Shown: positions 1 to 64,000, numbered from the stretch's first letter. The stretch is 64,000 nt of DNA from Candidatus Oxydemutatoraceae bacterium (GCA_965220085.1 CBDCOZ010000003.1:192001-256000), one strand, 5' to 3'. A program made the numbers and translations. Notes: generated by a model not told the origin, from the sequence alone.

Positions 1-24
1 CATCATTCACCCGATTGAGAAAAC

Positions 25-232
25 TGCCAGCACTGGTCAAGCAAGCGATTGGCGCTATCGCCATTGCGGATGTGTTGCAATGGATGCCGGACTTGCCCAA
101 GACGCGCTCGGGCAAAATCATGCGGCGGATTCTGCGCAAGATTGCGTACGGTGAGACCGATGCAATCGGCAACACCTCGACACTCGCAGACCCACCGTCG
201 TTGAGGCAATCATCAAAGACAAAGCCGACTAG
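25..232 (+). pseudogene. acs: Orphan 3' tail of acetyl-CoA synthetase (frameshifted)
   Basis: Translation [18 protein letters not shown]...GNTSTLADP is the Acs C-terminal A10 motif. No N-terminal part lies immediately upstream, and there is a 1-nt deletion relative to the copy at 3251. Confidence 0.85.
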
Positions 233-1575
233 CTTGGACAACGTTTGCCCTCTCCATACCATTCATTAAGGTATTTTAAAGGGACCTCCGTATCCCAATA
301 TTCAATTATCACATCGGCCATTTTTTCAGATAATGTTCCACAGCGGGCATTATAAATAGAAGCTTCTTTATTTCGACGCGAATCAAGTCGGCCTTCAATC
401 TTTGACTTTATCTTACCGGGCACCCCATCGGGTAGTTCAGAGATAATCTCCATAATCTCCTCAATATGCCCTGGTTTTAACTCTCCAAAATTGCAACCAT
501 CTAGACTTGATCGCTTATTAGTGCGTTCCTTTATTCTTGCCTTACCATCATCGTTGCTAGTGTCCTGTGATGAACAAGATGCGCCTTGTAATTGGGCCTT
601 AGAGAGATTTGCGCCTTGTGATTGGGCGTAAGAGAGATTTGCCCCTTGTAATTGGGCGTAAGAGAGATTTGCGCCTTGTAATTGGGCGGAATCGAGATTT
701 GCCCCTTGTAATTGGGCGCCAAGGAGATCTGCACCTTGTAATTTTGCCCCATGGAGATCTGCTTCGTTCAGGTGGGCCTGTTGAAAGTCGGCACACCTAA
801 ATGAGCGGCTATTATATGTCTGATTTGCTAACTGAAGCTGAGGCACGCTAATTATTCCTGGCGTAAATATTCCTGCAATCGGTTTAAAAATTCCTTCATC
901 TGCATAAGCAGTACAGTCTCCCTGATTTATTTGGTAATAGTTGAATCCTGCGAATACAACAAGCACCGTTTGCAATAACACAAATATCCATGTGACTTTG
1001 TCCTTCCAGAAGGAATACGGTAAATCGTAATAGCGTGTTGTAATGAGAGGCAGGGGTATAAGAATACCGTTCCATAACACAAACCCGAAATTTTGGTAGT
1101 CAATAATCCTGACAAACAAGAAAAGGATAGTTAGCATTGGCAGTATAATCAGTGTGAATGCGCTAAACCGTTGAGCAAACCACTTTCCTCTCCCTTCCGA
1201 AAGCATTACGGAAAAGTCAAAAACAAAAGGTGCCGATGGCATCGCTTTCCTATTTCTTTGTCGTTCCCACTCAAGTTTCTTTTTGTGTTGATTCAAGTTG
1301 AAGCATAAATATAGCTGTAGTCCGATAAGTATCAGAGCGCCAAGCGTATAAAAAACTAAAAATGGGATTGTGGTGCCAGCAAATGGGATAGTGATACCGT
1401 TGCCAGTTAAATCTAACAAATCCGCATCCGATGTGGATAGGGTTGCGAACATGATAAAAAGACAAAGCCCGATAAAGGACATGTAGAGGTGTCTGTTAGT
1501 GGCTACAGATGCATTTAGAGCCTCTGTGAGCTCATAAGGTGGTGTGCTTGAGGTTTGCATTTTTGTGGATATCAA
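229..1575 (-). CDS. Multi-pass membrane protein with C-terminal pentapeptide repeats
   Basis: Several hydrophobic segments, then A(D/N)LxxAQLQG repeats (30-bp DNA repeats at ~580-780). Paralog at 3466-5212. Confidence 0.85.
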
Positions 1576-1827
1576 AATGTATGCTCATCTATATTGGTAA
1601 ATGCCATAGCCTAGCAGGCTCATGTCCATTTAATCATATCCTAAATAATGAGGTTTATAACTTTGGATTGCGCCCGCACAATAGGCAACTACAAAGGCAT
1701 AACTAGCAATATATTGGCCTATATATGACTCTGTATCCTGAGGATAATAAAGAAATCTTTCGTTTTCCTAAGCACAGTTTGCACAGGTTATAACGCTTAT
1801 TATAATTCCGAAAAGGGAGAGAGTGTA

Positions 1828-1882
1828 TGATACCATGACACAATATTTGCCCCATGTGTCCAATATGCCATGGCATCATACA
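1828..1882 (+). mobile_element. IS481-family right-end remnant
   Basis: cccatgtgtccaatatgccatggcatcataca matches the end motif repeated across the window. Confidence 0.6.
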
Positions 1883-2736
1883 GTCACTTGAAAAAAACAT
1901 TTTTAACCCTGCTCTTGCTGGGGGTATCGCCACTATTGTCGGCTGCTTACTTTTGCGGAGGCGAAGGAGAGCCTCCGGCGGGTTGTGGCTTGGAGGACGC
2001 TTTGAGGCACTACAAAGCCAGCCCGGAAAATGCTGATTTTTTAGGTGAGTCTGTTGGTCTTGTAAGGACTAGAAGAACAGACGGGGAAAATTATGGCGCT
2101 ACGGGTTTTATCGTAAGAACAGAAAATTGCACTGGGAACGATCTTATTTTTACAAATGCTCATAGCTTCTTTGATTGTAAAACGGGGAAGCTTTATGCGA
2201 AGAGCTCAAAGTTTTGTCTTAATGGAAAATGTTATAAGTTGGATCTTGATGCCATCCCCACAATGGACAGAAAGGGAATGCTTGGTGCAAAAAAGTTGAC
2301 TTCTAAGGAAAGATCTTTGGACTATATCGTCGTTCCTATCAAAGGCAAAAAAAGACCCGCTCCTAAAGCGGTGGCAACGCTTGCTGATTTTCACAATGCC
2401 TATAACTTTAATAAGCCTATGATGTTCGCAGGGTATCACATTGACAAGAAAGATGTTTACTTTGTTCAGGGATGTAAGATCACCCATAACCTTGAAGAGA
2501 ATCTTGATGCCATTTTTCATAATTGCCCAGGTAAGGTAGGTTTTTCCGGAGGGCCTCTTATAAACAGGAGAATTATTCACGGCCGTGAACATCATAAAAT
2601 TGTGGCGTTTCATGCTAGTGATGGAAAGGGAAAGAATGGACAGCCCTACAACCCATATGATAAGAGATTCAATAGAGGCGGTGCCATTTCACAAGATCTC
2701 ATTGATAATCTAAACTCATATTGCTCTGAGGGCTAA
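1870..2736 (+). CDS. Secreted trypsin-like serine protease (paralog of the 24.8-29.0 kb array; start may be TTG at 1888)
   Basis: Signal peptide, plus catalytic-triad motifs TNAH, LDY and GFSGGP. Confidence 0.85.
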   Translation: MASYSHLKKTFLTLLLLGVSPLLSAAYFCGGEGEPPAGCGLEDALRHYKASPENADFLGESVGLVRTRRTDGENYGATGFIVRTENCTGNDLIFTNAHSFFDCKTGKLYAKSSKFCLNGKCYKLDLDAIPTMDRKGMLGAKKLTSKERSLDYIVVPIKGKKRPAPKAVATLADFHNAYNFNKPMMFAGYHIDKKDVYFVQGCKITHNLEENLDAIFHNCPGKVGFSGGPLINRRIIHGREHHKIVAFHASDGKGKNGQPYNPYDKRFNRGGAISQDLIDNLNSYCSEG

Positions 2737-2836
2737 AGCGCAAAAATTAAAATTTCTGCCTGGGCCGGAGGACATGTTTCTTGGATGGCTTCAAGCGCAG
2801 GATTGTATAAGCAGGCGCACAGCAGAAGTAAGCCGC

Positions 2837-3055
2837 TGTTTGATGCCATGACGTATCGGACACATGGGCAAATGTTGTGTCATGGCGCTTGAAGCCTCAG
2901 TCTGTAGTGTGGTCGTTGGGTATCAAGCCATACCAGACACTTTATCCGACGATTATGGAATGTCCGCCACATTCGGCCCGCAACAAACCCTCTTCAAATT
3001 CCACAAACTCTTCCCGAAGGGCGCGGTCAAAGCGTTCATTGAACGCATTCATCAT
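2837..3055 (-). mobile_element. IS481-family transposase C-terminal remnant plus right end
   Basis: Minus strand reads MNAFNERFDRALREEFVEFEEGLL (integrase-core NxxxERFxRxxxEEF). It ends in the inverted repeat TGTTTGATGCCA. Confidence 0.7.
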
Positions 3056-3159
3056 TCAAGCGAGGGCGGATTTCGGCGCGGACATTCTTGTCTTTCCGAA
3101 AAGACGATTCGTAATGTTTGAAAGAAAAGTGTTCATGTTCCGGTGGCACCCTTCACGAG

Positions 3160-3255
3160 CAATCATATGTGTGTTCCTCCTGCGGGGAATTCGTCATCGC
3201 CTCTGCAGACGATGTATTTTTGCATCACTCCGACATCATCGCAAATCCGGTTGAG
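3160..3255 (-). pseudogene. Orphan 3' fragment of the AAA/DUF4143 ATPase at 8993-10237
   Basis: RICDDVGVMQKYIVCRGDDEFPAG vs resident RVCDDVGAMQRYIVYGGDDEFPAG; DNA match to ~9040-9130. Confidence 0.8.
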
Positions 3256-3469
3256 AAAACTGCCGGCGTTGGTCAAGCAAGCGATTGGCGCTATCGCCAT
3301 TGCGGATGTGTCGCAATGGATGCCGGACTTGCCCAAGACGCGCTCGGGCAAAATCATGCGGCGGATTCTGTGCAAGATCGCGTACGGTGAGACCGATGAG
3401 ATCGGCGATACCTCAACACTCGCCGACCGCACCGTCGTTGAAGCAATCATCAAAGGCAAAGCCGACTAG
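3251..3469 (+). pseudogene. acs: Second orphan acs 3' tail
   Basis: [33 protein letters not shown]; near-duplicate of 25-232. Confidence 0.85.
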
Positions 3470-5212
3470 CTTGGTGGACAAGGGTTGCCCTCTTTTTTAT
3501 ACCATTTATTAAGGTATTCTGAAGGGACCTCCGTATCCCAATACTGAATTATCACATTGGCCATTTCTTTAGATAATGTTCCACAGCGGGCATATCCAAT
3601 AGAAGCTTTTTCATTTTGATGCAAATTAAGTTGGTCTTCAATCTTTGACTTTATCTCATCAGGCACCCCATCGGGTAGTTCAGAGATAATCTCCTCAATA
3701 TGTTTTGGTTTTAACTCTCCAAAATCGCAACCATATAGACTTGATGGTTTATCAATGCGCTCCCTTATTCTTGCTTTACCATCATTGTAGATAGTGCGCT
3801 CCCATGAGATAGTGCGCTCCCATGAACAAGATGCGCCTTGTAATTGGGCCCAAGCAAGACTTACACCTTGTAATTGGGCGTCATAGAGGTTTGCGCCTTG
3901 TAATTGGGCGTCATAGAGCTCTGCGCCTTGTAATCTGGCCCCATGGAGATTTGCGCCTTGTAATTGGGCTTCATAGAGAGCTGAGCCTTGTAGTTTGGCC
4001 TTAGAGAGATCTGCGCCTTGTAATTGGACGGTAAAGAGAGCTGAGCCTTGCAATTGGGCGTCAGAGAAATCTGCGCCTTGTGATTGGGCGTCAGAGAAAT
4101 CTGCGCCTTGTAATTGGGCGTTAGAGAAATCTGCGCCTTGTGATTGGGCGTTAGAGAAATCTGCGCCTTGTAATTGGGCGTTAGAGAAATCTGCGCCTTG
4201 TGATTGGGCGTTAGAGAAATCTGCGCCTTGTAATTGGGCATCAGAGAGCTTTGCGCCTTGCAATTGGGCATCTTCTAATTTGGCCTTAGAGAGCTTTGCG
4301 CCTTGTAATTGGGCACCTTCTAATTTGGCCTTAGAGAGATTTGCTTTGTTCAGGTGAGCCTGTTGAAAGTTGGCACACCTAAATGAGCGGCCATTATATG
4401 CCTGATTTCTGCTGGCTTTATCCTCTGCTAACTGAGGCACGCTAATTATTCCTGGCGTAAACATTCCTTTTACCCTTGGTATAACAGTTTCTTTTATCCT
4501 TGGTATAACAGTTTCTTTTGTCCTTGGTACAGATGCAGAAGTTTCTTCAGGTGCATACGCAGAACAATCTCCCTGATAGATTGGGAGGTAGAAGGATATT
4601 GAGAGTGCAGGAAGTATAATAACTGGCGGTAATATAAAAAATATCCATGCGAATATGTCCTTCCAAAAAGAATACAGCAACTTGTGATAGCGGTATGCAG
4701 TATACAGAGAGAATACAAAAAAGGCACCGTTCCATGACACAAGCCAGGGCCCCTTGATAATCGATAATCCTGATAAGCAAAAAAAGGATAGTCAGCATTG
4801 GCAATGTTAATAATATGAATGCGTTAAATCGTTGGGCAGATAGCCTTTCTTTCCCTTCCGGAAGTATTATGGAAAAGTCAAAAACAAAAGGTATTGATGG
4901 TTCCCTCCCATTCTTTTCCAGCTTTTCTTTGTGTTGGTTCAAGTGGAAGCATAAATATCGTTGTAATGTGATGAGTATCGGAGCAACAAGCGTATAAAGA
5001 ACTAAAAATGGGATTGTAGTACCGGCAAATGGGATAGTGATACCGTTGCCAACCAAATCTAACAAATCCGCATCTGATGTGGATAGGGTTGCGGTCATAG
5101 TAAGAAGACAAATCCCGACGAAGAGTATATAGAGGCGTCTGTTAGTAGTTATAGATCCTCTTAGAGTCTCTGCGGAATCATCAGATGGTGTGTGCGGTTT
5201 TGTGGACATCAA
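3466..5212 (-). pseudogene. Membrane pentapeptide-repeat protein, split by a +1 frameshift near 4750
   Basis: ORFs 4547-5212 and 3466-4740 align to the N- and C-halves of 229-1575. There is an extra base in a short G run after IIDYQ, and the repeat tract is longer than in the paralog. Confidence 0.75.
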
Positions 5213-5422
5213 AATGTATGCTCATCTATATTGGTAAATGCCATAGCCTAGTAGGCTCACGTTCATTTAATAATACCCTAAATAATGAGGTCTATGATTA
5301 TGGGATTGCGCCCATGCAACAGCAACTACAGGGGTATAACTAGCAACACATTGGCCTGTATATAATTCTGTATACTGAGGACAATAGAGTGTTTGCAAGA
5401 GGGGGCATTAAGCAGCCGTTAG

Positions 5423-7198
5423 CTACTCTGCATCATCATCGGAGGTTGTTCCAAGGATTGATGTAAATTGTCTTTTGAGGGTTTCCCGGCGCACACTGAC
5501 AAAATCCAGAAAATCTTTGAACTCTAGCGATTGGCCCGGGCTAATGTAATGCTGTTCTAAATACCGGTCTCTTCCCGCTTTGTCAGGAAATTTGCTGTTT
5601 AGCCATTCTTTGAAGGGTTTGTCACGCTTCTCTATATTGTCCGTTCCCTCCAGCAACTGCAGATTGGCAATGCCATTTGCTTTCGCAGTAAACTCCTCAA
5701 TTTGCTGCTCTGAGCATACCGCGGTTCTCATAGAGCGTTTATTGAATTTGGACTTTGGATGAATGTGGTCTTGATGATATTTGAAATTATAGTTCAGCGC
5801 GGGGTATATAAGAGTGAGCGCACAGTATGTCTTGGCCTTGCCATATTGGAGATCGAGCAGATTATCAATCTCATCGCTGCCAAACGAAATAGATTTGGGT
5901 CCGCCCCTGTAGAAGGCGATAGCCTCTTTGAGCGGGAAATGACCAAGGTTGTCATTAACCAACTCACGCATGCGCGGATAGATGGTGTCAGGCTGACCGC
6001 CGAATATTCCTTTTAATAAGGCTCGCGCCAGCCATTCCTTGATGGCTTTTCTGTCATTCTCCAGGCTTCCCGATTGCAGTATCCGGTCTGCGCAATCATT
6101 TTTGTATATAAAGTAGGCAATGGGTATGATGGCGTTTGTGGCTATCAGATTTTCCGCGCTGTAACCAAGTTTTGCCACCAACTCGATAGCGGATCTCAAC
6201 GCCGAAGAAGTTTTCTCCCAAGCCTTTTCAATAATCCTCATGTTTTCCTTATTAAAATTATCGACCTTGAACTTCACATCGGGGAAGTCTGCCAAAACGA
6301 GGCAATTCTTGAGGACGAGGTCTTTGTTAAAAGCGAATCCATCCCCGATATTATTGATGTCATCGACAAACTCATGGATGACCTCTCGCGCATCTCTTTC
6401 GTCCCACTGCGCGGTAGCAATCGAGAGAAGCAAATCGGAATAACTGAGCGTAGTGCCGCCGCTATTGATGCGAATGAATATCTGGAGAACCTTATCCAGC
6501 TCTTCGGATTCTTCAAGATAGGAGCTTATCGTCCCTTTCTGATGGATGGTGTTGAAGAAAGAGTGGAGCGTATTAATGGCATATTCAGATTGCTGTTTAG
6601 TATGGACTGATGTGTCCATCAGTTGGTTCTTCATTAAGTATAGAGACACTTCGTTGATATCCTTGAAGTTCATGATTTCATTACAAGGGAACCAGTGGAA
6701 GTCTTCATTGCGCTTTGATACATCTTCGTCCGTCAGGAAACGGAAGTCGTATTCGGATTCCAACTCATCCGATGGCTTCAATAGGTTCAGATACAGTTTG
6801 CGTTCGGGGTAAGCCTTCGGGTTTTTGCGGGCCATGCGTGGTTTTTTGCAGGCGTAGCTCCCTGTTAGCGCCAAATAAAGCGATGTCATGCGTTGCTGAC
6901 CGTCTAGTATGGCGGTAATATCTTCGTCACCCGCAAGGTTCGCTTTTTGATTATGCCTGCAGTCTTTCTCATGGTATTTTTTCAGGAACTCATAAAACTG
7001 AAAATCTTTGATTTTGTCTTTATCGACTTTCCAGAATAAGAAAGTGCCAATAGGGTAATGGCGCATGAGCGAATCAAACAGTGTCTCAATTTGGTTTGTG
7101 CTCCATACGAACTCACGCTGAATAGAGGGCAACACATAGTGCTGTTTTCTTATTTCCTGAATAACTTCTTTGATTGTTTTTGCGGTTTGATACGACAT
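5423..7198 (-). CDS. DUF262/DUF1524 GmrSD-family (type IV restriction-like) protein
   Basis: Motifs LPSIQREFVW, LDGQQRMTS and FIRINSGG; C-terminal DHIHP HNH-like motif. Confidence 0.85.
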   Translation of the reverse strand: MSYQTAKTIKEVIQEIRKQHYVLPSIQREFVWSTNQIETLFDSLMRHYPIGTFLFWKVDKDKIKDFQFYEFLKKYHEKDCRHNQKANLAGDEDITAILDGQQRMTSLYLALTGSYACKKPRMARKNPKAYPERKLYLNLLKPSDELESEYDFRFLTDEDVSKRNEDFHWFPCNEIMNFKDINEVSLYLMKNQLMDTSVHTKQQSEYAINTLHSFFNTIHQKGTISSYLEESEELDKVLQIFIRINSGGTTLSYSDLLLSIATAQWDERDAREVIHEFVDDINNIGDGFAFNKDLVLKNCLVLADFPDVKFKVDNFNKENMRIIEKAWEKTSSALRSAIELVAKLGYSAENLIATNAIIPIAYFIYKNDCADRILQSGSLENDRKAIKEWLARALLKGIFGGQPDTIYPRMRELVNDNLGHFPLKEAIAFYRGGPKSISFGSDEIDNLLDLQYGKAKTYCALTLIYPALNYNFKYHQDHIHPKSKFNKRSMRTAVCSEQQIEEFTAKANGIANLQLLEGTDNIEKRDKPFKEWLNSKFPDKAGRDRYLEQHYISPGQSLEFKDFLDFVSVRRETLKRQFTSILGTTSDDDAE

Positions 7199-7392
7199 GC
7201 TGTCCTCACTATAATTCTGCGTTATCTATATGATCAAGTCCCACATCCAATAACATCCTGCCTTTAAGGGCTACGAGGGATTTTTGGAATTAGAGACGCC
7301 GCCCGGAGGCGGCATCGGGCCGAGGATACTATCCTCGGGGTGGTGAATATTTGGCAGTCTACCGCCATCCGGAATAGGTGTCAAGTTTCCGG

Positions 7393-7566
7393 ATGTTGCC
7401 ATGAACCCAGAGGGTCTCTGGCATTATTCAATCTATGAGTCATTAAGACCAAACAGAAACTTGAAGTCTTTGCATTTAAGAGACCGCACTACGGGCTGAA
7501 GCCACAAGCATCAATGACACAGCGCAACATTTGCCCCATATGCTCAACACATGTTGGCATCATGCA
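7393..7566 (+). mobile_element. MITE-like internally deleted IS481 derivative (left end fused to right end)
   Basis: Left-end motif ...ctggcattattca, then KRPHYGL-like coding remnant, then right end ...ggcatcatgca. Confidence 0.55.
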
Positions 7567-7646
7567 ATCTTGAGGAGACTAAAAAAGTCTTTCGTTTTCT
7601 TGAGCACAGCTTGCATAAGTTATAATTCCGAGAAAAGGAGAGAGCG

Positions 7647-7871
7647 ATGACTCAGTTAAAGGTAACGACCGTTGGCAATTCGATTGGCGTGGTGCTTCCA
7701 AAAGAGGCGCTGGTCAAGTTGCGCGTTAGAAAAGGCGATACGCTTTATGCCGTTGAAACTTCCAATGGCATTGAATTAAGCGCATGCAATCCGGAAATTG
7801 CCGGACAGATGGACGCGGCAGAAACCATCATGCGCGACAACCGCGATGCGCTGAAAAAACTGGCTGAGTAA
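7647..7871 (+). CDS. AbrB/MazE/SpoVT-family antitoxin (no intact toxin downstream)
   Basis: LKVTTVGNSIGVVLPKEALVKL...GDTLY swapped-hairpin signature; RBS aggag. Confidence 0.9.
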   Translation: MTQLKVTTVGNSIGVVLPKEALVKLRVRKGDTLYAVETSNGIELSACNPEIAGQMDAAETIMRDNRDALKKLAE

Positions 7872-8230
7872 TGACCAAACCTGACTTGGGACACCGAAGC
7901 GTTGGCAACTTGGATTGCATCGCGCTGTTAGTTTGAGGCAAGTGCTAACCCCTTGCAATCGGCAGGGGCGATTGCTCGGGCGCAACGGATGGCAGATGGC
8001 ATCGGCCAAACCCAAGCGGGATATTCTCCCGCAGGAATCACCCAAGCATCAAAACCGGCAAGCCTGACTTGGGACACCGAAGCGTTGGCAACTTGGATTG
8101 CATCGCGCTGTTAGTTTGAGGCAAGCGCTAATCCTCTGCCATCGGCAGGGGCGTTTGCTCGGGCGCAACGGATGGCAGATGGCATCGGCCAAACCCAAGC
8201 GGGATATTCTCCCGCGGGAATCACCCAAGC
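7872..8230. repeat. 183-bp tandem duplication made of fic 5' fragment plus alkB 3' fragment
   Basis: cctgacttgggacaccgaagcg at 7880 and 8063 also matches the fic start (~10452); each unit ends with the alkB stop region. Confidence 0.75.
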
Positions 8231-8860
8231 AAAACGATTCTGAAAGTCAGAGAAACGCGGCGGGCGCGTCTTATTTCCTTGCCATTTTGTTTGTCTGATC
8301 GGCGTGTCGCGATTCCGTGCCGCCATTTTGTCCGGCCTTCGCCGGCGTAGACCATCAGGCTGCGGCGCAGAACGGCGACATCAAAGTTTTTCTTGTCGCT
8401 GTCATCCGGCGCGTGCAAGCGCAACAAACAATCGCCGCCAAGCGACACCGCCGCAACACGGTCGCCAAAGCAATCGCGGTCAATATGCGGCGCGATGCCC
8501 TGTCCCGGTTCGTACTCATTGACAATCAACTGGTCGGGCATGGCCTCCAAATAGTTTTCGTCTTGCAGCCGCTTGGCAAGCGACATCACCCAATGCGGCA
8601 ACGGCGCGATGCGGTCGTTTTCAGAAATCGCGCGCTTTTTATAATCATACCGGAAGCCATAGTGTTGCACGCGCCGGCGCAAATCGGTCAGCCACGGCGG
8701 CATCAATTTCTTGCAAGAGATTTTCTTCTTCCTGCGGCGATACGAAGTCGGGCTCATAGATGATGCCGATGCTTTCCAACCGCCTGTTTTTGTTTGCATC
8801 AACAACAAGGTTCTCAGCCGACAACTCATTGCCAATGGATAAATTTCGTTGCTCAAGCAT
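8221..8860 (-). pseudogene. AlkB-like 2OG-Fe(II) oxygenase with a frameshift near 8697
   Basis: RRVQHYGFRYDY, NEYEPGQGIAPHID, WRHGI and RVSLTFR motifs. The N-terminus (YEPDFVSPQEEENLL) lies in another frame, ORF 8645-8860. Confidence 0.75.
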
Positions 8861-8992
8861 TTCTTTTCCCCGTAACTTTTTCCATTTGGCTTAGTTTGGC
8901 GGCCACCCGCTGACAATCTTCCAAACCGCTAACAGTGTAACGCATTTTGTCATCTTGTCCCGATTTGTCCGCTGTCCGCAGCGCTTCCCGAA

Positions 8993-10237
8993 CTAGGAAT
9001 GCGCGCTTAGCTTTTGCATGAACTTCGCCAGCGAGATGACACGCGTGTCGCTTCCTGCGGGGAATTCGTCATCGCCTCCGTAGACGATGTATCTTTGCAT
9101 CGCTCCGACATCATCGCAAACCCGATTGAAGCGCTTGCCGACTTTCGGCGCGACGCCGTGTTTAATCTCCGCCGCCCATATGTCTGAGTTCGGCATCCTG
9201 ATAACCAGATCAATCTCCGCGCCGGCAGCCGTGCGATAGAAGCAGGTTTGCGCAAGGCGCGGGAGCGCCGAGTGGATGTTCTCAATCGCAAAGCCTTCCC
9301 AGCTTTTGCCGAGTATGGGGTGAGATAGCAGCGCATCATAGGCGCCGACGCCAAGCAGCCGATGCAGTATCCCGCTATTGCGGACATAATAACGCGGCGC
9401 CTTCACCAGCCTCTTTTTGACGTTGGCGCTCCAAGGTTCCACCCGTCGGACGAGCAGCAACTCCGTCAGGATGTCAATGTAGTGATTGACCGTTTTGCGA
9501 TCGACCTCCAAGTTGCTCGCTAACTTGGAGTAATTCGCCGTCTCCCCCTGCAGATGCGCGAGCATAGTCCACAGGCGGCGCAACCTTGTGGCGGCAACCC
9601 GAAACCCCATTTGAGGAACATCCCGTTCCAGATAAGCGCGGATGATATTTTCAAGCCTCTGCATGGCGATGGCATCGCTCTTTGCAAGATAGCTATCGGG
9701 AAGCCCGCCGCGCAGCCATAACTTGCGGACACTATCGGCGCCATCACCCCCTGTTTCCGAAACATTCAACCCGCTCATTTCCAGATAGCTAATGCGCCCG
9801 GTCAGACTCTCGGAGGATTGGCGCAACAAGTCCATAGACGCGGAACCGAGTAGCAAAAACTGTTCGCCTTCCTTGCCCGCCGCGCGATTCTTATCAATCA
9901 CTCCGCGCAATACCGCGAACAAATCCGGCGCGCGCTGAATTTCATCAAGGATGATGAGCTTGTCGTTGTTGTCTCGCAGGAATCGGTTCGGGTCGGCGAG
10001 CTTTGCCAAATCCTCCGGCGACTCAAGGTCGAGGTAAACGGAAGCCTTTTGCTTTGCGATGGCCTGCGCAAGCGTCGTCTTGCCCACCTGACGCGCGCCG
10101 AGCAAGACCACCGCGGGGGTGCGCTCTATCTCGGCTATGCATATGTCGGTTATCTGGCGGCGTATCATGCCTTGCATTATGGGAGTTAATCTCCCGAATT
10201 GCAAGGTATGGGTGGGTAGCACATCAGACCAAGACAT
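8993..10237 (-). CDS. AAA+ ATPase with DUF4143 (true start probably ~10170)
   Basis: Walker A GARQVGKTT, LDEIQR, LLGSAS, SWEGFAIE and EIDLV...AEIK. Confidence 0.9.
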   Translation of the reverse strand: MSWSDVLPTHTLQFGRLTPIMQGMIRRQITDICIAEIERTPAVVLLGARQVGKTTLAQAIAKQKASVYLDLESPEDLAKLADPNRFLRDNNDKLIILDEIQRAPDLFAVLRGVIDKNRAAGKEGEQFLLLGSASMDLLRQSSESLTGRISYLEMSGLNVSETGGDGADSVRKLWLRGGLPDSYLAKSDAIAMQRLENIIRAYLERDVPQMGFRVAATRLRRLWTMLAHLQGETANYSKLASNLEVDRKTVNHYIDILTELLLVRRVEPWSANVKKRLVKAPRYYVRNSGILHRLLGVGAYDALLSHPILGKSWEGFAIENIHSALPRLAQTCFYRTAAGAEIDLVIRMPNSDIWAAEIKHGVAPKVGKRFNRVCDDVGAMQRYIVYGGDDEFPAGSDTRVISLAKFMQKLSAHS

Positions 10238-10414
10238 TATATAGAGTGGAAGCGAGAGCCTGCGGCTACCTTTTGAAGCCGGTTCCGCAACACATGAGAC
10301 AAGACATCAGGCAAGACATTATATAGAGTGTGAAAGCCTTATAGCATCGCACATCCTGGGCAGTCAGCCTTGACGATGCGGTGAATAGCCTCTACAATCG
10401 CCGCAGATATTGCG

Positions 10415-11545
10415 GTGATTATGTGGATACACGAGCATCAAAACTGGCCAAACCTGACTTGGGACACCGAAGCGCTGGCTTCCAAGTTGGCTGACATACG
10501 CCATCGGCAGGGGCGGTTGCTCGGGCGCATGGATGGCATCGGCTTTGAGTTCAAGCGAGAGGCTTGCCTTCGCACGCTGACTGATGATGTGGTGAAGTCG
10601 TCCGCTATCGAGGGCGAGAACCTCAACCCCAAGGAGGTGCGCTCATCGGTTGCCCGCAGGCTGGGGATTGATGTAGCCGGTCTTGTGCCGGCGGGCAGGG
10701 ATGTGGAAGGCGTTGTCGCAATGATGTTAGATGCTACGCAGCAATTTGCAAAGCCGCTGACGAAGGAGCGCATGTTCGCTTGGCATGCGGCGCTGTTTCC
10801 GACAGGGCACAGCGGCATGAACCGGATAACCGTCGGCGGGTGGCGCACATCGGATGCCGATCCCATGCGGGTCGTATCCGGCCCCGTCGGTCGCGAGAAG
10901 ATTCGCTTTGAAGCCCCCGCCGCAAAGCGGCTGGAAAAAGAAATGCGGGTGTTTCTGGACTGGTTTGAAAATGGTCGCAGCGGGCATGACATTGATCCGG
11001 CGCTCAAAGCGGGAGTCGCCCATGTGTGGTTTGTTACCATTCATCCGTTTGCGGATGGGAACGGTCGCATTGCCCGAACCATCGGCGATATGGCGCTTGC
11101 GCGAGCGGACGGCATCCCCGATCGTTTCTACAGCCTGTCGTCCCGGATTGAAGCCGAGCGCAAAGATTACTATGACCGACTGGAAAAGCAACAACGCGGC
11201 ACACCGGAAATCACGGGGTGGCTGGAATGGTTTTTGGATTGCTTGGGACGCGCCATCGACGGCGCCGAGACTTCCCTTGGCAATGTGCTGTTTAAGGTGC
11301 GCCTGTGGGACAGGATTCATCGCGGTCGCGCGCCCGTCAACGAGCGCCAGCGTCTGGTCATCAACCGCATGTTGGAAGACTCCTTTGAAGGGCATATGAA
11401 CACATCGCAGTACGCCCGGCTGGCAAAGTGCTCCAAAGACACGGCGCTCAGGGACATTCAAAGCCTGAAAGAAAGGGGGCTGTTTGCGCAAAATTCCGCC
11501 GGCGGGCGCAGCGCCGGCTACAGGCTGCCTGCGACGCTGCCCTGA
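10415..11545 (+). CDS. Fic family protein (DUF4172 N-terminus, C-terminal HTH)
   Basis: WIHEHQNWP start, SSAIEGE, and HPFADGNGRIAR. Confidence 0.92.
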   Translation: MIMWIHEHQNWPNLTWDTEALASKLADIRHRQGRLLGRMDGIGFEFKREACLRTLTDDVVKSSAIEGENLNPKEVRSSVARRLGIDVAGLVPAGRDVEGVVAMMLDATQQFAKPLTKERMFAWHAALFPTGHSGMNRITVGGWRTSDADPMRVVSGPVGREKIRFEAPAAKRLEKEMRVFLDWFENGRSGHDIDPALKAGVAHVWFVTIHPFADGNGRIARTIGDMALARADGIPDRFYSLSSRIEAERKDYYDRLEKQQRGTPEITGWLEWFLDCLGRAIDGAETSLGNVLFKVRLWDRIHRGRAPVNERQRLVINRMLEDSFEGHMNTSQYARLAKCSKDTALRDIQSLKERGLFAQNSAGGRSAGYRLPATLP

Positions 11546-11780
11546 GATGACGGGCAATTTTGCCCGATAGCCGTATAATCGCTATCATCAATCGCAATAT
11601 CAAAAGCGCTCCAAAGATACGGCGCTCAGGGACATTCAAAGCCTGAAAGAAAGGGGGCTGTTTGCGCAAAATTCCGCCGGCGGGCGCAGCGCCGGCTACA
11701 GGCTGCCTGCGACGCTGCCCTGAGATGACGGGCATTTTTGCCCGATAGCCGTATAATCGCTATCATCAATCGCAACATCA
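11428..11780 (+). repeat. 179-bp tandem duplication of the fic 3' end and downstream region
   Basis: 11428-11600 is repeated almost exactly at 11607-11780. Confidence 0.9.
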
Positions 11781-11787
11781 ACGGGGG

Positions 11788-12372
11788 TTGGCAATGGGAC
11801 TGAAAAACACAAAACACGATTACGGCACGATAGCCAAGTGGCTGCATTGGGGAACGGCGCTGCTGTTCTTGGCCGCATACGTCAGCGTTTACTATCGGCA
11901 ATGGTTTACGGAGGAGAAAACTCCGGAGAATTGGACCGCCCTGCAGATACATTTGTCTGTCGGGGTGACCATCGCCGTTGTCGTGGCGTTGCGCATCATC
12001 TGGCGGATGACCAATCGCCTGCCGGCTCCGGAGCCGGGCAACAAGGCGTGGCAACTGATGATACGCGCCGGGCACTACACGCTTTATGCCGTCATGATTC
12101 TGATGCCGATAACGGGCTATATCGGCACCGGCGCGAATACGGAATATTTCTTTCTGTTTGATATTCCGAAGTTTGAGGACACGCAGTTGTTTGCGCTGCT
12201 GGTTCAAGACGGGATGGGCATGACATTCAAAGAGTTTGAAGAGCCCATTGACTTTATTCACAAGGACGTGATGGGCGCGTGGGTGGTTTGGATACTGATA
12301 TTGGGGCATATCGCAGCCGCGCTGTACCACCACTTTGTCAAGAAAGACCGCACCCTGCGCAAGATGACCTGA
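11788..12372 (+). CDS. Cytochrome b561 (YceJ/CybB-like)
   Basis: YGTIAKWLHW, HLSVG, GHYTLY and GHIAAALYHHF heme-ligand histidines. Confidence 0.9.
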   Translation: MAMGLKNTKHDYGTIAKWLHWGTALLFLAAYVSVYYRQWFTEEKTPENWTALQIHLSVGVTIAVVVALRIIWRMTNRLPAPEPGNKAWQLMIRAGHYTLYAVMILMPITGYIGTGANTEYFFLFDIPKFEDTQLFALLVQDGMGMTFKEFEEPIDFIHKDVMGAWVVWILILGHIAAALYHHFVKKDRTLRKMT

Positions 12373-12452
12373 GTTGCCAGCGCTGAGAAGCCGGACGGTG
12401 TTTGGTTTGTTCTTTTGGCGGGGCATGATTTTTTGGCTTCGGGGGCAGCGCC

Positions 12453-13052
12453 ATGTCTGAGATAGCGAAGCCCACCGCGGCAGAGGTGCGCCGGTATCAA
12501 AAGAGGTGGACATCCGACCGGTACTTCCGCGAAGAAAATGCCCTTGATAAGTTGTTCCGGGCATGCCCTCAAAATCGTTGCGTTAAAGATGTTCTGATCA
12601 AAGTCGCTTCGCTCAATGCCCTTTACAGCGCCGGCGTTTTCCCCGACGAATATGTCGAGATTGCGGATATGATTTGCGAACTGGATATTGACGAGAGGTT
12701 AAAAACGGGTTGTCCCGACCTTGTGGAAGACATTGCCAACGGCGCACGGGAGGCTATAAGCAATCTGGAAGGGCCAGGAGGAAGGCCGCGGGGAAGGAGG
12801 TATGCCTTTGCTGCCAAGTACTGTAGCTTTCACAATGAATGTGCCTACCCCATGAGAGACACATTGGTGGCGGACATGCTCAAGAAGTTCAGGCGGCGCG
12901 GGGATGCGGGCTTTGCTTTTAAGAATCGCGAGTTAGACAGCTATCCGGAGTTTCGTGCGGTGGCGGAACGGTTCAGGGAAGCCTACGGACTGACAGAATT
13001 CTCCTTCAGAGAGATTGACCGCTACCTGTGGCTATTGGGGCGCGGGCGCTGA
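12453..13052 (+). CDS. Conserved hypothetical protein, possibly HhH DNA-glycosylase-like
   Basis: AFAAKYCSFHN..YPMRD and terminal REIDRYLW motifs. The fold call is inference. Confidence 0.6.
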   Translation: MSEIAKPTAAEVRRYQKRWTSDRYFREENALDKLFRACPQNRCVKDVLIKVASLNALYSAGVFPDEYVEIADMICELDIDERLKTGCPDLVEDIANGAREAISNLEGPGGRPRGRRYAFAAKYCSFHNECAYPMRDTLVADMLKKFRRRGDAGFAFKNRELDSYPEFRAVAERFREAYGLTEFSFREIDRYLWLLGRGR

Positions 13053-13360
13053 CAGGTGCAACTATAAGTTGCGCACAGATATAACCTAAGTCGTAAAATC
13101 GCTGACATCAGCCAGAATTGGCAATGGGATTGAAAAACACGTCTTGTTGTATCGTTGCTCTGTCAAGAAAGACCGCGCCTTCTTGCAAGACAGCCCGAAC
13201 TGTGGGGCAGGGTGGGTCATAGCGGATGCCTTGTTCGTCTTAACGGGCATTGTGCGGTTGTCCGCAACTAAGGCAGCGGATGACAGACAGCGCACAGCGC
13301 AAGAACTCACGCCAGACTAAACCATCCGAATAAAAAGATAGCAACTAGGATGAAGAGTTT

Positions 13361-13594
13361 TTAGCATTCCTTTTCAGCAAAATTCTTTTTCACATGTTGA
13401 CTTATATATGCACTGAGTCCTTTGCCAAACCGGGCAAGTCTTTGCATTTCTTTGACATGTTCAGGACCTGGCGCAGAGTGGTCGTAGCAGTAAACTGATC
13501 CCTCCTTAAACCGAATCCGTATGAAGTCGTTACCTGCTTCATAGCCCTTCACGCCTGATCTCCCCGAAATATCTTTGTATGGTGTCATTGTCAT
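13361..13594 (-). CDS. Small KTSC-like hypothetical protein
   Basis: SGVKGYE...IRFKEGSVYCY...GKGLSAYI pattern; RBS ggagg upstream. Confidence 0.65.
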   Translation of the reverse strand: MTMTPYKDISGRSGVKGYEAGNDFIRIRFKEGSVYCYDHSAPGPEHVKEMQRLARFGKGLSAYISQHVKKNFAEKEC

Positions 13595-13710
13595 TAGTCC
13601 TCCGATTGTTAGTTTAGCGGCGAATGTAATCTCGGTAATTTATCTTGTGGAAACAATTATAGCGATGCTTTTAATGAGGCTTATGATTATGGGAATATCA
13701 GAGGCACATT

Positions 13711-13960
13711 ATGTTGCGTGTAACACCACCGGAGTTTCGGAAGAATTTTGGCTAATACAAAGAGCTTGCCCGGCGCGAGCCGGTTGGCATCGCCGGCAAT
13801 GGGCGCGAAAGCGTCGTGTTGCTGTCGGCGACAGAGTATCGCGCATTTCTTGAATATAAAAATAGCCGCTATGCTCATCAGGGCAATCTGATTTATCCCA
13901 AGCGATGTTGACATCTTTATGGACGACCGCGCCGATGTGCTGAAAGGCTTGGCTAAGTGA
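13711..13960 (+). pseudogene. Phd/YefM antitoxin pseudogene
   Basis: Manual translation MLRVTPPEFRKNFG*YKELARREPVGIAGNGRESVVLLSATEY, with stop at 13753 and a later frameshift. Confidence 0.75.
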
Positions 13961-14017
13961 GCTCTGGCGAGTGCATCACGCATAAAGACGTTTGGTGCTT
14001 TTATGAATTGCGAATTG

Positions 14018-15211
14018 CTAAAAAAAACTATTGCGCATAGCCACGCCTATCTGTGCTGCCAGTACGGGGGGAATGGCATTGCCGACTTGAGTAAATTGCC
14101 GCGCAGTAGAACCGACAAAGACATAATCGTCCGGAAAGGTTTGTAGCCTAGCACATTCTCTAACACTTAAAGTGCGCGGAATTTCAGGGTGTAGATGTGA
14201 ACGACCTCCGCCATTATTACCGCCTGCAATAATTGTTTTAGATGGGACTGAGGGATCAAGTCTGTCTACCCTGCCAAGGGTATCTCTTTTTCCGTAGTCT
14301 AATTGCGAATACCTTATAACAGAAGGTATTTTGTGTTCGCGTATTTCATTATTTGATGCGCCTTTCTTTATTTTTTTTAATGCGTTGCCGGCGCTGATTC
14401 TTTTGTCAGAAGGGGAAAGGTGCTTAAAAGGTCCGGACAGCCTAGAGCCTATAATGAATAAGCGATTTCTATGCTGGGGAACATTAAAATCTGCGGCGTT
14501 CAAGATAAAAGGGCTTTCAATATGATAATCATTTGCCTCTAGGATTTTTATTGCTTTTGTTAACTGTTTTCCATCATCCAAATCGCGCAAACCCGGAACG
14601 TTTTCAATGAGAAAAGCTCTGGGTTTAAATTCTAAAATCAACTTTATAAAATCAAACATTAAATTTCCAGTAGATCTGTTTGAAAACCCTGTCCGCTTGA
14701 AGTTTTTTCCATATTTTGCAAAGCGCTGATTAGCTGCTATGGAAAAAGGCTGACAAGGAGGCCCGCCGACAAAAACGCCTTCATAGGGCGCTTTGATTAA
14801 ACTTTTTAACGTGTTTGCAATGTCTGAAAATTTTGAAACATCTCCGTGATAAGTCGGGGGTCCAAAGACTTTCCAGTCAGGACGATTTTTTCTTAAGGTT
14901 TTGCAAAACACCGCATTAATTTCAAAAGCAGCCGTATGTTTGTACCCGACAGACTCAAGTCCCAAATCAATTCCGCCGCAACCAGAAAAAAAACTGACAA
15001 AGGAAGGGCAAGAGCCAAGTTTTTTTATTTCTGTAAGCTGGGCAGGATGAGATGTTTTGTATCTTTTAGTTTTTGAATTCTTGTAAACCAAGGAATTATA
15101 TGAGAGTCCGACACTTTCTAGCGCATCGCCAAAAGATGCGCCCTCTCTTTGTGCTATTGTTTCAGCTTTTTTTAGCAATTTAATTTGCTTTTCATACATA
15201 TTATCCGCCAT
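14018..15211 (-). CDS. DNA cytosine-C5 methyltransferase
   Basis: FSGCGG, GGPPCQPFS, IENV, QHRNR, ARLQTFPD and QVGNAIPP motifs. Confidence 0.95.
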   Translation of the reverse strand: MADNMYEKQIKLLKKAETIAQREGASFGDALESVGLSYNSLVYKNSKTKRYKTSHPAQLTEIKKLGSCPSFVSFFSGCGGIDLGLESVGYKHTAAFEINAVFCKTLRKNRPDWKVFGPPTYHGDVSKFSDIANTLKSLIKAPYEGVFVGGPPCQPFSIAANQRFAKYGKNFKRTGFSNRSTGNLMFDFIKLILEFKPRAFLIENVPGLRDLDDGKQLTKAIKILEANDYHIESPFILNAADFNVPQHRNRLFIIGSRLSGPFKHLSPSDKRISAGNALKKIKKGASNNEIREHKIPSVIRYSQLDYGKRDTLGRVDRLDPSVPSKTIIAGGNNGGGRSHLHPEIPRTLSVRECARLQTFPDDYVFVGSTARQFTQVGNAIPPVLAAQIGVAMRNSFF

Positions 15212-16397
15212 AAACAGCTCCGCGAAATTCTGTTTTTATTTTTTCATACGCTTGCTTAGACTCGTCAATGCCAGAGAAATCTTGTCTTTTTTCTTTTCTT
15301 AGCCAGTTGTCGTAATAGCGATGGACTGCGCGGTGACAATTAGGGCAAAGAGGCACTAAATCGTCGAGTATTGTTCCGTCAAGCATGACTCTTGTGCCGG
15401 AAGATAAAGGCATAATATGGTGCAGTTCTAACACACGCTCTGTCCAGGGATATGTTTCATGAGTATCTAAAATGCATAAATCACACAAGACGGCCGGGCG
15501 CTTGCTAAAAAATTCATGTCGCAGTTTGCTATTACGCTCTATTGTTATGTGAGCCTTTTTTATTTTTCTTCCTTCTGTAAAAGCAAAGCCGCTTTCCAAA
15601 GATTCTGTCATTATACTATTGTTGTAATTCAATTCTTCTGCTGTGCTGAGGGAAGAAAAAAGATTTGCTGTTTTTTGTATCCTTTTTTCTCTGTCCTCTT
15701 CTTCTATATATAAACCCTCTAGCGACTCAAAAATTTGTTCTGCGTCTTTTTTTGACAAAGAAATAAACATTCTGTGATTATTGTTTCTTTTTTGAAAATG
15801 AAGGTATGATATTTGTGACATGGCAATTAAGCTTTCGCGCGCTTGTCTGCTCGCTTCCCTGTCAGTTATGAGACTCTTATAATTTGTCGAAGCGTTAACA
15901 ATCTTTATAAATTTATTGTCCTCTTCTTTGCCCGTAAACCCCGTTTTTTCATAAGCCCCTATAATTTCATATAAGTCTGTTCCCTCGTCCTCCCCTCTGA
16001 TAGCTTTGGTTAATAAATACTTCAAAGAGAACAGAAGAGGGTATCTGATTTCTTGGGCGCCTCTTGAGCTAAGCACAAAGGGAGGATCGGTATAAGTCCG
16101 AACGATGAAATGCATGTATTCATCACAAGTTACTTCGCCTGTTTTTGCCAGTATTTTTGCGAACTCGGTAGGGCAAGCAATGCCATTTTCTTCATAAACA
16201 AGAAGCGATGTCTTTAGGATACGAGAATAATTGCGCCATAAACTATGAGTGTCAGGGGATTTGAAAGGCAACCCTGTTTCTCTTTGTGCTGTTTCTTTAT
16301 CTATGCTCCTGATGTCGTAATTCGTAACGAGTCTGGCAATTTGCACGACATTGCCAAATTGAACATAATCTAAACGTCCTGGATCCCAATTCCACAT
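15201..16397 (-). CDS. HNH endonuclease, probable cognate restriction enzyme
   Basis: CDLC...LELHH...LCPNCHRAVH; overlaps the methylase start; AT-rich. Confidence 0.85.
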   Translation of the reverse strand: MWNWDPGRLDYVQFGNVVQIARLVTNYDIRSIDKETAQRETGLPFKSPDTHSLWRNYSRILKTSLLVYEENGIACPTEFAKILAKTGEVTCDEYMHFIVRTYTDPPFVLSSRGAQEIRYPLLFSLKYLLTKAIRGEDEGTDLYEIIGAYEKTGFTGKEEDNKFIKIVNASTNYKSLITDREASRQARESLIAMSQISYLHFQKRNNNHRMFISLSKKDAEQIFESLEGLYIEEEDREKRIQKTANLFSSLSTAEELNYNNSIMTESLESGFAFTEGRKIKKAHITIERNSKLRHEFFSKRPAVLCDLCILDTHETYPWTERVLELHHIMPLSSGTRVMLDGTILDDLVPLCPNCHRAVHRYYDNWLRKEKRQDFSGIDESKQAYEKIKTEFRGAVYGG

Positions 16398-16687
16398 GTT
16401 TATTTATACGACTCCGATTTCGTTCCTTGATTCTGCCACTCGAGCATGTCAGATGCCCCAAGTCCATATTCGTCACGTTTCCCACGCTTTTATCCACATT
16501 TTTGGCAGTCCGCTTGGTGGGTGGGAGGCCACGCTCAGAGCGTCTTTGAGCGCGCCGCCCCGCACCCGCCTGCACCGGCAGCCATCCCCCAACTAAAAAA
16601 GTTCAACAGAGGCTAAGATGCTATATCATCGCTGATTTCCCCGCCTGCCGCCATTCAATGACGCAATAGGGACGATGGAGGGGAGCT

Positions 16688-16975
16688 ATGGACCGACTAG
16701 ATTTCGTATTGCCCATACGCACAAAGCATAACATGGCGGCACAGACGGTGTGCGCGATATAGGGTTGCTTGAATCGGCATTGCCCGCAACCATGCTTTTG
16801 TGGACGGCAATAAGCGCACTGCCTGTGGCGTAGCCGGTTTGTTTCTTTATGCCAACGGATATAAATTGACAGTCGCTGATGCCGACGCGCACATTGCCTT
16901 TTTGAAAGTGTCGCCGCAGGCCATATCACACAAGACGACCTCGCCGCATTTTATTCCGGGAACACCACCCCTGTT
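16688..16975 (+). pseudogene. doc: Doc (death-on-curing) toxin pseudogene
   Basis: Fragments HGGTDGVRDIGLLESAL and HAFVDGNKRTA...FLYANG in different frames, with an internal deletion. Confidence 0.75.
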
Positions 16976-17084
16976 GATGAATGAAGGACGGACTTGGGAG
17001 GCGCAATTCAAATCCATTCCATCGCCGGATTGGGCATGCCGATTGACATCGGTGATAGCTTTTGCCGGATTTGGGAAACCTTTG

Positions 17085-17142
17085 GAATGACACGAATTAC
17101 ACAGCATTTGCCCTGCGTATCCGGAGTGTTTTGGCATCAATG
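17085..17142 (+). mobile_element. IS481-family right-end remnant
   Basis: MTRITQHLPCVSGVFWHQ-coding stretch ending in ggcatca, matching other copies. Confidence 0.5.
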
Positions 17143-17223
17143 CGCTTTAATGGTAACTTATCAAAGTCATGGCGGTAGGGTTTGCATCGCTTGCTACCGA
17201 ATAACAAGACAGGAGGGTGAAAG

Positions 17224-18012
17224 ATGGCTGACAAAGAATTCGCATTCCTTGACGAGAAACCATTCTCGTGGGGCAAAGTGATTGGCGTAATTTTCTCTTT
17301 GACTATATTTTTGGTTGTGTGCCATATGTTGCGCGAATATTTTTGGAATTCCGGTCCTCTACCGGAGTTCATTGCCGTTCACCCCGGTGAGCCGTGGTCG
17401 CTACCCGCTATCATTTTGAGCAATTTTTTTCATAGCAATATAGATCACCTAGTGCTTAATCTTATACCATTTTGGTTGGTCGGGCTGTGGGCGTTCAAGC
17501 AGGAAAAAGGCGCCGCTATTGAGGGGATGGGTTATGGTGTGGTTTTTGCCGGACTCGCCATATGGCAATTTGGCGAGAGTGGAAGTATGCACTTGGGATT
17601 TAGCGGAGTCGTCTATTCGTTGGTAGGGATACTCATAATCAGTAGCATTCGGATTTTTGGTACTGCCATTGTGCTTCGGATTGGTGGTGTCGCCATTGTG
17701 CTTATATGTCTTGTTGGTTATTATCTTCTCATTGTGCCAACAGGAATACCGACTCTGCGGCTAAGCGGGATATCCGAAGGTATTGCTTGGCAAGGTCATT
17801 TGGGCGGTTTGATAGGCGGGATGTATTCCCAAATCAAAAATCCAAGACATGCGTTGCGGATTCTTGCCGAAGGCAAATGGGTGACTCCAAAAGAGGCGAA
17901 GGTCATTTATGACAGGATATCTCCGTCGCCAGATATTGACGAGGAAGCGGATGACACAAACAAAGAAGCGGACGATACAAACAAAGAGAAACCCGTACCG
18001 CCCGATTCCTGA
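17224..18012 (+). CDS. Rhomboid-family intramembrane serine protease
   Basis: FFHSNIDHLVLN, GFSGVVY and GHLGGLIGG motifs. Confidence 0.88.
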   Translation: MADKEFAFLDEKPFSWGKVIGVIFSLTIFLVVCHMLREYFWNSGPLPEFIAVHPGEPWSLPAIILSNFFHSNIDHLVLNLIPFWLVGLWAFKQEKGAAIEGMGYGVVFAGLAIWQFGESGSMHLGFSGVVYSLVGILIISSIRIFGTAIVLRIGGVAIVLICLVGYYLLIVPTGIPTLRLSGISEGIAWQGHLGGLIGGMYSQIKNPRHALRILAEGKWVTPKEAKVIYDRISPSPDIDEEADDTNKEADDTNKEKPVPPDS

Positions 18013-18130
18013 CGCACTAACTTTCGTTACATCACTCCCCCGATGCATCGTCCATGCCTGTCGGCTCGGACTCTGCTACTCCCCATAAGGGGGGATTGTA
18101 GACTTCGCCATCCTCTGACGTATCACATCA

Positions 18131-18631
18131 CTATTGACCGTGAGACTTGCGGTCTTCTCTGGAATCGTAGGTAAAGGTTTCATCCTGATAGATGCCTTGA
18201 TAATTCACTTGCAGGTCAAGGTCATCAACGAAACTAATGTCTTGATTCGTATCGTATTCAAACGATAGCAATTGGAGATCTTCGCCCACCTGCATCGTTG
18301 TACCTGAGGCATATTTCCCGGCGCGCACATTCTTAAATTCTTTTGTTTTGCTTTCTAGAAAATCATCATGGGTTTTCCAGTTGTTACGAGAGACTTCTTT
18401 ACCCTCAAAAAGCAGCACAAAATCTTTGATGATGGCGGGACCAACGCCGCTATTGGCGAGTTGAAGAGTGAAAGAGTTGCCTGTGTCATTTGTCTTTGCT
18501 GTCAAAATCGGACGCACCTTAAGCTGATTATGTTTATAGTTTTGTTGTCCTTGCCAAATAGTTGCGGCAAGAGCGCAGATTGCAACAATGACAGAGGCCA
18601 AAGCGATGGATGTGCTGGGGTCAATTTTCAC
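18131..18631 (-). CDS. Hypothetical protein with N-terminal membrane anchor
   Basis: Hydrophobic N-terminus; RPIL...NSGVGPAII pattern. Confidence 0.7.
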   Translation of the reverse strand: MKIDPSTSIALASVIVAICALAATIWQGQQNYKHNQLKVRPILTAKTNDTGNSFTLQLANSGVGPAIIKDFVLLFEGKEVSRNNWKTHDDFLESKTKEFKNVRAGKYASGTTMQVGEDLQLLSFEYDTNQDISFVDDLDLQVNYQGIYQDETFTYDSREDRKSHGQ

Positions 18632-18654
18632 TTATTCTTTTGAAGTCATAACAA

Positions 18655-18715
18655 AACCATCCCTAATGATACACCTAATATTTGTCCCATATGCCCAATA
18701 TGTCATGGCATCATT
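18655..18715 (+). mobile_element. IS481-family right-end remnant
   Basis: cccatatgcccaatatgtcatggcatca. Confidence 0.55.
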
Positions 18716-18855
18716 CGCTTCCCTGTCATGGGTAGCGCCCCCGCATCCTGATTACCCGCTATCCTATACGCGCAACTATGACTTGCGCGTAGGCTTGATA
18801 CTTGCGCTTACATGTGTTCTAATTTGCGCATAGATTTCAGCACCCTCTATATATA

Positions 18856-20226
18856 ATGACTCGTTCCATATCAGAATCCCAGTTGCAAGCAATAGCGGAG
18901 GCAGTGGCGGCACATCCGCAAGGCGCGGGTATCCGCAACATAGAAAGCGCCCTGCCGGAGCCTATTCCCCGCCGCACCCTTCAGTATCACTTGAACAGGC
19001 TGGCGGCAAGCGGGCGCATCGTCAAAAAGGGCAGCGGTCGCTGGACTCAATACCACTCGGTTTCATCCGCAACAACGGCACAGGGAACCACGTTGCCACT
19101 AACCGGTGCGGCATTGGAAGTGCGACAGTATGTGCGCCAGCCGCTGACAGCGCGCAAGCCTGTGGGCTACGAGCCTGCGTTTGCGGATAGCTACAAGCCA
19201 AACCGCAACGCCATGTTGGACGACCGGCAGCGGCAGCGTCTGACAATGGCCGGAACATTGCCATCGGGCACAACACCGGCGGGAACCTTCGTCAGGCAAA
19301 TACTAAACCGCCTGCTGGCAGATTTGTCGTGGAACTCCAGCCGTCTGGAGGGCAACACCTACTCCCTGTCGGAGACGCAACGGCTGATAGACTTCGGCGT
19401 TGCGGCGCAAGGCAAGACGCCGCTGGAAACGCAGATGATACGAAACCACAGGGACGCCGTGGCATTCCTTGTCGACGGAGCGGCGCATATCGGATTTAAC
19501 CGCCACACCATTCTCAACTTGCATGCGCTGCTGGCGGACAACCTGCTGGCAGACCCGCGGGCAGCGGGACGCCTGCGCTACATTCCGGTTGGCATCGCAA
19601 AATCGGTGTTCCATCCTTTGGAGAACCCGCAACGCATAGAGGACAGTTTTGCAAAGTTGCTGGCGACCGCCGCAGCGATTCAGAATCCGTTTGAGCAAGC
19701 GCTCTTTGTGCTGGCGCACATGCCCTACCTGCAACCCTTTGACGATGTGAACAAGCGCGTCTCGCGTCTGGCCGCGAACATTCCTCTGATAAAAGCGAAT
19801 CTGGCGCCGCTCTCGTTCGTTGATGTCCCCGCCGATATGTATACGGAAGCGATGCTTGGCGTCTATGAACTGCGCCGCGCGGAACTGCTCAGGGATGTTT
19901 TCGTCTATGCCTATGAACGCTCGGCGCAACGATACGCGGCAATCCGCCAGTCCCTTGGCGAACCCGACCCCTTCCGTTTGCAACACCGCGCCGCGCTCCA
20001 AGAGTTGGTGCAATCCGTCGTGCGGCAGAAACGGAGCAGGCAATCGGCATTGGCGCATATCGCCGCATACGCCGCACAGCATATCGCACCCGCCGCACAG
20101 GAGCGCTTCCGCCACACCGCCGAACAGGAACTGCTCAGCCTGCACGAAGGCAACTTTGCCCGCTATCGCATAACCCCGCCGCAATTCCAAACCTGGCAAC
20201 AAGTCTGGAACAGCCGCCCCGATTGA
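18856..20226 (+). CDS. Fic family protein with N-terminal HTH
   Basis: SWNSSRLEGNTYS and variant Fic motif YLQPFDDVNKRVSR. Confidence 0.9.
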   Translation: MTRSISESQLQAIAEAVAAHPQGAGIRNIESALPEPIPRRTLQYHLNRLAASGRIVKKGSGRWTQYHSVSSATTAQGTTLPLTGAALEVRQYVRQPLTARKPVGYEPAFADSYKPNRNAMLDDRQRQRLTMAGTLPSGTTPAGTFVRQILNRLLADLSWNSSRLEGNTYSLSETQRLIDFGVAAQGKTPLETQMIRNHRDAVAFLVDGAAHIGFNRHTILNLHALLADNLLADPRAAGRLRYIPVGIAKSVFHPLENPQRIEDSFAKLLATAAAIQNPFEQALFVLAHMPYLQPFDDVNKRVSRLAANIPLIKANLAPLSFVDVPADMYTEAMLGVYELRRAELLRDVFVYAYERSAQRYAAIRQSLGEPDPFRLQHRAALQELVQSVVRQKRSRQSALAHIAAYAAQHIAPAAQERFRHTAEQELLSLHEGNFARYRITPPQFQTWQQVWNSRPD

Positions 20227-20367
20227 GATTCCGCGACCCCTGACACGAGAGTTTTGCCTGAGACGCAATGGGGCTAAAGATACGCAACACGATTGCGACA
20301 CAAATTGACAAGGCCGAAGGCAAGGAGCGGATGTGATTCAAGCATGCCCCTTCCCGACTTTACGGCC

Positions 20368-20637
20368 TCACCTGTTTTCCCGGGCTTCTTCCGCCGCTAT
20401 GCAGTCATGGTAATCCTTCAGAGCCGCGCGATATTCCTCTGCCGACCGGCGTTGCATTTTGCGCGCCTTTGCCATGCATTCCGCAGCCTTCATCCCCATC
20501 CCATCGGCGACCCCATCGGGGCAAACCTCATCGTATGCGTCAGCAAGCGTGATCTCTGATGGCAAATGGCAGTTGGCAACATAACCGACTGCGGGAACAA
20601 GCATAGCCATAAAAAATGTCAAAAGATATTTTTTCAT
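20368..20637 (-). CDS. Small secreted Cys-containing hypothetical protein
   Basis: Signal-peptide-like MKKYLLTFFMAMLVPA; RBS aggagagg; four Cys. Confidence 0.6.
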   Translation of the reverse strand: MKKYLLTFFMAMLVPAVGYVANCHLPSEITLADAYDEVCPDGVADGMGMKAAECMAKARKMQRRSAEEYRAALKDYHDCIAAEEARENR

Positions 20638-20733
20638 TGTCTCCTCTCCTGTTGTATTGACGGAGTCGCGGGCCGATTAACAAGGTGCCATGGTGCGAAG
20701 CATTATATTATCACCGGATACGAATAATGCCGG

Positions 20734-20841
20734 AATCGCAAAACATGCTAAAACCACAGGACATGCTAAAATCACAGAACATGCTGGAATTGCAGAACAT
20801 GCTAAAATCGCAGAACATGCTAGAATTGCAGAACATACTAT
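20734..20841 (+). repeat. 18-bp tandem repeat, six degenerate copies
   Basis: Unit approximately aatcgcagaacatgctaa. Confidence 0.85.
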
Positions 20842-20911
20842 TGTGTCGCTCATCAGTTAGATATCGCGACCGTTTTTATAAGTATTATCATTTCTACCAA
20901 ATGGAAAGACA

Positions 20912-22738
20912 ATGCAATTGATTTCTCTTCTTTATTCTATTCTTTATTATTTTCTAATTTTTGCGCCGGTTGCGGCAGCTCTTCTTCTTTTCCTTTGGGT
21001 TGCTGAGAAGAAGCTAGGGATTAAAGGGCGCCTCATTGGCGGCAAAAGCAATGTGTTATGGCCATTAGTAGTAGTGGTGCTGGTTTTTGGTTTCATGGAT
21101 AAATACAGCGAGGAGGCAGGCGATTTTTTGGGCCAGATAACAAAAGTAGAATTCGGAAATCTAACACTTGAAGCGCAACAAGAAGTACCAGCAGAGGCAT
21201 TATTTCTTGTACCGCCAAAGGAGGCAGAATCGCAACAGTATCGCGAAGAATCACGGTGTCCACCGCCTACACTAACAGCGATAAACGGAGAATCTAATGA
21301 AGATAACCAGAATAGAATGGAGGCAAAAGCATCAGATAAAAAACTAGAAGGTAACAGAATTGGCGAGAAGGAAAAAGAATCTATACGGCTTCTTGCTAAT
21401 CAGGGAGATGCCGAAGCACAGCAGTCGCTCGGTGTGATGTACGTAGCAGGGCGAGGTGTTCCGCAAAACTACAAAGAGGCAGTGAAATGGTTTCGGCTTG
21501 CTGCTGATCAGGGGGATGCCGAAGCACAACACAATCTTGGTGTGATGTACATAGCAGGGTGGGGTGTTGAGAAAAATGATGAAGAGGCAGTGGAATGGTT
21601 TCGGCTTGCTGCTAATCAGGGGGATGCCGAAGCACAATTCAGCCTCGGTGTGATGTACGAGGATGGAATAGGTGTTGAGAAAAATGATGAAGAGGCAGTG
21701 AAATGGTTTCGGCTTGTTGCTAATCAGGGGGATGCCGAAGCACAATTCAGCCTCGGTGTGATGTACGCAGAAGGGCGAGGTGTTCCGCAAAACTACGAAG
21801 AGGCAGTGGAATGGTTTCGGCTTGCTGCTAAGCAGGGGTTTGCCGAAGCACAATACAATCTTGGTGTGATGTACGAGGATGGAATAGGTGTTGAGGAAAA
21901 TGATGAAGAGGCAGTGGAATGGTTTCGGCTTGCTGCTAAGCAGGGGTTTGCCGAAGCACAGCAGTCGCTCGGTGTGATATACGAGAAAGGAATAGGTATT
22001 TCGCAAAACTGCGAAGAAGCAGTGAAATGGTATCGGCTTGCTGCTAATCAGAAGTTAGCCGAAGCACAATACAATCTTGGTGTGATGTATGCAGAAGGGC
22101 GAGGTGTTCCGCAAAACCACGAAGAGGCAGTGGAATGGTATCGGCTTGCTGCTAAGCAGGGGATAGTTGAAGCACAATTCAGCCTCGGTTGGGTGTACGA
22201 GCATGGAGGAGGTGTTAAGAAAAATGATGAAGAGGCAGTGGAATGGTATCGGCTTGCTGCTAATCAGGGGGACGCCGAAGCACAATTCAGACTCGGTGTG
22301 ATGTACGCAAAAGGGCGAGGTGTTCCGCAAAGCTACGAAGAGGCAGTGAAATGGTATCGGCTCGCTGCTAATCAGGGGTTAGCCGAAGCACAATCCAATC
22401 TCGGTTGGATGTACGCAAAAGGGCGAGGTGTTCCGCAAAGCTACGAAGAGGCAGTGAAATGGTATCGGCTCGCTGCTAATCAGGGGCTAGCCGAAGCACA
22501 ATCCAATCTCGGTTGGGTGTACGCAAAAGGGCGAGGTGTTCCGCAAAACTACGAAGAGGCATATATATGGTTTTCTATTGCAACGGCTAACAGGCATGAA
22601 TATTCAGAATCTTCCCGAGATACTATTGCTAAGGAGTTGTCTGCAGAAGAATTGAAGGAATCGCAACGCAAAGCGCAAGAAAGACACCGGCTGTTGGTTG
22701 AAAAGAGACAAAGAGTCACAAGAAGAGTAAATGGCTAA
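20912..22738 (+). CDS. Membrane-anchored Sel1-repeat protein (~11 repeats)
   Basis: 36-aa repeats AEAQxxLGVMYxxGxGVxxNxEEAVxWxRLAAxQG; two N-terminal TM segments. Confidence 0.95.
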   Translation: MQLISLLYSILYYFLIFAPVAAALLLFLWVAEKKLGIKGRLIGGKSNVLWPLVVVVLVFGFMDKYSEEAGDFLGQITKVEFGNLTLEAQQEVPAEALFLVPPKEAESQQYREESRCPPPTLTAINGESNEDNQNRMEAKASDKKLEGNRIGEKEKESIRLLANQGDAEAQQSLGVMYVAGRGVPQNYKEAVKWFRLAADQGDAEAQHNLGVMYIAGWGVEKNDEEAVEWFRLAANQGDAEAQFSLGVMYEDGIGVEKNDEEAVKWFRLVANQGDAEAQFSLGVMYAEGRGVPQNYEEAVEWFRLAAKQGFAEAQYNLGVMYEDGIGVEENDEEAVEWFRLAAKQGFAEAQQSLGVIYEKGIGISQNCEEAVKWYRLAANQKLAEAQYNLGVMYAEGRGVPQNHEEAVEWYRLAAKQGIVEAQFSLGWVYEHGGGVKKNDEEAVEWYRLAANQGDAEAQFRLGVMYAKGRGVPQSYEEAVKWYRLAANQGLAEAQSNLGWMYAKGRGVPQSYEEAVKWYRLAANQGLAEAQSNLGWVYAKGRGVPQNYEEAYIWFSIATANRHEYSESSRDTIAKELSAEELKESQRKAQERHRLLVEKRQRVTRRVNG

Positions 22739-22894
22739 AAGCTACGCCAGATTATTTTCGATTGGAACCATCGCCTAATTTGCTTGGCAATTGTAATTGG
22801 CGCCACATAACTTAATGAGTCACCACATAAAATATTTTGCGTCATTTCCGAAACTTATTGTATAATTTTATTTCAGTATCTTAGGAGGTAAGTT

Positions 22895-23224
22895 ATGAAG
22901 CACTTAATATTTTTTATCGTATTGTTAATTTTTCCATTGCCGTATGTATTCGCTGGAGACCTTAGCGGAAGTGCTGATACTAGTATAAAGATTGATGCTG
23001 GATCTGCAAAGGATTCAATAAAGAAAGGTTCAATAAAGGAAAAGGATTTCCTCTCCCGGGGCTTTTCTGAACACGTAAAATCGCTGAGGAGGGGGTCTGC
23101 AAATGGCCGACGACAAAACAAGCTCTTCTCCTCAGACCTTTCTACATACGTAAGCCCGCCGTGGTTTGCATACCAATCGCGAAATTCGCTGCCCCCTTCG
23201 AGTTTTGCACCTAAGGAGAAATAA
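22895..23224 (+). CDS. Small secreted hypothetical protein
   Basis: Strong RBS aggagg; signal peptide ending YVFA. Confidence 0.55.
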   Translation: MKHLIFFIVLLIFPLPYVFAGDLSGSADTSIKIDAGSAKDSIKKGSIKEKDFLSRGFSEHVKSLRRGSANGRRQNKLFSSDLSTYVSPPWFAYQSRNSLPPSSFAPKEK

Positions 23225-23287
23225 GGCGGCAGAAAAAAGTGTAGCAGTGATTGCAAACTTCAACGATTTTAAAGTGGAGCAAGTGGT

Positions 23288-24034
23288 ATGATAGTTCGGA
23301 GAAATGTGATGTCCACATCTGCCGCCGATGATTTGACCGCCTACGCGGATGCGGTCTTCAAGATGAAAAGTCTGCCCGCTTCAAATCCGATGAGTTGGAC
23401 GGCGCAGGCCGAGATTCACAGAGACTATTGCCCGCACAGAAACGCCTATTTCCTGCCTTGGCACCGTGCCTATCTTCATTACTTTGAGGAGATTTGCCGG
23501 GCCCAGTCGGGTAAGGCTGATTTCGCCCTTCCCTACTGGAACTGGACAAATTATCCACATGTTCCGTCCGCTTTCTGGAAGGGCTCGCTCAACGACAATA
23601 CTCGTATCATCGGGAACAATCAGCTTCCCGATACTGTCGTCGGTGCCGACGCAATCAATAACATTTTGGCAATCAAAGACTTTGAAGAATTTGGGAGTTT
23701 CTATGTCAAAGGATGTCCGAAGGGGACAGCGTGCCAGCGCAAGCACGCGGGGATGGGCACCCTTGAAGGGGAGCCGCACAACAGAGTTCACAATGACATT
23801 GGTGGCAACATGGCGACTGGTATGTCGCCGCTTGATCCGATCTTCTGGATGCATCACAGCAACATTGACCGGTTGTGGGTGGAGTGGAACAAGACTAACC
23901 CCAACGGCGATGATGATGAGTGGAAAAACTTCGTTCTCAGTAGCTTCACCGACAGCAACGGTCAAACTCAGAACCCGACAGTTGCGAGCACTTTTGATAC
24001 TGAAGCGCTCGGCTATCGCTACGACACCCAATAG
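23288..24034 (+). CDS. Tyrosinase-family type-3 copper protein
   Basis: CuA IH..CPH...FLPWHRAYL; PYWNW; CuB PHNRVH...DPIFWMHHSNID. Confidence 0.92.
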   Translation: MIVRRNVMSTSAADDLTAYADAVFKMKSLPASNPMSWTAQAEIHRDYCPHRNAYFLPWHRAYLHYFEEICRAQSGKADFALPYWNWTNYPHVPSAFWKGSLNDNTRIIGNNQLPDTVVGADAINNILAIKDFEEFGSFYVKGCPKGTACQRKHAGMGTLEGEPHNRVHNDIGGNMATGMSPLDPIFWMHHSNIDRLWVEWNKTNPNGDDDEWKNFVLSSFTDSNGQTQNPTVASTFDTEALGYRYDTQ

Positions 24035-24100
24035 AAAGCATCAAGATCTTTGTGAAATCAAATATCAAAGAAAGTTAAAAAACGAGTTGAAGAGTTATTG

Positions 24101-24510
24101 TGTGTTTGATGCCAAGACATATTGGACACATGGGAAAATGTTGTGTGATTCGTGTCATGGGTGTTTGAAGATCCGGTTGTGGTCCCTTAGCGGTGTTTTG
24201 GTGTGAAACCATAACAGATAATTTATCCGACGATTATTGAATGTCCGCATGTTGGTCATCAGCGGGCCTATTCAAGTTCCACAACCCCTTCCCGGATAGC
24301 GCGGCGAAAGCGGTCATTGAATCTCGGCGACTGCCCCGGCGACCAACTACGTCGTCGTTGTCGGCGTGGGACAGCGCTACGACTGGTTCAGCCGTTCGTG
24401 TCATTGCGCTGATATTTTCGTCACGTCGCATACCGTGATGAGCGGCTGACATGGTAAGCATCCATAGCGGCTTTGATGCCGATGTGTTGCTATAGCCTGT
24501 CGGCTATGTT
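24101..24510 (-). mobile_element. Internally deleted IS481-family element (HTH fused to C-terminus) with right end
   Basis: Minus strand gives GIKAAMDAYHVSRSSRY...RRRRSW, then FNDRFRRAIREGVVE and YLLWFHTK. Ends in TGTTTGATGCCA. Confidence 0.7.
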
Positions 24511-24511
24511 T

Positions 24512-24680
24512 TTTGCTGATGCCAGAAATCCAGAATATTTCTGGCATTATGCACTAATCAGAATAGATGCCGCGCGAGAATGGCTGAAAAGCATTTTGGC
24601 TAGAATTGCATGCAAACCCCTAAAATTATTGCGTGTCGTGTTGATGCCGGGAATCCGGAATGTTTCCGGCATTATGCACT
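24512..24680 (+). mobile_element. Two IS left-end remnants
   Basis: tgatgccagaaatccagaatatttctggcattat (~24518) and tgatgccgggaatccggaatgtttccggcattat (~24642) share the TGATGCC terminus with the right ends. Confidence 0.55.
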
Positions 24681-24774
24681 TAGTGCGCCACCGGCGCGCG
24701 TTGCTTCGCGGCGCTCGATCTCGTCTATGCGCAGGGAGAGCAACTCGGCGCTTGTGTCGGTGTGTGCTTCGGTA

Positions 24775-25758
24775 TCAGTTTGAGTCAGAGCAATATCGGT
24801 TTAAGTTATCAATGAGATCTTGTGAAATGCCACCGGCTCTGTTATAGCTCTTATTATAGACATCATAGGCTTGTCCTTGATGGTCTGTAACACCGCCGCT
24901 ATGAAAAGCTACAATTTCACGAACGGTGTAATTTCTATGGATTATAAGAGGACTGCCCGAAAGACCGTCTTGGGTTGGGCAATTATGATAAAGAGCAAGA
25001 GGGTTGCCTTGCTGACCATTTGTAATCTGACATCCCTGCATAAAATGAACCCTTTCGCTAGGGATATCATACCCTGCAAACAACATATCCTTATTAAAGT
25101 CATAATCTTTTGCAAAGGGAACAAGTCTCGCTATCTTTTTAGGAGCAGGCCTTTTTTTGCCTTGTATAGGCAGAACAATATAGTCCAAATGTCTTTGGCG
25201 TCCCGTGAACTCTCTTGCGCCAAGCAGCCCTTGTTTTTCCATTTTAGAAATGGCATTCAGGTCTAACTCATAACAGGGCCCATTAAGACAAAACTTGGCG
25301 CTTTTCGCAACCATCTCCCCCGTTTTGCGATTAAACAAATTATGGGCATTTGTAAAAATAAGATCGTTTGCGGCGCAGTGTTCTGTTCTTACAATAAAAC
25401 CCGTCCCGCCATGCCTCCTTCCGTCTTTTTTTCGCGTTTCTACCAAACCGACAAATTCATCTAAAAAATTAGCATTGTCCGGGCTTGCTTTGTAGTGCTC
25501 CAAAGCGTCCTCAAAGCTACAGCCTGCCGGAGGTTCTCCTTCGCCTCCGCAAAAGTGCCAGCCTTTTGATGTGCCGGACAGCGCTTCCAGAAGACTAATC
25601 CCCCCATGTTCCATAACAAAGTTTGAGGCCTCTTTTGCAAAGTGTTTTACAGAATACATAAAGCGAAAGTCACAGTCTTCTGCCTTAATACAGTTCTCTG
25701 CATCCGCCCACAATGGCGACACCCCCAGCAAAAGCAGAAACAAAAGCAGTTTTTTCAT
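24775..25758 (-). CDS. Secreted trypsin-like serine protease, array copy 1
   Basis: Start MKKLLLF after aggag; TNAH, LDY and GLSGSP. Confidence 0.87.
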   Translation of the reverse strand: MKKLLLFLLLLGVSPLWADAENCIKAEDCDFRFMYSVKHFAKEASNFVMEHGGISLLEALSGTSKGWHFCGGEGEPPAGCSFEDALEHYKASPDNANFLDEFVGLVETRKKDGRRHGGTGFIVRTEHCAANDLIFTNAHNLFNRKTGEMVAKSAKFCLNGPCYELDLNAISKMEKQGLLGAREFTGRQRHLDYIVLPIQGKKRPAPKKIARLVPFAKDYDFNKDMLFAGYDIPSERVHFMQGCQITNGQQGNPLALYHNCPTQDGLSGSPLIIHRNYTVREIVAFHSGGVTDHQGQAYDVYNKSYNRAGGISQDLIDNLNRYCSDSN

Positions 25759-25969
25759 AGTCATCTCCTGGTTTGTTAGTGTGGCGGCCTGCGATGCCCG
25801 TGTCCCGCTCTCGGATGCATCATTTGCCACCTTCGTTGAAGGCGATTATAGATCATCCTCGCCGTCGCAGTCGCTCGGCGCGCCGCCGGTGCGCGTTGCT
25901 TCGCGGCGCTTGATCTCGTCTATGCGCTGGGAGATTAGCTCGGCGCTTGTGTCGGCGTGTGCTTCGGTA

Positions 25970-26953
25970 TCAGTTTGAGTCAGAGCAATATCGGTTTAAA
26001 TTATCAATGAGATCTTGTGAAATGCCAGCGGCCGAATTAAATCGATTATTACGCGGGTCATATGCTTGTCCATTATATTGGCGCTTGCTGCCAGTATGGA
26101 GAGCCACAATTTCAGCTTTATCGTTTATAAGAGGGCCGCCCGAAAAACCTTGTTCGCCCGGGCAATTATGAAAAAGAGTAAGAGGATAGCCATCCAGAGC
26201 ATGTGTAATCTTGCATCCCTGAACAAAACGAACCCTTTCCTTTTTGATATGATACCCTGCAAACAACATATCCTCCCGCGTGTCATCGAATTTTGAAAAG
26301 GCGCCAAGCCTTGCTGCCTCTTTAGGAGCGGGTCTTTTTTTGCCTTTGATAGGAAGAACAACATAGTCTAAATATCTGTATCTGGCGCCTTTTCCCGGAC
26401 GCTTTCTTGCGCCAAGCAACCCATGGTTTTCCATTTTAGAAATGGCATTCAGATCTAACTCATAACAGGCGCCATTAAGACAAAACTTTGCGCTTTTCGC
26501 CTTCCTCTTCCCATCAGTTTTCCAATTAAAAATTGCATGGGCATTCATAAAGACAAGATTGTTTCCGGCGCATCTTTCTGTTCTTACAATAAAACCCGTG
26601 CCAGAATGCTTCTTTCCGTCTTTGTGTCGTTTATCTACTGCCCCGACAAATTCCCTTAAAAAAGTAGCATTTTCCGGGCTGGCTTCGTAATGCTTCAAAG
26701 CATCCTCAAGGCTACAGCCCGCCGGAGGCTCTCCTTCGCCTCCGCAAAAGTGATTGCCTTTTGATGTGCCGGACAGCGTTTCCAGAAGACTAATCCCCCC
26801 ATGTTCCATAACAAAGTTTGAGGCCTCTTTTGCAGAGTGTTTTACAGAGCGCATAAAGCGAAAGTCACAGTCTTCTGCCTTAATACAGTTCTCTGCATCC
26901 GCCCACAACGGCGACACCCCCAGCAAAAGCAGAAACAAAAGCAGTTTTTTCAT
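25970..26953 (-). CDS. Secreted trypsin-like serine protease, array copy 2
   Basis: MNAH, LDY and GFSGGP. Confidence 0.87.
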   Translation of the reverse strand: MKKLLLFLLLLGVSPLWADAENCIKAEDCDFRFMRSVKHSAKEASNFVMEHGGISLLETLSGTSKGNHFCGGEGEPPAGCSLEDALKHYEASPENATFLREFVGAVDKRHKDGKKHSGTGFIVRTERCAGNNLVFMNAHAIFNWKTDGKRKAKSAKFCLNGACYELDLNAISKMENHGLLGARKRPGKGARYRYLDYVVLPIKGKKRPAPKEAARLGAFSKFDDTREDMLFAGYHIKKERVRFVQGCKITHALDGYPLTLFHNCPGEQGFSGGPLINDKAEIVALHTGSKRQYNGQAYDPRNNRFNSAAGISQDLIDNLNRYCSDSN

Positions 26954-27164
26954 AGTCATCTCCTGGTTTGTTAGTGCGGCGGCCTGCGATGCATGTGTCC
27001 CGCTCTCGGATGCATCATTTGCCACCTCCGTTGAAGGCGATTATAGATCATCCTCGCCGTCGCAGTCGCTCGGCGCGCCACCGGCGCGCGTTGCTTCGCG
27101 GCGCTTGATTTCGTCTGTGCATCGGGAGATTAGCTCGGCGCTTGTGTCGGCGTGTGCTTCGGTA

Positions 27165-27986
27165 TCAGTTTGAGTCAGAGCAATATCGATTTAAATTATC
27201 AATGAACTCTTGTGAAATGCCGCCTCCCGAATTAAAGCTGCTTTTACGAGGGTCATAGGGCTTCCCAGATATATCACTGTCACCGGCATGAAAAGCCACA
27301 ACTTCACGTGCAGTGTTTACAAGAGGCCCGCCTGAAAACCCCCCTGTGCCTGGGCAATTATGAAAAAGAGTAAGGGGGTGCTCGATAGTGTCATGTGTAA
27401 TCTTACATCCCTCGACAAAACGAACCCTCTCCTCTTCGGTATGATATCCTGCAAACAGCATAGGCTCACGAAGGTCACGATTTTTTGCATAGGCGCCGAG
27501 TCTCGCTGCCTCTTTGGGAGCAGGTCTTTTGCCTTTGATAGGAAGAATAATATAGTCTAAATGTCTTTCTCTGTATGTGAACTTTCTTGCGCCAAGCAGC
27601 CCATGTTTTTCCATTTTAGAAATGGCATTAAGATCTAACTCATAACAGGGCCCATTAAGACAAAACTTTGAACTTCTTGCAACCATCTTCCCCGTTTTAA
27701 TGTCAAAAAACGCATGAGCATTTGTAAGAATAAGATTGTTCCCAGTACATCTTTCTGTTCTTACAATAAAACCCGTGGAACTATAATTTTTTCCGTTTTT
27801 TTGTTGTACTTTTACTCGGCCTACAAATTCATCTAAAAAAGCAACATCTCTCGGGTTTGCTTCGTAATGCTTCAAAGCATCCTCCAGGCTGCAACCTGCC
27901 GGAGGCTCTCCTTCTCCACCGCAGAAGTGAGCAGCCCATGCCGGCGACACCCCCAGCAAAAGCAGGGTTAAAAGCAGTCTTTTCAT
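27165..27986 (-). CDS. Secreted trypsin-like serine protease, array copy 3
   Basis: TNAH, LDY and GFSGGP; lacks the ~50-aa N-terminal insert of copies 1-2. Confidence 0.87.
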   Translation of the reverse strand: MKRLLLTLLLLGVSPAWAAHFCGGEGEPPAGCSLEDALKHYEANPRDVAFLDEFVGRVKVQQKNGKNYSSTGFIVRTERCTGNNLILTNAHAFFDIKTGKMVARSSKFCLNGPCYELDLNAISKMEKHGLLGARKFTYRERHLDYIILPIKGKRPAPKEAARLGAYAKNRDLREPMLFAGYHTEEERVRFVEGCKITHDTIEHPLTLFHNCPGTGGFSGGPLVNTAREVVAFHAGDSDISGKPYDPRKSSFNSGGGISQEFIDNLNRYCSDSN

Positions 27987-28197
27987 AGTCATCTCATGGT
28001 TTGTTAGTGTGGCGGCCTGCGATGCATGTGTCCCGCTCTCGGATGCATCATTTGCCACCTCCGTTGAAGGCGATTATAGATCATCCTCGGCGGCGCAGGC
28101 GCTCGGTGCGCCGCCGGTGCGCGTTGCTTCGCGGCGCTCGATCTCGTCTATGCGCAGGGAGAGCAACTCGGCGCTTGTGTCGGCGTGTGCTTCGGTA

Positions 28198-29028
28198 TCA
28201 GTTTGAGTCAGAGCAATATCGATTTAAGTTGTCAATGAGTTTTTGTGAAATACCGCCCCCCAGATTATAGTTGCCTCCTCGAGGGTTATAGGGTTGTCCA
28301 TTTCCCTCCTTTGCGCCGGAAGCATGAATAGCCACAACTTCGCCCCGAGAGTTTACAAGAGGACCGCCTGAAAAACCATCTATGCCTGGGCAATTATGAA
28401 AAAGATTAAGGGGTGCCCCTTTAGTGTCATGTGCAATCTTACATCCTTCAACAAAGCGAACCCTTTTCTTTTTGATATGATACCCTGCGAACAACATAGG
28501 CTTATTAAGGTCACGCTCTTTTACATAGGCGCCAAGCCTCGCTGCCTCTTTGGGAACAGGCCTTTTTTTGCCTTTGAGGGGCAGAACAATATAGTCTAAA
28601 TATCTTTCTCCCCGTGTGAACTTTCTTGCGCCAAGCAGCCCATGTTTTTCCATTTTAGAAATGGCATTGAGATCAAACTCATAACATTTTCCATTAAGAC
28701 AAAACTCTGAACTTTTTGCCAGACGCTCCCCCGTTTTGCGGTCAAAAAAAGCATGGGCATTTGTAAGAATAAGATTGTTTTTGTTGCAGTCTTCTGTTCT
28801 TACAATAGAACCCGTGGTGCTATAATTTTTTCCGTCTTTCTTTCGTGTGTCCACTTCACCAACAAATTCACTTAAAAAATTAGCATCTCTCGTGTTTGCT
28901 TCGTAATGCTTCAAAGCATCCTCAAGGCTGCAACCCGCCGGAGGCTCTCCTTCGCCTCCGCAAAAGTGATTAGCCGACAGCAATGGCGACACCGACAGCA
29001 AAAGCAAGGTTAAAAGCAGTCTTTTCAC
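28198..29028 (-). CDS. Secreted trypsin-like serine protease, array copy 4 (GTG start)
   Basis: TNAH, LDY and GFSGGP. Confidence 0.85.
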   Translation of the reverse strand: MKRLLLTLLLLSVSPLLSANHFCGGEGEPPAGCSLEDALKHYEANTRDANFLSEFVGEVDTRKKDGKNYSTTGSIVRTEDCNKNNLILTNAHAFFDRKTGERLAKSSEFCLNGKCYEFDLNAISKMEKHGLLGARKFTRGERYLDYIVLPLKGKKRPVPKEAARLGAYVKERDLNKPMLFAGYHIKKKRVRFVEGCKIAHDTKGAPLNLFHNCPGIDGFSGGPLVNSRGEVVAIHASGAKEGNGQPYNPRGGNYNLGGGISQKLIDNLNRYCSDSN

Positions 29029-29126
29029 AGAAATAATTCTCAGCTTTGTTAGTTATTTGCCAGTTCTGGCCGCTGGCATTACAGATTTGCAACTATAGAA
29101 CAGGCAAGGTTTGCCTGTCAAGCAGG

Positions 29127-29505
29127 CGTATGATGCATGGCATAGGACACATGGGGCAGATGTTGGGTGCGTCATGGGCGCTTGAAGTTTCAGTCTGTAG
29201 TGTGCCCCCTTAGCGGCGCTTTAGTGTTAAACCATGACAGACACTTTATCCAACGATCATTAAATGTCCGCATATTCGGTCCGCAACAAACCCTCTTCAA
29301 ACTCCGCAAACTCTTCCCGAAGAGGCGGTTAAAGCATTCATTGGATGCATTCATTGATGAGCGGCTGACATGGCAAGCATCCATAGTGGCTTTGACATCG
29401 TAGCCGAGGTGTTGCTATGGCCCGTCGGCTTGAAATCAAGCATCTGGAATGTTCCCGGCATTATTCAATTTGCCCACATGTCCAATATGTACTGGCATCA
29501 CACAT
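29127..29505. mobile_element. Composite IS481 remnants: deleted element (-), then a left-end/right-end mini-element (+)
   Basis: Homologous to 2837-3055 and 24437-24510; ends with cccacatgtccaatatgtactggcatcaca. Confidence 0.65.
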
Positions 29506-29606
29506 GAAATTGCAGATGACGCGCTTTTGTGGTAGAGTGCGGAGTACTCATTCAACTGAGTGCTGTTTGGGTACATTAATACGGTTGGTAGCCAAGAAAC
29601 AGTAGC

Positions 29607-30398
29607 ATGATTCGCGAAACTTCTGATATGACCCCCGCACAGCGGGGAGCAACGATGATACGGCGTAGCCTCTGGTCGCTTATGTTGCTCGCTCTGATTG
29701 CCGTCTGCGGTCAAGCGCAAGCACAGACCAACACGACCGCTACCGGCGAACCGGAGGTCACAGCGGCGGACGGCACCAAATGGAGCGTCGCCGACACCTA
29801 CATCGACATCACGATAACCACGGCGACCGCCGCCGTGTTCACCCTGTTGCAGGCCCATGCCGGCAAACTCCTGCACATCTGCGCATCGTTTACCGACAAT
29901 GCCAGCAATGACGAGGAGCGATGCCTGAAAATAGGCCACGCCGTTGTCAATGTCGATGGTAGCGCCACTACAGACTTAAAAAAGATTATTTTGGTTTGCA
30001 TGGTGTTTATTTTTGGATTCGTTGGAGGGTTCATGAGCATGACCCAGAGATATTCCAGAGAGAAAGCAGAAGCAAAAGAAGAAGTGGCAGGAAAAATAAC
30101 TCTTTCAGATTATATACGCTCCTCTATTTTCGGTGGGGTTTTTGCAATTATCTTAATGCTGATATTTCAGGGCGGACTTGGAGTTGCTATAGGGGATTTT
30201 AATCTATTTCCCACCTATCCGGATGCTAAAGATATAAGTCCTATGGGCTTCTTTGAGTTGCTAAGTTATTATCCCGAGACTGGTGCAGATGTTGCAAAGC
30301 TATTGGTCTGGTCTTTTGTAGCAGGGTTTAGTGAGCGAATGGTCCCTGGAGTCCTTGGTAAGCTGAGTAACCGGATTAAAGGAGGAACCAAGAAGTAA
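29607..30398 (+). CDS. Chimeric membrane protein (secreted adhesin-like N-terminus plus AGFSER-motif TM domain)
   Basis: GC-rich first ~360 bp, then an AT-rich C-terminus nearly identical to that of 32299-32913. Confidence 0.65.
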   Translation: MIRETSDMTPAQRGATMIRRSLWSLMLLALIAVCGQAQAQTNTTATGEPEVTAADGTKWSVADTYIDITITTATAAVFTLLQAHAGKLLHICASFTDNASNDEERCLKIGHAVVNVDGSATTDLKKIILVCMVFIFGFVGGFMSMTQRYSREKAEAKEEVAGKITLSDYIRSSIFGGVFAIILMLIFQGGLGVAIGDFNLFPTYPDAKDISPMGFFELLSYYPETGADVAKLLVWSFVAGFSERMVPGVLGKLSNRIKGGTKK

Positions 30399-30702
30399 TG
30401 TCTCCCTCAAATGCCACCTCAACGCCCGCCGATGCCAGCACGGAAGACTCCCCTAAAAAAGGATGATTAAGAAAATATAGCAAAGGCCGCAAGATCAAAG
30501 GCCGTAAGCTTCCGCATTAAGAAGCGCAACTGAGGATTTGATTGCTTAAATATCTTGCTGTGGTGATTCGGCGGAACAGCAAAAATCTGCTCGCCATGTA
30601 ACGAGGCTACAGAGCTTAACCCCTTATGTGAGCATCCGGCAAAGGATAATAAATTGGGGCTGATATACAATTCTAGCAACCGGCTATCAGAACATAAGCA
30701 CT

Positions 30703-31000
30703 CACTTATTTGTCAGGGGGTTAGGTAAAAGCGTCGCGCCGCTTCCTCGACTCCGGATCACATTTTTCCAATACTAATCCGCTGCCAGTCCGCTTGGATG
30801 TAACGATAGTATGCGCATATGTCTCGATACCTGTGCTCATCTGCGTCCCGCTTTGAGGAGGATTCGCTCCTGCTCACACGCTCCGCCCAATGCAAAGGGC
30901 CGGATACTCCGCGTAGCCAGCCCAACTGTCACCGTTGGCATGAATCGGATGCGTCGACAATCAGTCGTGCGATGATGCGCGGGCCGGGACAAGGCAAGTT
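30703..31000 (-). pseudogene. Degenerate paralog of secreted protein 33215-33709
   Basis: Colinear DNA matches such as cccaatgcaaagggccgg, cccaactgtca and ctgccagtcc; no intact ORF. Confidence 0.6.
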
Positions 31001-31164
31001 CATGGAAGGCCCGTTGCGGTAGCGCGAGCCATCCCTCGCAGGATTTGCACCGACACGCTCCTTGGGGCTGACTAGCAGGTAACCCGACGGCAACCGCAAA
31101 ACTTTCCGCACACACCCGTGTCCGTCACGCCGTTTTGATTCGCGCACCGGAGACATCCCCGCAA

Positions 31165-31340
31165 CGAATAAATTATCTGTTATGGTTTAACGCCAAAACA
31201 CTACGAAGGAATCACACTACGGACTGAATCTTCAAGCACCCATGACGCACCCCATGTGTCCAATATGTCATGGCATATCAAACAACCATAGAGTTTTTGT
31301 TGATGTCAGAAATCCAGAATATTTCTGGCATTATTCAGTA
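31165..31340 (+). mobile_element. IS481 right-end remnant followed by a left-end remnant
   Basis: YLLWFNAK...HYGLNLQAPM coding remnant, then cccatgtgtccaatatgtcatggca, then tgatgtcagaaatccagaatatttctggcattattca. Confidence 0.65.
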
Positions 31341-31429
31341 ATATAATGAAGGAATCACTCATAATTTTACTTGTGTCCGTTTTTATGCTAATAATTGTGT
31401 ACTCGTTAACTGACTAGGGGGGTATAACG

Positions 31430-32287
31430 ATGGCACATAAAAAAATTCTTTTTGAAGGCGATTCTTGGTTTGCATATCCTAATCCGGGCGTTTCAAATGT
31501 TTATGAAGCATTTAAGTTTATTAACGGAGAAAGGTCTGCTAAAGAAAGACACGAAATTTATTTCCAAACATATTCAGCAAGACCGCTCCCACCTTTTGGC
31601 GCTCCCAAAGGAAGGCCTCTTTCTAGGAACGGCGATACAATTGCAGAAATGGCAAGCGAAGAAAATGGACAACTTTGGAATATTCTAGATAACAGAAAAG
31701 TAGATGCGTTAGTTCTTTCCGGAGGAGGGAATGATATCGTTGACAGGTTATGTCGAGACAGAGATATATTATCAGGGAAGAAGAAACCGTCAGGATGGAA
31801 ACCGTTGCTAAAACGATGGAACGCGACTGCTACAAAACCAACTGAACTCATTAATGGGGGGCAACTTACTGCATTATTGAAGGGTATTGAAGGTGACTAT
31901 AAGAAAATTTTAGCCAGATTGGGAACGGGTAAGAGTAAAGGGGCTCAAGTTCTGGCACATGATTACACTTTTTTGAAGCCAAGCGGAATACCTTCAAAAG
32001 CGATACTTGGACTTGCCGGTGTGTTTGGAAACGGGCCTTGGTTAAAACCTTCTCTTGTGGCAGCGGGCTATCCTGCTAAAGAAATTGATAAGATGGGTCA
32101 GAAAGTATGTGATCATGTAATGCGCCAATTTTCTAAAACATTAGCCGGATTACAGACTGGCAATAAAAACTTTTGTTTAGTCAGTAGTCAAAAGGTAGAT
32201 GGTCTGGATGGTTATTTGATTGATGAGTTACACTTAAATCGCACGGGGTGTATGTTTGTTGCCATTGAGATTATGAAGAAACTGTGA
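31430..32287 (+). CDS. SGNH/GDSL hydrolase-family protein
   Basis: EGDSWF (block I), LSGGGND (block III) and DELH (block V). Confidence 0.8.
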   Translation: MAHKKILFEGDSWFAYPNPGVSNVYEAFKFINGERSAKERHEIYFQTYSARPLPPFGAPKGRPLSRNGDTIAEMASEENGQLWNILDNRKVDALVLSGGGNDIVDRLCRDRDILSGKKKPSGWKPLLKRWNATATKPTELINGGQLTALLKGIEGDYKKILARLGTGKSKGAQVLAHDYTFLKPSGIPSKAILGLAGVFGNGPWLKPSLVAAGYPAKEIDKMGQKVCDHVMRQFSKTLAGLQTGNKNFCLVSSQKVDGLDGYLIDELHLNRTGCMFVAIEIMKKL

Positions 32288-32298
32288 GGTAAGTAGCT

Positions 32299-32913
32299 AT
32301 GAGTAATTCGATGAAAAGTCTGTGTTGTTGCTTTTGTTCGTGGCTAAAGGAGCGTTTTTCGCCGCCAAAAAGGAATAGAACAATAGTCGTGATAATAGTA
32401 GCACCGCTCCTCCTGTTGTTAGCGATTTGGTTCGTGTGTAGCTTCTATTCTGCTATAACTTCAGGAAAGAATATTTTGGTTCATACGGTGTTTATTTTTG
32501 GATTCGTTGGAGGGATTATGAGCATGACCCAAAGATATTCCAAAGAAAAAGCAGTAGCAGAAGTAGCAGAAACAAAAGTAAAAGCAGAAGCGAAAGAAGA
32601 AGTGGCAGGAAAAATAACTCTTTCAGATTATATACGCTCCTCTATTTTCGGTGGGGTTTTTGCAATTATCTTAATGCTGATATTTCAGGGCGGACTTGGA
32701 GCTACTATAGGGGATGTTAATCTATTTCCTGTCTATTGTATGGATTACCCTATTACAAGTTCTATGGAATTCTTTGAGTTGCTAAGTTGTTATCCCGAGA
32801 CTGGTGCAGATGTTGCAAAACTGTTGGTCTGGTCTTTTTTAGCGGGGTTTAGTGAGCGAATGGTCCCTGGAGCTCTTGGTAAGCTGAGTTCCCGGATTGG
32901 AAGCAAAACCTAG
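32299..32913 (+). CDS. Four-TM membrane protein with AGFSER motif
   Basis: Hydrophobic segments; GFVGGIMS...SFLAGFSERMVP; 11 bp after the SGNH gene. Confidence 0.75.
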   Translation: MSNSMKSLCCCFCSWLKERFSPPKRNRTIVVIIVAPLLLLLAIWFVCSFYSAITSGKNILVHTVFIFGFVGGIMSMTQRYSKEKAVAEVAETKVKAEAKEEVAGKITLSDYIRSSIFGGVFAIILMLIFQGGLGATIGDVNLFPVYCMDYPITSSMEFFELLSCYPETGADVAKLLVWSFLAGFSERMVPGALGKLSSRIGSKT

Positions 32914-33214
32914 CAGTAAGGAGTCCCCTCAATGCCACCCCGATGCTCGCCTCTGCCAGCACGAAAGGCTCCTCTACCTCTAAAAAGAATAATTAAAGAA
33001 TATAGCAAAGGCCGTAAGCTTCCGCGTTAAGAAGCGCAATTGAGGATTTGATTGCTATTAAATATCTTGCTGTGGTGATTCGGCGCAACAGCAGAAATCT
33101 GCTCGCCATTTAACGAGGCTGTAGAGCTTAACCCTGTATGTGAGTATCCAGCAAAGGATAATAAATTGGGGATTGGTATACAATTCTAGCAACTGGTTAT
33201 CAGGACATAAGCCC

Positions 33215-33709
33215 TTACCCGGGGCTAAGGTGAAAATCTGGTGTTTTATACTGGTGCGACCCCAGGTTACATTTTTCTAATACTAATTTACTGCCAGTCC
33301 ACTTGGATTTAACGACCGTATACACATGTGTCGTGATACCTGTGTCCAAATTCTCGGTGTATTTATCTCCCCTGTCCACACATTCCACCCAATGCAAAGG
33401 GCCGGGATACACCGCTTCGCCAACCCAACTGTCATCGTTGGTAAGAACCGTATCGGAATCTACATCCGGACACTTTGGATTACCAGAGTTTATGTCACCA
33501 TATTCATCCTCCCAGTCACTGACTTCTTCAAAGCAGTAGTGCACGGCGATATCTTTATCACATGTGTTCCGAAACACATAGTCATCGTCCTCATAGTAGT
33601 CATGGTCATTGCCAGAATACCTGATCACTTTAAGACAGTCTTTTGCCCACACTGGCGATGCCCCCAACATAAGTGTCGTTAAAAGCATGGTTAAAAGCAC
33701 TTTTTTCAT
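33215..33709 (-). CDS. Secreted acidic Cys-containing hypothetical protein
   Basis: Signal peptide ending SPVWA; six Cys; RBS aagga. Confidence 0.75.
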   Translation of the reverse strand: MKKVLLTMLLTTLMLGASPVWAKDCLKVIRYSGNDHDYYEDDDYVFRNTCDKDIAVHYCFEEVSDWEDEYGDINSGNPKCPDVDSDTVLTNDDSWVGEAVYPGPLHWVECVDRGDKYTENLDTGITTHVYTVVKSKWTGSKLVLEKCNLGSHQYKTPDFHLSPG

Positions 33710-34019
33710 TGCGTTGTTCCTTGTGTTCGTTTGTTGAAATAGGCTACGATGCCAATTGACAGAGTATTACGGTATGCGGGTATCGTAGCATGGCCTGACA
33801 AGCGCACGATTCCGAGGCGGCTTGCAGATTATTGTGTGTAAATCCCTATATCGCCCTTGTCATCGCGCCGGCAAGACGCTCGGGTCTTGTCTTACATTGA
33901 TTTCGTCCGGTACGGCAAGTGTTATGTCCCGTTCGGGTTTCTCGGCTGTGGGCTCCCAACTTTGAGGTTCATTGATGGGGTGGTTGGCAATAAAATACAT
34001 GGGCTCTTGATGTGCTGAA

Positions 34020-35471
34020 CTACTCATCAGATGGATTATCCTCAGTATCATAATCTATCTCATCATCACTACTATATAGCTCCTTAAGTTCCTGAACAAA
34101 ATTCACAGCATTTTTTATCTCCTCATCCGTTTCTTTTTCGTATCTGTTAATAATCTCATTTAGTGTTTTACGGGTATCTGTGTCGGAAGTATTATCCATC
34201 ATTGCATATGTAAGGCCTGCTCTAATAGCAATCCATATCACAGGGACTTCGGGTTTCTTTATTTCTTTGGCCTCATCATACACTGCCTTAAAAATCGTGT
34301 TTGCTTTTTTTGAATTCTCTAAGTTGAGATGATCAATTCCTGAAAAAAGCTTCGCCGTAAGGCGGATTTCTGTATTCGTCGTTGGTGCTTGATCTTGAAT
34401 CTTTTCATAAGCACTTATCGCTTGTGAAAAGCATTCTTTTTCTCCCAAAGCTATAGCTTCGTCTATAGCCTTTTTCAAACTCTCGTCGGTAATCTCCTTG
34501 AGAGTAATGTCCTTACAAAGGTTATCTTTTGTTGCTACTACTTTTGCTGCCTCTGCTTTTGCTGCCTCTGCTTTTGCTTTTGCTTTTTCTTCTTCTGCTT
34601 TTGCTGCTCTAACTTCTGCCTCTTCAGCTACTCCTATGTCTGCTTCTGCTTTTTTTACTTCTGTTTTTGCTTTCGCTACTTCTGCTTCTGCTTGTGCTGC
34701 TTCTGCTGTTGCTTTTGCTACTTCTTTTGTTGCTTCTTCTGCTGCTACCTTTGCTTCTGCTATTTCTGTTGCTTTAACTGTTGTCCTTACTCCTATGCTT
34801 CCTGATGATCTTGGAAATGCTTTTGCTATTTCTGCTTTTGTAACCGCTGTCTTTTCATCTACTCCTATGCCTGCTGTTGCTGTTGCTACTTTTTTTGTTG
34901 CTTCTGCTGCTTTTGCTTTCGCTACTTCTGCTTGTGCTTCTGCTGCTGCTGCTGCTATTTTTGCTACTCCTTCTGCCACTTTTTTTGCTACTACTTTTTC
35001 TGCTACTTTTCCTGCTACTTTTCCTGCTACTTCTTCTGCTTTTGCTGCCTGATTATCAATACGTTCTGAGAACCTAGTCAGCTGACTATCAATACGGAAT
35101 GCCATAAGGACAAAGAGGCCGCCAACAATTGCTACAAGTAGCGTGAGAACAGTCTCTTGATATTCGAAATGCTCTTTCTTTGAAGAGCTTTCACGAGATA
35201 CTAACCGTATAGATATTGCTACAACAGCAAAAGCGAGAATAAAAAGCATGATGAAATGCATGATATGCGCTGGTTCTAGCCACTTCTCCCACCCCTTTTC
35301 TTTTTCTCCATCTGATGCCGCATCTGCAGTGGACGCATTCTCCTGCTTCTCTGTCTGCATGGCGAATGAATGTTCGCCACCCGATGCCATGCGCACTACG
35401 AAATCAACAGTCAGCACAAATAGCAAAATGCTTGCGAGTACTACGAGTACTTTCTTTATTCCATCGGTCAT
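34020..35471 (-). CDS. Membrane protein with long Ala/Lys/Glu-rich helical stalk and helical C-terminal domain
   Basis: Three TM segments, then low-complexity AEAAKAKA repeats at ~34540-35050. Confidence 0.75.
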   Translation of the reverse strand: MTDGIKKVLVVLASILLFVLTVDFVVRMASGGEHSFAMQTEKQENASTADAASDGEKEKGWEKWLEPAHIMHFIMLFILAFAVVAISIRLVSRESSSKKEHFEYQETVLTLLVAIVGGLFVLMAFRIDSQLTRFSERIDNQAAKAEEVAGKVAGKVAEKVVAKKVAEGVAKIAAAAAEAQAEVAKAKAAEATKKVATATAGIGVDEKTAVTKAEIAKAFPRSSGSIGVRTTVKATEIAEAKVAAEEATKEVAKATAEAAQAEAEVAKAKTEVKKAEADIGVAEEAEVRAAKAEEEKAKAKAEAAKAEAAKVVATKDNLCKDITLKEITDESLKKAIDEAIALGEKECFSQAISAYEKIQDQAPTTNTEIRLTAKLFSGIDHLNLENSKKANTIFKAVYDEAKEIKKPEVPVIWIAIRAGLTYAMMDNTSDTDTRKTLNEIINRYEKETDEEIKNAVNFVQELKELYSSDDEIDYDTEDNPSDE

Positions 35472-35529
35472 ACGAACTCCCTCACAAGGTAATTATGACT
35501 AGCATATCGCAAGTTTACACCACCTCTCT

Positions 35530-36552
35530 CTACGGGTTTTGCAACTCGTGGAGCAGGTCTTGCGGGGAGCGGGGGCCGCTGAGGAGTCTGCCGTCGTCAA
35601 GCAGGAAGGTTGGTGTTCCGGCGACATTTAAGGTTCTGGCCAGAGCAAGGTTGTCGGCGACGGGGTCGGAGTCGCAGGATGCTTTTGCAATGGCCTCGCC
35701 TGCCATGGCTTTGTCCAGAGCGGCTTGGCGGTCATCGGAGCACCATACATTAATAGTCTGGCGCACAGCCTCATCGCCAAGGAATGGCACGAGGATGTAG
35801 TCAACCCGGATGCCGCGCTTTTGAAACTCGTTCAGTTGGCCGTGCAGCTTGCGGCAGTACGGGCAGTTGACATCGCTGAAGACGCGAACGGTGTGCCGGT
35901 ATTCTTCGGGGGCGTAGGTCAGGAGGTTTTCCTGTTTGATGTTGGCGAGGCTCTCTTTGCGCAAGGAGGCTTTCACCCGCTCGCCCAGATTGACGTTGTC
36001 GCGCAGGTTGAACAGTGTTCCGGCAATCAAAAACTTGCCGTCATCGGACTTGTAATACACCTTGCCACCGGCGGCGATGACTGTGGCGAACCCTTTCAGC
36101 TTGGAGGGGAAACTTTTCAGGGCGCGGACATCGGGAAGCTCTGCGCGCTTCACAGCGGCGGGGTCATCCCCGCGCAACACGGCTTGCGCCCGCTCATTCA
36201 GGCTGACACTGTCGCGCACATTAAACACAGTCCCGGCAATCAGGAACATGCCGTCATGCGAAATGTAATACACCTGCCCGTTGGCGGTGACTGCGGAAAA
36301 CCCTTGCAATCCCGACGGGAGCGCGTCTTCCACCTGAACGTTCGGAAACGATTGATCCATATACTTCTGCGCCTGCCCGCGGTCGAGCGTCTCGCCGCCC
36401 GCCCCGCTGTGACTATCCGCCCGCGCACTCTGCGCCGCGCCCGGCGCAACCAAGCCGACAGCAGTCATAGCAACTAGAGCAACCAGCGCACCCGCGCCGA
36501 CAATGACCGGCGTAATCGCCGCCGGCATCAAGCAACTAAATCTTGTTTTCAT
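35530..36552 (-). CDS. dsbC: DsbC-family disulfide isomerase with duplicated N-terminal dimerisation domain
   Basis: FSDVNCPYCRKLH and GTPT. Two copies of the YYxSxDGxFLIAGTxFN domain. Confidence 0.85.
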   Translation of the reverse strand: MKTRFSCLMPAAITPVIVGAGALVALVAMTAVGLVAPGAAQSARADSHSGAGGETLDRGQAQKYMDQSFPNVQVEDALPSGLQGFSAVTANGQVYYISHDGMFLIAGTVFNVRDSVSLNERAQAVLRGDDPAAVKRAELPDVRALKSFPSKLKGFATVIAAGGKVYYKSDDGKFLIAGTLFNLRDNVNLGERVKASLRKESLANIKQENLLTYAPEEYRHTVRVFSDVNCPYCRKLHGQLNEFQKRGIRVDYILVPFLGDEAVRQTINVWCSDDRQAALDKAMAGEAIAKASCDSDPVADNLALARTLNVAGTPTFLLDDGRLLSGPRSPQDLLHELQNP

Positions 36553-36829
36553 TTCGCATCCTCCCGTTAAAAGTCCAGTGCAATCAAGTCAATATGAATC
36601 GTCCCGCCCATCAGTTCTTCGGAATCGGTGGTCTCGGCATAGGCGAGTTTGACCAGCCCACCCGCGCCGACAACGACCGGCGCAATCGCCGCCGGCATCA
36701 AGCAACTAAATCTTGTTTTCATTTCGCATCTTCCCGTTAAAAGTCCAGTGCAATCAAGTCAATATGAATCGTCCCGCCCATTAACTCCTCGGAGTCGGTG
36801 GTCTCGGCATATTCCAGCTTGACCAGCCC
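36490..36829. repeat. 170-bp tandem duplication spanning the lipoprotein/dsbC junction
   Basis: 36490-36659 is repeated at 36660-36829. Confidence 0.92.
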
Positions 36830-37444
36830 GACATCGGGCGCATACCACTCGTCAATCTGAAAGTGCATGATGTGCGGCATCAGGTGCAGCAAGCGGCTGC
36901 GCGGCACCGCAACTTCCGCATAGCCCTGAACATGCAGGCAATTTTCAAACCGCCCCTGCGGCACTTCAATAGTGGCGTCGGTGGCGACGATCTCCCAGTC
37001 CGCCAAGTAGCGAACGGCTTCTTTGATTGTCGGCGCGGTCTGGCTGGTCAGCAGATACGGGCGCATCCGGTGCTCCCATTTGGTGCCGGCTTGCAGCGGT
37101 TCTTTGATGATGAAGCGCGCCGGGTCGTCAAGTTTCAATTCGGGTTCAATGATGGAGCTGCGGGCGACGCGCATGATGCTGTCGTCGCGCTTCGTGATGT
37201 AGTAGTAGTTGCCGGAGCTGGTGCCGCGCACATAGTATTCGCTGTCATCGCTCACCTTGCCGTAGTTGGTAATGGTAAGCGTGTCTTCGCGTTTGCCTTT
37301 GGCGTCTTCGGTGACGACCTGATAGTGCCAGGCCAAGCCCGGTTGCAAGGGGAAGTAGCCGCTCGGCGGCTCGCCGCCGCAACCTGTCAGGCAAGCGCCG
37401 AGCAATGCGAGGAGGGGGTATTGCCTGCCGCGCCGCCGCCTCAT
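36737..37444 (-). CDS. Lipoprotein of unknown function
   Basis: Lipobox LTGC; YFPL.PG..W.Y, VPQGRFENCL and EWYAPDVGLVK patterns. Confidence 0.75.
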   Translation of the reverse strand: MRRRRGRQYPLLALLGACLTGCGGEPPSGYFPLQPGLAWHYQVVTEDAKGKREDTLTITNYGKVSDDSEYYVRGTSSGNYYYITKRDDSIMRVARSSIIEPELKLDDPARFIIKEPLQAGTKWEHRMRPYLLTSQTAPTIKEAVRYLADWEIVATDATIEVPQGRFENCLHVQGYAEVAVPRSRLLHLMPHIMHFQIDEWYAPDVGLVKLEYAETTDSEELMGGTIHIDLIALDF

Positions 37445-37959
37445 TTTTCCGGCAACTCCTGTCGCGGGAAAGCATCCAGACGGATGCGGCTTATGCGCTC
37501 TTCCATCCAGGTTCTCGGCGCCAGCAGGCGCGGGCCGGAAGTATGCTCCACCCGCCCGAGTTGCGCATCGCCGCGCTTCAAGCCTTTGAGGGCGGCGGTC
37601 ACCTGCGCGTGCAAGTCGGCTGAATATGGCAGCGTATGCGCGCGCGGCATGTCAAACACTTTGCGCTTTTTCAGATCGTATTCGGCAACCCACACAAACA
37701 CGTTGCCGGTCTCGCCCCGGTCCTCGTTCGGTTCTTTCACATAGCCCGACAGAAAGACGAACTCTTGCGGCAACGATTCGGCGGTCGGCCAGCCGAGAAG
37801 GTGTTCCAGCGATGCGTAGGTGACGAAGTAGAAGACGCTGATGCCAAGCACTACCCCGACCTTAATCCACCGCGCCCAGCGGGTGCAGACCAGTAGCAGG
37901 ACGACCAGCACGGCGAGGGCGACATAAGCCAGACTGATGCCGATAATCGCTTCGTTCAT
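37441..37959 (-). CDS. Two-TM conserved hypothetical protein
   Basis: Two N-terminal TM helices followed by LLGWP; overlaps both neighbours by 4 bp. Confidence 0.8.
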   Translation of the reverse strand: MNEAIIGISLAYVALAVLVVLLLVCTRWARWIKVGVVLGISVFYFVTYASLEHLLGWPTAESLPQEFVFLSGYVKEPNEDRGETGNVFVWVAEYDLKKRKVFDMPRAHTLPYSADLHAQVTAALKGLKRGDAQLGRVEHTSGPRLLAPRTWMEERISRIRLDAFPRQELPEK

Positions 37960-38564
37960 GCCGGCTCCACCTTAACCAATTGCTTGGGCAGGGTATTGAG
38001 ATTGCCCACCTGTCCTTGTCCGTCTAAAGAAAATCGCACCACTGTTATTTCGTCTCCCGCGCGTTGTAGTTCGACATTATTGTAGTACAAAATCTCCAAT
38101 GACGGATTTACCTTTGACACACTCACGGAGGCGGTGACCGGATTGCCGCTGTTGGATTTGTAGTAGTGCAGGTTGACGACATATTCCCCCGGTATCAGTT
38201 TACGCACGGTGACGATTTCCTGATTAAGGGGGTTTACAACCTCGCGCCCGTCGACGGTGATGGTGTCGTTTTGCGCACCGCGGTCGTCGCGGTCAAGGTG
38301 CATAAAGCCGGTGTCGGTATTGCGAAACCACAGCACCCGCCCGCCGGGGTCTTCCACCCAGGTGTCCACATCGTCCTCGCTGTTGTCGGGCCACTTCACA
38401 GAGACGATGTACTCGGCCTTGAGTTCGACGTTGCCAAGGTCCGCCGGCGGCGAAATAAACACGATTGCGATCAGAAACAGAAAAGCAAAAATCAGCATGG
38501 AGTTGAACAGCAAGTCCAGAAACGGATCCATGCCGGTGCTGCGGGTTGCGCGACGGAATGCCAT
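37956..38564 (-). CDS. Single-TM protein with ExbD/MotB-like TM Asp and YfaP/DUF2135-like periplasmic domain
   Basis: PFLDLLF TM start; W..N..DVDTWVEDP, HLDRDDRG and PGEYVVNLHYY. Confidence 0.7.
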   Translation of the reverse strand: MAFRRATRSTGMDPFLDLLFNSMLIFAFLFLIAIVFISPPADLGNVELKAEYIVSVKWPDNSEDDVDTWVEDPGGRVLWFRNTDTGFMHLDRDDRGAQNDTITVDGREVVNPLNQEIVTVRKLIPGEYVVNLHYYKSNSGNPVTASVSVSKVNPSLEILYYNNVELQRAGDEITVVRFSLDGQGQVGNLNTLPKQLVKVEPA

Positions 38565-39322
38565 TACGTATCCCCTTGCAGATTCCCCTTGCCGCCGGCG
38601 TCCGCCGCACTACCGACCAGTCTGGTGGTGGCAAAGTGGGTGGCGATGCTGAGCAACCGGTCCGCTCCGCGGTCAATCATAAGATATTGAAAGCTCAGCA
38701 GAATGGTTCCGACCAGACCGACCAGAGTGGTGTTGAGTGCGACACGCATCCCGCCGGTCATGCCGCTGAATAATTCCGGCACATGCGATGCGTCGTAACT
38801 GACGGTCTCGTGTATTGAAGCCAGCATGATGATGAAGCCGGCCACGGTGCCGAGCAGGCCGAGTTTGATCAGAAGTTGGGCGAAGAACCAACCGGTTTCG
38901 TGTGAGCCGGTAACCCTTTCGACCAGCACCGCGTTGATGTCTTTGAGTTGCGCCTCCCTTTGCGGTGAGCACCGGGTGGCATCTGTCAGGTAGTCGGTCA
39001 GCGGCGAGTCCGGCAAGGGCGCGCCGTCAAAGCGCACCGTGCGCGATGCGTCCGTCGTCGTTTGCAACGCATCGGGGCGGGCTATGATCGCGGTGATCTC
39101 GCGCAGGCGCGCGGACAGGCAGGCGCTGCGGAAGGCGCAGTGCATCGTGCCGCCGGCGAAGATGAGCATGATGACGACGGACAGACGGGTCGGGTCGGTT
39201 CTGATAACATTTTGAATGAGATCGTTGTGCCACAGCACCCAGAAGGCAAAGACCAGGACGGTGAAAAATGCCAGCCAGTGCAACAGCACGGCATCGGCGA
39301 CGCTGTTATCGGGGTTGTTCAA
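38564..39322 (-). CDS. MotA/TolQ/ExbB proton-channel family protein
   Basis: LGLLGTVAGFI...GMRVALNTTLVGL signature. Confidence 0.85.
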   Translation of the reverse strand: MNNPDNSVADAVLLHWLAFFTVLVFAFWVLWHNDLIQNVIRTDPTRLSVVIMLIFAGGTMHCAFRSACLSARLREITAIIARPDALQTTTDASRTVRFDGAPLPDSPLTDYLTDATRCSPQREAQLKDINAVLVERVTGSHETGWFFAQLLIKLGLLGTVAGFIIMLASIHETVSYDASHVPELFSGMTGGMRVALNTTLVGLVGTILLSFQYLMIDRGADRLLSIATHFATTRLVGSAADAGGKGNLQGDT

Positions 39323-39392
39323 GTGTTTTGTCGTATTTCATTTTTCTGTATAATAACCCAAGTATCAAGTTCTCAAGTAGTTTTACCGACAA

Positions 39393-40571
39393 ATGAATAG
39401 ATTAATAGCATTTATCGCTGTGTCGCTTGTTCTTACCGTAGCACAAAGCGCCGCAGCACAAGAAACCGGCAAGGTGGAGATGGCGTTTGTCAAGCAGCAG
39501 GCGGAGAAATTGCCCAAGCTGTCCAACTTGACGCCGCCGCCTAAGGACGATGGCGTGCTGGGCGGGGCGCAAGGGATTACCGACAGCAATGCGACGGGGC
39601 GTTTTCTCGGTCAGGAATATACGCTTGAAAGCGCAGTCCTTGAGCCGGAAGACAATGTCAAGGAACACTTTGACAGTTTGTTTGACAAGGGCATCCGCCT
39701 GTTCGCGTTTGACACCGCCGCCGCTTCCCTGTTGCAAGCCGCCGATTCCGAGCGCGGCAAGCAAGCGCTGTTCTTTAATGTCGGCAGCGAGGATGATGCG
39801 TTGCGTACCGAGCAGTGCCGCGCGAACATCATCCACATCACCCCGAGCCATGCGATGCGCGCCGATGCGCTGGCGCAATACCTGGTCGCCAAGAAGTGGT
39901 CAAAGTGGTTTCTGGTCACCGGCCGTCGCGATTCCGATAAGCAATTCGCCGCCGCCGTGCGCAATGCGGCAAAGAAATTCCGTGCTGAGATTGTTGAAGA
40001 AAAGCCGTGGGATTTCGGTCCCGACATGCGCCGCACCGCCGCATCCACGGTACCGGTATTCACGCAGGACATTGAGTATGACGTGCTCGTCGTCGCCGAT
40101 GTGGTCGGCGAATTTGGCGAGTATCTGATGTATCGCACTTGGGACCCGCGCCCGGTAGTAGGCACGCAAGGTTTGATGCCGAAGATTTGGCACTCGTCTC
40201 ACGAGCAATGGGGTGCGGCACAGATACAAAAGCGCTTCCGCAAGGCCTATAAGCAAAACATGTCGGAGAAAGATTATGCGGTCTGGGCGGCTGTGCGCAG
40301 TGTCAATACTGCGGTCACGCGCGAGAAATCGGTTGCGATCGATACGATTCGCGACTATCTGCTGGGGCCGAAGTTTGATCTCGCGGGATACAAGGGGCAG
40401 AAGCTCTCCGTGCGCGGCTATAACCACCAGATGCGCCAGCCGATCATCCTCGTCTCGGCGACTTCGCTGGTCTCGGTCTCGCCGCAAAAGCAGTTTTTAC
40501 ACGAGGTATCGCGGCTGGACACGCTGGGCTATGACCGCCGCGAGTCAAAATGCAAACTGGATAACCAATGA
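39393..40571 (+). CDS. ABC substrate-binding protein, PQQ-dependent alcohol dehydrogenase system
   Basis: Signal peptide; NATGRFLGQ, MRADALAQYL..KKW and HEQWGAAQ; operon context. Confidence 0.85.
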   Translation: MNRLIAFIAVSLVLTVAQSAAAQETGKVEMAFVKQQAEKLPKLSNLTPPPKDDGVLGGAQGITDSNATGRFLGQEYTLESAVLEPEDNVKEHFDSLFDKGIRLFAFDTAAASLLQAADSERGKQALFFNVGSEDDALRTEQCRANIIHITPSHAMRADALAQYLVAKKWSKWFLVTGRRDSDKQFAAAVRNAAKKFRAEIVEEKPWDFGPDMRRTAASTVPVFTQDIEYDVLVVADVVGEFGEYLMYRTWDPRPVVGTQGLMPKIWHSSHEQWGAAQIQKRFRKAYKQNMSEKDYAVWAAVRSVNTAVTREKSVAIDTIRDYLLGPKFDLAGYKGQKLSVRGYNHQMRQPIILVSATSLVSVSPQKQFLHEVSRLDTLGYDRRESKCKLDNQ

Positions 40572-40587
40572 TATGTATATATATGTA

Positions 40588-40782
40588 CACAAACAACACT
40601 CAGTTGTTTGTGGATTGTTTAATGAGGCACAAACAACACTCAGTTGTTTGTGGATTGTTTAATGAGGCACAAACGATATGAGAGCACAAACGATATGAGA
40701 GCACAAACAATTAAGTATTGTTTGTGTTCCATAAACTGTTTGTGGTTCCTTAAGTCGTTTGTGTTCCATAAACTGTTCGTGA
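40588..40782. repeat. Cluster of cacaaac/gtttgtg palindromes and short tandem repeats
   Basis: 40-bp unit twice, containing cacaaacaacactcagttgtttgtg; 17-bp unit twice; gtttgtgttccataaactgtt twice. Confidence 0.85.
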
Positions 40783-40802
40783 ATTATTTTTTGGAGGTAA
40801 TT

Positions 40803-41813
40803 ATGCAATACAAAAATATTTTCAAACTGGGTAGAAGCGTCGCAGTGCGGGCAACGGCTGTGCTGTCGGCACTATGCCTTCTGCTTCTCGCAAGTGTGGC
40901 AAACGCCGATTTGATCTATGTCTCTGACGAGAAAGACAATACGATCAGCGTCATAGATTCGGCTTCGCTGGAAGTAATTAAGACCATCAAAGTCGGTCAG
41001 CGTCCGCGCGGTATAGATCTGAGCAAAGACGGCAAGTATCTGTACATTTGCACCAGCGACGACGACCGCATTCAGATCCTTGATCTGGAGACGCACAAGC
41101 CGATAGGCGTGTTGCCTTCCGGCCCCGACCCCGAGTTGATGATTCTGTCTCCGGACGGTCAGTTCATATATGTTGCCAACGAGGACGACAACATGGTGTC
41201 CATCGTGGATATCGGCGCTGAGAAAGTCATCGCCGAGGTGCAGGTCGGTGTGGAGCCCGAAGGCATGGGCGTGAGTCCCGATGGCAAGGTGATCGTCAAC
41301 ACATCCGAGTCCACCAACATGGCGCACTTTATAGATGTCAAGACCCGCAAGGTGACTTCCAATGTGCTCGTCGGCGAGCGTCCGCGCATCGCCGAATTTA
41401 CCAAAGACGGCAAGCACGTCTGGGTATCGGCTGAGATCGGCGGCACCGTCAGCATCATTGATGCGGCGACACGGGAGATTGTCAAAACGATCAAGTTTGA
41501 GATTCCGGGGGTTGAGGAAGAAGCCATACAGCCGGTTGGCGTGCGCATTACCAAAGACGGCAAGCGCGCATTTGTCGCACTCGGCCCTGCCAGCCGCATT
41601 GCGGTGATAGACGCGCAGAAGCTGGAGGTCGAGAGATACCTGCTGGTCGGCTCGCGCGTGTGGCAGTTGGCGTTTGACCCGGCGGAAAAGCGGCTTTATA
41701 CGACCAACGGCACCAGCAATGATGTTTCGGTCATAGATGTGGAAAAGCTGAAAGTCATCAAGTCGGTTCCGGTCGGTCAATACCCGTGGGGTGTCATCGT
41801 CAAAGGCACGTAA
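40803..41813 (+). CDS. PQQ-catabolism-associated YVTN beta-propeller protein
   Basis: Repeats such as VGQRPRGI, SGPDPE, VGVEPEGM and LYTTNG; RBS ggagg before ATG 40803. Confidence 0.9.
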   Translation: MQYKNIFKLGRSVAVRATAVLSALCLLLLASVANADLIYVSDEKDNTISVIDSASLEVIKTIKVGQRPRGIDLSKDGKYLYICTSDDDRIQILDLETHKPIGVLPSGPDPELMILSPDGQFIYVANEDDNMVSIVDIGAEKVIAEVQVGVEPEGMGVSPDGKVIVNTSESTNMAHFIDVKTRKVTSNVLVGERPRIAEFTKDGKHVWVSAEIGGTVSIIDAATREIVKTIKFEIPGVEEEAIQPVGVRITKDGKRAFVALGPASRIAVIDAQKLEVERYLLVGSRVWQLAFDPAEKRLYTTNGTSNDVSVIDVEKLKVIKSVPVGQYPWGVIVKGT

Positions 41814-41892
41814 GTTGCGTATCCGCGGATGCGCGCGAACGGCTTGGCGGGTAAATTCTTCCGATTGACAGCGATTTGACGGCGGGCCTGAC

Positions 41893-42612
41893 GTGAAGCA
41901 AGCGGTACTGGAAGTTGACTCGCTGAGCTATTCGTACGGGGATAAGCCGGCGCTTCGCAACGTCAACTTCCGTATTGCGGCGGGCGAATTCGTCATCCTG
42001 CTGGGGCACAACGGGGCGGGGAAGACCACGCTGTTCTCCCTGCTGACCGGCCTCTACCACAGCCCGCAGGGGCGCATCGTCATATCGGGCTACGACATTA
42101 AAAAGCGCCTTGCCAGCGCCTTGCGCCACTTGGGCGTCGTGTTCCAGCAACGCTCGCTGGATGCCGATTTAAGCATCTGGCAAAATCTCAAGTACTCGGC
42201 CAGCTTGTATGGCATGTCGCCGGCGCAAGCGAAGGCGCGGGCGAATCAGGAGATTGAGCGCTTTGGCTTGAGTGACCGCATGAACGACAAAGTCAGGCAC
42301 CTGAGCGGCGGGCAAATCCGTCGCGTGGAGATCGCCCGTTCGCTGATGAGTCGTCCCGCCCTGTTGATTCTGGACGAGCCGACCTTCGGCCTGGATACCC
42401 GCAGTCGCGAAACTCTGATTACGCACGTGCGCGAGTTGTGCCGACAAGGGCTGGCGGTGTTGTGGACGACCCACTTGCTGGAGGAAGTGCAGCCGTCCGA
42501 TCGGGTGCTGATAATCAGTCAGGGGGCGTTGGAGAAAGATGCGCCGGTGACGGAAGTCGCCCCCGCCGATGACTTGGTGGCGATGCGCCAAAAGCTGGCG
42601 ACTTTCCTGTAG
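41893..42612 (+). CDS. ABC ATP-binding protein (PedB-like)
   Basis: GHNGAGKTT, LSGGQ and LDEPT. Confidence 0.92.
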   Translation: MKQAVLEVDSLSYSYGDKPALRNVNFRIAAGEFVILLGHNGAGKTTLFSLLTGLYHSPQGRIVISGYDIKKRLASALRHLGVVFQQRSLDADLSIWQNLKYSASLYGMSPAQAKARANQEIERFGLSDRMNDKVRHLSGGQIRRVEIARSLMSRPALLILDEPTFGLDTRSRETLITHVRELCRQGLAVLWTTHLLEEVQPSDRVLIISQGALEKDAPVTEVAPADDLVAMRQKLATFL

Positions 42613-42857
42613 CATAGAGATTGGCAGCGTAAAATTTCCGCGAGGCAGAATCATGGCAGCAGTTGAGAATCCGCAGAAAAGAGATACCGGCTTGAGGCTG
42701 GCGATATGCCTCTATGGCAACGATGCGTCAAAAGCTGGCGACTTTCCTGTGGCATAGAGATGGCAGCGTAAAATTTCCGCGAGGCAGAATCATGGCAGCA
42801 GTTGAGAATCCGCAGAAAAGAGATACCGGCTTGAGGCTGGCGATATATCTCTATGCG
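42581..42857 (+). repeat. 140-bp tandem duplication across the ATPase/permease junction
   Basis: cgatgcg...gcgatat begins at 42581 and at 42721. Confidence 0.9.
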
Positions 42858-43640
42858 CTGGTCGGCATCACCGGACGCGAGTTGCTCCGTTTCTTGCAGC
42901 AGCGCGAGCGCTTCATCGCCGCTCTGGTTCGTCCTCTGGTGTGGCTGTTTATCTTTGCGGCAGGGTTTCGCTCGGTGCTCGGCGTGTCCATCATCCCGCC
43001 GTACCAGACCTATGTGCTGTATGAGGAATACATCGCCCCTGGCCTGATTGGAATGATACAACTGTTTAGCGGCATGCAGACCTCGCTTGCGATGGTGTAC
43101 GACCGCGAGATGGGGAGCATGCGCATTCTGCTGACCAGCCCCGCCCCGCGCTGGTTCCTGCTGGTCAGCAAGCTGTTTGCCGGCACGATGATTTCCATCG
43201 CCCAAGTCTATGTCTTTTTGTTCATCGCCTGGTTCTGGGAAATCCGCCCGCCGCTGGAGGGCTATATCGCCCTGTTTCCGGCGCTGCTATTGAGCGGTCT
43301 GATGCTGGGCTCGCTGGGGTTGTTCCTGTCGTCGGTCATCAAGCAGTTGGAGAACTTCGCCGGCATTATGAACTTCGTCATATTCCCGATGTTCTTTGCC
43401 TCATCGGCGCTGTACCCGCTGTGGCGGATGAAGGAGAGCAGCTTGTTGCTGTACAACATCTGCTCCTTCAACCCGTTTACCCACGCGGTGGAACTCCTGC
43501 GCTTCGCGCTCTATGCCGAGTTCAACCCGACCGCGTTTGTCATCGTATCCGTCACGAGCATCGTCTTCATCGCAATGGCGGTGTACGGCTATGACCCGTC
43601 GCGCGGCCTGCTCGGGACACGCCGCAAGAAAGCCGGCTAA
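42792..43640 (+). CDS. ABC-2 permease (PedC-like)
   Basis: ALVRPLVWLFIFAAGF, MVYDREMGSMRILLTSP and NPFTHAVEL. Confidence 0.9.
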   Translation: MAAVENPQKRDTGLRLAIYLYALVGITGRELLRFLQQRERFIAALVRPLVWLFIFAAGFRSVLGVSIIPPYQTYVLYEEYIAPGLIGMIQLFSGMQTSLAMVYDREMGSMRILLTSPAPRWFLLVSKLFAGTMISIAQVYVFLFIAWFWEIRPPLEGYIALFPALLLSGLMLGSLGLFLSSVIKQLENFAGIMNFVIFPMFFASSALYPLWRMKESSLLLYNICSFNPFTHAVELLRFALYAEFNPTAFVIVSVTSIVFIAMAVYGYDPSRGLLGTRRKKAG

Positions 43641-43644
43641 CGCG

Positions 43645-43862
43645 CGCTCCCCCCTGCCGAGCGCAAGTAGCGCTCCCCTTGCGGGGGGGGGGTCGGCAAG
43701 CGAAGGGCGAAGCCGCAATGCTACCGGCACAATCCCATTCCCTCGCGGGGGAGTCGGCAAACCAAGGGCGAAGCCCGCGAGTGCTACCGGCACAATCCCA
43801 TTCCCTCGCGGGGGAGTCGGCAAGCGAAGGGCGAAGCCCGCGGGCGCACCGAGAGAGGGAGC
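43645..43862. repeat. REP-like GC-rich palindrome cluster (~64-bp unit x3)
   Basis: ccctcgcgggggagtcggcaagcgaagggcgaagccc; relatives at ~45575, ~47885, ~49660, ~50050 and 54215-55600. Confidence 0.8.
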
Positions 43863-43881
43863 AAGTTCTAGCGCCACGCAC

Positions 43882-44320
43882 ACTTATAAAGTAGGTCCTG
43901 ATTCTCTTTAAAAGCACTCTGAACTTCTAAAGAAACTTTATTTTCTCCGCCAACTTATAAAGCAAACCCTGATTCTCTTTAAAAGCACTCTGAGTTTCTA
44001 AAGAAACTTTATTTTCTCCGCCAACTTATAAAGCAAACCCTGATTCTCTTTAAAAGCACTCTGAGTTTCTAAAGAGACTTTATTTTCTCCGCCAACTTAT
44101 AAAGCAAACCCTGATTCTCTTTAAAAGCACTCTGAGTTTCTAAAGAAACTTTATTTTCTCCGCCAACTTATAAAGCAAACCCTGATTCTCTTTAAAAGCA
44201 CTCTGAGTTTCTAAAGAAACTTTATTTTCTCCGCCAACTTATAAAGCAAACCCTGATTATCTTTAAAAGCACCCTGAACTTCTAAAGAAACTTTACTTTC
44301 TCTGAGAACTATTAAAGATA
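43882..44320. repeat. 71-bp AT-rich tandem repeat x6 upstream of a fic gene
   Basis: gatt(c/a)tctttaaaagc recurs at 43900, 43971, 44042, 44113, 44184 and 44255. Confidence 0.95.
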
Positions 44321-44357
44321 AAGTCGGTTTTCTTTAAAGGGCGCTACAATCGCGCAC

Positions 44358-45554
44358 ATGAGTTCCTCGCATAGACCTGCCGCTATCCCGGCCCACGGAG
44401 CAGAAGTCTCCGCAATAGTTCGTGGCGAGCGGCGCATGGCTTTTGTGCCAAAGCCGCTGTCGGCGTTGCCGTCGCCTGATTGGGCGGCGCTAATGCCCGC
44501 ACTGGGGGAAACGAATCGCGCGGTCGGGGCGTTGCGGAGTATTCGCAACCTCCTTCCTAATTCCGATTATTTCTTGGAAGGGTGCGTGCGGCGCGAGGCA
44601 TTGTTTTCGTCACAGGTGGAAGGAACCCAGTCGTCGCTGGATGATTTGTTGCTGGATGAGGGCGGCGAGCACAAATCGGTTGCCGGCAAGAACACGCAGG
44701 ACGATGACCGCGCCGAGACTTCCAACTATGTGGCGGCGCTAAAAAGCGGCATGGAGCATTTGCGCGAAGAAATCCCCGGCAGCTTGCCATTGTCCCTGCG
44801 CCTGTTACGCAATCTGCACGCGACATTGTTGCAAAGCGGACGCGGAGCGAAAAGGAATCCCGGCGAATTCAGGCGCGACCAAAATTGGATAGGCGATTAC
44901 GCGCACGTCCCGCCGCCGCCGGACAAGGTGGAAAAATGTATGGGGGAATTAGAACGGTTTGTCGCCATGCCGGATAAGAAGCTGGATCCGCTTATCCGCG
45001 CGGGGATGGCGCATGCGCAGTTTGAAACCATCCACCCGTTTTTGGACGGCAACGGGCGGATGGGGCGGTTGCTCGTCGTGCTCATGCTTATCAACGAGGG
45101 GGCGCTGGACGACCCGTGGCTGTATATCAGCTTGCCGATTAAGAATAGTCGGCGGGAATACTACGACCATTTGCAGTCCACACGGACTACGGGCGATTGG
45201 ACGGGCTGGCTGCTGTATTTTTTGCGGGTTATTGCCGAGGCTGCCAAAGACGCGCAGGAGACCGCCCAAGACGCGGATGAGTTGTTTCGCCGAGACGACA
45301 AAAACATCATCGAGAAAATAGGCGTTCAGAGTCCTGCCGTTGCCGCCGTCCACAAGGCATTGCAGCTGTTCCCTATTTCATCCATCCCTCGGCTGGAAAA
45401 GGTGACGCAATTTTCTCAGCCGAGTATTAAGAGTGCGTTAGAGCGCCTTGCTAATATTGGAATGGTTCGTCCTTTTGACGAGCGGAGCTGGCGCAAACGG
45501 TTTGTCTATCACGAGTATATGGAAATTCTTCGCCGCGGCAGCGAACCGCTGTGA
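44358..45554 (+). CDS. Fic family protein
   Basis: REALFSSQVEGT, PGEFRRDQNWIG and HPFLDGNGRMGR. Confidence 0.93.
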   Translation: MSSSHRPAAIPAHGAEVSAIVRGERRMAFVPKPLSALPSPDWAALMPALGETNRAVGALRSIRNLLPNSDYFLEGCVRREALFSSQVEGTQSSLDDLLLDEGGEHKSVAGKNTQDDDRAETSNYVAALKSGMEHLREEIPGSLPLSLRLLRNLHATLLQSGRGAKRNPGEFRRDQNWIGDYAHVPPPPDKVEKCMGELERFVAMPDKKLDPLIRAGMAHAQFETIHPFLDGNGRMGRLLVVLMLINEGALDDPWLYISLPIKNSRREYYDHLQSTRTTGDWTGWLLYFLRVIAEAAKDAQETAQDADELFRRDDKNIIEKIGVQSPAVAAVHKALQLFPISSIPRLEKVTQFSQPSIKSALERLANIGMVRPFDERSWRKRFVYHEYMEILRRGSEPL

Positions 45555-45829
45555 GAGCGGGGTTAGCGCCGTGCGCACGCTCCCCTTTGCGGAGGAGTCG
45601 CAAGGCAAGGGCGAAGGGCGAAGCCCGTAGCGCAGGCGCACCGAAGAGGGACGGGATGGTTGCCTCATCTGCCGCATCCATTCGCGAAGCCCGCAAGTGC
45701 CGGAGAGGGTGGCTTTGACAAGCTTCTCTGCCGCTCATCCCCCGCTTGATAACCGTTCGTCCTATCCGACAATAAATCCTTCGTTTAATGTGATAGAATC
45801 AAATTTTATCTAGGCAAACCTTTATTTTA

Positions 45830-47329
45830 ATGAAACTTACCGTAGAAAACTTTGGCCCTATTCGCGAAGCCAAAAATATCGAAGTCAAACCGATGACTGT
45901 CTTCGTCGGGCCCAGCAATAGCGGCAAGTCGTATATGGCTATGTTGATTTATGCCACCATCGAGAGTTTGCCCTTTCCCTCAAAAGGCTATATAGAGGGC
46001 TGCATTGATTGGATGTTTGGCGATAATCAATTACTCTCCGACCATACCTCGGCATTATTTGATTACACCTCAAAGATAATATCGGCATGCGCAGATTCAA
46101 GCGAAGCCGATGCATGTCGGGCGATCGGCGAATATTTCAAAAGTTTCGCTGTCGCAGTTAGTGCGACATGGAGAGAGAAGGCGCTACATTGCTTCGGCGA
46201 GGAGGGAGCTAATCTTCTTGAGGGAGCCAGTGTCAAAGTGTCAGGCGGTTCGCCGCGCAATCTGGAAATTGATTTGACGAACCCCGAAGCAAGCAAGATT
46301 TCAAAGAAAATTCTAAGCGCAACGTATCGGGGTGTGAAAGAGATAATTGACAAGAAATTGCAAAAGTCGGGTTTAGGTGTCGGGGCATCGACTACACCCG
46401 AACGAGATGACATGGCCGTTATATTTAATGAGTTGGGCAAGACAGTATTGGCATTCATAGTATTTAATAAGCTTTTAAATCTTCTATACGGCAGAAAACC
46501 GCAAGACACTTTAAAAACTGCTAACGGTAACTCTCGCTCTCGTCGGAAACAGGTTCGCTCGGAAGTTTACTATCTGCCCGCTATTCGCGGCGACATTATT
46601 CAAAGCCATAGGATATTTCTCAGCGCTTTGATTAGTGCGGGAACAAAGCGGATGACACTGCCTTTGTTTAATGGGGTGCTGGCAGATTTCATGGAACAAC
46701 TCATTTCCATCAGACCTCAACCCGAATCTTCCGACAAGGTGATAGCCAGTGTTGCAAAGGAGATAGAAACAAAAACCCTGGCAGGCAAGATCGAAGTGAT
46801 TCCATCATCTGAGAACGGCCCGCCGGATTTTCAATACTCTTTTCGATCAAACGGGAGCAGCAAAGAGTTATCTTTGATGAACGCCTCTTCCTCGGTGTCG
46901 GAATTGGCTTCGGTTGTTCTTTTTATAAAAAACCGACTGTCGCCCGGAGACTATTTCATCTTAGAAGAGCCCGAGGCCCACCTGCACCCCAAGGCGCAAC
47001 GAGAGATATCGATTATGCTGGCAAAACTTGTCGATGCGGGGGTCCATGTCCTGATAACTACGCATAGTGACATCGTGTCCGAACAAGTCAGCAATTTCAT
47101 CTATGCCGCAAAAGCATCCGACAAGAAAGTACAGAACATCGCGGAGGAAAGTTGCGCGATTTATCTTTTTGATAAGTCCAATACCGGCAAAACCAAAGTC
47201 AAAAATGTGCCTTTTGATTTGGAAGATGGTTATGTAACCGAGGATCACATGAAAGTGCATTCTGATTTATACAACGAGACCGCCTCCTTAATAAGTTCGG
47301 TGAGCAGACAGGTCCATGACGGCGATTAA
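45830..47329 (+). CDS. ABC-type (AAA_15/AAA_21-like) ATPase, copy 1
   Basis: GPSNSGKS, ASSSVSE, ILEEPEAHLHP and ITTHS. Confidence 0.88.
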   Translation: MKLTVENFGPIREAKNIEVKPMTVFVGPSNSGKSYMAMLIYATIESLPFPSKGYIEGCIDWMFGDNQLLSDHTSALFDYTSKIISACADSSEADACRAIGEYFKSFAVAVSATWREKALHCFGEEGANLLEGASVKVSGGSPRNLEIDLTNPEASKISKKILSATYRGVKEIIDKKLQKSGLGVGASTTPERDDMAVIFNELGKTVLAFIVFNKLLNLLYGRKPQDTLKTANGNSRSRRKQVRSEVYYLPAIRGDIIQSHRIFLSALISAGTKRMTLPLFNGVLADFMEQLISIRPQPESSDKVIASVAKEIETKTLAGKIEVIPSSENGPPDFQYSFRSNGSSKELSLMNASSSVSELASVVLFIKNRLSPGDYFILEEPEAHLHPKAQREISIMLAKLVDAGVHVLITTHSDIVSEQVSNFIYAAKASDKKVQNIAEESCAIYLFDKSNTGKTKVKNVPFDLEDGYVTEDHMKVHSDLYNETASLISSVSRQVHDGD

Positions 47330-47858
47330 AGATGCATTGCGTAGCCGGTATTCCCAGGCGATAGAACGAGAGCCGCCGGACGAGGCCTACAAGGTAAAAA
47401 ATCAAGGTGCGCCGAAAATTTTCAGTCTGGATAAGATCCATAAAAAGATTTCCGCCAGTGTTCGGCGCAGTGACCCTCAACGTAAATTTCGCATCACCGG
47501 TATGGGGGCAAAGCGTTGCGATGATCTCGTGGTTTTGCATTTTGATAAACACAAAAAGACCGGGTTCTATGTCATTGAGCGAAAAACGAACCCGCCAATG
47601 TCAGAGGTGGATGAAGTCAGGAAACAATTGCAAGGAGGAGTGCATTTTATAGAGGACTTTATTCACAATAATCCGGAATTGCACCAAGAGCCCTTTGACT
47701 TCCTGCCTGTTCTGGTGAGTAATAAAATCTCCAGTCGCTACGTAAAGAAGCAACTAAAACAGCAGATTACATCCAATATGTGCTCACCTCAACCAATACA
47801 GCATGTTTCCAAAGGAAAATTTCTTCCCCCTGATTTAATAGGCCTGCTTAAGTCCTAA
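47316..47858 (+). CDS. ATPase partner protein, possible PD-(D/E)xK nuclease
   Basis: Overlaps the ATPase stop; KRCD...YVIERK...QL pattern. Confidence 0.65.
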   Translation: MTAIKDALRSRYSQAIEREPPDEAYKVKNQGAPKIFSLDKIHKKISASVRRSDPQRKFRITGMGAKRCDDLVVLHFDKHKKTGFYVIERKTNPPMSEVDEVRKQLQGGVHFIEDFIHNNPELHQEPFDFLPVLVSNKISSRYVKKQLKQQITSNMCSPQPIQHVSKGKFLPPDLIGLLKS

Positions 47859-48134
47859 TTAAAGTTTCCGGTCAGCACTGCACACACGCTCCCTTCATGG
47901 GAGAGTTGGCAAGCGAAGGGCGAAGCCCGTAGCGCAGGCGGAATCCCGTTGTCTGTGAACACTTTCCCCGACCCGTAGCCCATAGCCCGTAGCGCAGGTG
48001 CGCTAGAGAGGGGGTGACTTTGACAAGCTTCTCTGCCGCTCATCTCTTATTTAATACCGTTCATCCTATCCGACAACAAATCCCTTATTTGATGTGATAG
48101 AATCCAACTCAATCTAAGCAACACCTTTATTCTA

Positions 48135-49649
48135 ATGAAATTTACCGTACAAAACTTTGGCCCCATTCGCGAAGCCAAAAATATTGAAGTCAAACCGATG
48201 ACTGTCTTTGTCGGCCCCGGCAATGGCGGCAAGTCGTATATGGCCATGCTGATTTATGCCGCTATCAAGAGTTTGTTCTATGATTCGGAAGACTACATTT
48301 CTTGGTCGATGCGGGGGGACGCTCAATCATCAAACCATGTCCGAAAGATAGTGTTGGCATGCGCGGACTCAAACGAAGCCGATGCTTGTCGGGCGATCGG
48401 CGAGTATTTCAAAGTCTTCGCTGCCACGATTAGCGAAGCATGGAAAGAGAAGGCGCAACATTGCTTCGGCGAGGAGGGGCCCCATTTTCTTGAGAGCGCC
48501 AGCATCAAAGTGGCCGGCAGTCCGCCGCACAATTTGGAGATTAATCTGACCGACCCCCAAGCAAGCAAGGCTTCAAAGAAAACCCTCGGCTCGATTTATC
48601 GGGCTATAAAAAACACCATTGATGAGGAATTGCAAAACCCTCATTTGGATGTCGCAGGCTTGAATGCGCCCGAACAAGAAGATGACAATGTTTTTGCGAC
48701 AGACAAAGAGGCTTTTGCGCAAGGGCTGATTATGCTTAAGTTGGACATGGGCGTGGCATGGAGGTTGTCTGATATGTTTTTGGATGCTCTGTGCGGCGGA
48801 GCCCCGCAAGACACAGCAAAAGATTTTGGCGGTCGCCCCCGCTCTCGCCGATGGGGTGACTTGGAAGCTTACTATCTGCCTGCTATTCGCGGTGATATCA
48901 TTCACAGCTATAGGATATTTCTCAGCGCTTTGATTCGTGCGGGCACAAAGCGATCGAAACTGCCTTCGTTTAATGGGGTGCTGGAAGATTTCATGGAACA
49001 ACTCATTTCCATCAAGCCTCGCTCTGAAGCCATAGCTCCCTTCCAAGAAAAGCGTGAGGCTATAATCAGTGTTGCCGAGGAGATAGAAACAAAGACCCTG
49101 GCGGGCAAGATCAAAGTCATTCCATCGCACAGAAACGGCCCGCCGGATTTCCAATACTCTTTTCAATCAAACGGGAGCAGCAAAGAGTTGTCTTTGATGA
49201 AGGCCTCTTCCTCAGTGTCGGAATTGGCTGCGGTTGTTCTTTTTATAAAAAACCGACTGTCGCCCGGAGACTATTTCATCTTAGAAGAGCCCGAGGCCCA
49301 CCTGCACCCCAAGGCACAACGAGAGATATCGATCATGCTGGCAAAACTTGTCGATGCGGGGGTTCATGTCCTGATAACTACGCATAGCGACATCGTGTCC
49401 GAACAAGTCGGCAATTTCATCTATGCCGCAAAAGTATCCGACAAGAAAGTGCAGAACATTCCGGAGGAAAATTGCGCGATTTATCTTTTTGATAAGTCCG
49501 ATACCGGCGAGACCAAAGTCAAAAATGTGCCTTTTGATTTGGAAGATGGTTATGTAACCGAAGATCACATGAAAGTGCATTCTGATTTATACAACGAGAC
49601 CGCCTCCTTAATAAGTTCGGTGAGCAGACAGGTCCATGACGGCGATTAA
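48135..49649 (+). CDS. ABC-type ATPase, copy 2 (partner gene truncated)
   Basis: Same motifs as copy 1, near-identical C-terminal third, divergent middle. Confidence 0.88.
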   Translation: MKFTVQNFGPIREAKNIEVKPMTVFVGPGNGGKSYMAMLIYAAIKSLFYDSEDYISWSMRGDAQSSNHVRKIVLACADSNEADACRAIGEYFKVFAATISEAWKEKAQHCFGEEGPHFLESASIKVAGSPPHNLEINLTDPQASKASKKTLGSIYRAIKNTIDEELQNPHLDVAGLNAPEQEDDNVFATDKEAFAQGLIMLKLDMGVAWRLSDMFLDALCGGAPQDTAKDFGGRPRSRRWGDLEAYYLPAIRGDIIHSYRIFLSALIRAGTKRSKLPSFNGVLEDFMEQLISIKPRSEAIAPFQEKREAIISVAEEIETKTLAGKIKVIPSHRNGPPDFQYSFQSNGSSKELSLMKASSSVSELAAVVLFIKNRLSPGDYFILEEPEAHLHPKAQREISIMLAKLVDAGVHVLITTHSDIVSEQVGNFIYAAKVSDKKVQNIPEENCAIYLFDKSDTGETKVKNVPFDLEDGYVTEDHMKVHSDLYNETASLISSVSRQVHDGD

Positions 49650-49764
49650 AGACATACGCATGGGAGAGTCGGCAAGCCAAGGGGGCTGACTAGCACATAG
49701 CCTGGCGGTAGCCACGCCTAAGAAGCCACAACCAACCGAAGAGCCTACAAACAATTTAAGAAGT

Positions 49765-49876
49765 CACAAACAACTGAGTGTTGTTTGTGCTCCCATTACG
49801 TGCTCCCATTACGTGCTCCCATTACGTGCTCCCATTACGTGCTCCCATTACGTGCTCCCATTACGTGTTCCATAAC
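49765..49876. repeat. 25-bp palindrome followed by 13-bp tandem repeat x6
   Basis: cacaaacaactgagtgttgtttgtg, then (tgctcccattacg)6. Confidence 0.9.
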
Positions 49877-50131
49877 ACTATCGCACCATCCCCGCAGGCG
49901 CACCAGAGAAGGGAAGCGCGAGTCGGAAGTTTCCCCTCACCGCATCGCTCCCGCCCATCGCCTTGGGCTCCGCCGCCAAATAACACGCCCGCTATGGGTT
50001 AAGCAGGGGCATCGCCCATCGCTCCCGCTCATGGCTTGGGCTCCGCCGCTCCCCTCACGGGGGAGTCGGCAAAGAAAAAAGCCGCAACGATGGCGCCGCC
50101 CGCTCTCCCGCCGGGGGAGCGGGTTCGGCAT

Positions 50132-50503
50132 TCACTTGAGGGTTTTCAGGTAGGCGGTGAGGTCGGCGATTTGCTTGTCGTCCTTGAGGCCGATGAAGAT
50201 CATTCGTGTGCCTTTGATAAAGCTTCTCGGGCTCTTTAGAAACTCGGCGATGGACTCGTCGTTCCAGACGACACCGGCTTCTTTCATTGCCGGGGAGTAC
50301 AGCTTGAAGCTCTCCAGCGTTCCGGACTTGCGACCGACAACATTGAAAAGGCTGGGGCCGACTTTGGGCACATCTTTCTCTACGGAGTGGCAGGCCCCGC
50401 ATTTGACGAAGACTTTTTTGCCATTCTCCACATCGCCTGCCATCGCAACGGGGGCGACTAAAAAAGTCATAAGCATGATAACGGATGAAATAACAATACG
50501 CAT
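50132..50503 (-). CDS. Class I cytochrome c (c2/c550-like)
   Basis: Signal peptide from MRIVISS; CGACH, GPSL and GTRM. Confidence 0.92.
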   Translation of the reverse strand: MRIVISSVIMLMTFLVAPVAMAGDVENGKKVFVKCGACHSVEKDVPKVGPSLFNVVGRKSGTLESFKLYSPAMKEAGVVWNDESIAEFLKSPRSFIKGTRMIFIGLKDDKQIADLTAYLKTLK

Positions 50504-50923
50504 TTTTTTCTCTTTCTCTTGTTTGTGAATCTGAAAATTCGGCGCGGTCGCTCGGACCGACAAGCCCCCATTATATACACACGGGAGGCTTGCGGCGGGC
50601 GAGCCTCGGGGGAAGGGCGGGCTTGCCCTTCGCAGGCGTTGCGCGCCGACTCTGCTGCGAGGGGAGCGTGATGCGCTGTGCGCAAGGAGGGATGTCATCC
50701 GGTGTTGCGGATTTGCAACGCTTCGGGGCGGGCATAAATGCTTGTAAGGCCAATGAAAACGGGATTGCCCTTGCAAAGGCCGGTGTTTGCGCCGGCGGTG
50801 TGACAACATCCGGCGGGGCGGGCTCCCTGTATAATTATTGCAACTTTTTAACGGGCGCTGGAGCGGTGTGGGGCGGTTATGTCGCACATGAGCAACAGGC
50901 CCCTAAATCATAAGGAGTGATTT

Positions 50924-52273
50924 ATGAACGTTCTTAAACAAAAATTTTTGACCCTGCTGGTCGGCGCCGCTGTGGCGCTGACGGGCTATGCCTCAACGGT
51001 GTCGGCGGATGCCTTTGAAGGCTTGTCCATGATGCGCATGGGTCAGTGGGAAGTCGATTTCAGCGGTAACGTCAATTCGTTTGTCGTGACCGGTGATTGC
51101 GATCCCAGTGGTGTAGGCGGCGTTGCCGGCGGCTTGGCTTGCGGCTCCAACGGCCAAGACTATGATTACGGCGATATCCGCACCGGTCTGTTGCCGTCGT
51201 GGTTCAACTTCCAGGCTTTCGCGCCGGAAACGGCGGGCGGCTGGAAGACAGCGATTCACATCAGCTTCCAACCCGGCGGTGACGATGGTGATTCTCTTGC
51301 CGGCGGCGCACTCGGCGGCCCGCTGGGTCTGAACACATCCAACTTCCGTCAGATCTTCACGACCTTGAGTCATGACGATGTCGGCACATTCAAGATCGGC
51401 AGAGATCTGGGCGTGTTTGCATCGGATGCGATTCTGGAAGACATGACCTTGCTGGGCGTCGGCGGTACCGCGCGTGATCGGGCCGGCGGTGGCAACACCA
51501 CGCTGGGCCGTATCGGTTTTGGCTATATCTATGCCGACTGGAAATCACAGGCGCAGTACACGACGCCGAACCTGAACGGTTTCACCGCGACAGTCGCAAT
51601 GACCGACCCGTGGGCGGCCACTTCGTTGGCTGGTAATTACCGTGAGGCTAGAGAGGGTGAACCTTGGAATGACATCCCCGCCATTCCTGCCATTCCTTAT
51701 AGTGCGACAAATGGCGGAGGTAATAACCAAGAGGATGACACTTACGGCGCTGAAGCCAAACTCAACTATTCGATGGGTGATATCGGTCGTGTCTGGACGA
51801 GTTATATTCGTCAGGATGTTGACTGGGATACCGGCGCACTCGATGATGGCGAAGGCGAAGGCTACGATGTCGGCGCCAAACTCACCGTGGGCGCCATTGA
51901 CCTCGTCGGTTATTACTACGATGGCGAAGGTATCGGCACCACGACATTTTTGACCGATGGTTTTGATCGTTTTGGCAACGAGCGTGATTCCGACGGCTAC
52001 TATGTCCAAGGGCGCTGGAAAACCCCGATGGGCACAACGCTGGGCGTCAGCTACGGCGAAAGCGATCTGGATGAAACCAGTGAGGAAAGAGCCGCTGCCG
52101 GTGGTAGCACTAATCTGGTTGAGACCAACGAGATGCTCACCGTCGGCGCCTATCATCCGATTGGCGAAGGCTTCAATCTGGTTCTTGAGTATTCCAGAAT
52201 TGAGTCCGAAGCGCACAATGGCACTGATGCCGAAGAGGATTCGGTTGCCGTTGGCGCGATTATGTTCTTCTAA
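50924..52273 (+). CDS. Outer-membrane porin
   Basis: Signal peptide; IRTGLLP and TTLGRIGFGY patterns; C-terminal Phe. Confidence 0.85.
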   Translation: MNVLKQKFLTLLVGAAVALTGYASTVSADAFEGLSMMRMGQWEVDFSGNVNSFVVTGDCDPSGVGGVAGGLACGSNGQDYDYGDIRTGLLPSWFNFQAFAPETAGGWKTAIHISFQPGGDDGDSLAGGALGGPLGLNTSNFRQIFTTLSHDDVGTFKIGRDLGVFASDAILEDMTLLGVGGTARDRAGGGNTTLGRIGFGYIYADWKSQAQYTTPNLNGFTATVAMTDPWAATSLAGNYREAREGEPWNDIPAIPAIPYSATNGGGNNQEDDTYGAEAKLNYSMGDIGRVWTSYIRQDVDWDTGALDDGEGEGYDVGAKLTVGAIDLVGYYYDGEGIGTTTFLTDGFDRFGNERDSDGYYVQGRWKTPMGTTLGVSYGESDLDETSEERAAAGGSTNLVETNEMLTVGAYHPIGEGFNLVLEYSRIESEAHNGTDAEEDSVAVGAIMFF

Positions 52274-52299
52274 ACCGATAAACATAGTCAAAGCTTGAA

Positions 52300-52336
52300 C
52301 AAATGGGCGCGCCCTTGTGGTGCGCCCATTTTTTAT
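52300..52336 (+). terminator. Intrinsic terminator after the porin gene
   Basis: aaatgggcgc-loop-gcgcccattttttt. Confidence 0.75.
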
Positions 52337-52353
52337 ATAAACTGCTCTGTTCA

Positions 52354-53139
52354 ATGAGCAATATCACAAAACCTATCTATCTGAGCCGCTTGCTGTTGGC
52401 CTTGTTGTTGCCCGTTGCGGGCGGCGCTTTGGCGCAGAGCGAACCCGCCGGACGGGTGAGCTGGCAGGACGGCTATGAATACGTCAGCATCGTTGCGAGC
52501 GAGGGCAAGCCGACCGGTCAGCGCCCCGAGCGCATTTCAAGCAAGTCCCTGCGACGCGCGCTGGCCGGTTTGCGCATCAGACCCGACGGCAGGAAAAAAT
52601 CCCAGCCGTTGTTCTCCGCGGAAGCCGCCGAGCGCTTGGGCAAACAACTCGCCGTCGCATTGCGGCAGGCGAAGCGCGGGCAGGATGTGCTGTTTCGCAT
52701 AAGCGATGCCGATTCATTCTTTGGCGATCTTTTTGAGCAGGATCTATTTAGCGCCGGCCGCGTGTTTTGGCACAAAGAACGGTTGCATATCATCTTCGGC
52801 GGCATCCGCAATGCGGTCAAGCGGAAGATGCTGTATGGCCAGCCCGGCGATCTGGTCAATGAGCCGGAGCAGGGCAGCCGCCGTGCGGCGGAAGATTTGG
52901 AGTATGAAATGGTTGCCGCGCCCGGCATCGCCTATGCCGTCAAGCAGCGACGCGATTGGGTCGTGATTCGCCTTGACAAGGTGCGCGCGCCGGTTACAAG
53001 CGATAAGCGCGCCCGCCGCAACGAAGGCCGCGGCGATATCGCAGGACGGCTGAGAAAGCTCAAGCGGTTGTTTGACGAGGGGCTGATTGACGAGCGCGAA
53101 TACCGTTCGCGCCGACACGAGATACTGGACGAGATTTAA
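52354..53139 (+). CDS. Periplasmic protein with C-terminal SHOCT domain
   Basis: Signal peptide; RLRKLKRLFDEGLIDEREYRSRRHEIL. Confidence 0.8.
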   Translation: MSNITKPIYLSRLLLALLLPVAGGALAQSEPAGRVSWQDGYEYVSIVASEGKPTGQRPERISSKSLRRALAGLRIRPDGRKKSQPLFSAEAAERLGKQLAVALRQAKRGQDVLFRISDADSFFGDLFEQDLFSAGRVFWHKERLHIIFGGIRNAVKRKMLYGQPGDLVNEPEQGSRRAAEDLEYEMVAAPGIAYAVKQRRDWVVIRLDKVRAPVTSDKRARRNEGRGDIAGRLRKLKRLFDEGLIDEREYRSRRHEILDEI

Positions 53140-53163
53140 TCTTTTTTAAGGAGGCTATAAATT

Positions 53164-54207
53164 ATGTTTGAAAATGAGTTTTATACGGCGGAAAATCACG
53201 GCGAGTTTGAGGTCTTTGACCTCGGAGACTTTGACCTGACCCACGGCGGGACCTTGCCCGATGCCAAGCTGGCATACGCGACTTATGGCGAGCTCAACGA
53301 CGCGCGCGATAACGCCATCGTGTTTCCGGTCATGTTTTCCGGCACCAGCGGGAGCTTGAAGCACTATGTGGGCGAAGGCCTGGCGCTGGACCCCGGCAAA
53401 TACTTCATCGTGATTCCGAACCAACTGGGCAACGGGATTTCAAGTTCCCCGCACAACACGCCCGCGCCGCATGCGATGTCGGCTTTTCCGAAGCTGGATA
53501 TCGCCGACGATGTGCGCGCGCAACACCGGCTGATGACGGAGCGCTTTGGCGTTGAGACAGTCGCCCTCGTGCTGGGTTGGTCGATGGGCGCGCAACAGAC
53601 CTACGAGTGGGCGGTGCGCTACCCCGAGGTCGTGCGGCGCGCGGCGCCCATCGCCGGCACCGCGCGGACGACGCCTCACGACGCGCTCTATGTGAGCGTG
53701 TTCTCCGAGGCGCTGAAGTCGGACCCGGCGTGGAACGGCGGCGAATACGCCGACCCGCACGGGGTGGAAACCGGCTTGCGCAGAATGGCGCATGTGTTTG
53801 CCCTGATGGGCGTGTGTTCCGAGTTCTATAAGCGGGAGCAATGGACGACGCTGGACATCCCCGATGCGGAGACTTTTCTGAGCGGCTTCTGGGAGAAGTG
53901 GTTTTTGCCGATGGACCCCAATGCCTTGTTGTGCATGGCCGACAAATGGAAATGCGGAGACGTAAGCGCCCCGCACGGCGGCGACTTGGCGCAGGCCCTC
54001 GGGCGGATTAAAGCCAAGACCTGCGTGATCGCCTTTGCCGAAGATATGTTTATTCCCGCGCGTGATTGCCGCGCCGAGCAGGCGATGATTGCGGGCAGCT
54101 CTATCGTTGAGTTGCCCACGCTGTGGGGACACTTCGGCATGATGGGCTTGGCCGAAGAAGACTTCAAGGCCATTAACAACGCGGTCAGCGACCTGCTGGC
54201 GCAGTAG
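53164..54207 (+). CDS. Alpha/beta hydrolase, homoserine O-acetyltransferase-like family
   Basis: LAYATYGELN, GWSMGAQQ, Asp (EDMF) and WGH; RBS aaggagg. Confidence 0.85.
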   Translation: MFENEFYTAENHGEFEVFDLGDFDLTHGGTLPDAKLAYATYGELNDARDNAIVFPVMFSGTSGSLKHYVGEGLALDPGKYFIVIPNQLGNGISSSPHNTPAPHAMSAFPKLDIADDVRAQHRLMTERFGVETVALVLGWSMGAQQTYEWAVRYPEVVRRAAPIAGTARTTPHDALYVSVFSEALKSDPAWNGGEYADPHGVETGLRRMAHVFALMGVCSEFYKREQWTTLDIPDAETFLSGFWEKWFLPMDPNALLCMADKWKCGDVSAPHGGDLAQALGRIKAKTCVIAFAEDMFIPARDCRAEQAMIAGSSIVELPTLWGHFGMMGLAEEDFKAINNAVSDLLAQ

Positions 54208-54214
54208 GGCTTGA

Positions 54215-55600
54215 CACACTCCCCCTCACCGCATCGCCCATCGCCTGACGGCTTGGACTCTGCGACTCTCCCGCGAGGGGAGAGTAATGCATCGTGCGCG
54301 AGGGGAGCATAATGCACAGTGCCAAACTGCGCTCCCCCCTTGCGGGGGAGTCGGCAAGCCAAGGGCACAGCCCGCAGGCTGCCGGAGAGGGGGAAAGTTT
54401 CCGGCTTGGACGACACAATATTCCTTTTGCGGGGGAGTATTCCCCCTCTCCGTCTTATGTTGCGCTTGCCGATTCTCCCACGCAGGGAGCTCTATCGTTG
54501 AGTTGCCCACGCTGTGGGGACACTTCGGCATGATGGGCTTGGCCGAAGAAGACTTCAAGGCCATTAATAGCGCGGTAAGCGACCTGCTGGCGCAGTAGGA
54601 CTCGATACACTCCCCCTCACCGCCGCGAGGGGAGAGTGTTGCACATTGCTAACATCATTCCCTCCTTGCGGGGGGAGTGCTCGCACTAAGTGCAGAGTCT
54701 AAGTCGCAAGCAAAAAGTGATGCAACGGAGAGGGGAGAAGCTTCCGGCTTGGACGACACAATATTCCTTTTGCGGGGGAGTGTTTCCCCTCTCCGTCTCG
54801 CTACGCTCGCCGACTCTCCCGCGAGGGGAGAGTGTTGCACATTGCTAACATCATTCCCTCCTTGCGGGGGAGTGCTCGCACTAAGTGCAGAGTCTAAGTC
54901 GCAAGCAAAAAGTGATGCAACGGAGAGGGGAGAAGTTTCCGGCTTGGACGATACAATATTCCTTTTGCGGGGGAGTGTTTCCCCTCTCCGTCTTATGTTG
55001 CGCTTGCCGATTCTCCCACGCAGGGAGCTCTATCGTTGAGTTGCCCACGCTGTGGGGACACTTCGGCATGATGGGTCTGGCTGAAGAAGACTTCAAGGCT
55101 ATCAATAGCGCGGTAAGCGACCTGCTGGCGCAGTAGGACTCGATACACTCCCCCTCACCGCATCGCCCATCGCCTGACGGCTTGGACTCTGCGACTCTCC
55201 CGCGAGGGGAGAGTGTTGCACATTGCTAACATCATTCCCTCCTTGCGGGGGAGTGCTCGCACTAAGTGCAGAGTCTAAGTCGCAAGCAAAAAGTGATGCA
55301 ACGGAGAGGGGAGAAGTTTCCGGCTTGGACGACACAATATTCCTTTTGCGGGGGAGTGTTTCCCCTCTCCGTCTTATGTTGCGCTTGCCGATTCTCCCAC
55401 GCAGGGAGCGTCATGCACAGCGCCAACCTGCGCTCCCCCCTTGCGGGGGAGTCGGCAAGCCAAGGGCACAGCCCGCAGGCTGCCGGAGAGGGGAGAAGTT
55501 TCCGGCTTGGACGACACAATATTCCTTTTGCGGGGGAGTATTCCCCTCTCCGTCTCGCTACGCTCGCCGACTCTCCCGCGAGGGGAGCGTCATGCATCGT
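54215..55600. repeat. REP mosaic with two orphan copies (54488-54598, 55026-55136) of the last 111 bp of the hydrolase gene
   Basis: Repeated ctcccccttgcgggggag and actctcccgcgagggg palindromes in recurring blocks. Confidence 0.9.
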
Positions 55601-55657
55601 GCGCGAAGGGGAATTGAAAGAGCTCGCGATTACGATTCCCGCGAAGGGAGAGCGGCG

Positions 55658-56614
55658 CTATGCGCTTGCGATGTGCGTAATTGCCTGCACAAGCGCGTCT
55701 TTGATTCCGGGTTCGGATTGGCTGTGACCGGCGGCATCGACCATGCGGAGTTCGCCATCCGGCCAATGCCGCAGCAATTCGTGCGCCGCACAGGGCGGGC
55801 AGAGCAAGTCATACCGCCCCTGAACGATGACCCCTTTGATGCCGCGCAGTTTCTGCGCATGGGCGATTAATGCGCCGGGTTTTAGAAAACTCTCGTTGGA
55901 AAAATAATGCGCTTCCATGCGCGGCGTATTTGGCAGCGGGCGTTTGTCTTGTGCGGCGAGGGGCAGGGTGAGTTCGCCCGGCCTCAGCGCCGATAGGGCG
56001 CGCTCGTAATCGTGCCACACATGGGCGGCGGGGGCGCAGACCGCCGCATCATCGCTGAGCAGGCGCCGATAGTATGCCCGCAACGGGTCGGCCTGTTCGT
56101 CCGCATTGAGACAGGCGACAAACTGTTCGTATAAATCGGGGTAAAACCGTTGCGGGATTTCTATGAGTGCGCGTCGCATGGCGGCGTTGTCGCCGAAGAA
56201 GAACGAGCGGATGACAATGCCTTTGACCCGCCGCGGGTGCGCTTGCGCATACGCGATGGCGAGCAGCGCGCCCCAGGAGCCGCCGACAACCAGCCAGCGG
56301 GGGATGCTCAATTGTTCGCGGATAAGCTCCAAATCGGCGATCAAATGCCGTGTCGTATTGTTTTCCAAACCGCCTTTCGGCGCGCTGTTGCCGGCGCCCC
56401 GTTGGTCGGGCGCGATGACTCGGAAGCGCTTGGGGTCAAACAGGGCCGAGAGCGCGGCTATGCGGCAACCGCTGCCGGGGCCGCCGTGCAGGAAGACAAC
56501 GGGAATGCCCCGCGGGTTGCCGTATTCCGCAACCGCCAGAGTGTGGGTCGCATCCGCTCGGATGCTGTGCGCGGCGCATTGCCCGTCAGCCACTCTTGCT
56601 TGGATCGCGCGCAA
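55658..56614 (-). CDS. pip: Prolyl aminopeptidase (S33 family)
   Basis: LHGGPGSG, DQRGAG, GGSWG, QGRYDLLCP and AGHS. Confidence 0.88.
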   Translation of the reverse strand: MRAIQARVADGQCAAHSIRADATHTLAVAEYGNPRGIPVVFLHGGPGSGCRIAALSALFDPKRFRVIAPDQRGAGNSAPKGGLENNTTRHLIADLELIREQLSIPRWLVVGGSWGALLAIAYAQAHPRRVKGIVIRSFFFGDNAAMRRALIEIPQRFYPDLYEQFVACLNADEQADPLRAYYRRLLSDDAAVCAPAAHVWHDYERALSALRPGELTLPLAAQDKRPLPNTPRMEAHYFSNESFLKPGALIAHAQKLRGIKGVIVQGRYDLLCPPCAAHELLRHWPDGELRMVDAAGHSQSEPGIKDALVQAITHIASA

Positions 56615-56630
56615 TGGTTTGCCGGCCTGT

Positions 56631-57800
56631 TTAGCTTATGCCGACAGGGTCTTTGACAGGGTCTTTGACGAAGTTGATGCGGCGGTATTCAAACTCGGAT
56701 TCCCCCGATTTTGATTCCAGATTGGCGATGCTGACGAGTGTTTCGTGGTGGTCGGAAAACTCGCACGCCGGGTCCATATTGGCGGCGTCGCCGGTAATCG
56801 CAAACGCCTGGCAGCGGCACCCGGCCCAATCGATCTCGCGCCGTTCGCAACCGCGGCATTTTTCCGGCATCCAATCAATGCCGCGAAACATTTCAAATGC
56901 TTCCGAATGGAGCCAGATGTCTTTCAGCGAACGTTCTTGCACGTTGTCAAATGTCAGCGATGTGATGCTCTCGGCGGCGTGGCACGGCAACACCTTGCCG
57001 GACGGCGTTACGTTGAGGAACTGACGCGCCCAGCCGCCCATGCACGCCTTGGGCTTGCGCGCGTAATAGTCGGGGACGACATAGTCTATGACCAGTTTGC
57101 CCTTCAATTCCTCGCGCGCCTTTTCGACCGTTTCGGTCGCCCATTCCAACTGGCGGCGGTGTGGCATCAGGGCGGCGCGGTTGTGGTAGGCCCAGCCGTA
57201 GTACTGCACGTGGGCGACTTCCATGCGCTCGGCATCCATTTCGACCGCAAGGTCTATCGTGCTTTGCAAATGGTCTATGTTCATGCGATGCACGGGCGCA
57301 TTGAGCGTCAGCGGTAAGCCGCACTCGCGCACCGCTTTTGCGACCTTGAGCTTTTCGCGGTAGCTGTTCGGGTAATGGGCGATGAGGTTCGCCGTCTCTT
57401 CGTCGCTGTCTTGCAGGCTGAGTTGAACGTGATTGAGGCCGAGGCTTTTCAGCTTCTCCAGCCGCTCCCGACTCAGCGGCACGCCCGAAGTGATCAGGTT
57501 GACATAGAGCCCGAGCCCGTTGGCGATTTCGACCAGATCCTCCAGGTCTTTGCGGATGCAGGGCTCGCCGCCGGAAAAATGCGCTTGCAAAATGCCCATG
57601 TCCGCGGCCTGACGGAATACGTCTCCCCATTGCTCGGTGGTCATCTCGGCGGCGCGCTTTTCAAGTTGCATCGGGTTTGAGCAATACGGGCATTGCAGCG
57701 GGCAACGGTGTGATAGTTCGCACAGCATGGCTATCGGCAAGCCGGGCGCGCGGCTGTTCGCTGTGATGCCTTGTTGTGAAGTGGTCTCTGTGGCGTTCAT
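56631..57800 (-). CDS. pqqE: PqqA peptide cyclase (radical SAM/SPASM)
   Basis: CPLQCPYCSNP, FSGGEP, CMGGW, LPCHAA and GCRCQAF. Confidence 0.97.
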   Translation of the reverse strand: MNATETTSQQGITANSRAPGLPIAMLCELSHRCPLQCPYCSNPMQLEKRAAEMTTEQWGDVFRQAADMGILQAHFSGGEPCIRKDLEDLVEIANGLGLYVNLITSGVPLSRERLEKLKSLGLNHVQLSLQDSDEETANLIAHYPNSYREKLKVAKAVRECGLPLTLNAPVHRMNIDHLQSTIDLAVEMDAERMEVAHVQYYGWAYHNRAALMPHRRQLEWATETVEKAREELKGKLVIDYVVPDYYARKPKACMGGWARQFLNVTPSGKVLPCHAAESITSLTFDNVQERSLKDIWLHSEAFEMFRGIDWMPEKCRGCERREIDWAGCRCQAFAITGDAANMDPACEFSDHHETLVSIANLESKSGESEFEYRRINFVKDPVKDPVGIS

Positions 57801-58099
57801 GTCTTGCCTCCTTGCTCCAGAAACCTTTTGTCAAACAGATCCTGAAGCATAACGATGATGTCAGATAGTATTCGGTCTGCGGGGGCGTCGTACTTGCTCG
57901 CCAACCGCGAGGCGATGTCTCCCACGCTGGTTTTGCCGTCGCACATTTTGACGACTTCCAGCGCCGTTTCGTCGGGCTCAAGGACGCGCTCGGGAGCCAG
58001 CAGAACCCAGCGTTCGCGCGCTTTATCATGGTGTAACTTGACGTACGAAGGCAGTTGGAGACAACTTCCAGCCGTCAATTTTTCGTTCTCGCTGCTCAT
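57797..58099 (-). CDS. pqqD: PQQ peptide chaperone
   Basis: WVLLAPERV...CDG; ATGA overlap with pqqC. Confidence 0.92.
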   Translation of the reverse strand: MSSENEKLTAGSCLQLPSYVKLHHDKARERWVLLAPERVLEPDETALEVVKMCDGKTSVGDIASRLASKYDAPADRILSDIIVMLQDLFDKRFLEQGGKT

Positions 58100-58848
58100 G
58101 TCTTGGGGTCGGGGACAAAGCAACCCGGCGTGATGACGCCATCCGGTTGCACATACGCGGAGTGCAGGGCATCCAACTGGCACCACAGCACATCGCACTT
58201 GAAATAGAGGGCGTTGAGAACCCCTTCCTGCGCTTCTTTGGTGCGGGCGGTTTCACGCACATAGTTGAGGGCGAATTCCACATCGCGGCGCGCCTGCGTC
58301 AGGCGCGGCTTGAAGTACGCCATATTGTCTTCGCAAATGAAGTCGTAATTCTTCAGCATGCCTTCCATGCGCTCGGCAATGATCTTGGGAGAAAATATTT
58401 CGGTGAGCGAGGAAGCGATTGCCTCGGCCAGAGGGCGTTCGGCGACAAAGCGCACATAGGCATCGACCGCAAAGCGCGTGGCGGGCAAAGCGCCCTCGCG
58501 CGATATGACATAGTCGCGGTCCAGCCCGAGGCTGTCGGTCAGTTTGAGCCACCTTTCTATGCCGCCTTTGCCCGGCGCATCGCCGTCGTGGTCGACGATG
58601 CGTTGTCGCCATTCGCGGCGCATATCGTGGCCGGGAATGCGGGACATCAGCACGGTGTCTTTGATCGGGATTGCGGCCTGATAGCAATAGCGATTGAGCG
58701 CCCACGCCTGAATCTGACCTTTGTTGAGTTTGCCGGCGTGCAGCAACTTGTGAAACGGATGCTTATCGTGATAGCGATTTTTCCCGATTTCCCGCAGTTG
58801 CGATTCCAGCTCTTCCGGGGTCAGCGCTTTTTCCAGTTTGGCTTTCAT
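58096..58848 (-). CDS. pqqC: Pyrroloquinoline-quinone synthase
   Basis: YHDKHPFH, WALNRYCYQ, RIVDHDG and FKCDVLW. Confidence 0.97.
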   Translation of the reverse strand: MKAKLEKALTPEELESQLREIGKNRYHDKHPFHKLLHAGKLNKGQIQAWALNRYCYQAAIPIKDTVLMSRIPGHDMRREWRQRIVDHDGDAPGKGGIERWLKLTDSLGLDRDYVISREGALPATRFAVDAYVRFVAERPLAEAIASSLTEIFSPKIIAERMEGMLKNYDFICEDNMAYFKPRLTQARRDVEFALNYVRETARTKEAQEGVLNALYFKCDVLWCQLDALHSAYVQPDGVITPGCFVPDPKT

Positions 58849-59780
58849 AGTTCGACCTGTTGTCCGTCCTCCGCGATTTCCCACCCTGATTCTGCGACAC
58901 GGAGTCGCTCCGGCGAGTCTTCCAGCAGGGCCGGGTTGGAGTTGTTGATGTGAATGTATATCTTGCGCTCGATGCCCATGTCGGCAAAGCTTGCCAGCGA
59001 GCCGCCTTCGCCGTCCATGTTCATATGGCCCATTCTCTCGCCGGTTTTAGGCCCCAGTCCGGCAGCGGCCATCTCGTCATTGCGGAATAAGGTGCCGTCA
59101 AAAAACAGCAATGAGGCGCCCCGCAAGCGGCGCTCCAGCGCGTCGTCCAGTCGCGCGCAGCCCGGAACGTAGAAAAATGATTCGCCGCGGTCGTCGGCAA
59201 TGCGCAGGCCGATGGTGTCTCCTTCTGCGGTGCCAAAATCGGCGCCTTTGGATGCGTCTTCTTTGTACAGGGCCACTTTGCCCGGCACGGCGAACGCTTC
59301 TATTGTGAGCCCGAGCTCGGCGCCGTCCGGCCCGAGCGGGCGGAAGGCTTGCGACAGGGTCAGGGTTTCTCGTTTGACAAGGTCGGGGTTCAGGACATTA
59401 AAAATGGAATTCTCTTTTATGGTGTCCAAAACGCGGGCGGATGCGTACAGCCGGTACGCTTCGCTCTCGCGCATCGTCAGCAGTCCGGCGACATGATCGA
59501 CATCGCCGTTGGTCAGAATGACCGCTTTGATCGGCGTGCTGCGCTTGCCTTCGCGCGGGTGCATTTGCGGGTTGTCGTTGATTTGCTGGCGCACATCCGG
59601 CGAGCAGTTGAGCAGGACATAGCGCGCGCCGTCCGCGCTGACAGCCAGCGAGGACTGCGTTCGGGGTTTGATGCGAGGGCTGTGTTCCCGGGCCAGCCGG
59701 CAATGGTCAGAGTTGCAATTCCACTGAGGGATTCCGCCACCGGCTCCCGAACCTAAAACGACGATCTGCATGTGATTCAT
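58845..59780 (-). CDS. pqqB: PQQ biosynthesis protein B
   Basis: LGSGAGGGIPQWNC, RTQSS, DVDHVAGL and HINNSNP. Confidence 0.97.
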   Translation of the reverse strand: MNHMQIVVLGSGAGGGIPQWNCNSDHCRLAREHSPRIKPRTQSSLAVSADGARYVLLNCSPDVRQQINDNPQMHPREGKRSTPIKAVILTNGDVDHVAGLLTMRESEAYRLYASARVLDTIKENSIFNVLNPDLVKRETLTLSQAFRPLGPDGAELGLTIEAFAVPGKVALYKEDASKGADFGTAEGDTIGLRIADDRGESFFYVPGCARLDDALERRLRGASLLFFDGTLFRNDEMAAAGLGPKTGERMGHMNMDGEGGSLASFADMGIERKIYIHINNSNPALLEDSPERLRVAESGWEIAEDGQQVEL

Positions 59781-59935
59781 TGGGTCTTGAGGTGTTCATC
59801 GCGCAACTCTGAAGTTTGGTACTTTCCTTGCATCAAGTATATGAGAAACATGTCCGCTGTCAAGAAGGTTGCTCCCCGGATGGGAACATCGGCTGACGGC
59901 GTGTCCGCCGGACGAAGGGGGGTTATATCCCCGCA

Positions 59936-59970
59936 AACAAAAAGGCACGGACAAACGAATGTCCGTGCCT
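59936..59970 (-). terminator. Hairpin plus U-tract between pqqA and pqqB
   Basis: aggcacggaca-N6-tgtccgtgcct, followed by a T run on the minus strand. Confidence 0.7.
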
Positions 59971-60011
59971 CTCTATGAAAGTATCAAAAATCAAAAAGCT
60001 ACGATTGAAGA

Positions 60012-60092
60012 TTAGACTTCAGCGCATGCATAGCAGTTAATCTCCATGCCAACTGCCATCTCTTTGACTTTAGGTAAAGTCCACTTTTTCAT
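60012..60092 (-). CDS. pqqA: PQQ precursor peptide (not in ORF track)
   Basis: Manual translation MKKWTLPKVKEMAVGMEINCYACAEV with ExxxY motif; RBS ggagg; upstream of pqqB. Confidence 0.95.
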   Translation of the reverse strand: MKKWTLPKVKEMAVGMEINCYACAEV

Positions 60093-60329
60093 AATAACCT
60101 CCTAAGTTTATAACGTTATTAACCGCAGTTCCGTATGAACTGCGAGGGTACAAAGTATTATAAGCCAGCCCCTATGTCAATACAAATACGGCGATATTTC
60201 CATATAAAATACTTATCCCTGCTATATACAGAATTGCATGGATGTATCAATCATATACAAGCCATCTCAAGGGGGCGTCCGAGCGCTCCGACCGCTGTTT
60301 TCGGGGCATCCGCCCGCAGGCAGGGGGTG

Positions 60330-61058
60330 TCAGCTTAGGACATCCGGGAAACGCCCCAGCATATCGGTTCGCAAGGTCTCTATTTCCTCGTCTGAGCGCC
60401 CGGGTTTTCCGGGCAACTTGATATCGCCGAGCAGGCGGGTCGGGGAGGCGGACAGGACCAGCAGACGGGCGCACAGAAACAGAGCCTCGCGGATATTGTG
60501 CGTTACGAATAGCAGTGTCTTGGGCGAGACCTCCAGTTGCGATAAGAGCAGTGTCCGCAGGCGCGTCGCCATCCGTTCGTCTATTGAGGTGAATGGCTCA
60601 TCCATGACCAACAGCGGCGCGCCGACTGAAAACGCGCGCACCAGCGCGGCGCGTCGCGCCATGCCCAAAGATATTTCCGCGGGGTATTGGTCCAGCGTCT
60701 CTTCAATGTTCATCTGCTTGAACAAATCGGTGTTGCCGGAGTCGGCGCCCGCCGGCAAAACCAAATCTATGTTTTCTTTGATCGTGCGCCAAGGCAATAA
60801 TCGCGGCTCCTGAAATACGAATGCCAGCGGCAGCGCGCCCGGCGGCGCCGGCGGCAGCCGAACCCGCCCGGTGTAATCGGTGTCCAGCCCCGAAATCAGA
60901 TTGAGCAAGGTGGTTTTGCCGCATCCCGAGGGGCCGGTGATAGCGAGCATCTCATATTCGTCCGCGGCGAAGTTGATATCCCGCAAGACGACAGCCTCTC
61001 CGTAGCGCTTCTGTTTGATATCAACGCGCAACGTCGCTTTGTTCGGGGTCGTGCTCAT
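60330..61058 (-). CDS. NitT/TauT-type ABC ATP-binding protein
   Basis: GPSGCGKTT, FQEPRLLPW, SLGMARR and MDEPF. Confidence 0.9.
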   Translation of the reverse strand: MSTTPNKATLRVDIKQKRYGEAVVLRDINFAADEYEMLAITGPSGCGKTTLLNLISGLDTDYTGRVRLPPAPPGALPLAFVFQEPRLLPWRTIKENIDLVLPAGADSGNTDLFKQMNIEETLDQYPAEISLGMARRAALVRAFSVGAPLLVMDEPFTSIDERMATRLRTLLLSQLEVSPKTLLFVTHNIREALFLCARLLVLSASPTRLLGDIKLPGKPGRSDEEIETLRTDMLGRFPDVLS

Positions 61059-61804
61059 TTGCGCCAACGGGTCGTGTATGCTTCAAACGGTCGCAGGATG
61101 AGCAGCTCGACCAACTGCATGATGATGACGAAGACCAGTCCCCAGGCGATGATATCTGTGATGTTGAAGAGTTGGAATTGCAGGTGCAACTGAAAGCCGA
61201 CGCCGTCGCTGCGTCCGAGCAACTCGGCGACGAGCACGATTTTCCAGATGAGGGCGATGCCCGAGCGGGTCGTCGCCGCGATGTACGGCGATAGGCCGGG
61301 TATGACGACGTGTCTTAGGGTTTTCCATCTGCCGAAGCGGAAGGCCTGCGCCACTTGTCGCAGGTCCTTATCCAGAGCGCGAACGCCTTCGCGGATGGTG
61401 ACGATGACATTGGGTATTTTGTTGACCGCCACGGCGACGATGACGGCGACTTCGGTCAATCCCAGCCAGACATAGGTCAATATCATGATGACCAGCGCCG
61501 GGATGTTGAGGAAAAATATCAGCCATGGGTCAAAAAGCGTATCTATTGTCTTGAAATAGCCCATCAGGAAGCCTATGGTCATGCCGATTATCATGGAGAT
61601 GACGAAGCTGGCCAAAACCCGCCTGAGGGTGATGCCTGTGTGGCGAAACAATTCGCCCGAAGCGCCGAGTTCATAAATCACGCCCAAGACACTCAGCGGC
61701 GATGGCAGCACATCGCTATTGATAATGAGCGAGCTGATGTGCCATACCAGCAAAAGCAGAGCAATGGAGGTTATGGCGGCAAAGCGCGGCGAGACAGCTT
61801 TCAT
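61055..61804 (-). CDS. NitT/TauT-type ABC permease
   Basis: TM helices; REGVRALD and WKIVLVAELLG. Confidence 0.9.
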   Translation of the reverse strand: MKAVSPRFAAITSIALLLLVWHISSLIINSDVLPSPLSVLGVIYELGASGELFRHTGITLRRVLASFVISMIIGMTIGFLMGYFKTIDTLFDPWLIFFLNIPALVIMILTYVWLGLTEVAVIVAVAVNKIPNVIVTIREGVRALDKDLRQVAQAFRFGRWKTLRHVVIPGLSPYIAATTRSGIALIWKIVLVAELLGRSDGVGFQLHLQFQLFNITDIIAWGLVFVIIMQLVELLILRPFEAYTTRWRK

Positions 61805-61809
61805 GCGGT

Positions 61810-62826
61810 TTAGAAGTAGGCTTTGGTCCAGAATGTTCCCGTCGCAAGTTCTTCGGAGGCGGTGAGTTCTTTGCCGCCGGCAGCGTGAAACAGTTTGGTC
61901 AGTTTGCGCGCGGCGGCGTGGTCTTTTTCTCCCCACTGTCGCGGGATTCCTTCGCGGTAGCGTTCGCGCAAGGTGACAAACATCTCTTCGTCGGATGCTT
62001 TCATCATGGGTTTCAACTTTTCCCATTCGCTATCGTCGTTCATCAGGCGGGCGCGCGCTTCGCGCACCGCGCGATTGAAGCGGCTGACAATATCGCCGTT
62101 TTCGCGCGCCCATTTGCCGTCAAACACATAGCCGACCATCGGCGTATTGCGTATGCCCAAGCCCTCCAGCGCCGTGCCCATATCGACCAGACGACGGTAT
62201 CCGGCGCTTTCAAGGCGGGCGCAATAGTGCCAGAAATTCAGCGCCGCATCCAGATTGCCGTGTTGTATCTGACCGTTGAGGAGCGGCGGGGCGGCAAACT
62301 CAACGGCGAAGGTCTTTGACAGGTCGAGTTTGTGCTCCCGCTGTGCCCAGGCGCGCAATAACAACCAGCTTTTGTCGTAAGGCCCGCCGGCCACCCCGAC
62401 ACGCAGCCCGCTCAGGTCTGCCAGAGTTTGCGCCGAAGATGTTTTTGTGACCATCAATGCGCCGAGCGATTTGGAGTACGGGATGAAGCTGATGTCTTTG
62501 CCGTCATTGCGCGCGCGCGAGACCCAGAGCCAGTCGGTGACAAACATATCCAGACTGCCGTTGAAAAAAGCAATCGGCGTCGCTTGTTTGTTTGAGAAAG
62601 GAATCACTTCAAGGGACAGATTGTGTTTGCGATCATAGCCGTTACGGACGACGGTATCCAACTCCCAGTTGACAGTGCCGAATTTCAGCGCGCCAACGCG
62701 CACCGTGTCGGCGGCGGCGGGCGGGGTCGCAAATACCGACCACACGCATAGCATGAGCGCCGGCAGCAATAGCGTTCGTCCCGAATGCGATTCGGGCTGT
62801 TTGTGTTTTCTACGGGTCTGTTTCAT
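61810..62826 (-). CDS. NitT/TauT-type ABC substrate-binding protein
   Basis: Signal peptide; LKFGTVNWEL, VTDWLWVSR and DKSWLLL. Confidence 0.88.
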   Translation of the reverse strand: MKQTRRKHKQPESHSGRTLLLPALMLCVWSVFATPPAAADTVRVGALKFGTVNWELDTVVRNGYDRKHNLSLEVIPFSNKQATPIAFFNGSLDMFVTDWLWVSRARNDGKDISFIPYSKSLGALMVTKTSSAQTLADLSGLRVGVAGGPYDKSWLLLRAWAQREHKLDLSKTFAVEFAAPPLLNGQIQHGNLDAALNFWHYCARLESAGYRRLVDMGTALEGLGIRNTPMVGYVFDGKWARENGDIVSRFNRAVREARARLMNDDSEWEKLKPMMKASDEEMFVTLRERYREGIPRQWGEKDHAAARKLTKLFHAAGGKELTASEELATGTFWTKAYF

Positions 62827-62891
62827 TTTGTCAATCCCTCTTTCTATTGTATTATCTCATAGTATTTTTCTGCAATACCATGAGGTTGATT

Positions 62892-63533
62892 ATGATGAAA
62901 AAATTATCTCCCGACCCGAAACCCGGCCTGAAATTGCGGCGGAAAACCCTGGCGGTTGGCGCGGCTATGGGCTTGTTTTTATTGGGAAGCGCGCAGGCGC
63001 AACCCCCCGAGCCTCCCGAGTGGTGGCCGTGCATCCAACGCTATGTGCCGAAGCTGGCTGTCGGCACTTTCTGGCAGGGCGGGCTGGAAAAGGATGACGC
63101 TTGGCGCGAGAACAAGGAAATCGTCAAGTTGGCAAAGCGTCTCGGCAGTCGCGATGTGTCGGTGGAGGAGAGTCTTGATGAGGTTAAATCTTTTATTGCG
63201 GCATCCGGCGGACAGGATGCGGCGGAGGATTTACTCCGCGCGATGGAGTCGGTGTCAAACGAGGAGCGCAACCGGATTGTGGATGGCATAAAGCGTTTTG
63301 CCAAACGACAAAACCTGATGATAAACCGGATAGATCAACAGACGCAGGATCTGGAGACCAAAGAACTCACGGCAGAGCAAAAGAAAGACTTGGAAGCGCG
63401 GCAGAAGTGGGACATTCGGGTCTTTGAAGAGCGCGAGCGGATGGTTACGTATCTGTGCGAGCAACCCGTGGCGTTGGAGCAAAAGTTCTTTGCCGTCGGG
63501 CGCGCGATTGCGCAAGCGCAAAACAAGCGCTAA
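62892..63533 (+). CDS. Periplasmic conserved hypothetical protein
   Basis: Signal peptide; WPCIQRYVP and YLCEQPV motifs. Confidence 0.75.
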   Translation: MMKKLSPDPKPGLKLRRKTLAVGAAMGLFLLGSAQAQPPEPPEWWPCIQRYVPKLAVGTFWQGGLEKDDAWRENKEIVKLAKRLGSRDVSVEESLDEVKSFIAASGGQDAAEDLLRAMESVSNEERNRIVDGIKRFAKRQNLMINRIDQQTQDLETKELTAEQKKDLEARQKWDIRVFEERERMVTYLCEQPVALEQKFFAVGRAIAQAQNKR

Positions 63534-63563
63534 TCCTTAAAGCACACATATAAAGCAGATAGC

Positions 63564-63593
63564 AAAAAGGCAGCGGAAAACCACTGCCTTTTT
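63564..63593. terminator. Bidirectional intrinsic terminator
   Basis: aaaaaggcag...ctgccttttt between convergent genes. Confidence 0.75.
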
Positions 63594-63634
63594 AGCGGCT
63601 ATCGCTGTGATAGCCTCGGAGCAAAGCCGATGGG

Positions 63635-64000
63635 TTATTTCATCATAGCCATTTTCTTGATGTTTTCTAACCCCGCGCGATAAACACCCGCGACCGCCGC
63701 CTTTGCTTCTTCGTCGGTCATGGACGGGTCGGCATTATCGAAAGTGCCTTGCCAGTCTACCTCGCAACGGCTGCCTTCTTTTTCTGTGCGCAAGCGCGCT
63801 TGGTAGTTCTTTACGGGGAGGACTTTAGGGTCCACTTTTGTAATGGTATAGGTCAAGCTCTGTGCTTTGTTGCTGTACTTGACGAGTTCCTCATAGACTT
63901 TAGGACCATTGGCATCACCAAGTGTCAGAACCCGGGTCGCACCCGGCTCATTGCCGCCTTTTGCGTCAACGGAAAAAACCGCCGGGTGCCATTTGTGCAT
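63635..64000 (-). CDS. SRPBCC/MxaD-like protein (5' end outside window)
   Basis: WHPAV...GATRVLTL...LPVKNY...VYRAGL pattern. Confidence 0.75.
   Translation of the reverse strand: MHKWHPAVFSVDAKGGNEPGATRVLTLGDANGPKVYEELVKYSNKAQSLTYTITKVDPKVLPVKNYQARLRTEKEGSRCEVDWQGTFDNADPSMTDEEAKAAVAGVYRAGLENIKKMAMMK

Follow-up and report, generated by a model that had tools for sequence, protein, structure and literature searches.

Three copies of a hydrolase gene end in a REP-like hairpin array of an uncultured gammaproteobacterium, a probable product of microhomology-mediated tandem duplication

Described systems with stacked gene ends and repeat-borne junctions

In orphan cdiA-CT/cdiI and rhs-CT arrays, displaced 3′ gene ends, which carry different toxin tips and are accompanied by immunity genes, lie downstream of a full-length gene. 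REP/BIME elements are short intergenic hairpin repeats that occur together with RAYT transposases (Y1). REPs have also reportedly been described as join-points in tandem duplication and amplification, in work by Shyamala et al. from 1990. For E. coli, amplification junctions with 4–15 bp of G-rich microhomology have been described and attributed to template switching, with some of these junctions lying in REPs (PMC1428787).

The locus described here was found in the genome of an uncultured gammaproteobacterium (Candidatus Oxydemutatoraceae bacterium), a metagenome-assembled genome (MAG) of 2.49 Mb in 3 contigs. The window, i.e., the whole stretch of DNA that was analyzed, comprises 64,000 nt (GCA_965220085.1, CBDCOZ010000003.1:192001–256000), and all positions are counted from its first letter. 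Like the cdiA-CT and rhs-CT arrays, the locus shows a stack of 3′ ends downstream of a full-length gene. It is nevertheless unlike these orphan toxin-tip arrays, because its tails encode the same peptide: instead of divergent C-termini, the same 36 residues are found in each tail, with the exception of one Asn/Ser site. With REP/BIME elements it shares the intergenic hairpin repeats, their arrangement in arrays between convergent genes and their presence at about 56 genomic locations. Unlike in REP/BIME-RAYT systems, no RAYT (PF01797) was found, and a search of 41 genomes with the REP-like query yielded matches in this genome alone and none from any other.

Several features are shared with the tandem amplifications of E. 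coli and Salmonella (Slack et al., 2006; PMC1428787). In both cases direct repeats are bordered by a few G-rich homologous bases and the junction is located within or next to an imperfect intergenic palindrome, and in both a non-homologous join would come first and homologous expansion next, with no dedicated recombinase. Compared with these amplifications, the units are far smaller here (391–538 nt versus 7–32 kb), no gene dosage is under selection, the copies have had time to diverge at 3–8 of 111 nt and the genome holds 196 such arrays. The e14/icd-icdC case (PMC13626634) likewise exhibits an orphan 3′ end downstream of an intact gene, with mainly synonymous and conservative changes. Unlike e14, which is described there as a 15-kb element acting by site-specific recombination (PMC13626634), the present locus consists of hairpin repeats, with no integrase in the window and no cargo.

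The hydrolase tails, the hairpin array and their junction

The resident gene (53164–54207, plus strand) encodes a MetX-like alpha/beta hydrolase of 347 aa, as assigned from its ORF, a match to Pfam Abhydrolase_1 and a match to NCBIfam NF005757 (458.7 bits, cut-off 332). Its convergent neighbor (55658–56614, minus strand) is a prolyl aminopeptidase (NCBIfam TIGR01249, 279.7 bits), the tail of which is not duplicated (copy depth 1 at 55620–55700). The 1450 nt between both genes are not unique sequence.

The 3′ end of the hydrolase gene, 111 nt in length, occurs in triplicate on the plus strand, as resident tail R (54097–54207; the last 36 codons plus TAG) and as the two orphan tails o1 (54488–54598) and o2 (55026–55136). 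The copies could be aligned without gaps and each of them ends in TAG. A BLAST search of the region against the whole 2.49-Mb genome yielded only these three tail copies, with E values of 1e-57 and 8e-116 for the two matches covering the orphans. Alignment and BLAST search are in agreement with an earlier sequence-only reading of this DNA, according to which the last 111 bp of the gene occur three times, at 54097, 54488 and 55026.

Tails and hairpin repeats form three units arranged head-to-tail, in each of which the tail comes first and a hairpin arm, H1v, comes last, resulting in tail spacings of 391 and 538 nt. Unit 1 (391 nt) combines tail R with a REP-like segment on the plus strand (54208–54487) that consists of a lead, hairpin H1, spacer a with hairpin H2, a long hairpin X and the arm H1v. 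The segment of unit 2 (538 nt in total; 54599–55025, plus strand) has a lead shortened by a 39-nt deletion and two b-type units, one of them extra, before the final H1v. In unit 3, tail o2 is followed by lead, H1, spacer b, X and H1v, and then by the native continuation of H1v and a last a-type unit with a, X and H1 (55137–55600, plus strand). Tandem Repeats Finder (TRF) reports this region as a degenerate array with a period of 195 and 5.1 copies (54623–55587). An anchor search revealed a fixed module order, namely H1 (CTCTCCCGCGAGGGGAGAG), a spacer of type a or b with H2, and X; folded as DNA, H1, H2 and X have energies of −8.1, −8.7 and −16.6 kcal/mol, respectively. Two stretches of the array, 54806–55028 and 55187–55409, differ at only 3 of 223 positions. 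Judged by this layout, the unit structure is the product expected of unequal exchange between units of 195 nt.

Matches to parts of the mosaic are spread over 56 two-kb bins genome-wide, and the copy depth rises to about 50 at H1. The search against Rfam gave nothing meaningful, the best hit (E = 0.056) being far below the gathering score. Translated mini-genes were considered as well: the ORFs 54287–54598 and 54885–55136 enter the orphans in frame. They have no common start, and neither these nor the other ORFs between the tails have an NCBIfam match or are present in the protein collection searched.

Both orphans are preceded by the identical REP-like arm TCTCCCACGCAGGGAGC, followed by TCTATCG, and the counterpart in the gene is GCGGGCAGC, again followed by TCTATCG. 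The sequence upstream of the orphans therefore agrees with the earlier observation that the extra copies have an identical left breakpoint and are each joined to a REP arm. At junction 1 (54474–54499, plus strand) the arm H1v passes into the tail at the common AGC, and junction 2 (55012–55037, plus strand) is identical to it. Where the gene reads GCGGGCAGC, the arm reads GCAGGGAGC; 7 of these 9 nt are alike and AGC is common to both as a 3-nt microhomology. As this AGC (54097–54099) belongs to both REP arm and gene, gene-only sequence starts at 54100. H1v itself is a variant arm of the H1 hairpin with a weak fold (5 bp, −4.4 kcal/mol, z −1.6). A genome-wide count gave three exact matches to this 17-nt arm, all of them in the focal locus, and nine matches if up to two mismatches are allowed. 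A third arm, at 55394–55420, exhibits the native continuation, GGGAGC followed by GTCATGCACAG.

About 100 nt upstream are also common to both junctions, with 5 differences in 105 nt. A single common junction and the array structure can, in our view, be read directly from the sequence. Since junction and upstream flank are identical and the exact arm is present at the focal locus alone, the join would have been made once and later been inherited or copied, and the shared left breakpoint points to a single inherited event and not to a repeatedly used site. This does not sustain the idea, put forward in the sequence-only reading, that tails are repeatedly added at a REP-defined junction. Likewise, there is no sign of the replacement or displacement of tails proposed there, as all three tails encode the same peptide except for the Asn/Ser site.

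The differences between the tails are few and mostly silent. Both orphans deviate from R at three coding sites (AAC/AAT, silent; AAC/AGC, Asn/Ser; GTC/GTA, silent) and, downstream of the stop codon, at 54209, 54212 and 54215. Five sites within 28 nt set o2 apart from R and o1, all of them silent and all C/T (GGC/GGT, TTG/CTG, twice GCC/GCT, and ATT/ATC), and o1 has no private change at all. The codon comparison thus reproduces the earlier count of seven synonymous sites among eight variable coding sites, five silent differences between the orphans and no indels. All 11 differences between R and o2 fall within 54147–54215, i.e., within 69 of 189 aligned nt (P = 1.4e-4), and the flanks are identical. 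They form two abutting blocks, patch A (54147–54174), in which o1 equals R, and patch B (54177–54215), in which o1 equals o2.

Under a neutral, spectrum-matched null, the probability of at least seven silent sites among eight is 0.003, and at the genome-wide silent rate of 0.469 it is 0.024 by our own arithmetic. For the five changes of o2 alone the spectrum-matched probability of all being silent is 0.017, because 63% of the possible C>T changes in the tail are silent. The focal locus ties for the top rank among 38 loci with at least 5 variants, and with a probability of 0.024 about one equally extreme locus is expected among 38 by chance. At this locus, the clustering of the differences is stronger evidence than their silent share.

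Duplicated gene ends in the genome and in its relatives

In the largest contig, one third of the sequence has matches elsewhere in the genome. Genome-wide, 196 TRF arrays with a period of 50–600 nt were found, 69 of which span the 3′ end of a gene. Of the others, 64 are intragenic (55 in frame), 39 are intergenic and 24 extend across a 5′ end only. Downstream orphan tails amount to 166 copies for 82 genes, counting genes of at least 150 aa of which the 3′ end only is copied, with at least 88% identity and outside long ORFs, on the basis of the alignments made by BLAST itself. An indel is present in 18 of these 166 copies.

Among 508 distinct coding differences in this set, 238 (46.9%) are silent, compared with 156.6 (30.8%) expected if each change is placed, with the same base type, at random in its tail (z = 8.2). 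Context-dependent mutation was rejected as the cause of this bias, as a trinucleotide null leaves the expectation practically unchanged at 156.8. In both wrong reading frames the “silent” share drops to 25–26.5%, which limits the bias to the true reading frame; this control comes from a first alignment set with an end-gap artefact, as does the count of tails with a high-copy repeat just upstream (11 of 210 copies, 8 of 99 genes, at a threshold that misses the focal orphan). The overall silent share is 45.7% in the first set and 46.9% in the BLAST alignments. The resulting dN/dS-like ratio, (270/351.4)/(238/156.6), is about 0.51.

By our own arithmetic, a silent share of about 45% is predicted for a resident gene with an omega of about 0.1 and a neutral orphan, if both lineages are equally long and the resident lineage retains all silent and about a tenth of the other changes. 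This plain model with two lineages, a selected resident and neutral orphans, fits the total silent share. The suggestion that the differences between tails bear the mark of purifying selection on a functional copy is supported, both at the focal locus (7 of 8) and genome-wide (238 of 508 versus 156.6 expected). A genome-wide dN/dS comparison of orphan tails with their residents, which had been proposed as a check on exchange between functional alleles, does not support the exchange idea: the ratio of about 0.5 is near neither 1 nor 0 and is the value that a selected resident and neutral orphans give.

For the 41 genes with at least two orphans (focal locus excluded) the changes could be polarised. 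Where the resident differs from all orphans, 47 of 102 changes are silent (31.2 expected, z 3.5). Changes private to the last copy are silent in 36 of 63 cases (18.1 expected, z 5.2), a class which is sensitive to the alignment, with 23 of 63 silent in the first set. For changes private to an inner copy the count is 33 of 67 (22.3 expected, z 2.9, falling to 1.8 and 1.2 under stricter filters). The plain model predicts a silent share of about 31% for inner copies. As changes in inner copies should be neutral and yet are biased toward silent ones, it is likely that some coupling to the resident exists through conversion or re-copying. A fossil ladder, in which distal copies would be the older ones, was rejected as a general rule, as the distal copy was more diverged in 17, less diverged in 12 and equally diverged in 12 of 41 arrays.

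The nearest relatives are MAGs labeled Candidatus Oxydemutatoraceae and Porisulfidus from sponge and other marine metagenomes. Among the genomes compared, the source genome stands alone in its genus, and its nearest orthologues reach about 74% DNA identity. None of the 17 relatives examined has a second tail copy within 3 kb of the gene; the duplication is therefore lineage-specific. Polarising the focal sites by means of relatives was given up, as the six nearest orthologues are too diverged (69% mean column identity in the alignment). A full-length relative from another assembly (P0002, 94% identical) ends in …AINSAVSDLLAQ and has the Ser of the orphans, showing that the Ser state exists in a functional gene. 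A second close relative at the protein level, P0003, is 86% identical. A population search for the tail haplotypes, with an exact 26-mer and with a degenerate pattern that allows for all three of them, gave 0 matches in metagenome_contigs, and the search of genome_contigs gave 0 as well. The full genes ending in each haplotype, for which the sequence-only reading had proposed a population search, were thus found in neither collection.

Origin of the stack and its meaning

Taken together, the stack is probably the product of an ordinary tandem duplication at a microhomology that was later amplified, and hence a by-product of recombination and not of a dedicated system. The starting point would have been the hydrolase gene ahead of a REP-like tandem array of about 195-nt units that extended as far as the convergent prolyl aminopeptidase gene. 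The 3′ side of the weak arm (…CAGGGAGC) may then have been joined to the gene at …GGGCAGC in one template-switch or slipped-strand event, which used the 3-nt AGC microhomology and gave rise to a head-to-tail duplication of the tail together with about 280 nt of REP-like sequence. The gene would have stayed intact because the first copy retains the stop codon.

We infer that the third copy, with its old junction, arose by unequal crossing-over, between the resident tail and an orphan and between REP units; the same process would have reshuffled the units, giving rise to the 391- and 538-nt spacings, the a and b spacers and the 39-nt deletion. The order of the copies that appears likely is that o2 is the oldest, that the resident then changed in patch A, that o1 was copied from the resident and that the resident finally changed in patch B. 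The silent bias would arise because selection filters the resident lineage alone. The genome's high base rate of duplicated 3′ ends (69 of 196 arrays; 82 genes) favors such an ordinary duplication.

Some observations do not fit the plain form of the duplication model. The focal share of seven silent sites among eight exceeds its prediction, the clustering of the differences between R and o2 is not expected from clock-like decay in situ, and changes private to single orphan copies are silent-biased genome-wide. In addition, a neutral o2 should hold many non-silent changes if the resident gained seven silent ones, and it has none. This clock argument favors an import of sequence, since o2 would otherwise have gathered such changes.

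It is therefore conceivable, although we regard it as unlikely, that on the same structure patches A and B were written into resident or orphan by homologous recombination or gene conversion from a diverged functional allele of a co-resident strain, with the orphans preserving older or foreign haplotypes. The clustering (P = 1.4e-4), the silent share of 7 of 8 and the orphans' Ser in the functional P0002 are in agreement with this idea. The C>T and T>C directions are also mixed, which does not fit a single deamination event. Moreover, the silent-site difference within the patches lies far above the level in the REP modules next to them (3 of 223 and 5 of 105), but these flanks may be homogenised within the array. 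No donor was found either: the genome contains only the three copies, and metagenome_contigs and genome_contigs gave 0 matches. The relatives are too diverged for polarising the sites, and the locus was picked post hoc, with about one as extreme among 38 expected. For each block, mutation and a single import from a diverged allele are both conceivable, so that patchy conversion or import is possible.

In a related and still less probable scenario the orphan tails are not inert, and serve as an archive of haplotypes, either through conversion with the resident or through the capture of alleles from co-resident strains. Its basis is the genome-wide silent bias of changes private to single orphan copies, together with the two abutting blocks of differences at the focal locus. 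If conversion were true, selection on the gene would reach the orphans; if capture were true, homology-anchored recombination in repeat arrays would supply allelic tails.

As the genome is a MAG, the stack or its mixture of haplotypes could also have been produced by an assembly in which reads from several strains were linked via the repeat array. The source genome consists of 3 contigs, with repeats making up a third of it, all of the relatives are likewise MAGs, and a short-read run (X1) contains no contig on the resident-specific stretch 54127–54208, a gap which in itself proves nothing. Such an artefact is nevertheless very unlikely. The REP-to-tail junction has only the 3 nt AGC in common with the gene, so that an assembler could not have created it, and the three units are structurally unlike each other in their a and b spacers, the 39-nt deletion and the extra unit. 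Furthermore, run X1, which may be the source sample, includes an exact contig of 136 nt (54488–54623) that holds the chimeric o1 at a depth of 46.8, with depths of 29.7 and 40.4 for the flanks. The short-read contigs of this run end within the repeats.

The sequence-only reading had proposed a dedicated process of gene-end exchange, guided by REPs and free of integrases, by which tails of functional alleles would be added or displaced again and again; in a variant, a small integrating element would bring a tail along with it, as is the case for e14 at icd. The stacked copies with their identical left breakpoint and the silent bias of the differences would be compatible with it, and the e14/icd-icdC case offers displaced C-terminal fragments with mostly synonymous differences as a precedent (PMC13626634). 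Against it stands that the identical breakpoint and upstream flank point to one event, that the tails encode the same peptide and that duplicated 3′ ends are common without such a junction (69 of 196 arrays). Between the tails there are only 280–430 nt of hairpin repeats, with ORFs lacking any NCBIfam or protein-collection match.

An enzyme for such an exchange was not found either. The genome, which is 99% complete, yielded 0 matches for RAYT (PF01797; the control matched in 6 of 14 genomes) and 0 for DUF559 (PF04480), so that the RAYT/DUF559-type nuclease which the earlier reading suggested to be tied to this REP was not found. The three tyrosine recombinases (PF00589) of the genome are all located outside the window. 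Hence, the “integrase-free” part of the proposal stands, with no integrase in the window and neither RAYT nor DUF559 in the genome, but the exchange system itself is unsupported, and we consider it extremely improbable. RecA and MutS are present in the genome. Neither the RQC domain of RecQ nor the C-terminal domain of ExoI was found, each of which is a hint only, as the controls matched in no more than 7 and 1 of 14 genomes, respectively.

With microhomology duplication as the preferred explanation, little is at stake at the focal locus itself, as an intact hydrolase gene remains and nothing new is encoded by the additional tails. The locus calls for caution in that a common breakpoint and silent differences are insufficient to infer a cassette-exchange system. 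In a wider sense, this 2.5-Mb genome with its roughly 196 short arrays and about 80 duplicated 3′ ends represents a natural experiment on microhomology duplications, covering how they arise, where they survive and how orphan pieces of genes evolve.

Reading frames entering the orphan tails

Both orphan tails, the extra copies of the last 111 nt of the hydrolase gene (54488-54598 and 55026-55136), are entered in the tail's own frame by an open reading frame that runs through the preceding REP sequence. The first of these encodes 103 aa (54287-54598) and carries a GGGGAGAG stretch directly ahead of its ATG, the second encodes 83 aa (54885-55136). Neither had a family match, and both were absent from the protein collection searched. 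Hairpins of the CTCTCCC…GGGAGAG type were also seen downstream of the orthologous hydrolase genes of two related genera (L011:4045-4200 and L004:4033-4190, the regions around these genes). This style of repeat may predate the repeat family of the source genome.

Duplicated gene ends and other arrays

The sequence-only reading had grouped a site at 36490 with the hydrolase tails as a case of integrase-free gene-end exchange. This site lies in a tandem duplication of 170 nt (36482-36829; 2.0 copies, 92% matches) that takes in the start of an ORF on the minus strand (35530-36552), and is therefore a duplicated gene head instead of a tail. Another tandem duplication, of 178 nt with 97% matches (11425-11781), contains both tails of the convergent genes 10415-11545 (plus strand) and 11626-12564 (minus strand). 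Repeats in the window also include an in-frame array of 10.9 copies of 108 nt (36 aa) at 21386-22561, which presumably resembles a Sel1/TPR-type repeat protein, and two short-period arrays of 71 nt (5.9 copies, 43882-44302) and 30 nt (14.6 copies, 3832-4269).

Repeat load of the genome and recombination functions

Across the 2.49 Mb of the three contigs, 196 tandem arrays with a period of 50-600 nt were found, and downstream copies of the 3′ end alone accompany 82 genes. For one third of contig C3, matching sequence exists elsewhere in the genome. At C3:1208320-1209495, beyond the window, mutS (C3:1209351-1211930, minus strand) has a 3′ end that is tandemly repeated with a spacing of 147 nt. 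As the distances of its seven downstream tail copies from the resident alternate (1, 3, 7, 1, 7, 1, 7), this array suggests a higher-order repeat.

RecA and MutS are both present in this genome. Searches of the whole genome found neither the RecQ RQC domain (PF09382), for which the control was positive in just seven of 14 genomes, nor the exonuclease I C-terminal domain (PF08411), with a positive control in just one of 14. A loss of RecQ RQC- or exonuclease I-type functions could lead to more illegitimate recombination.
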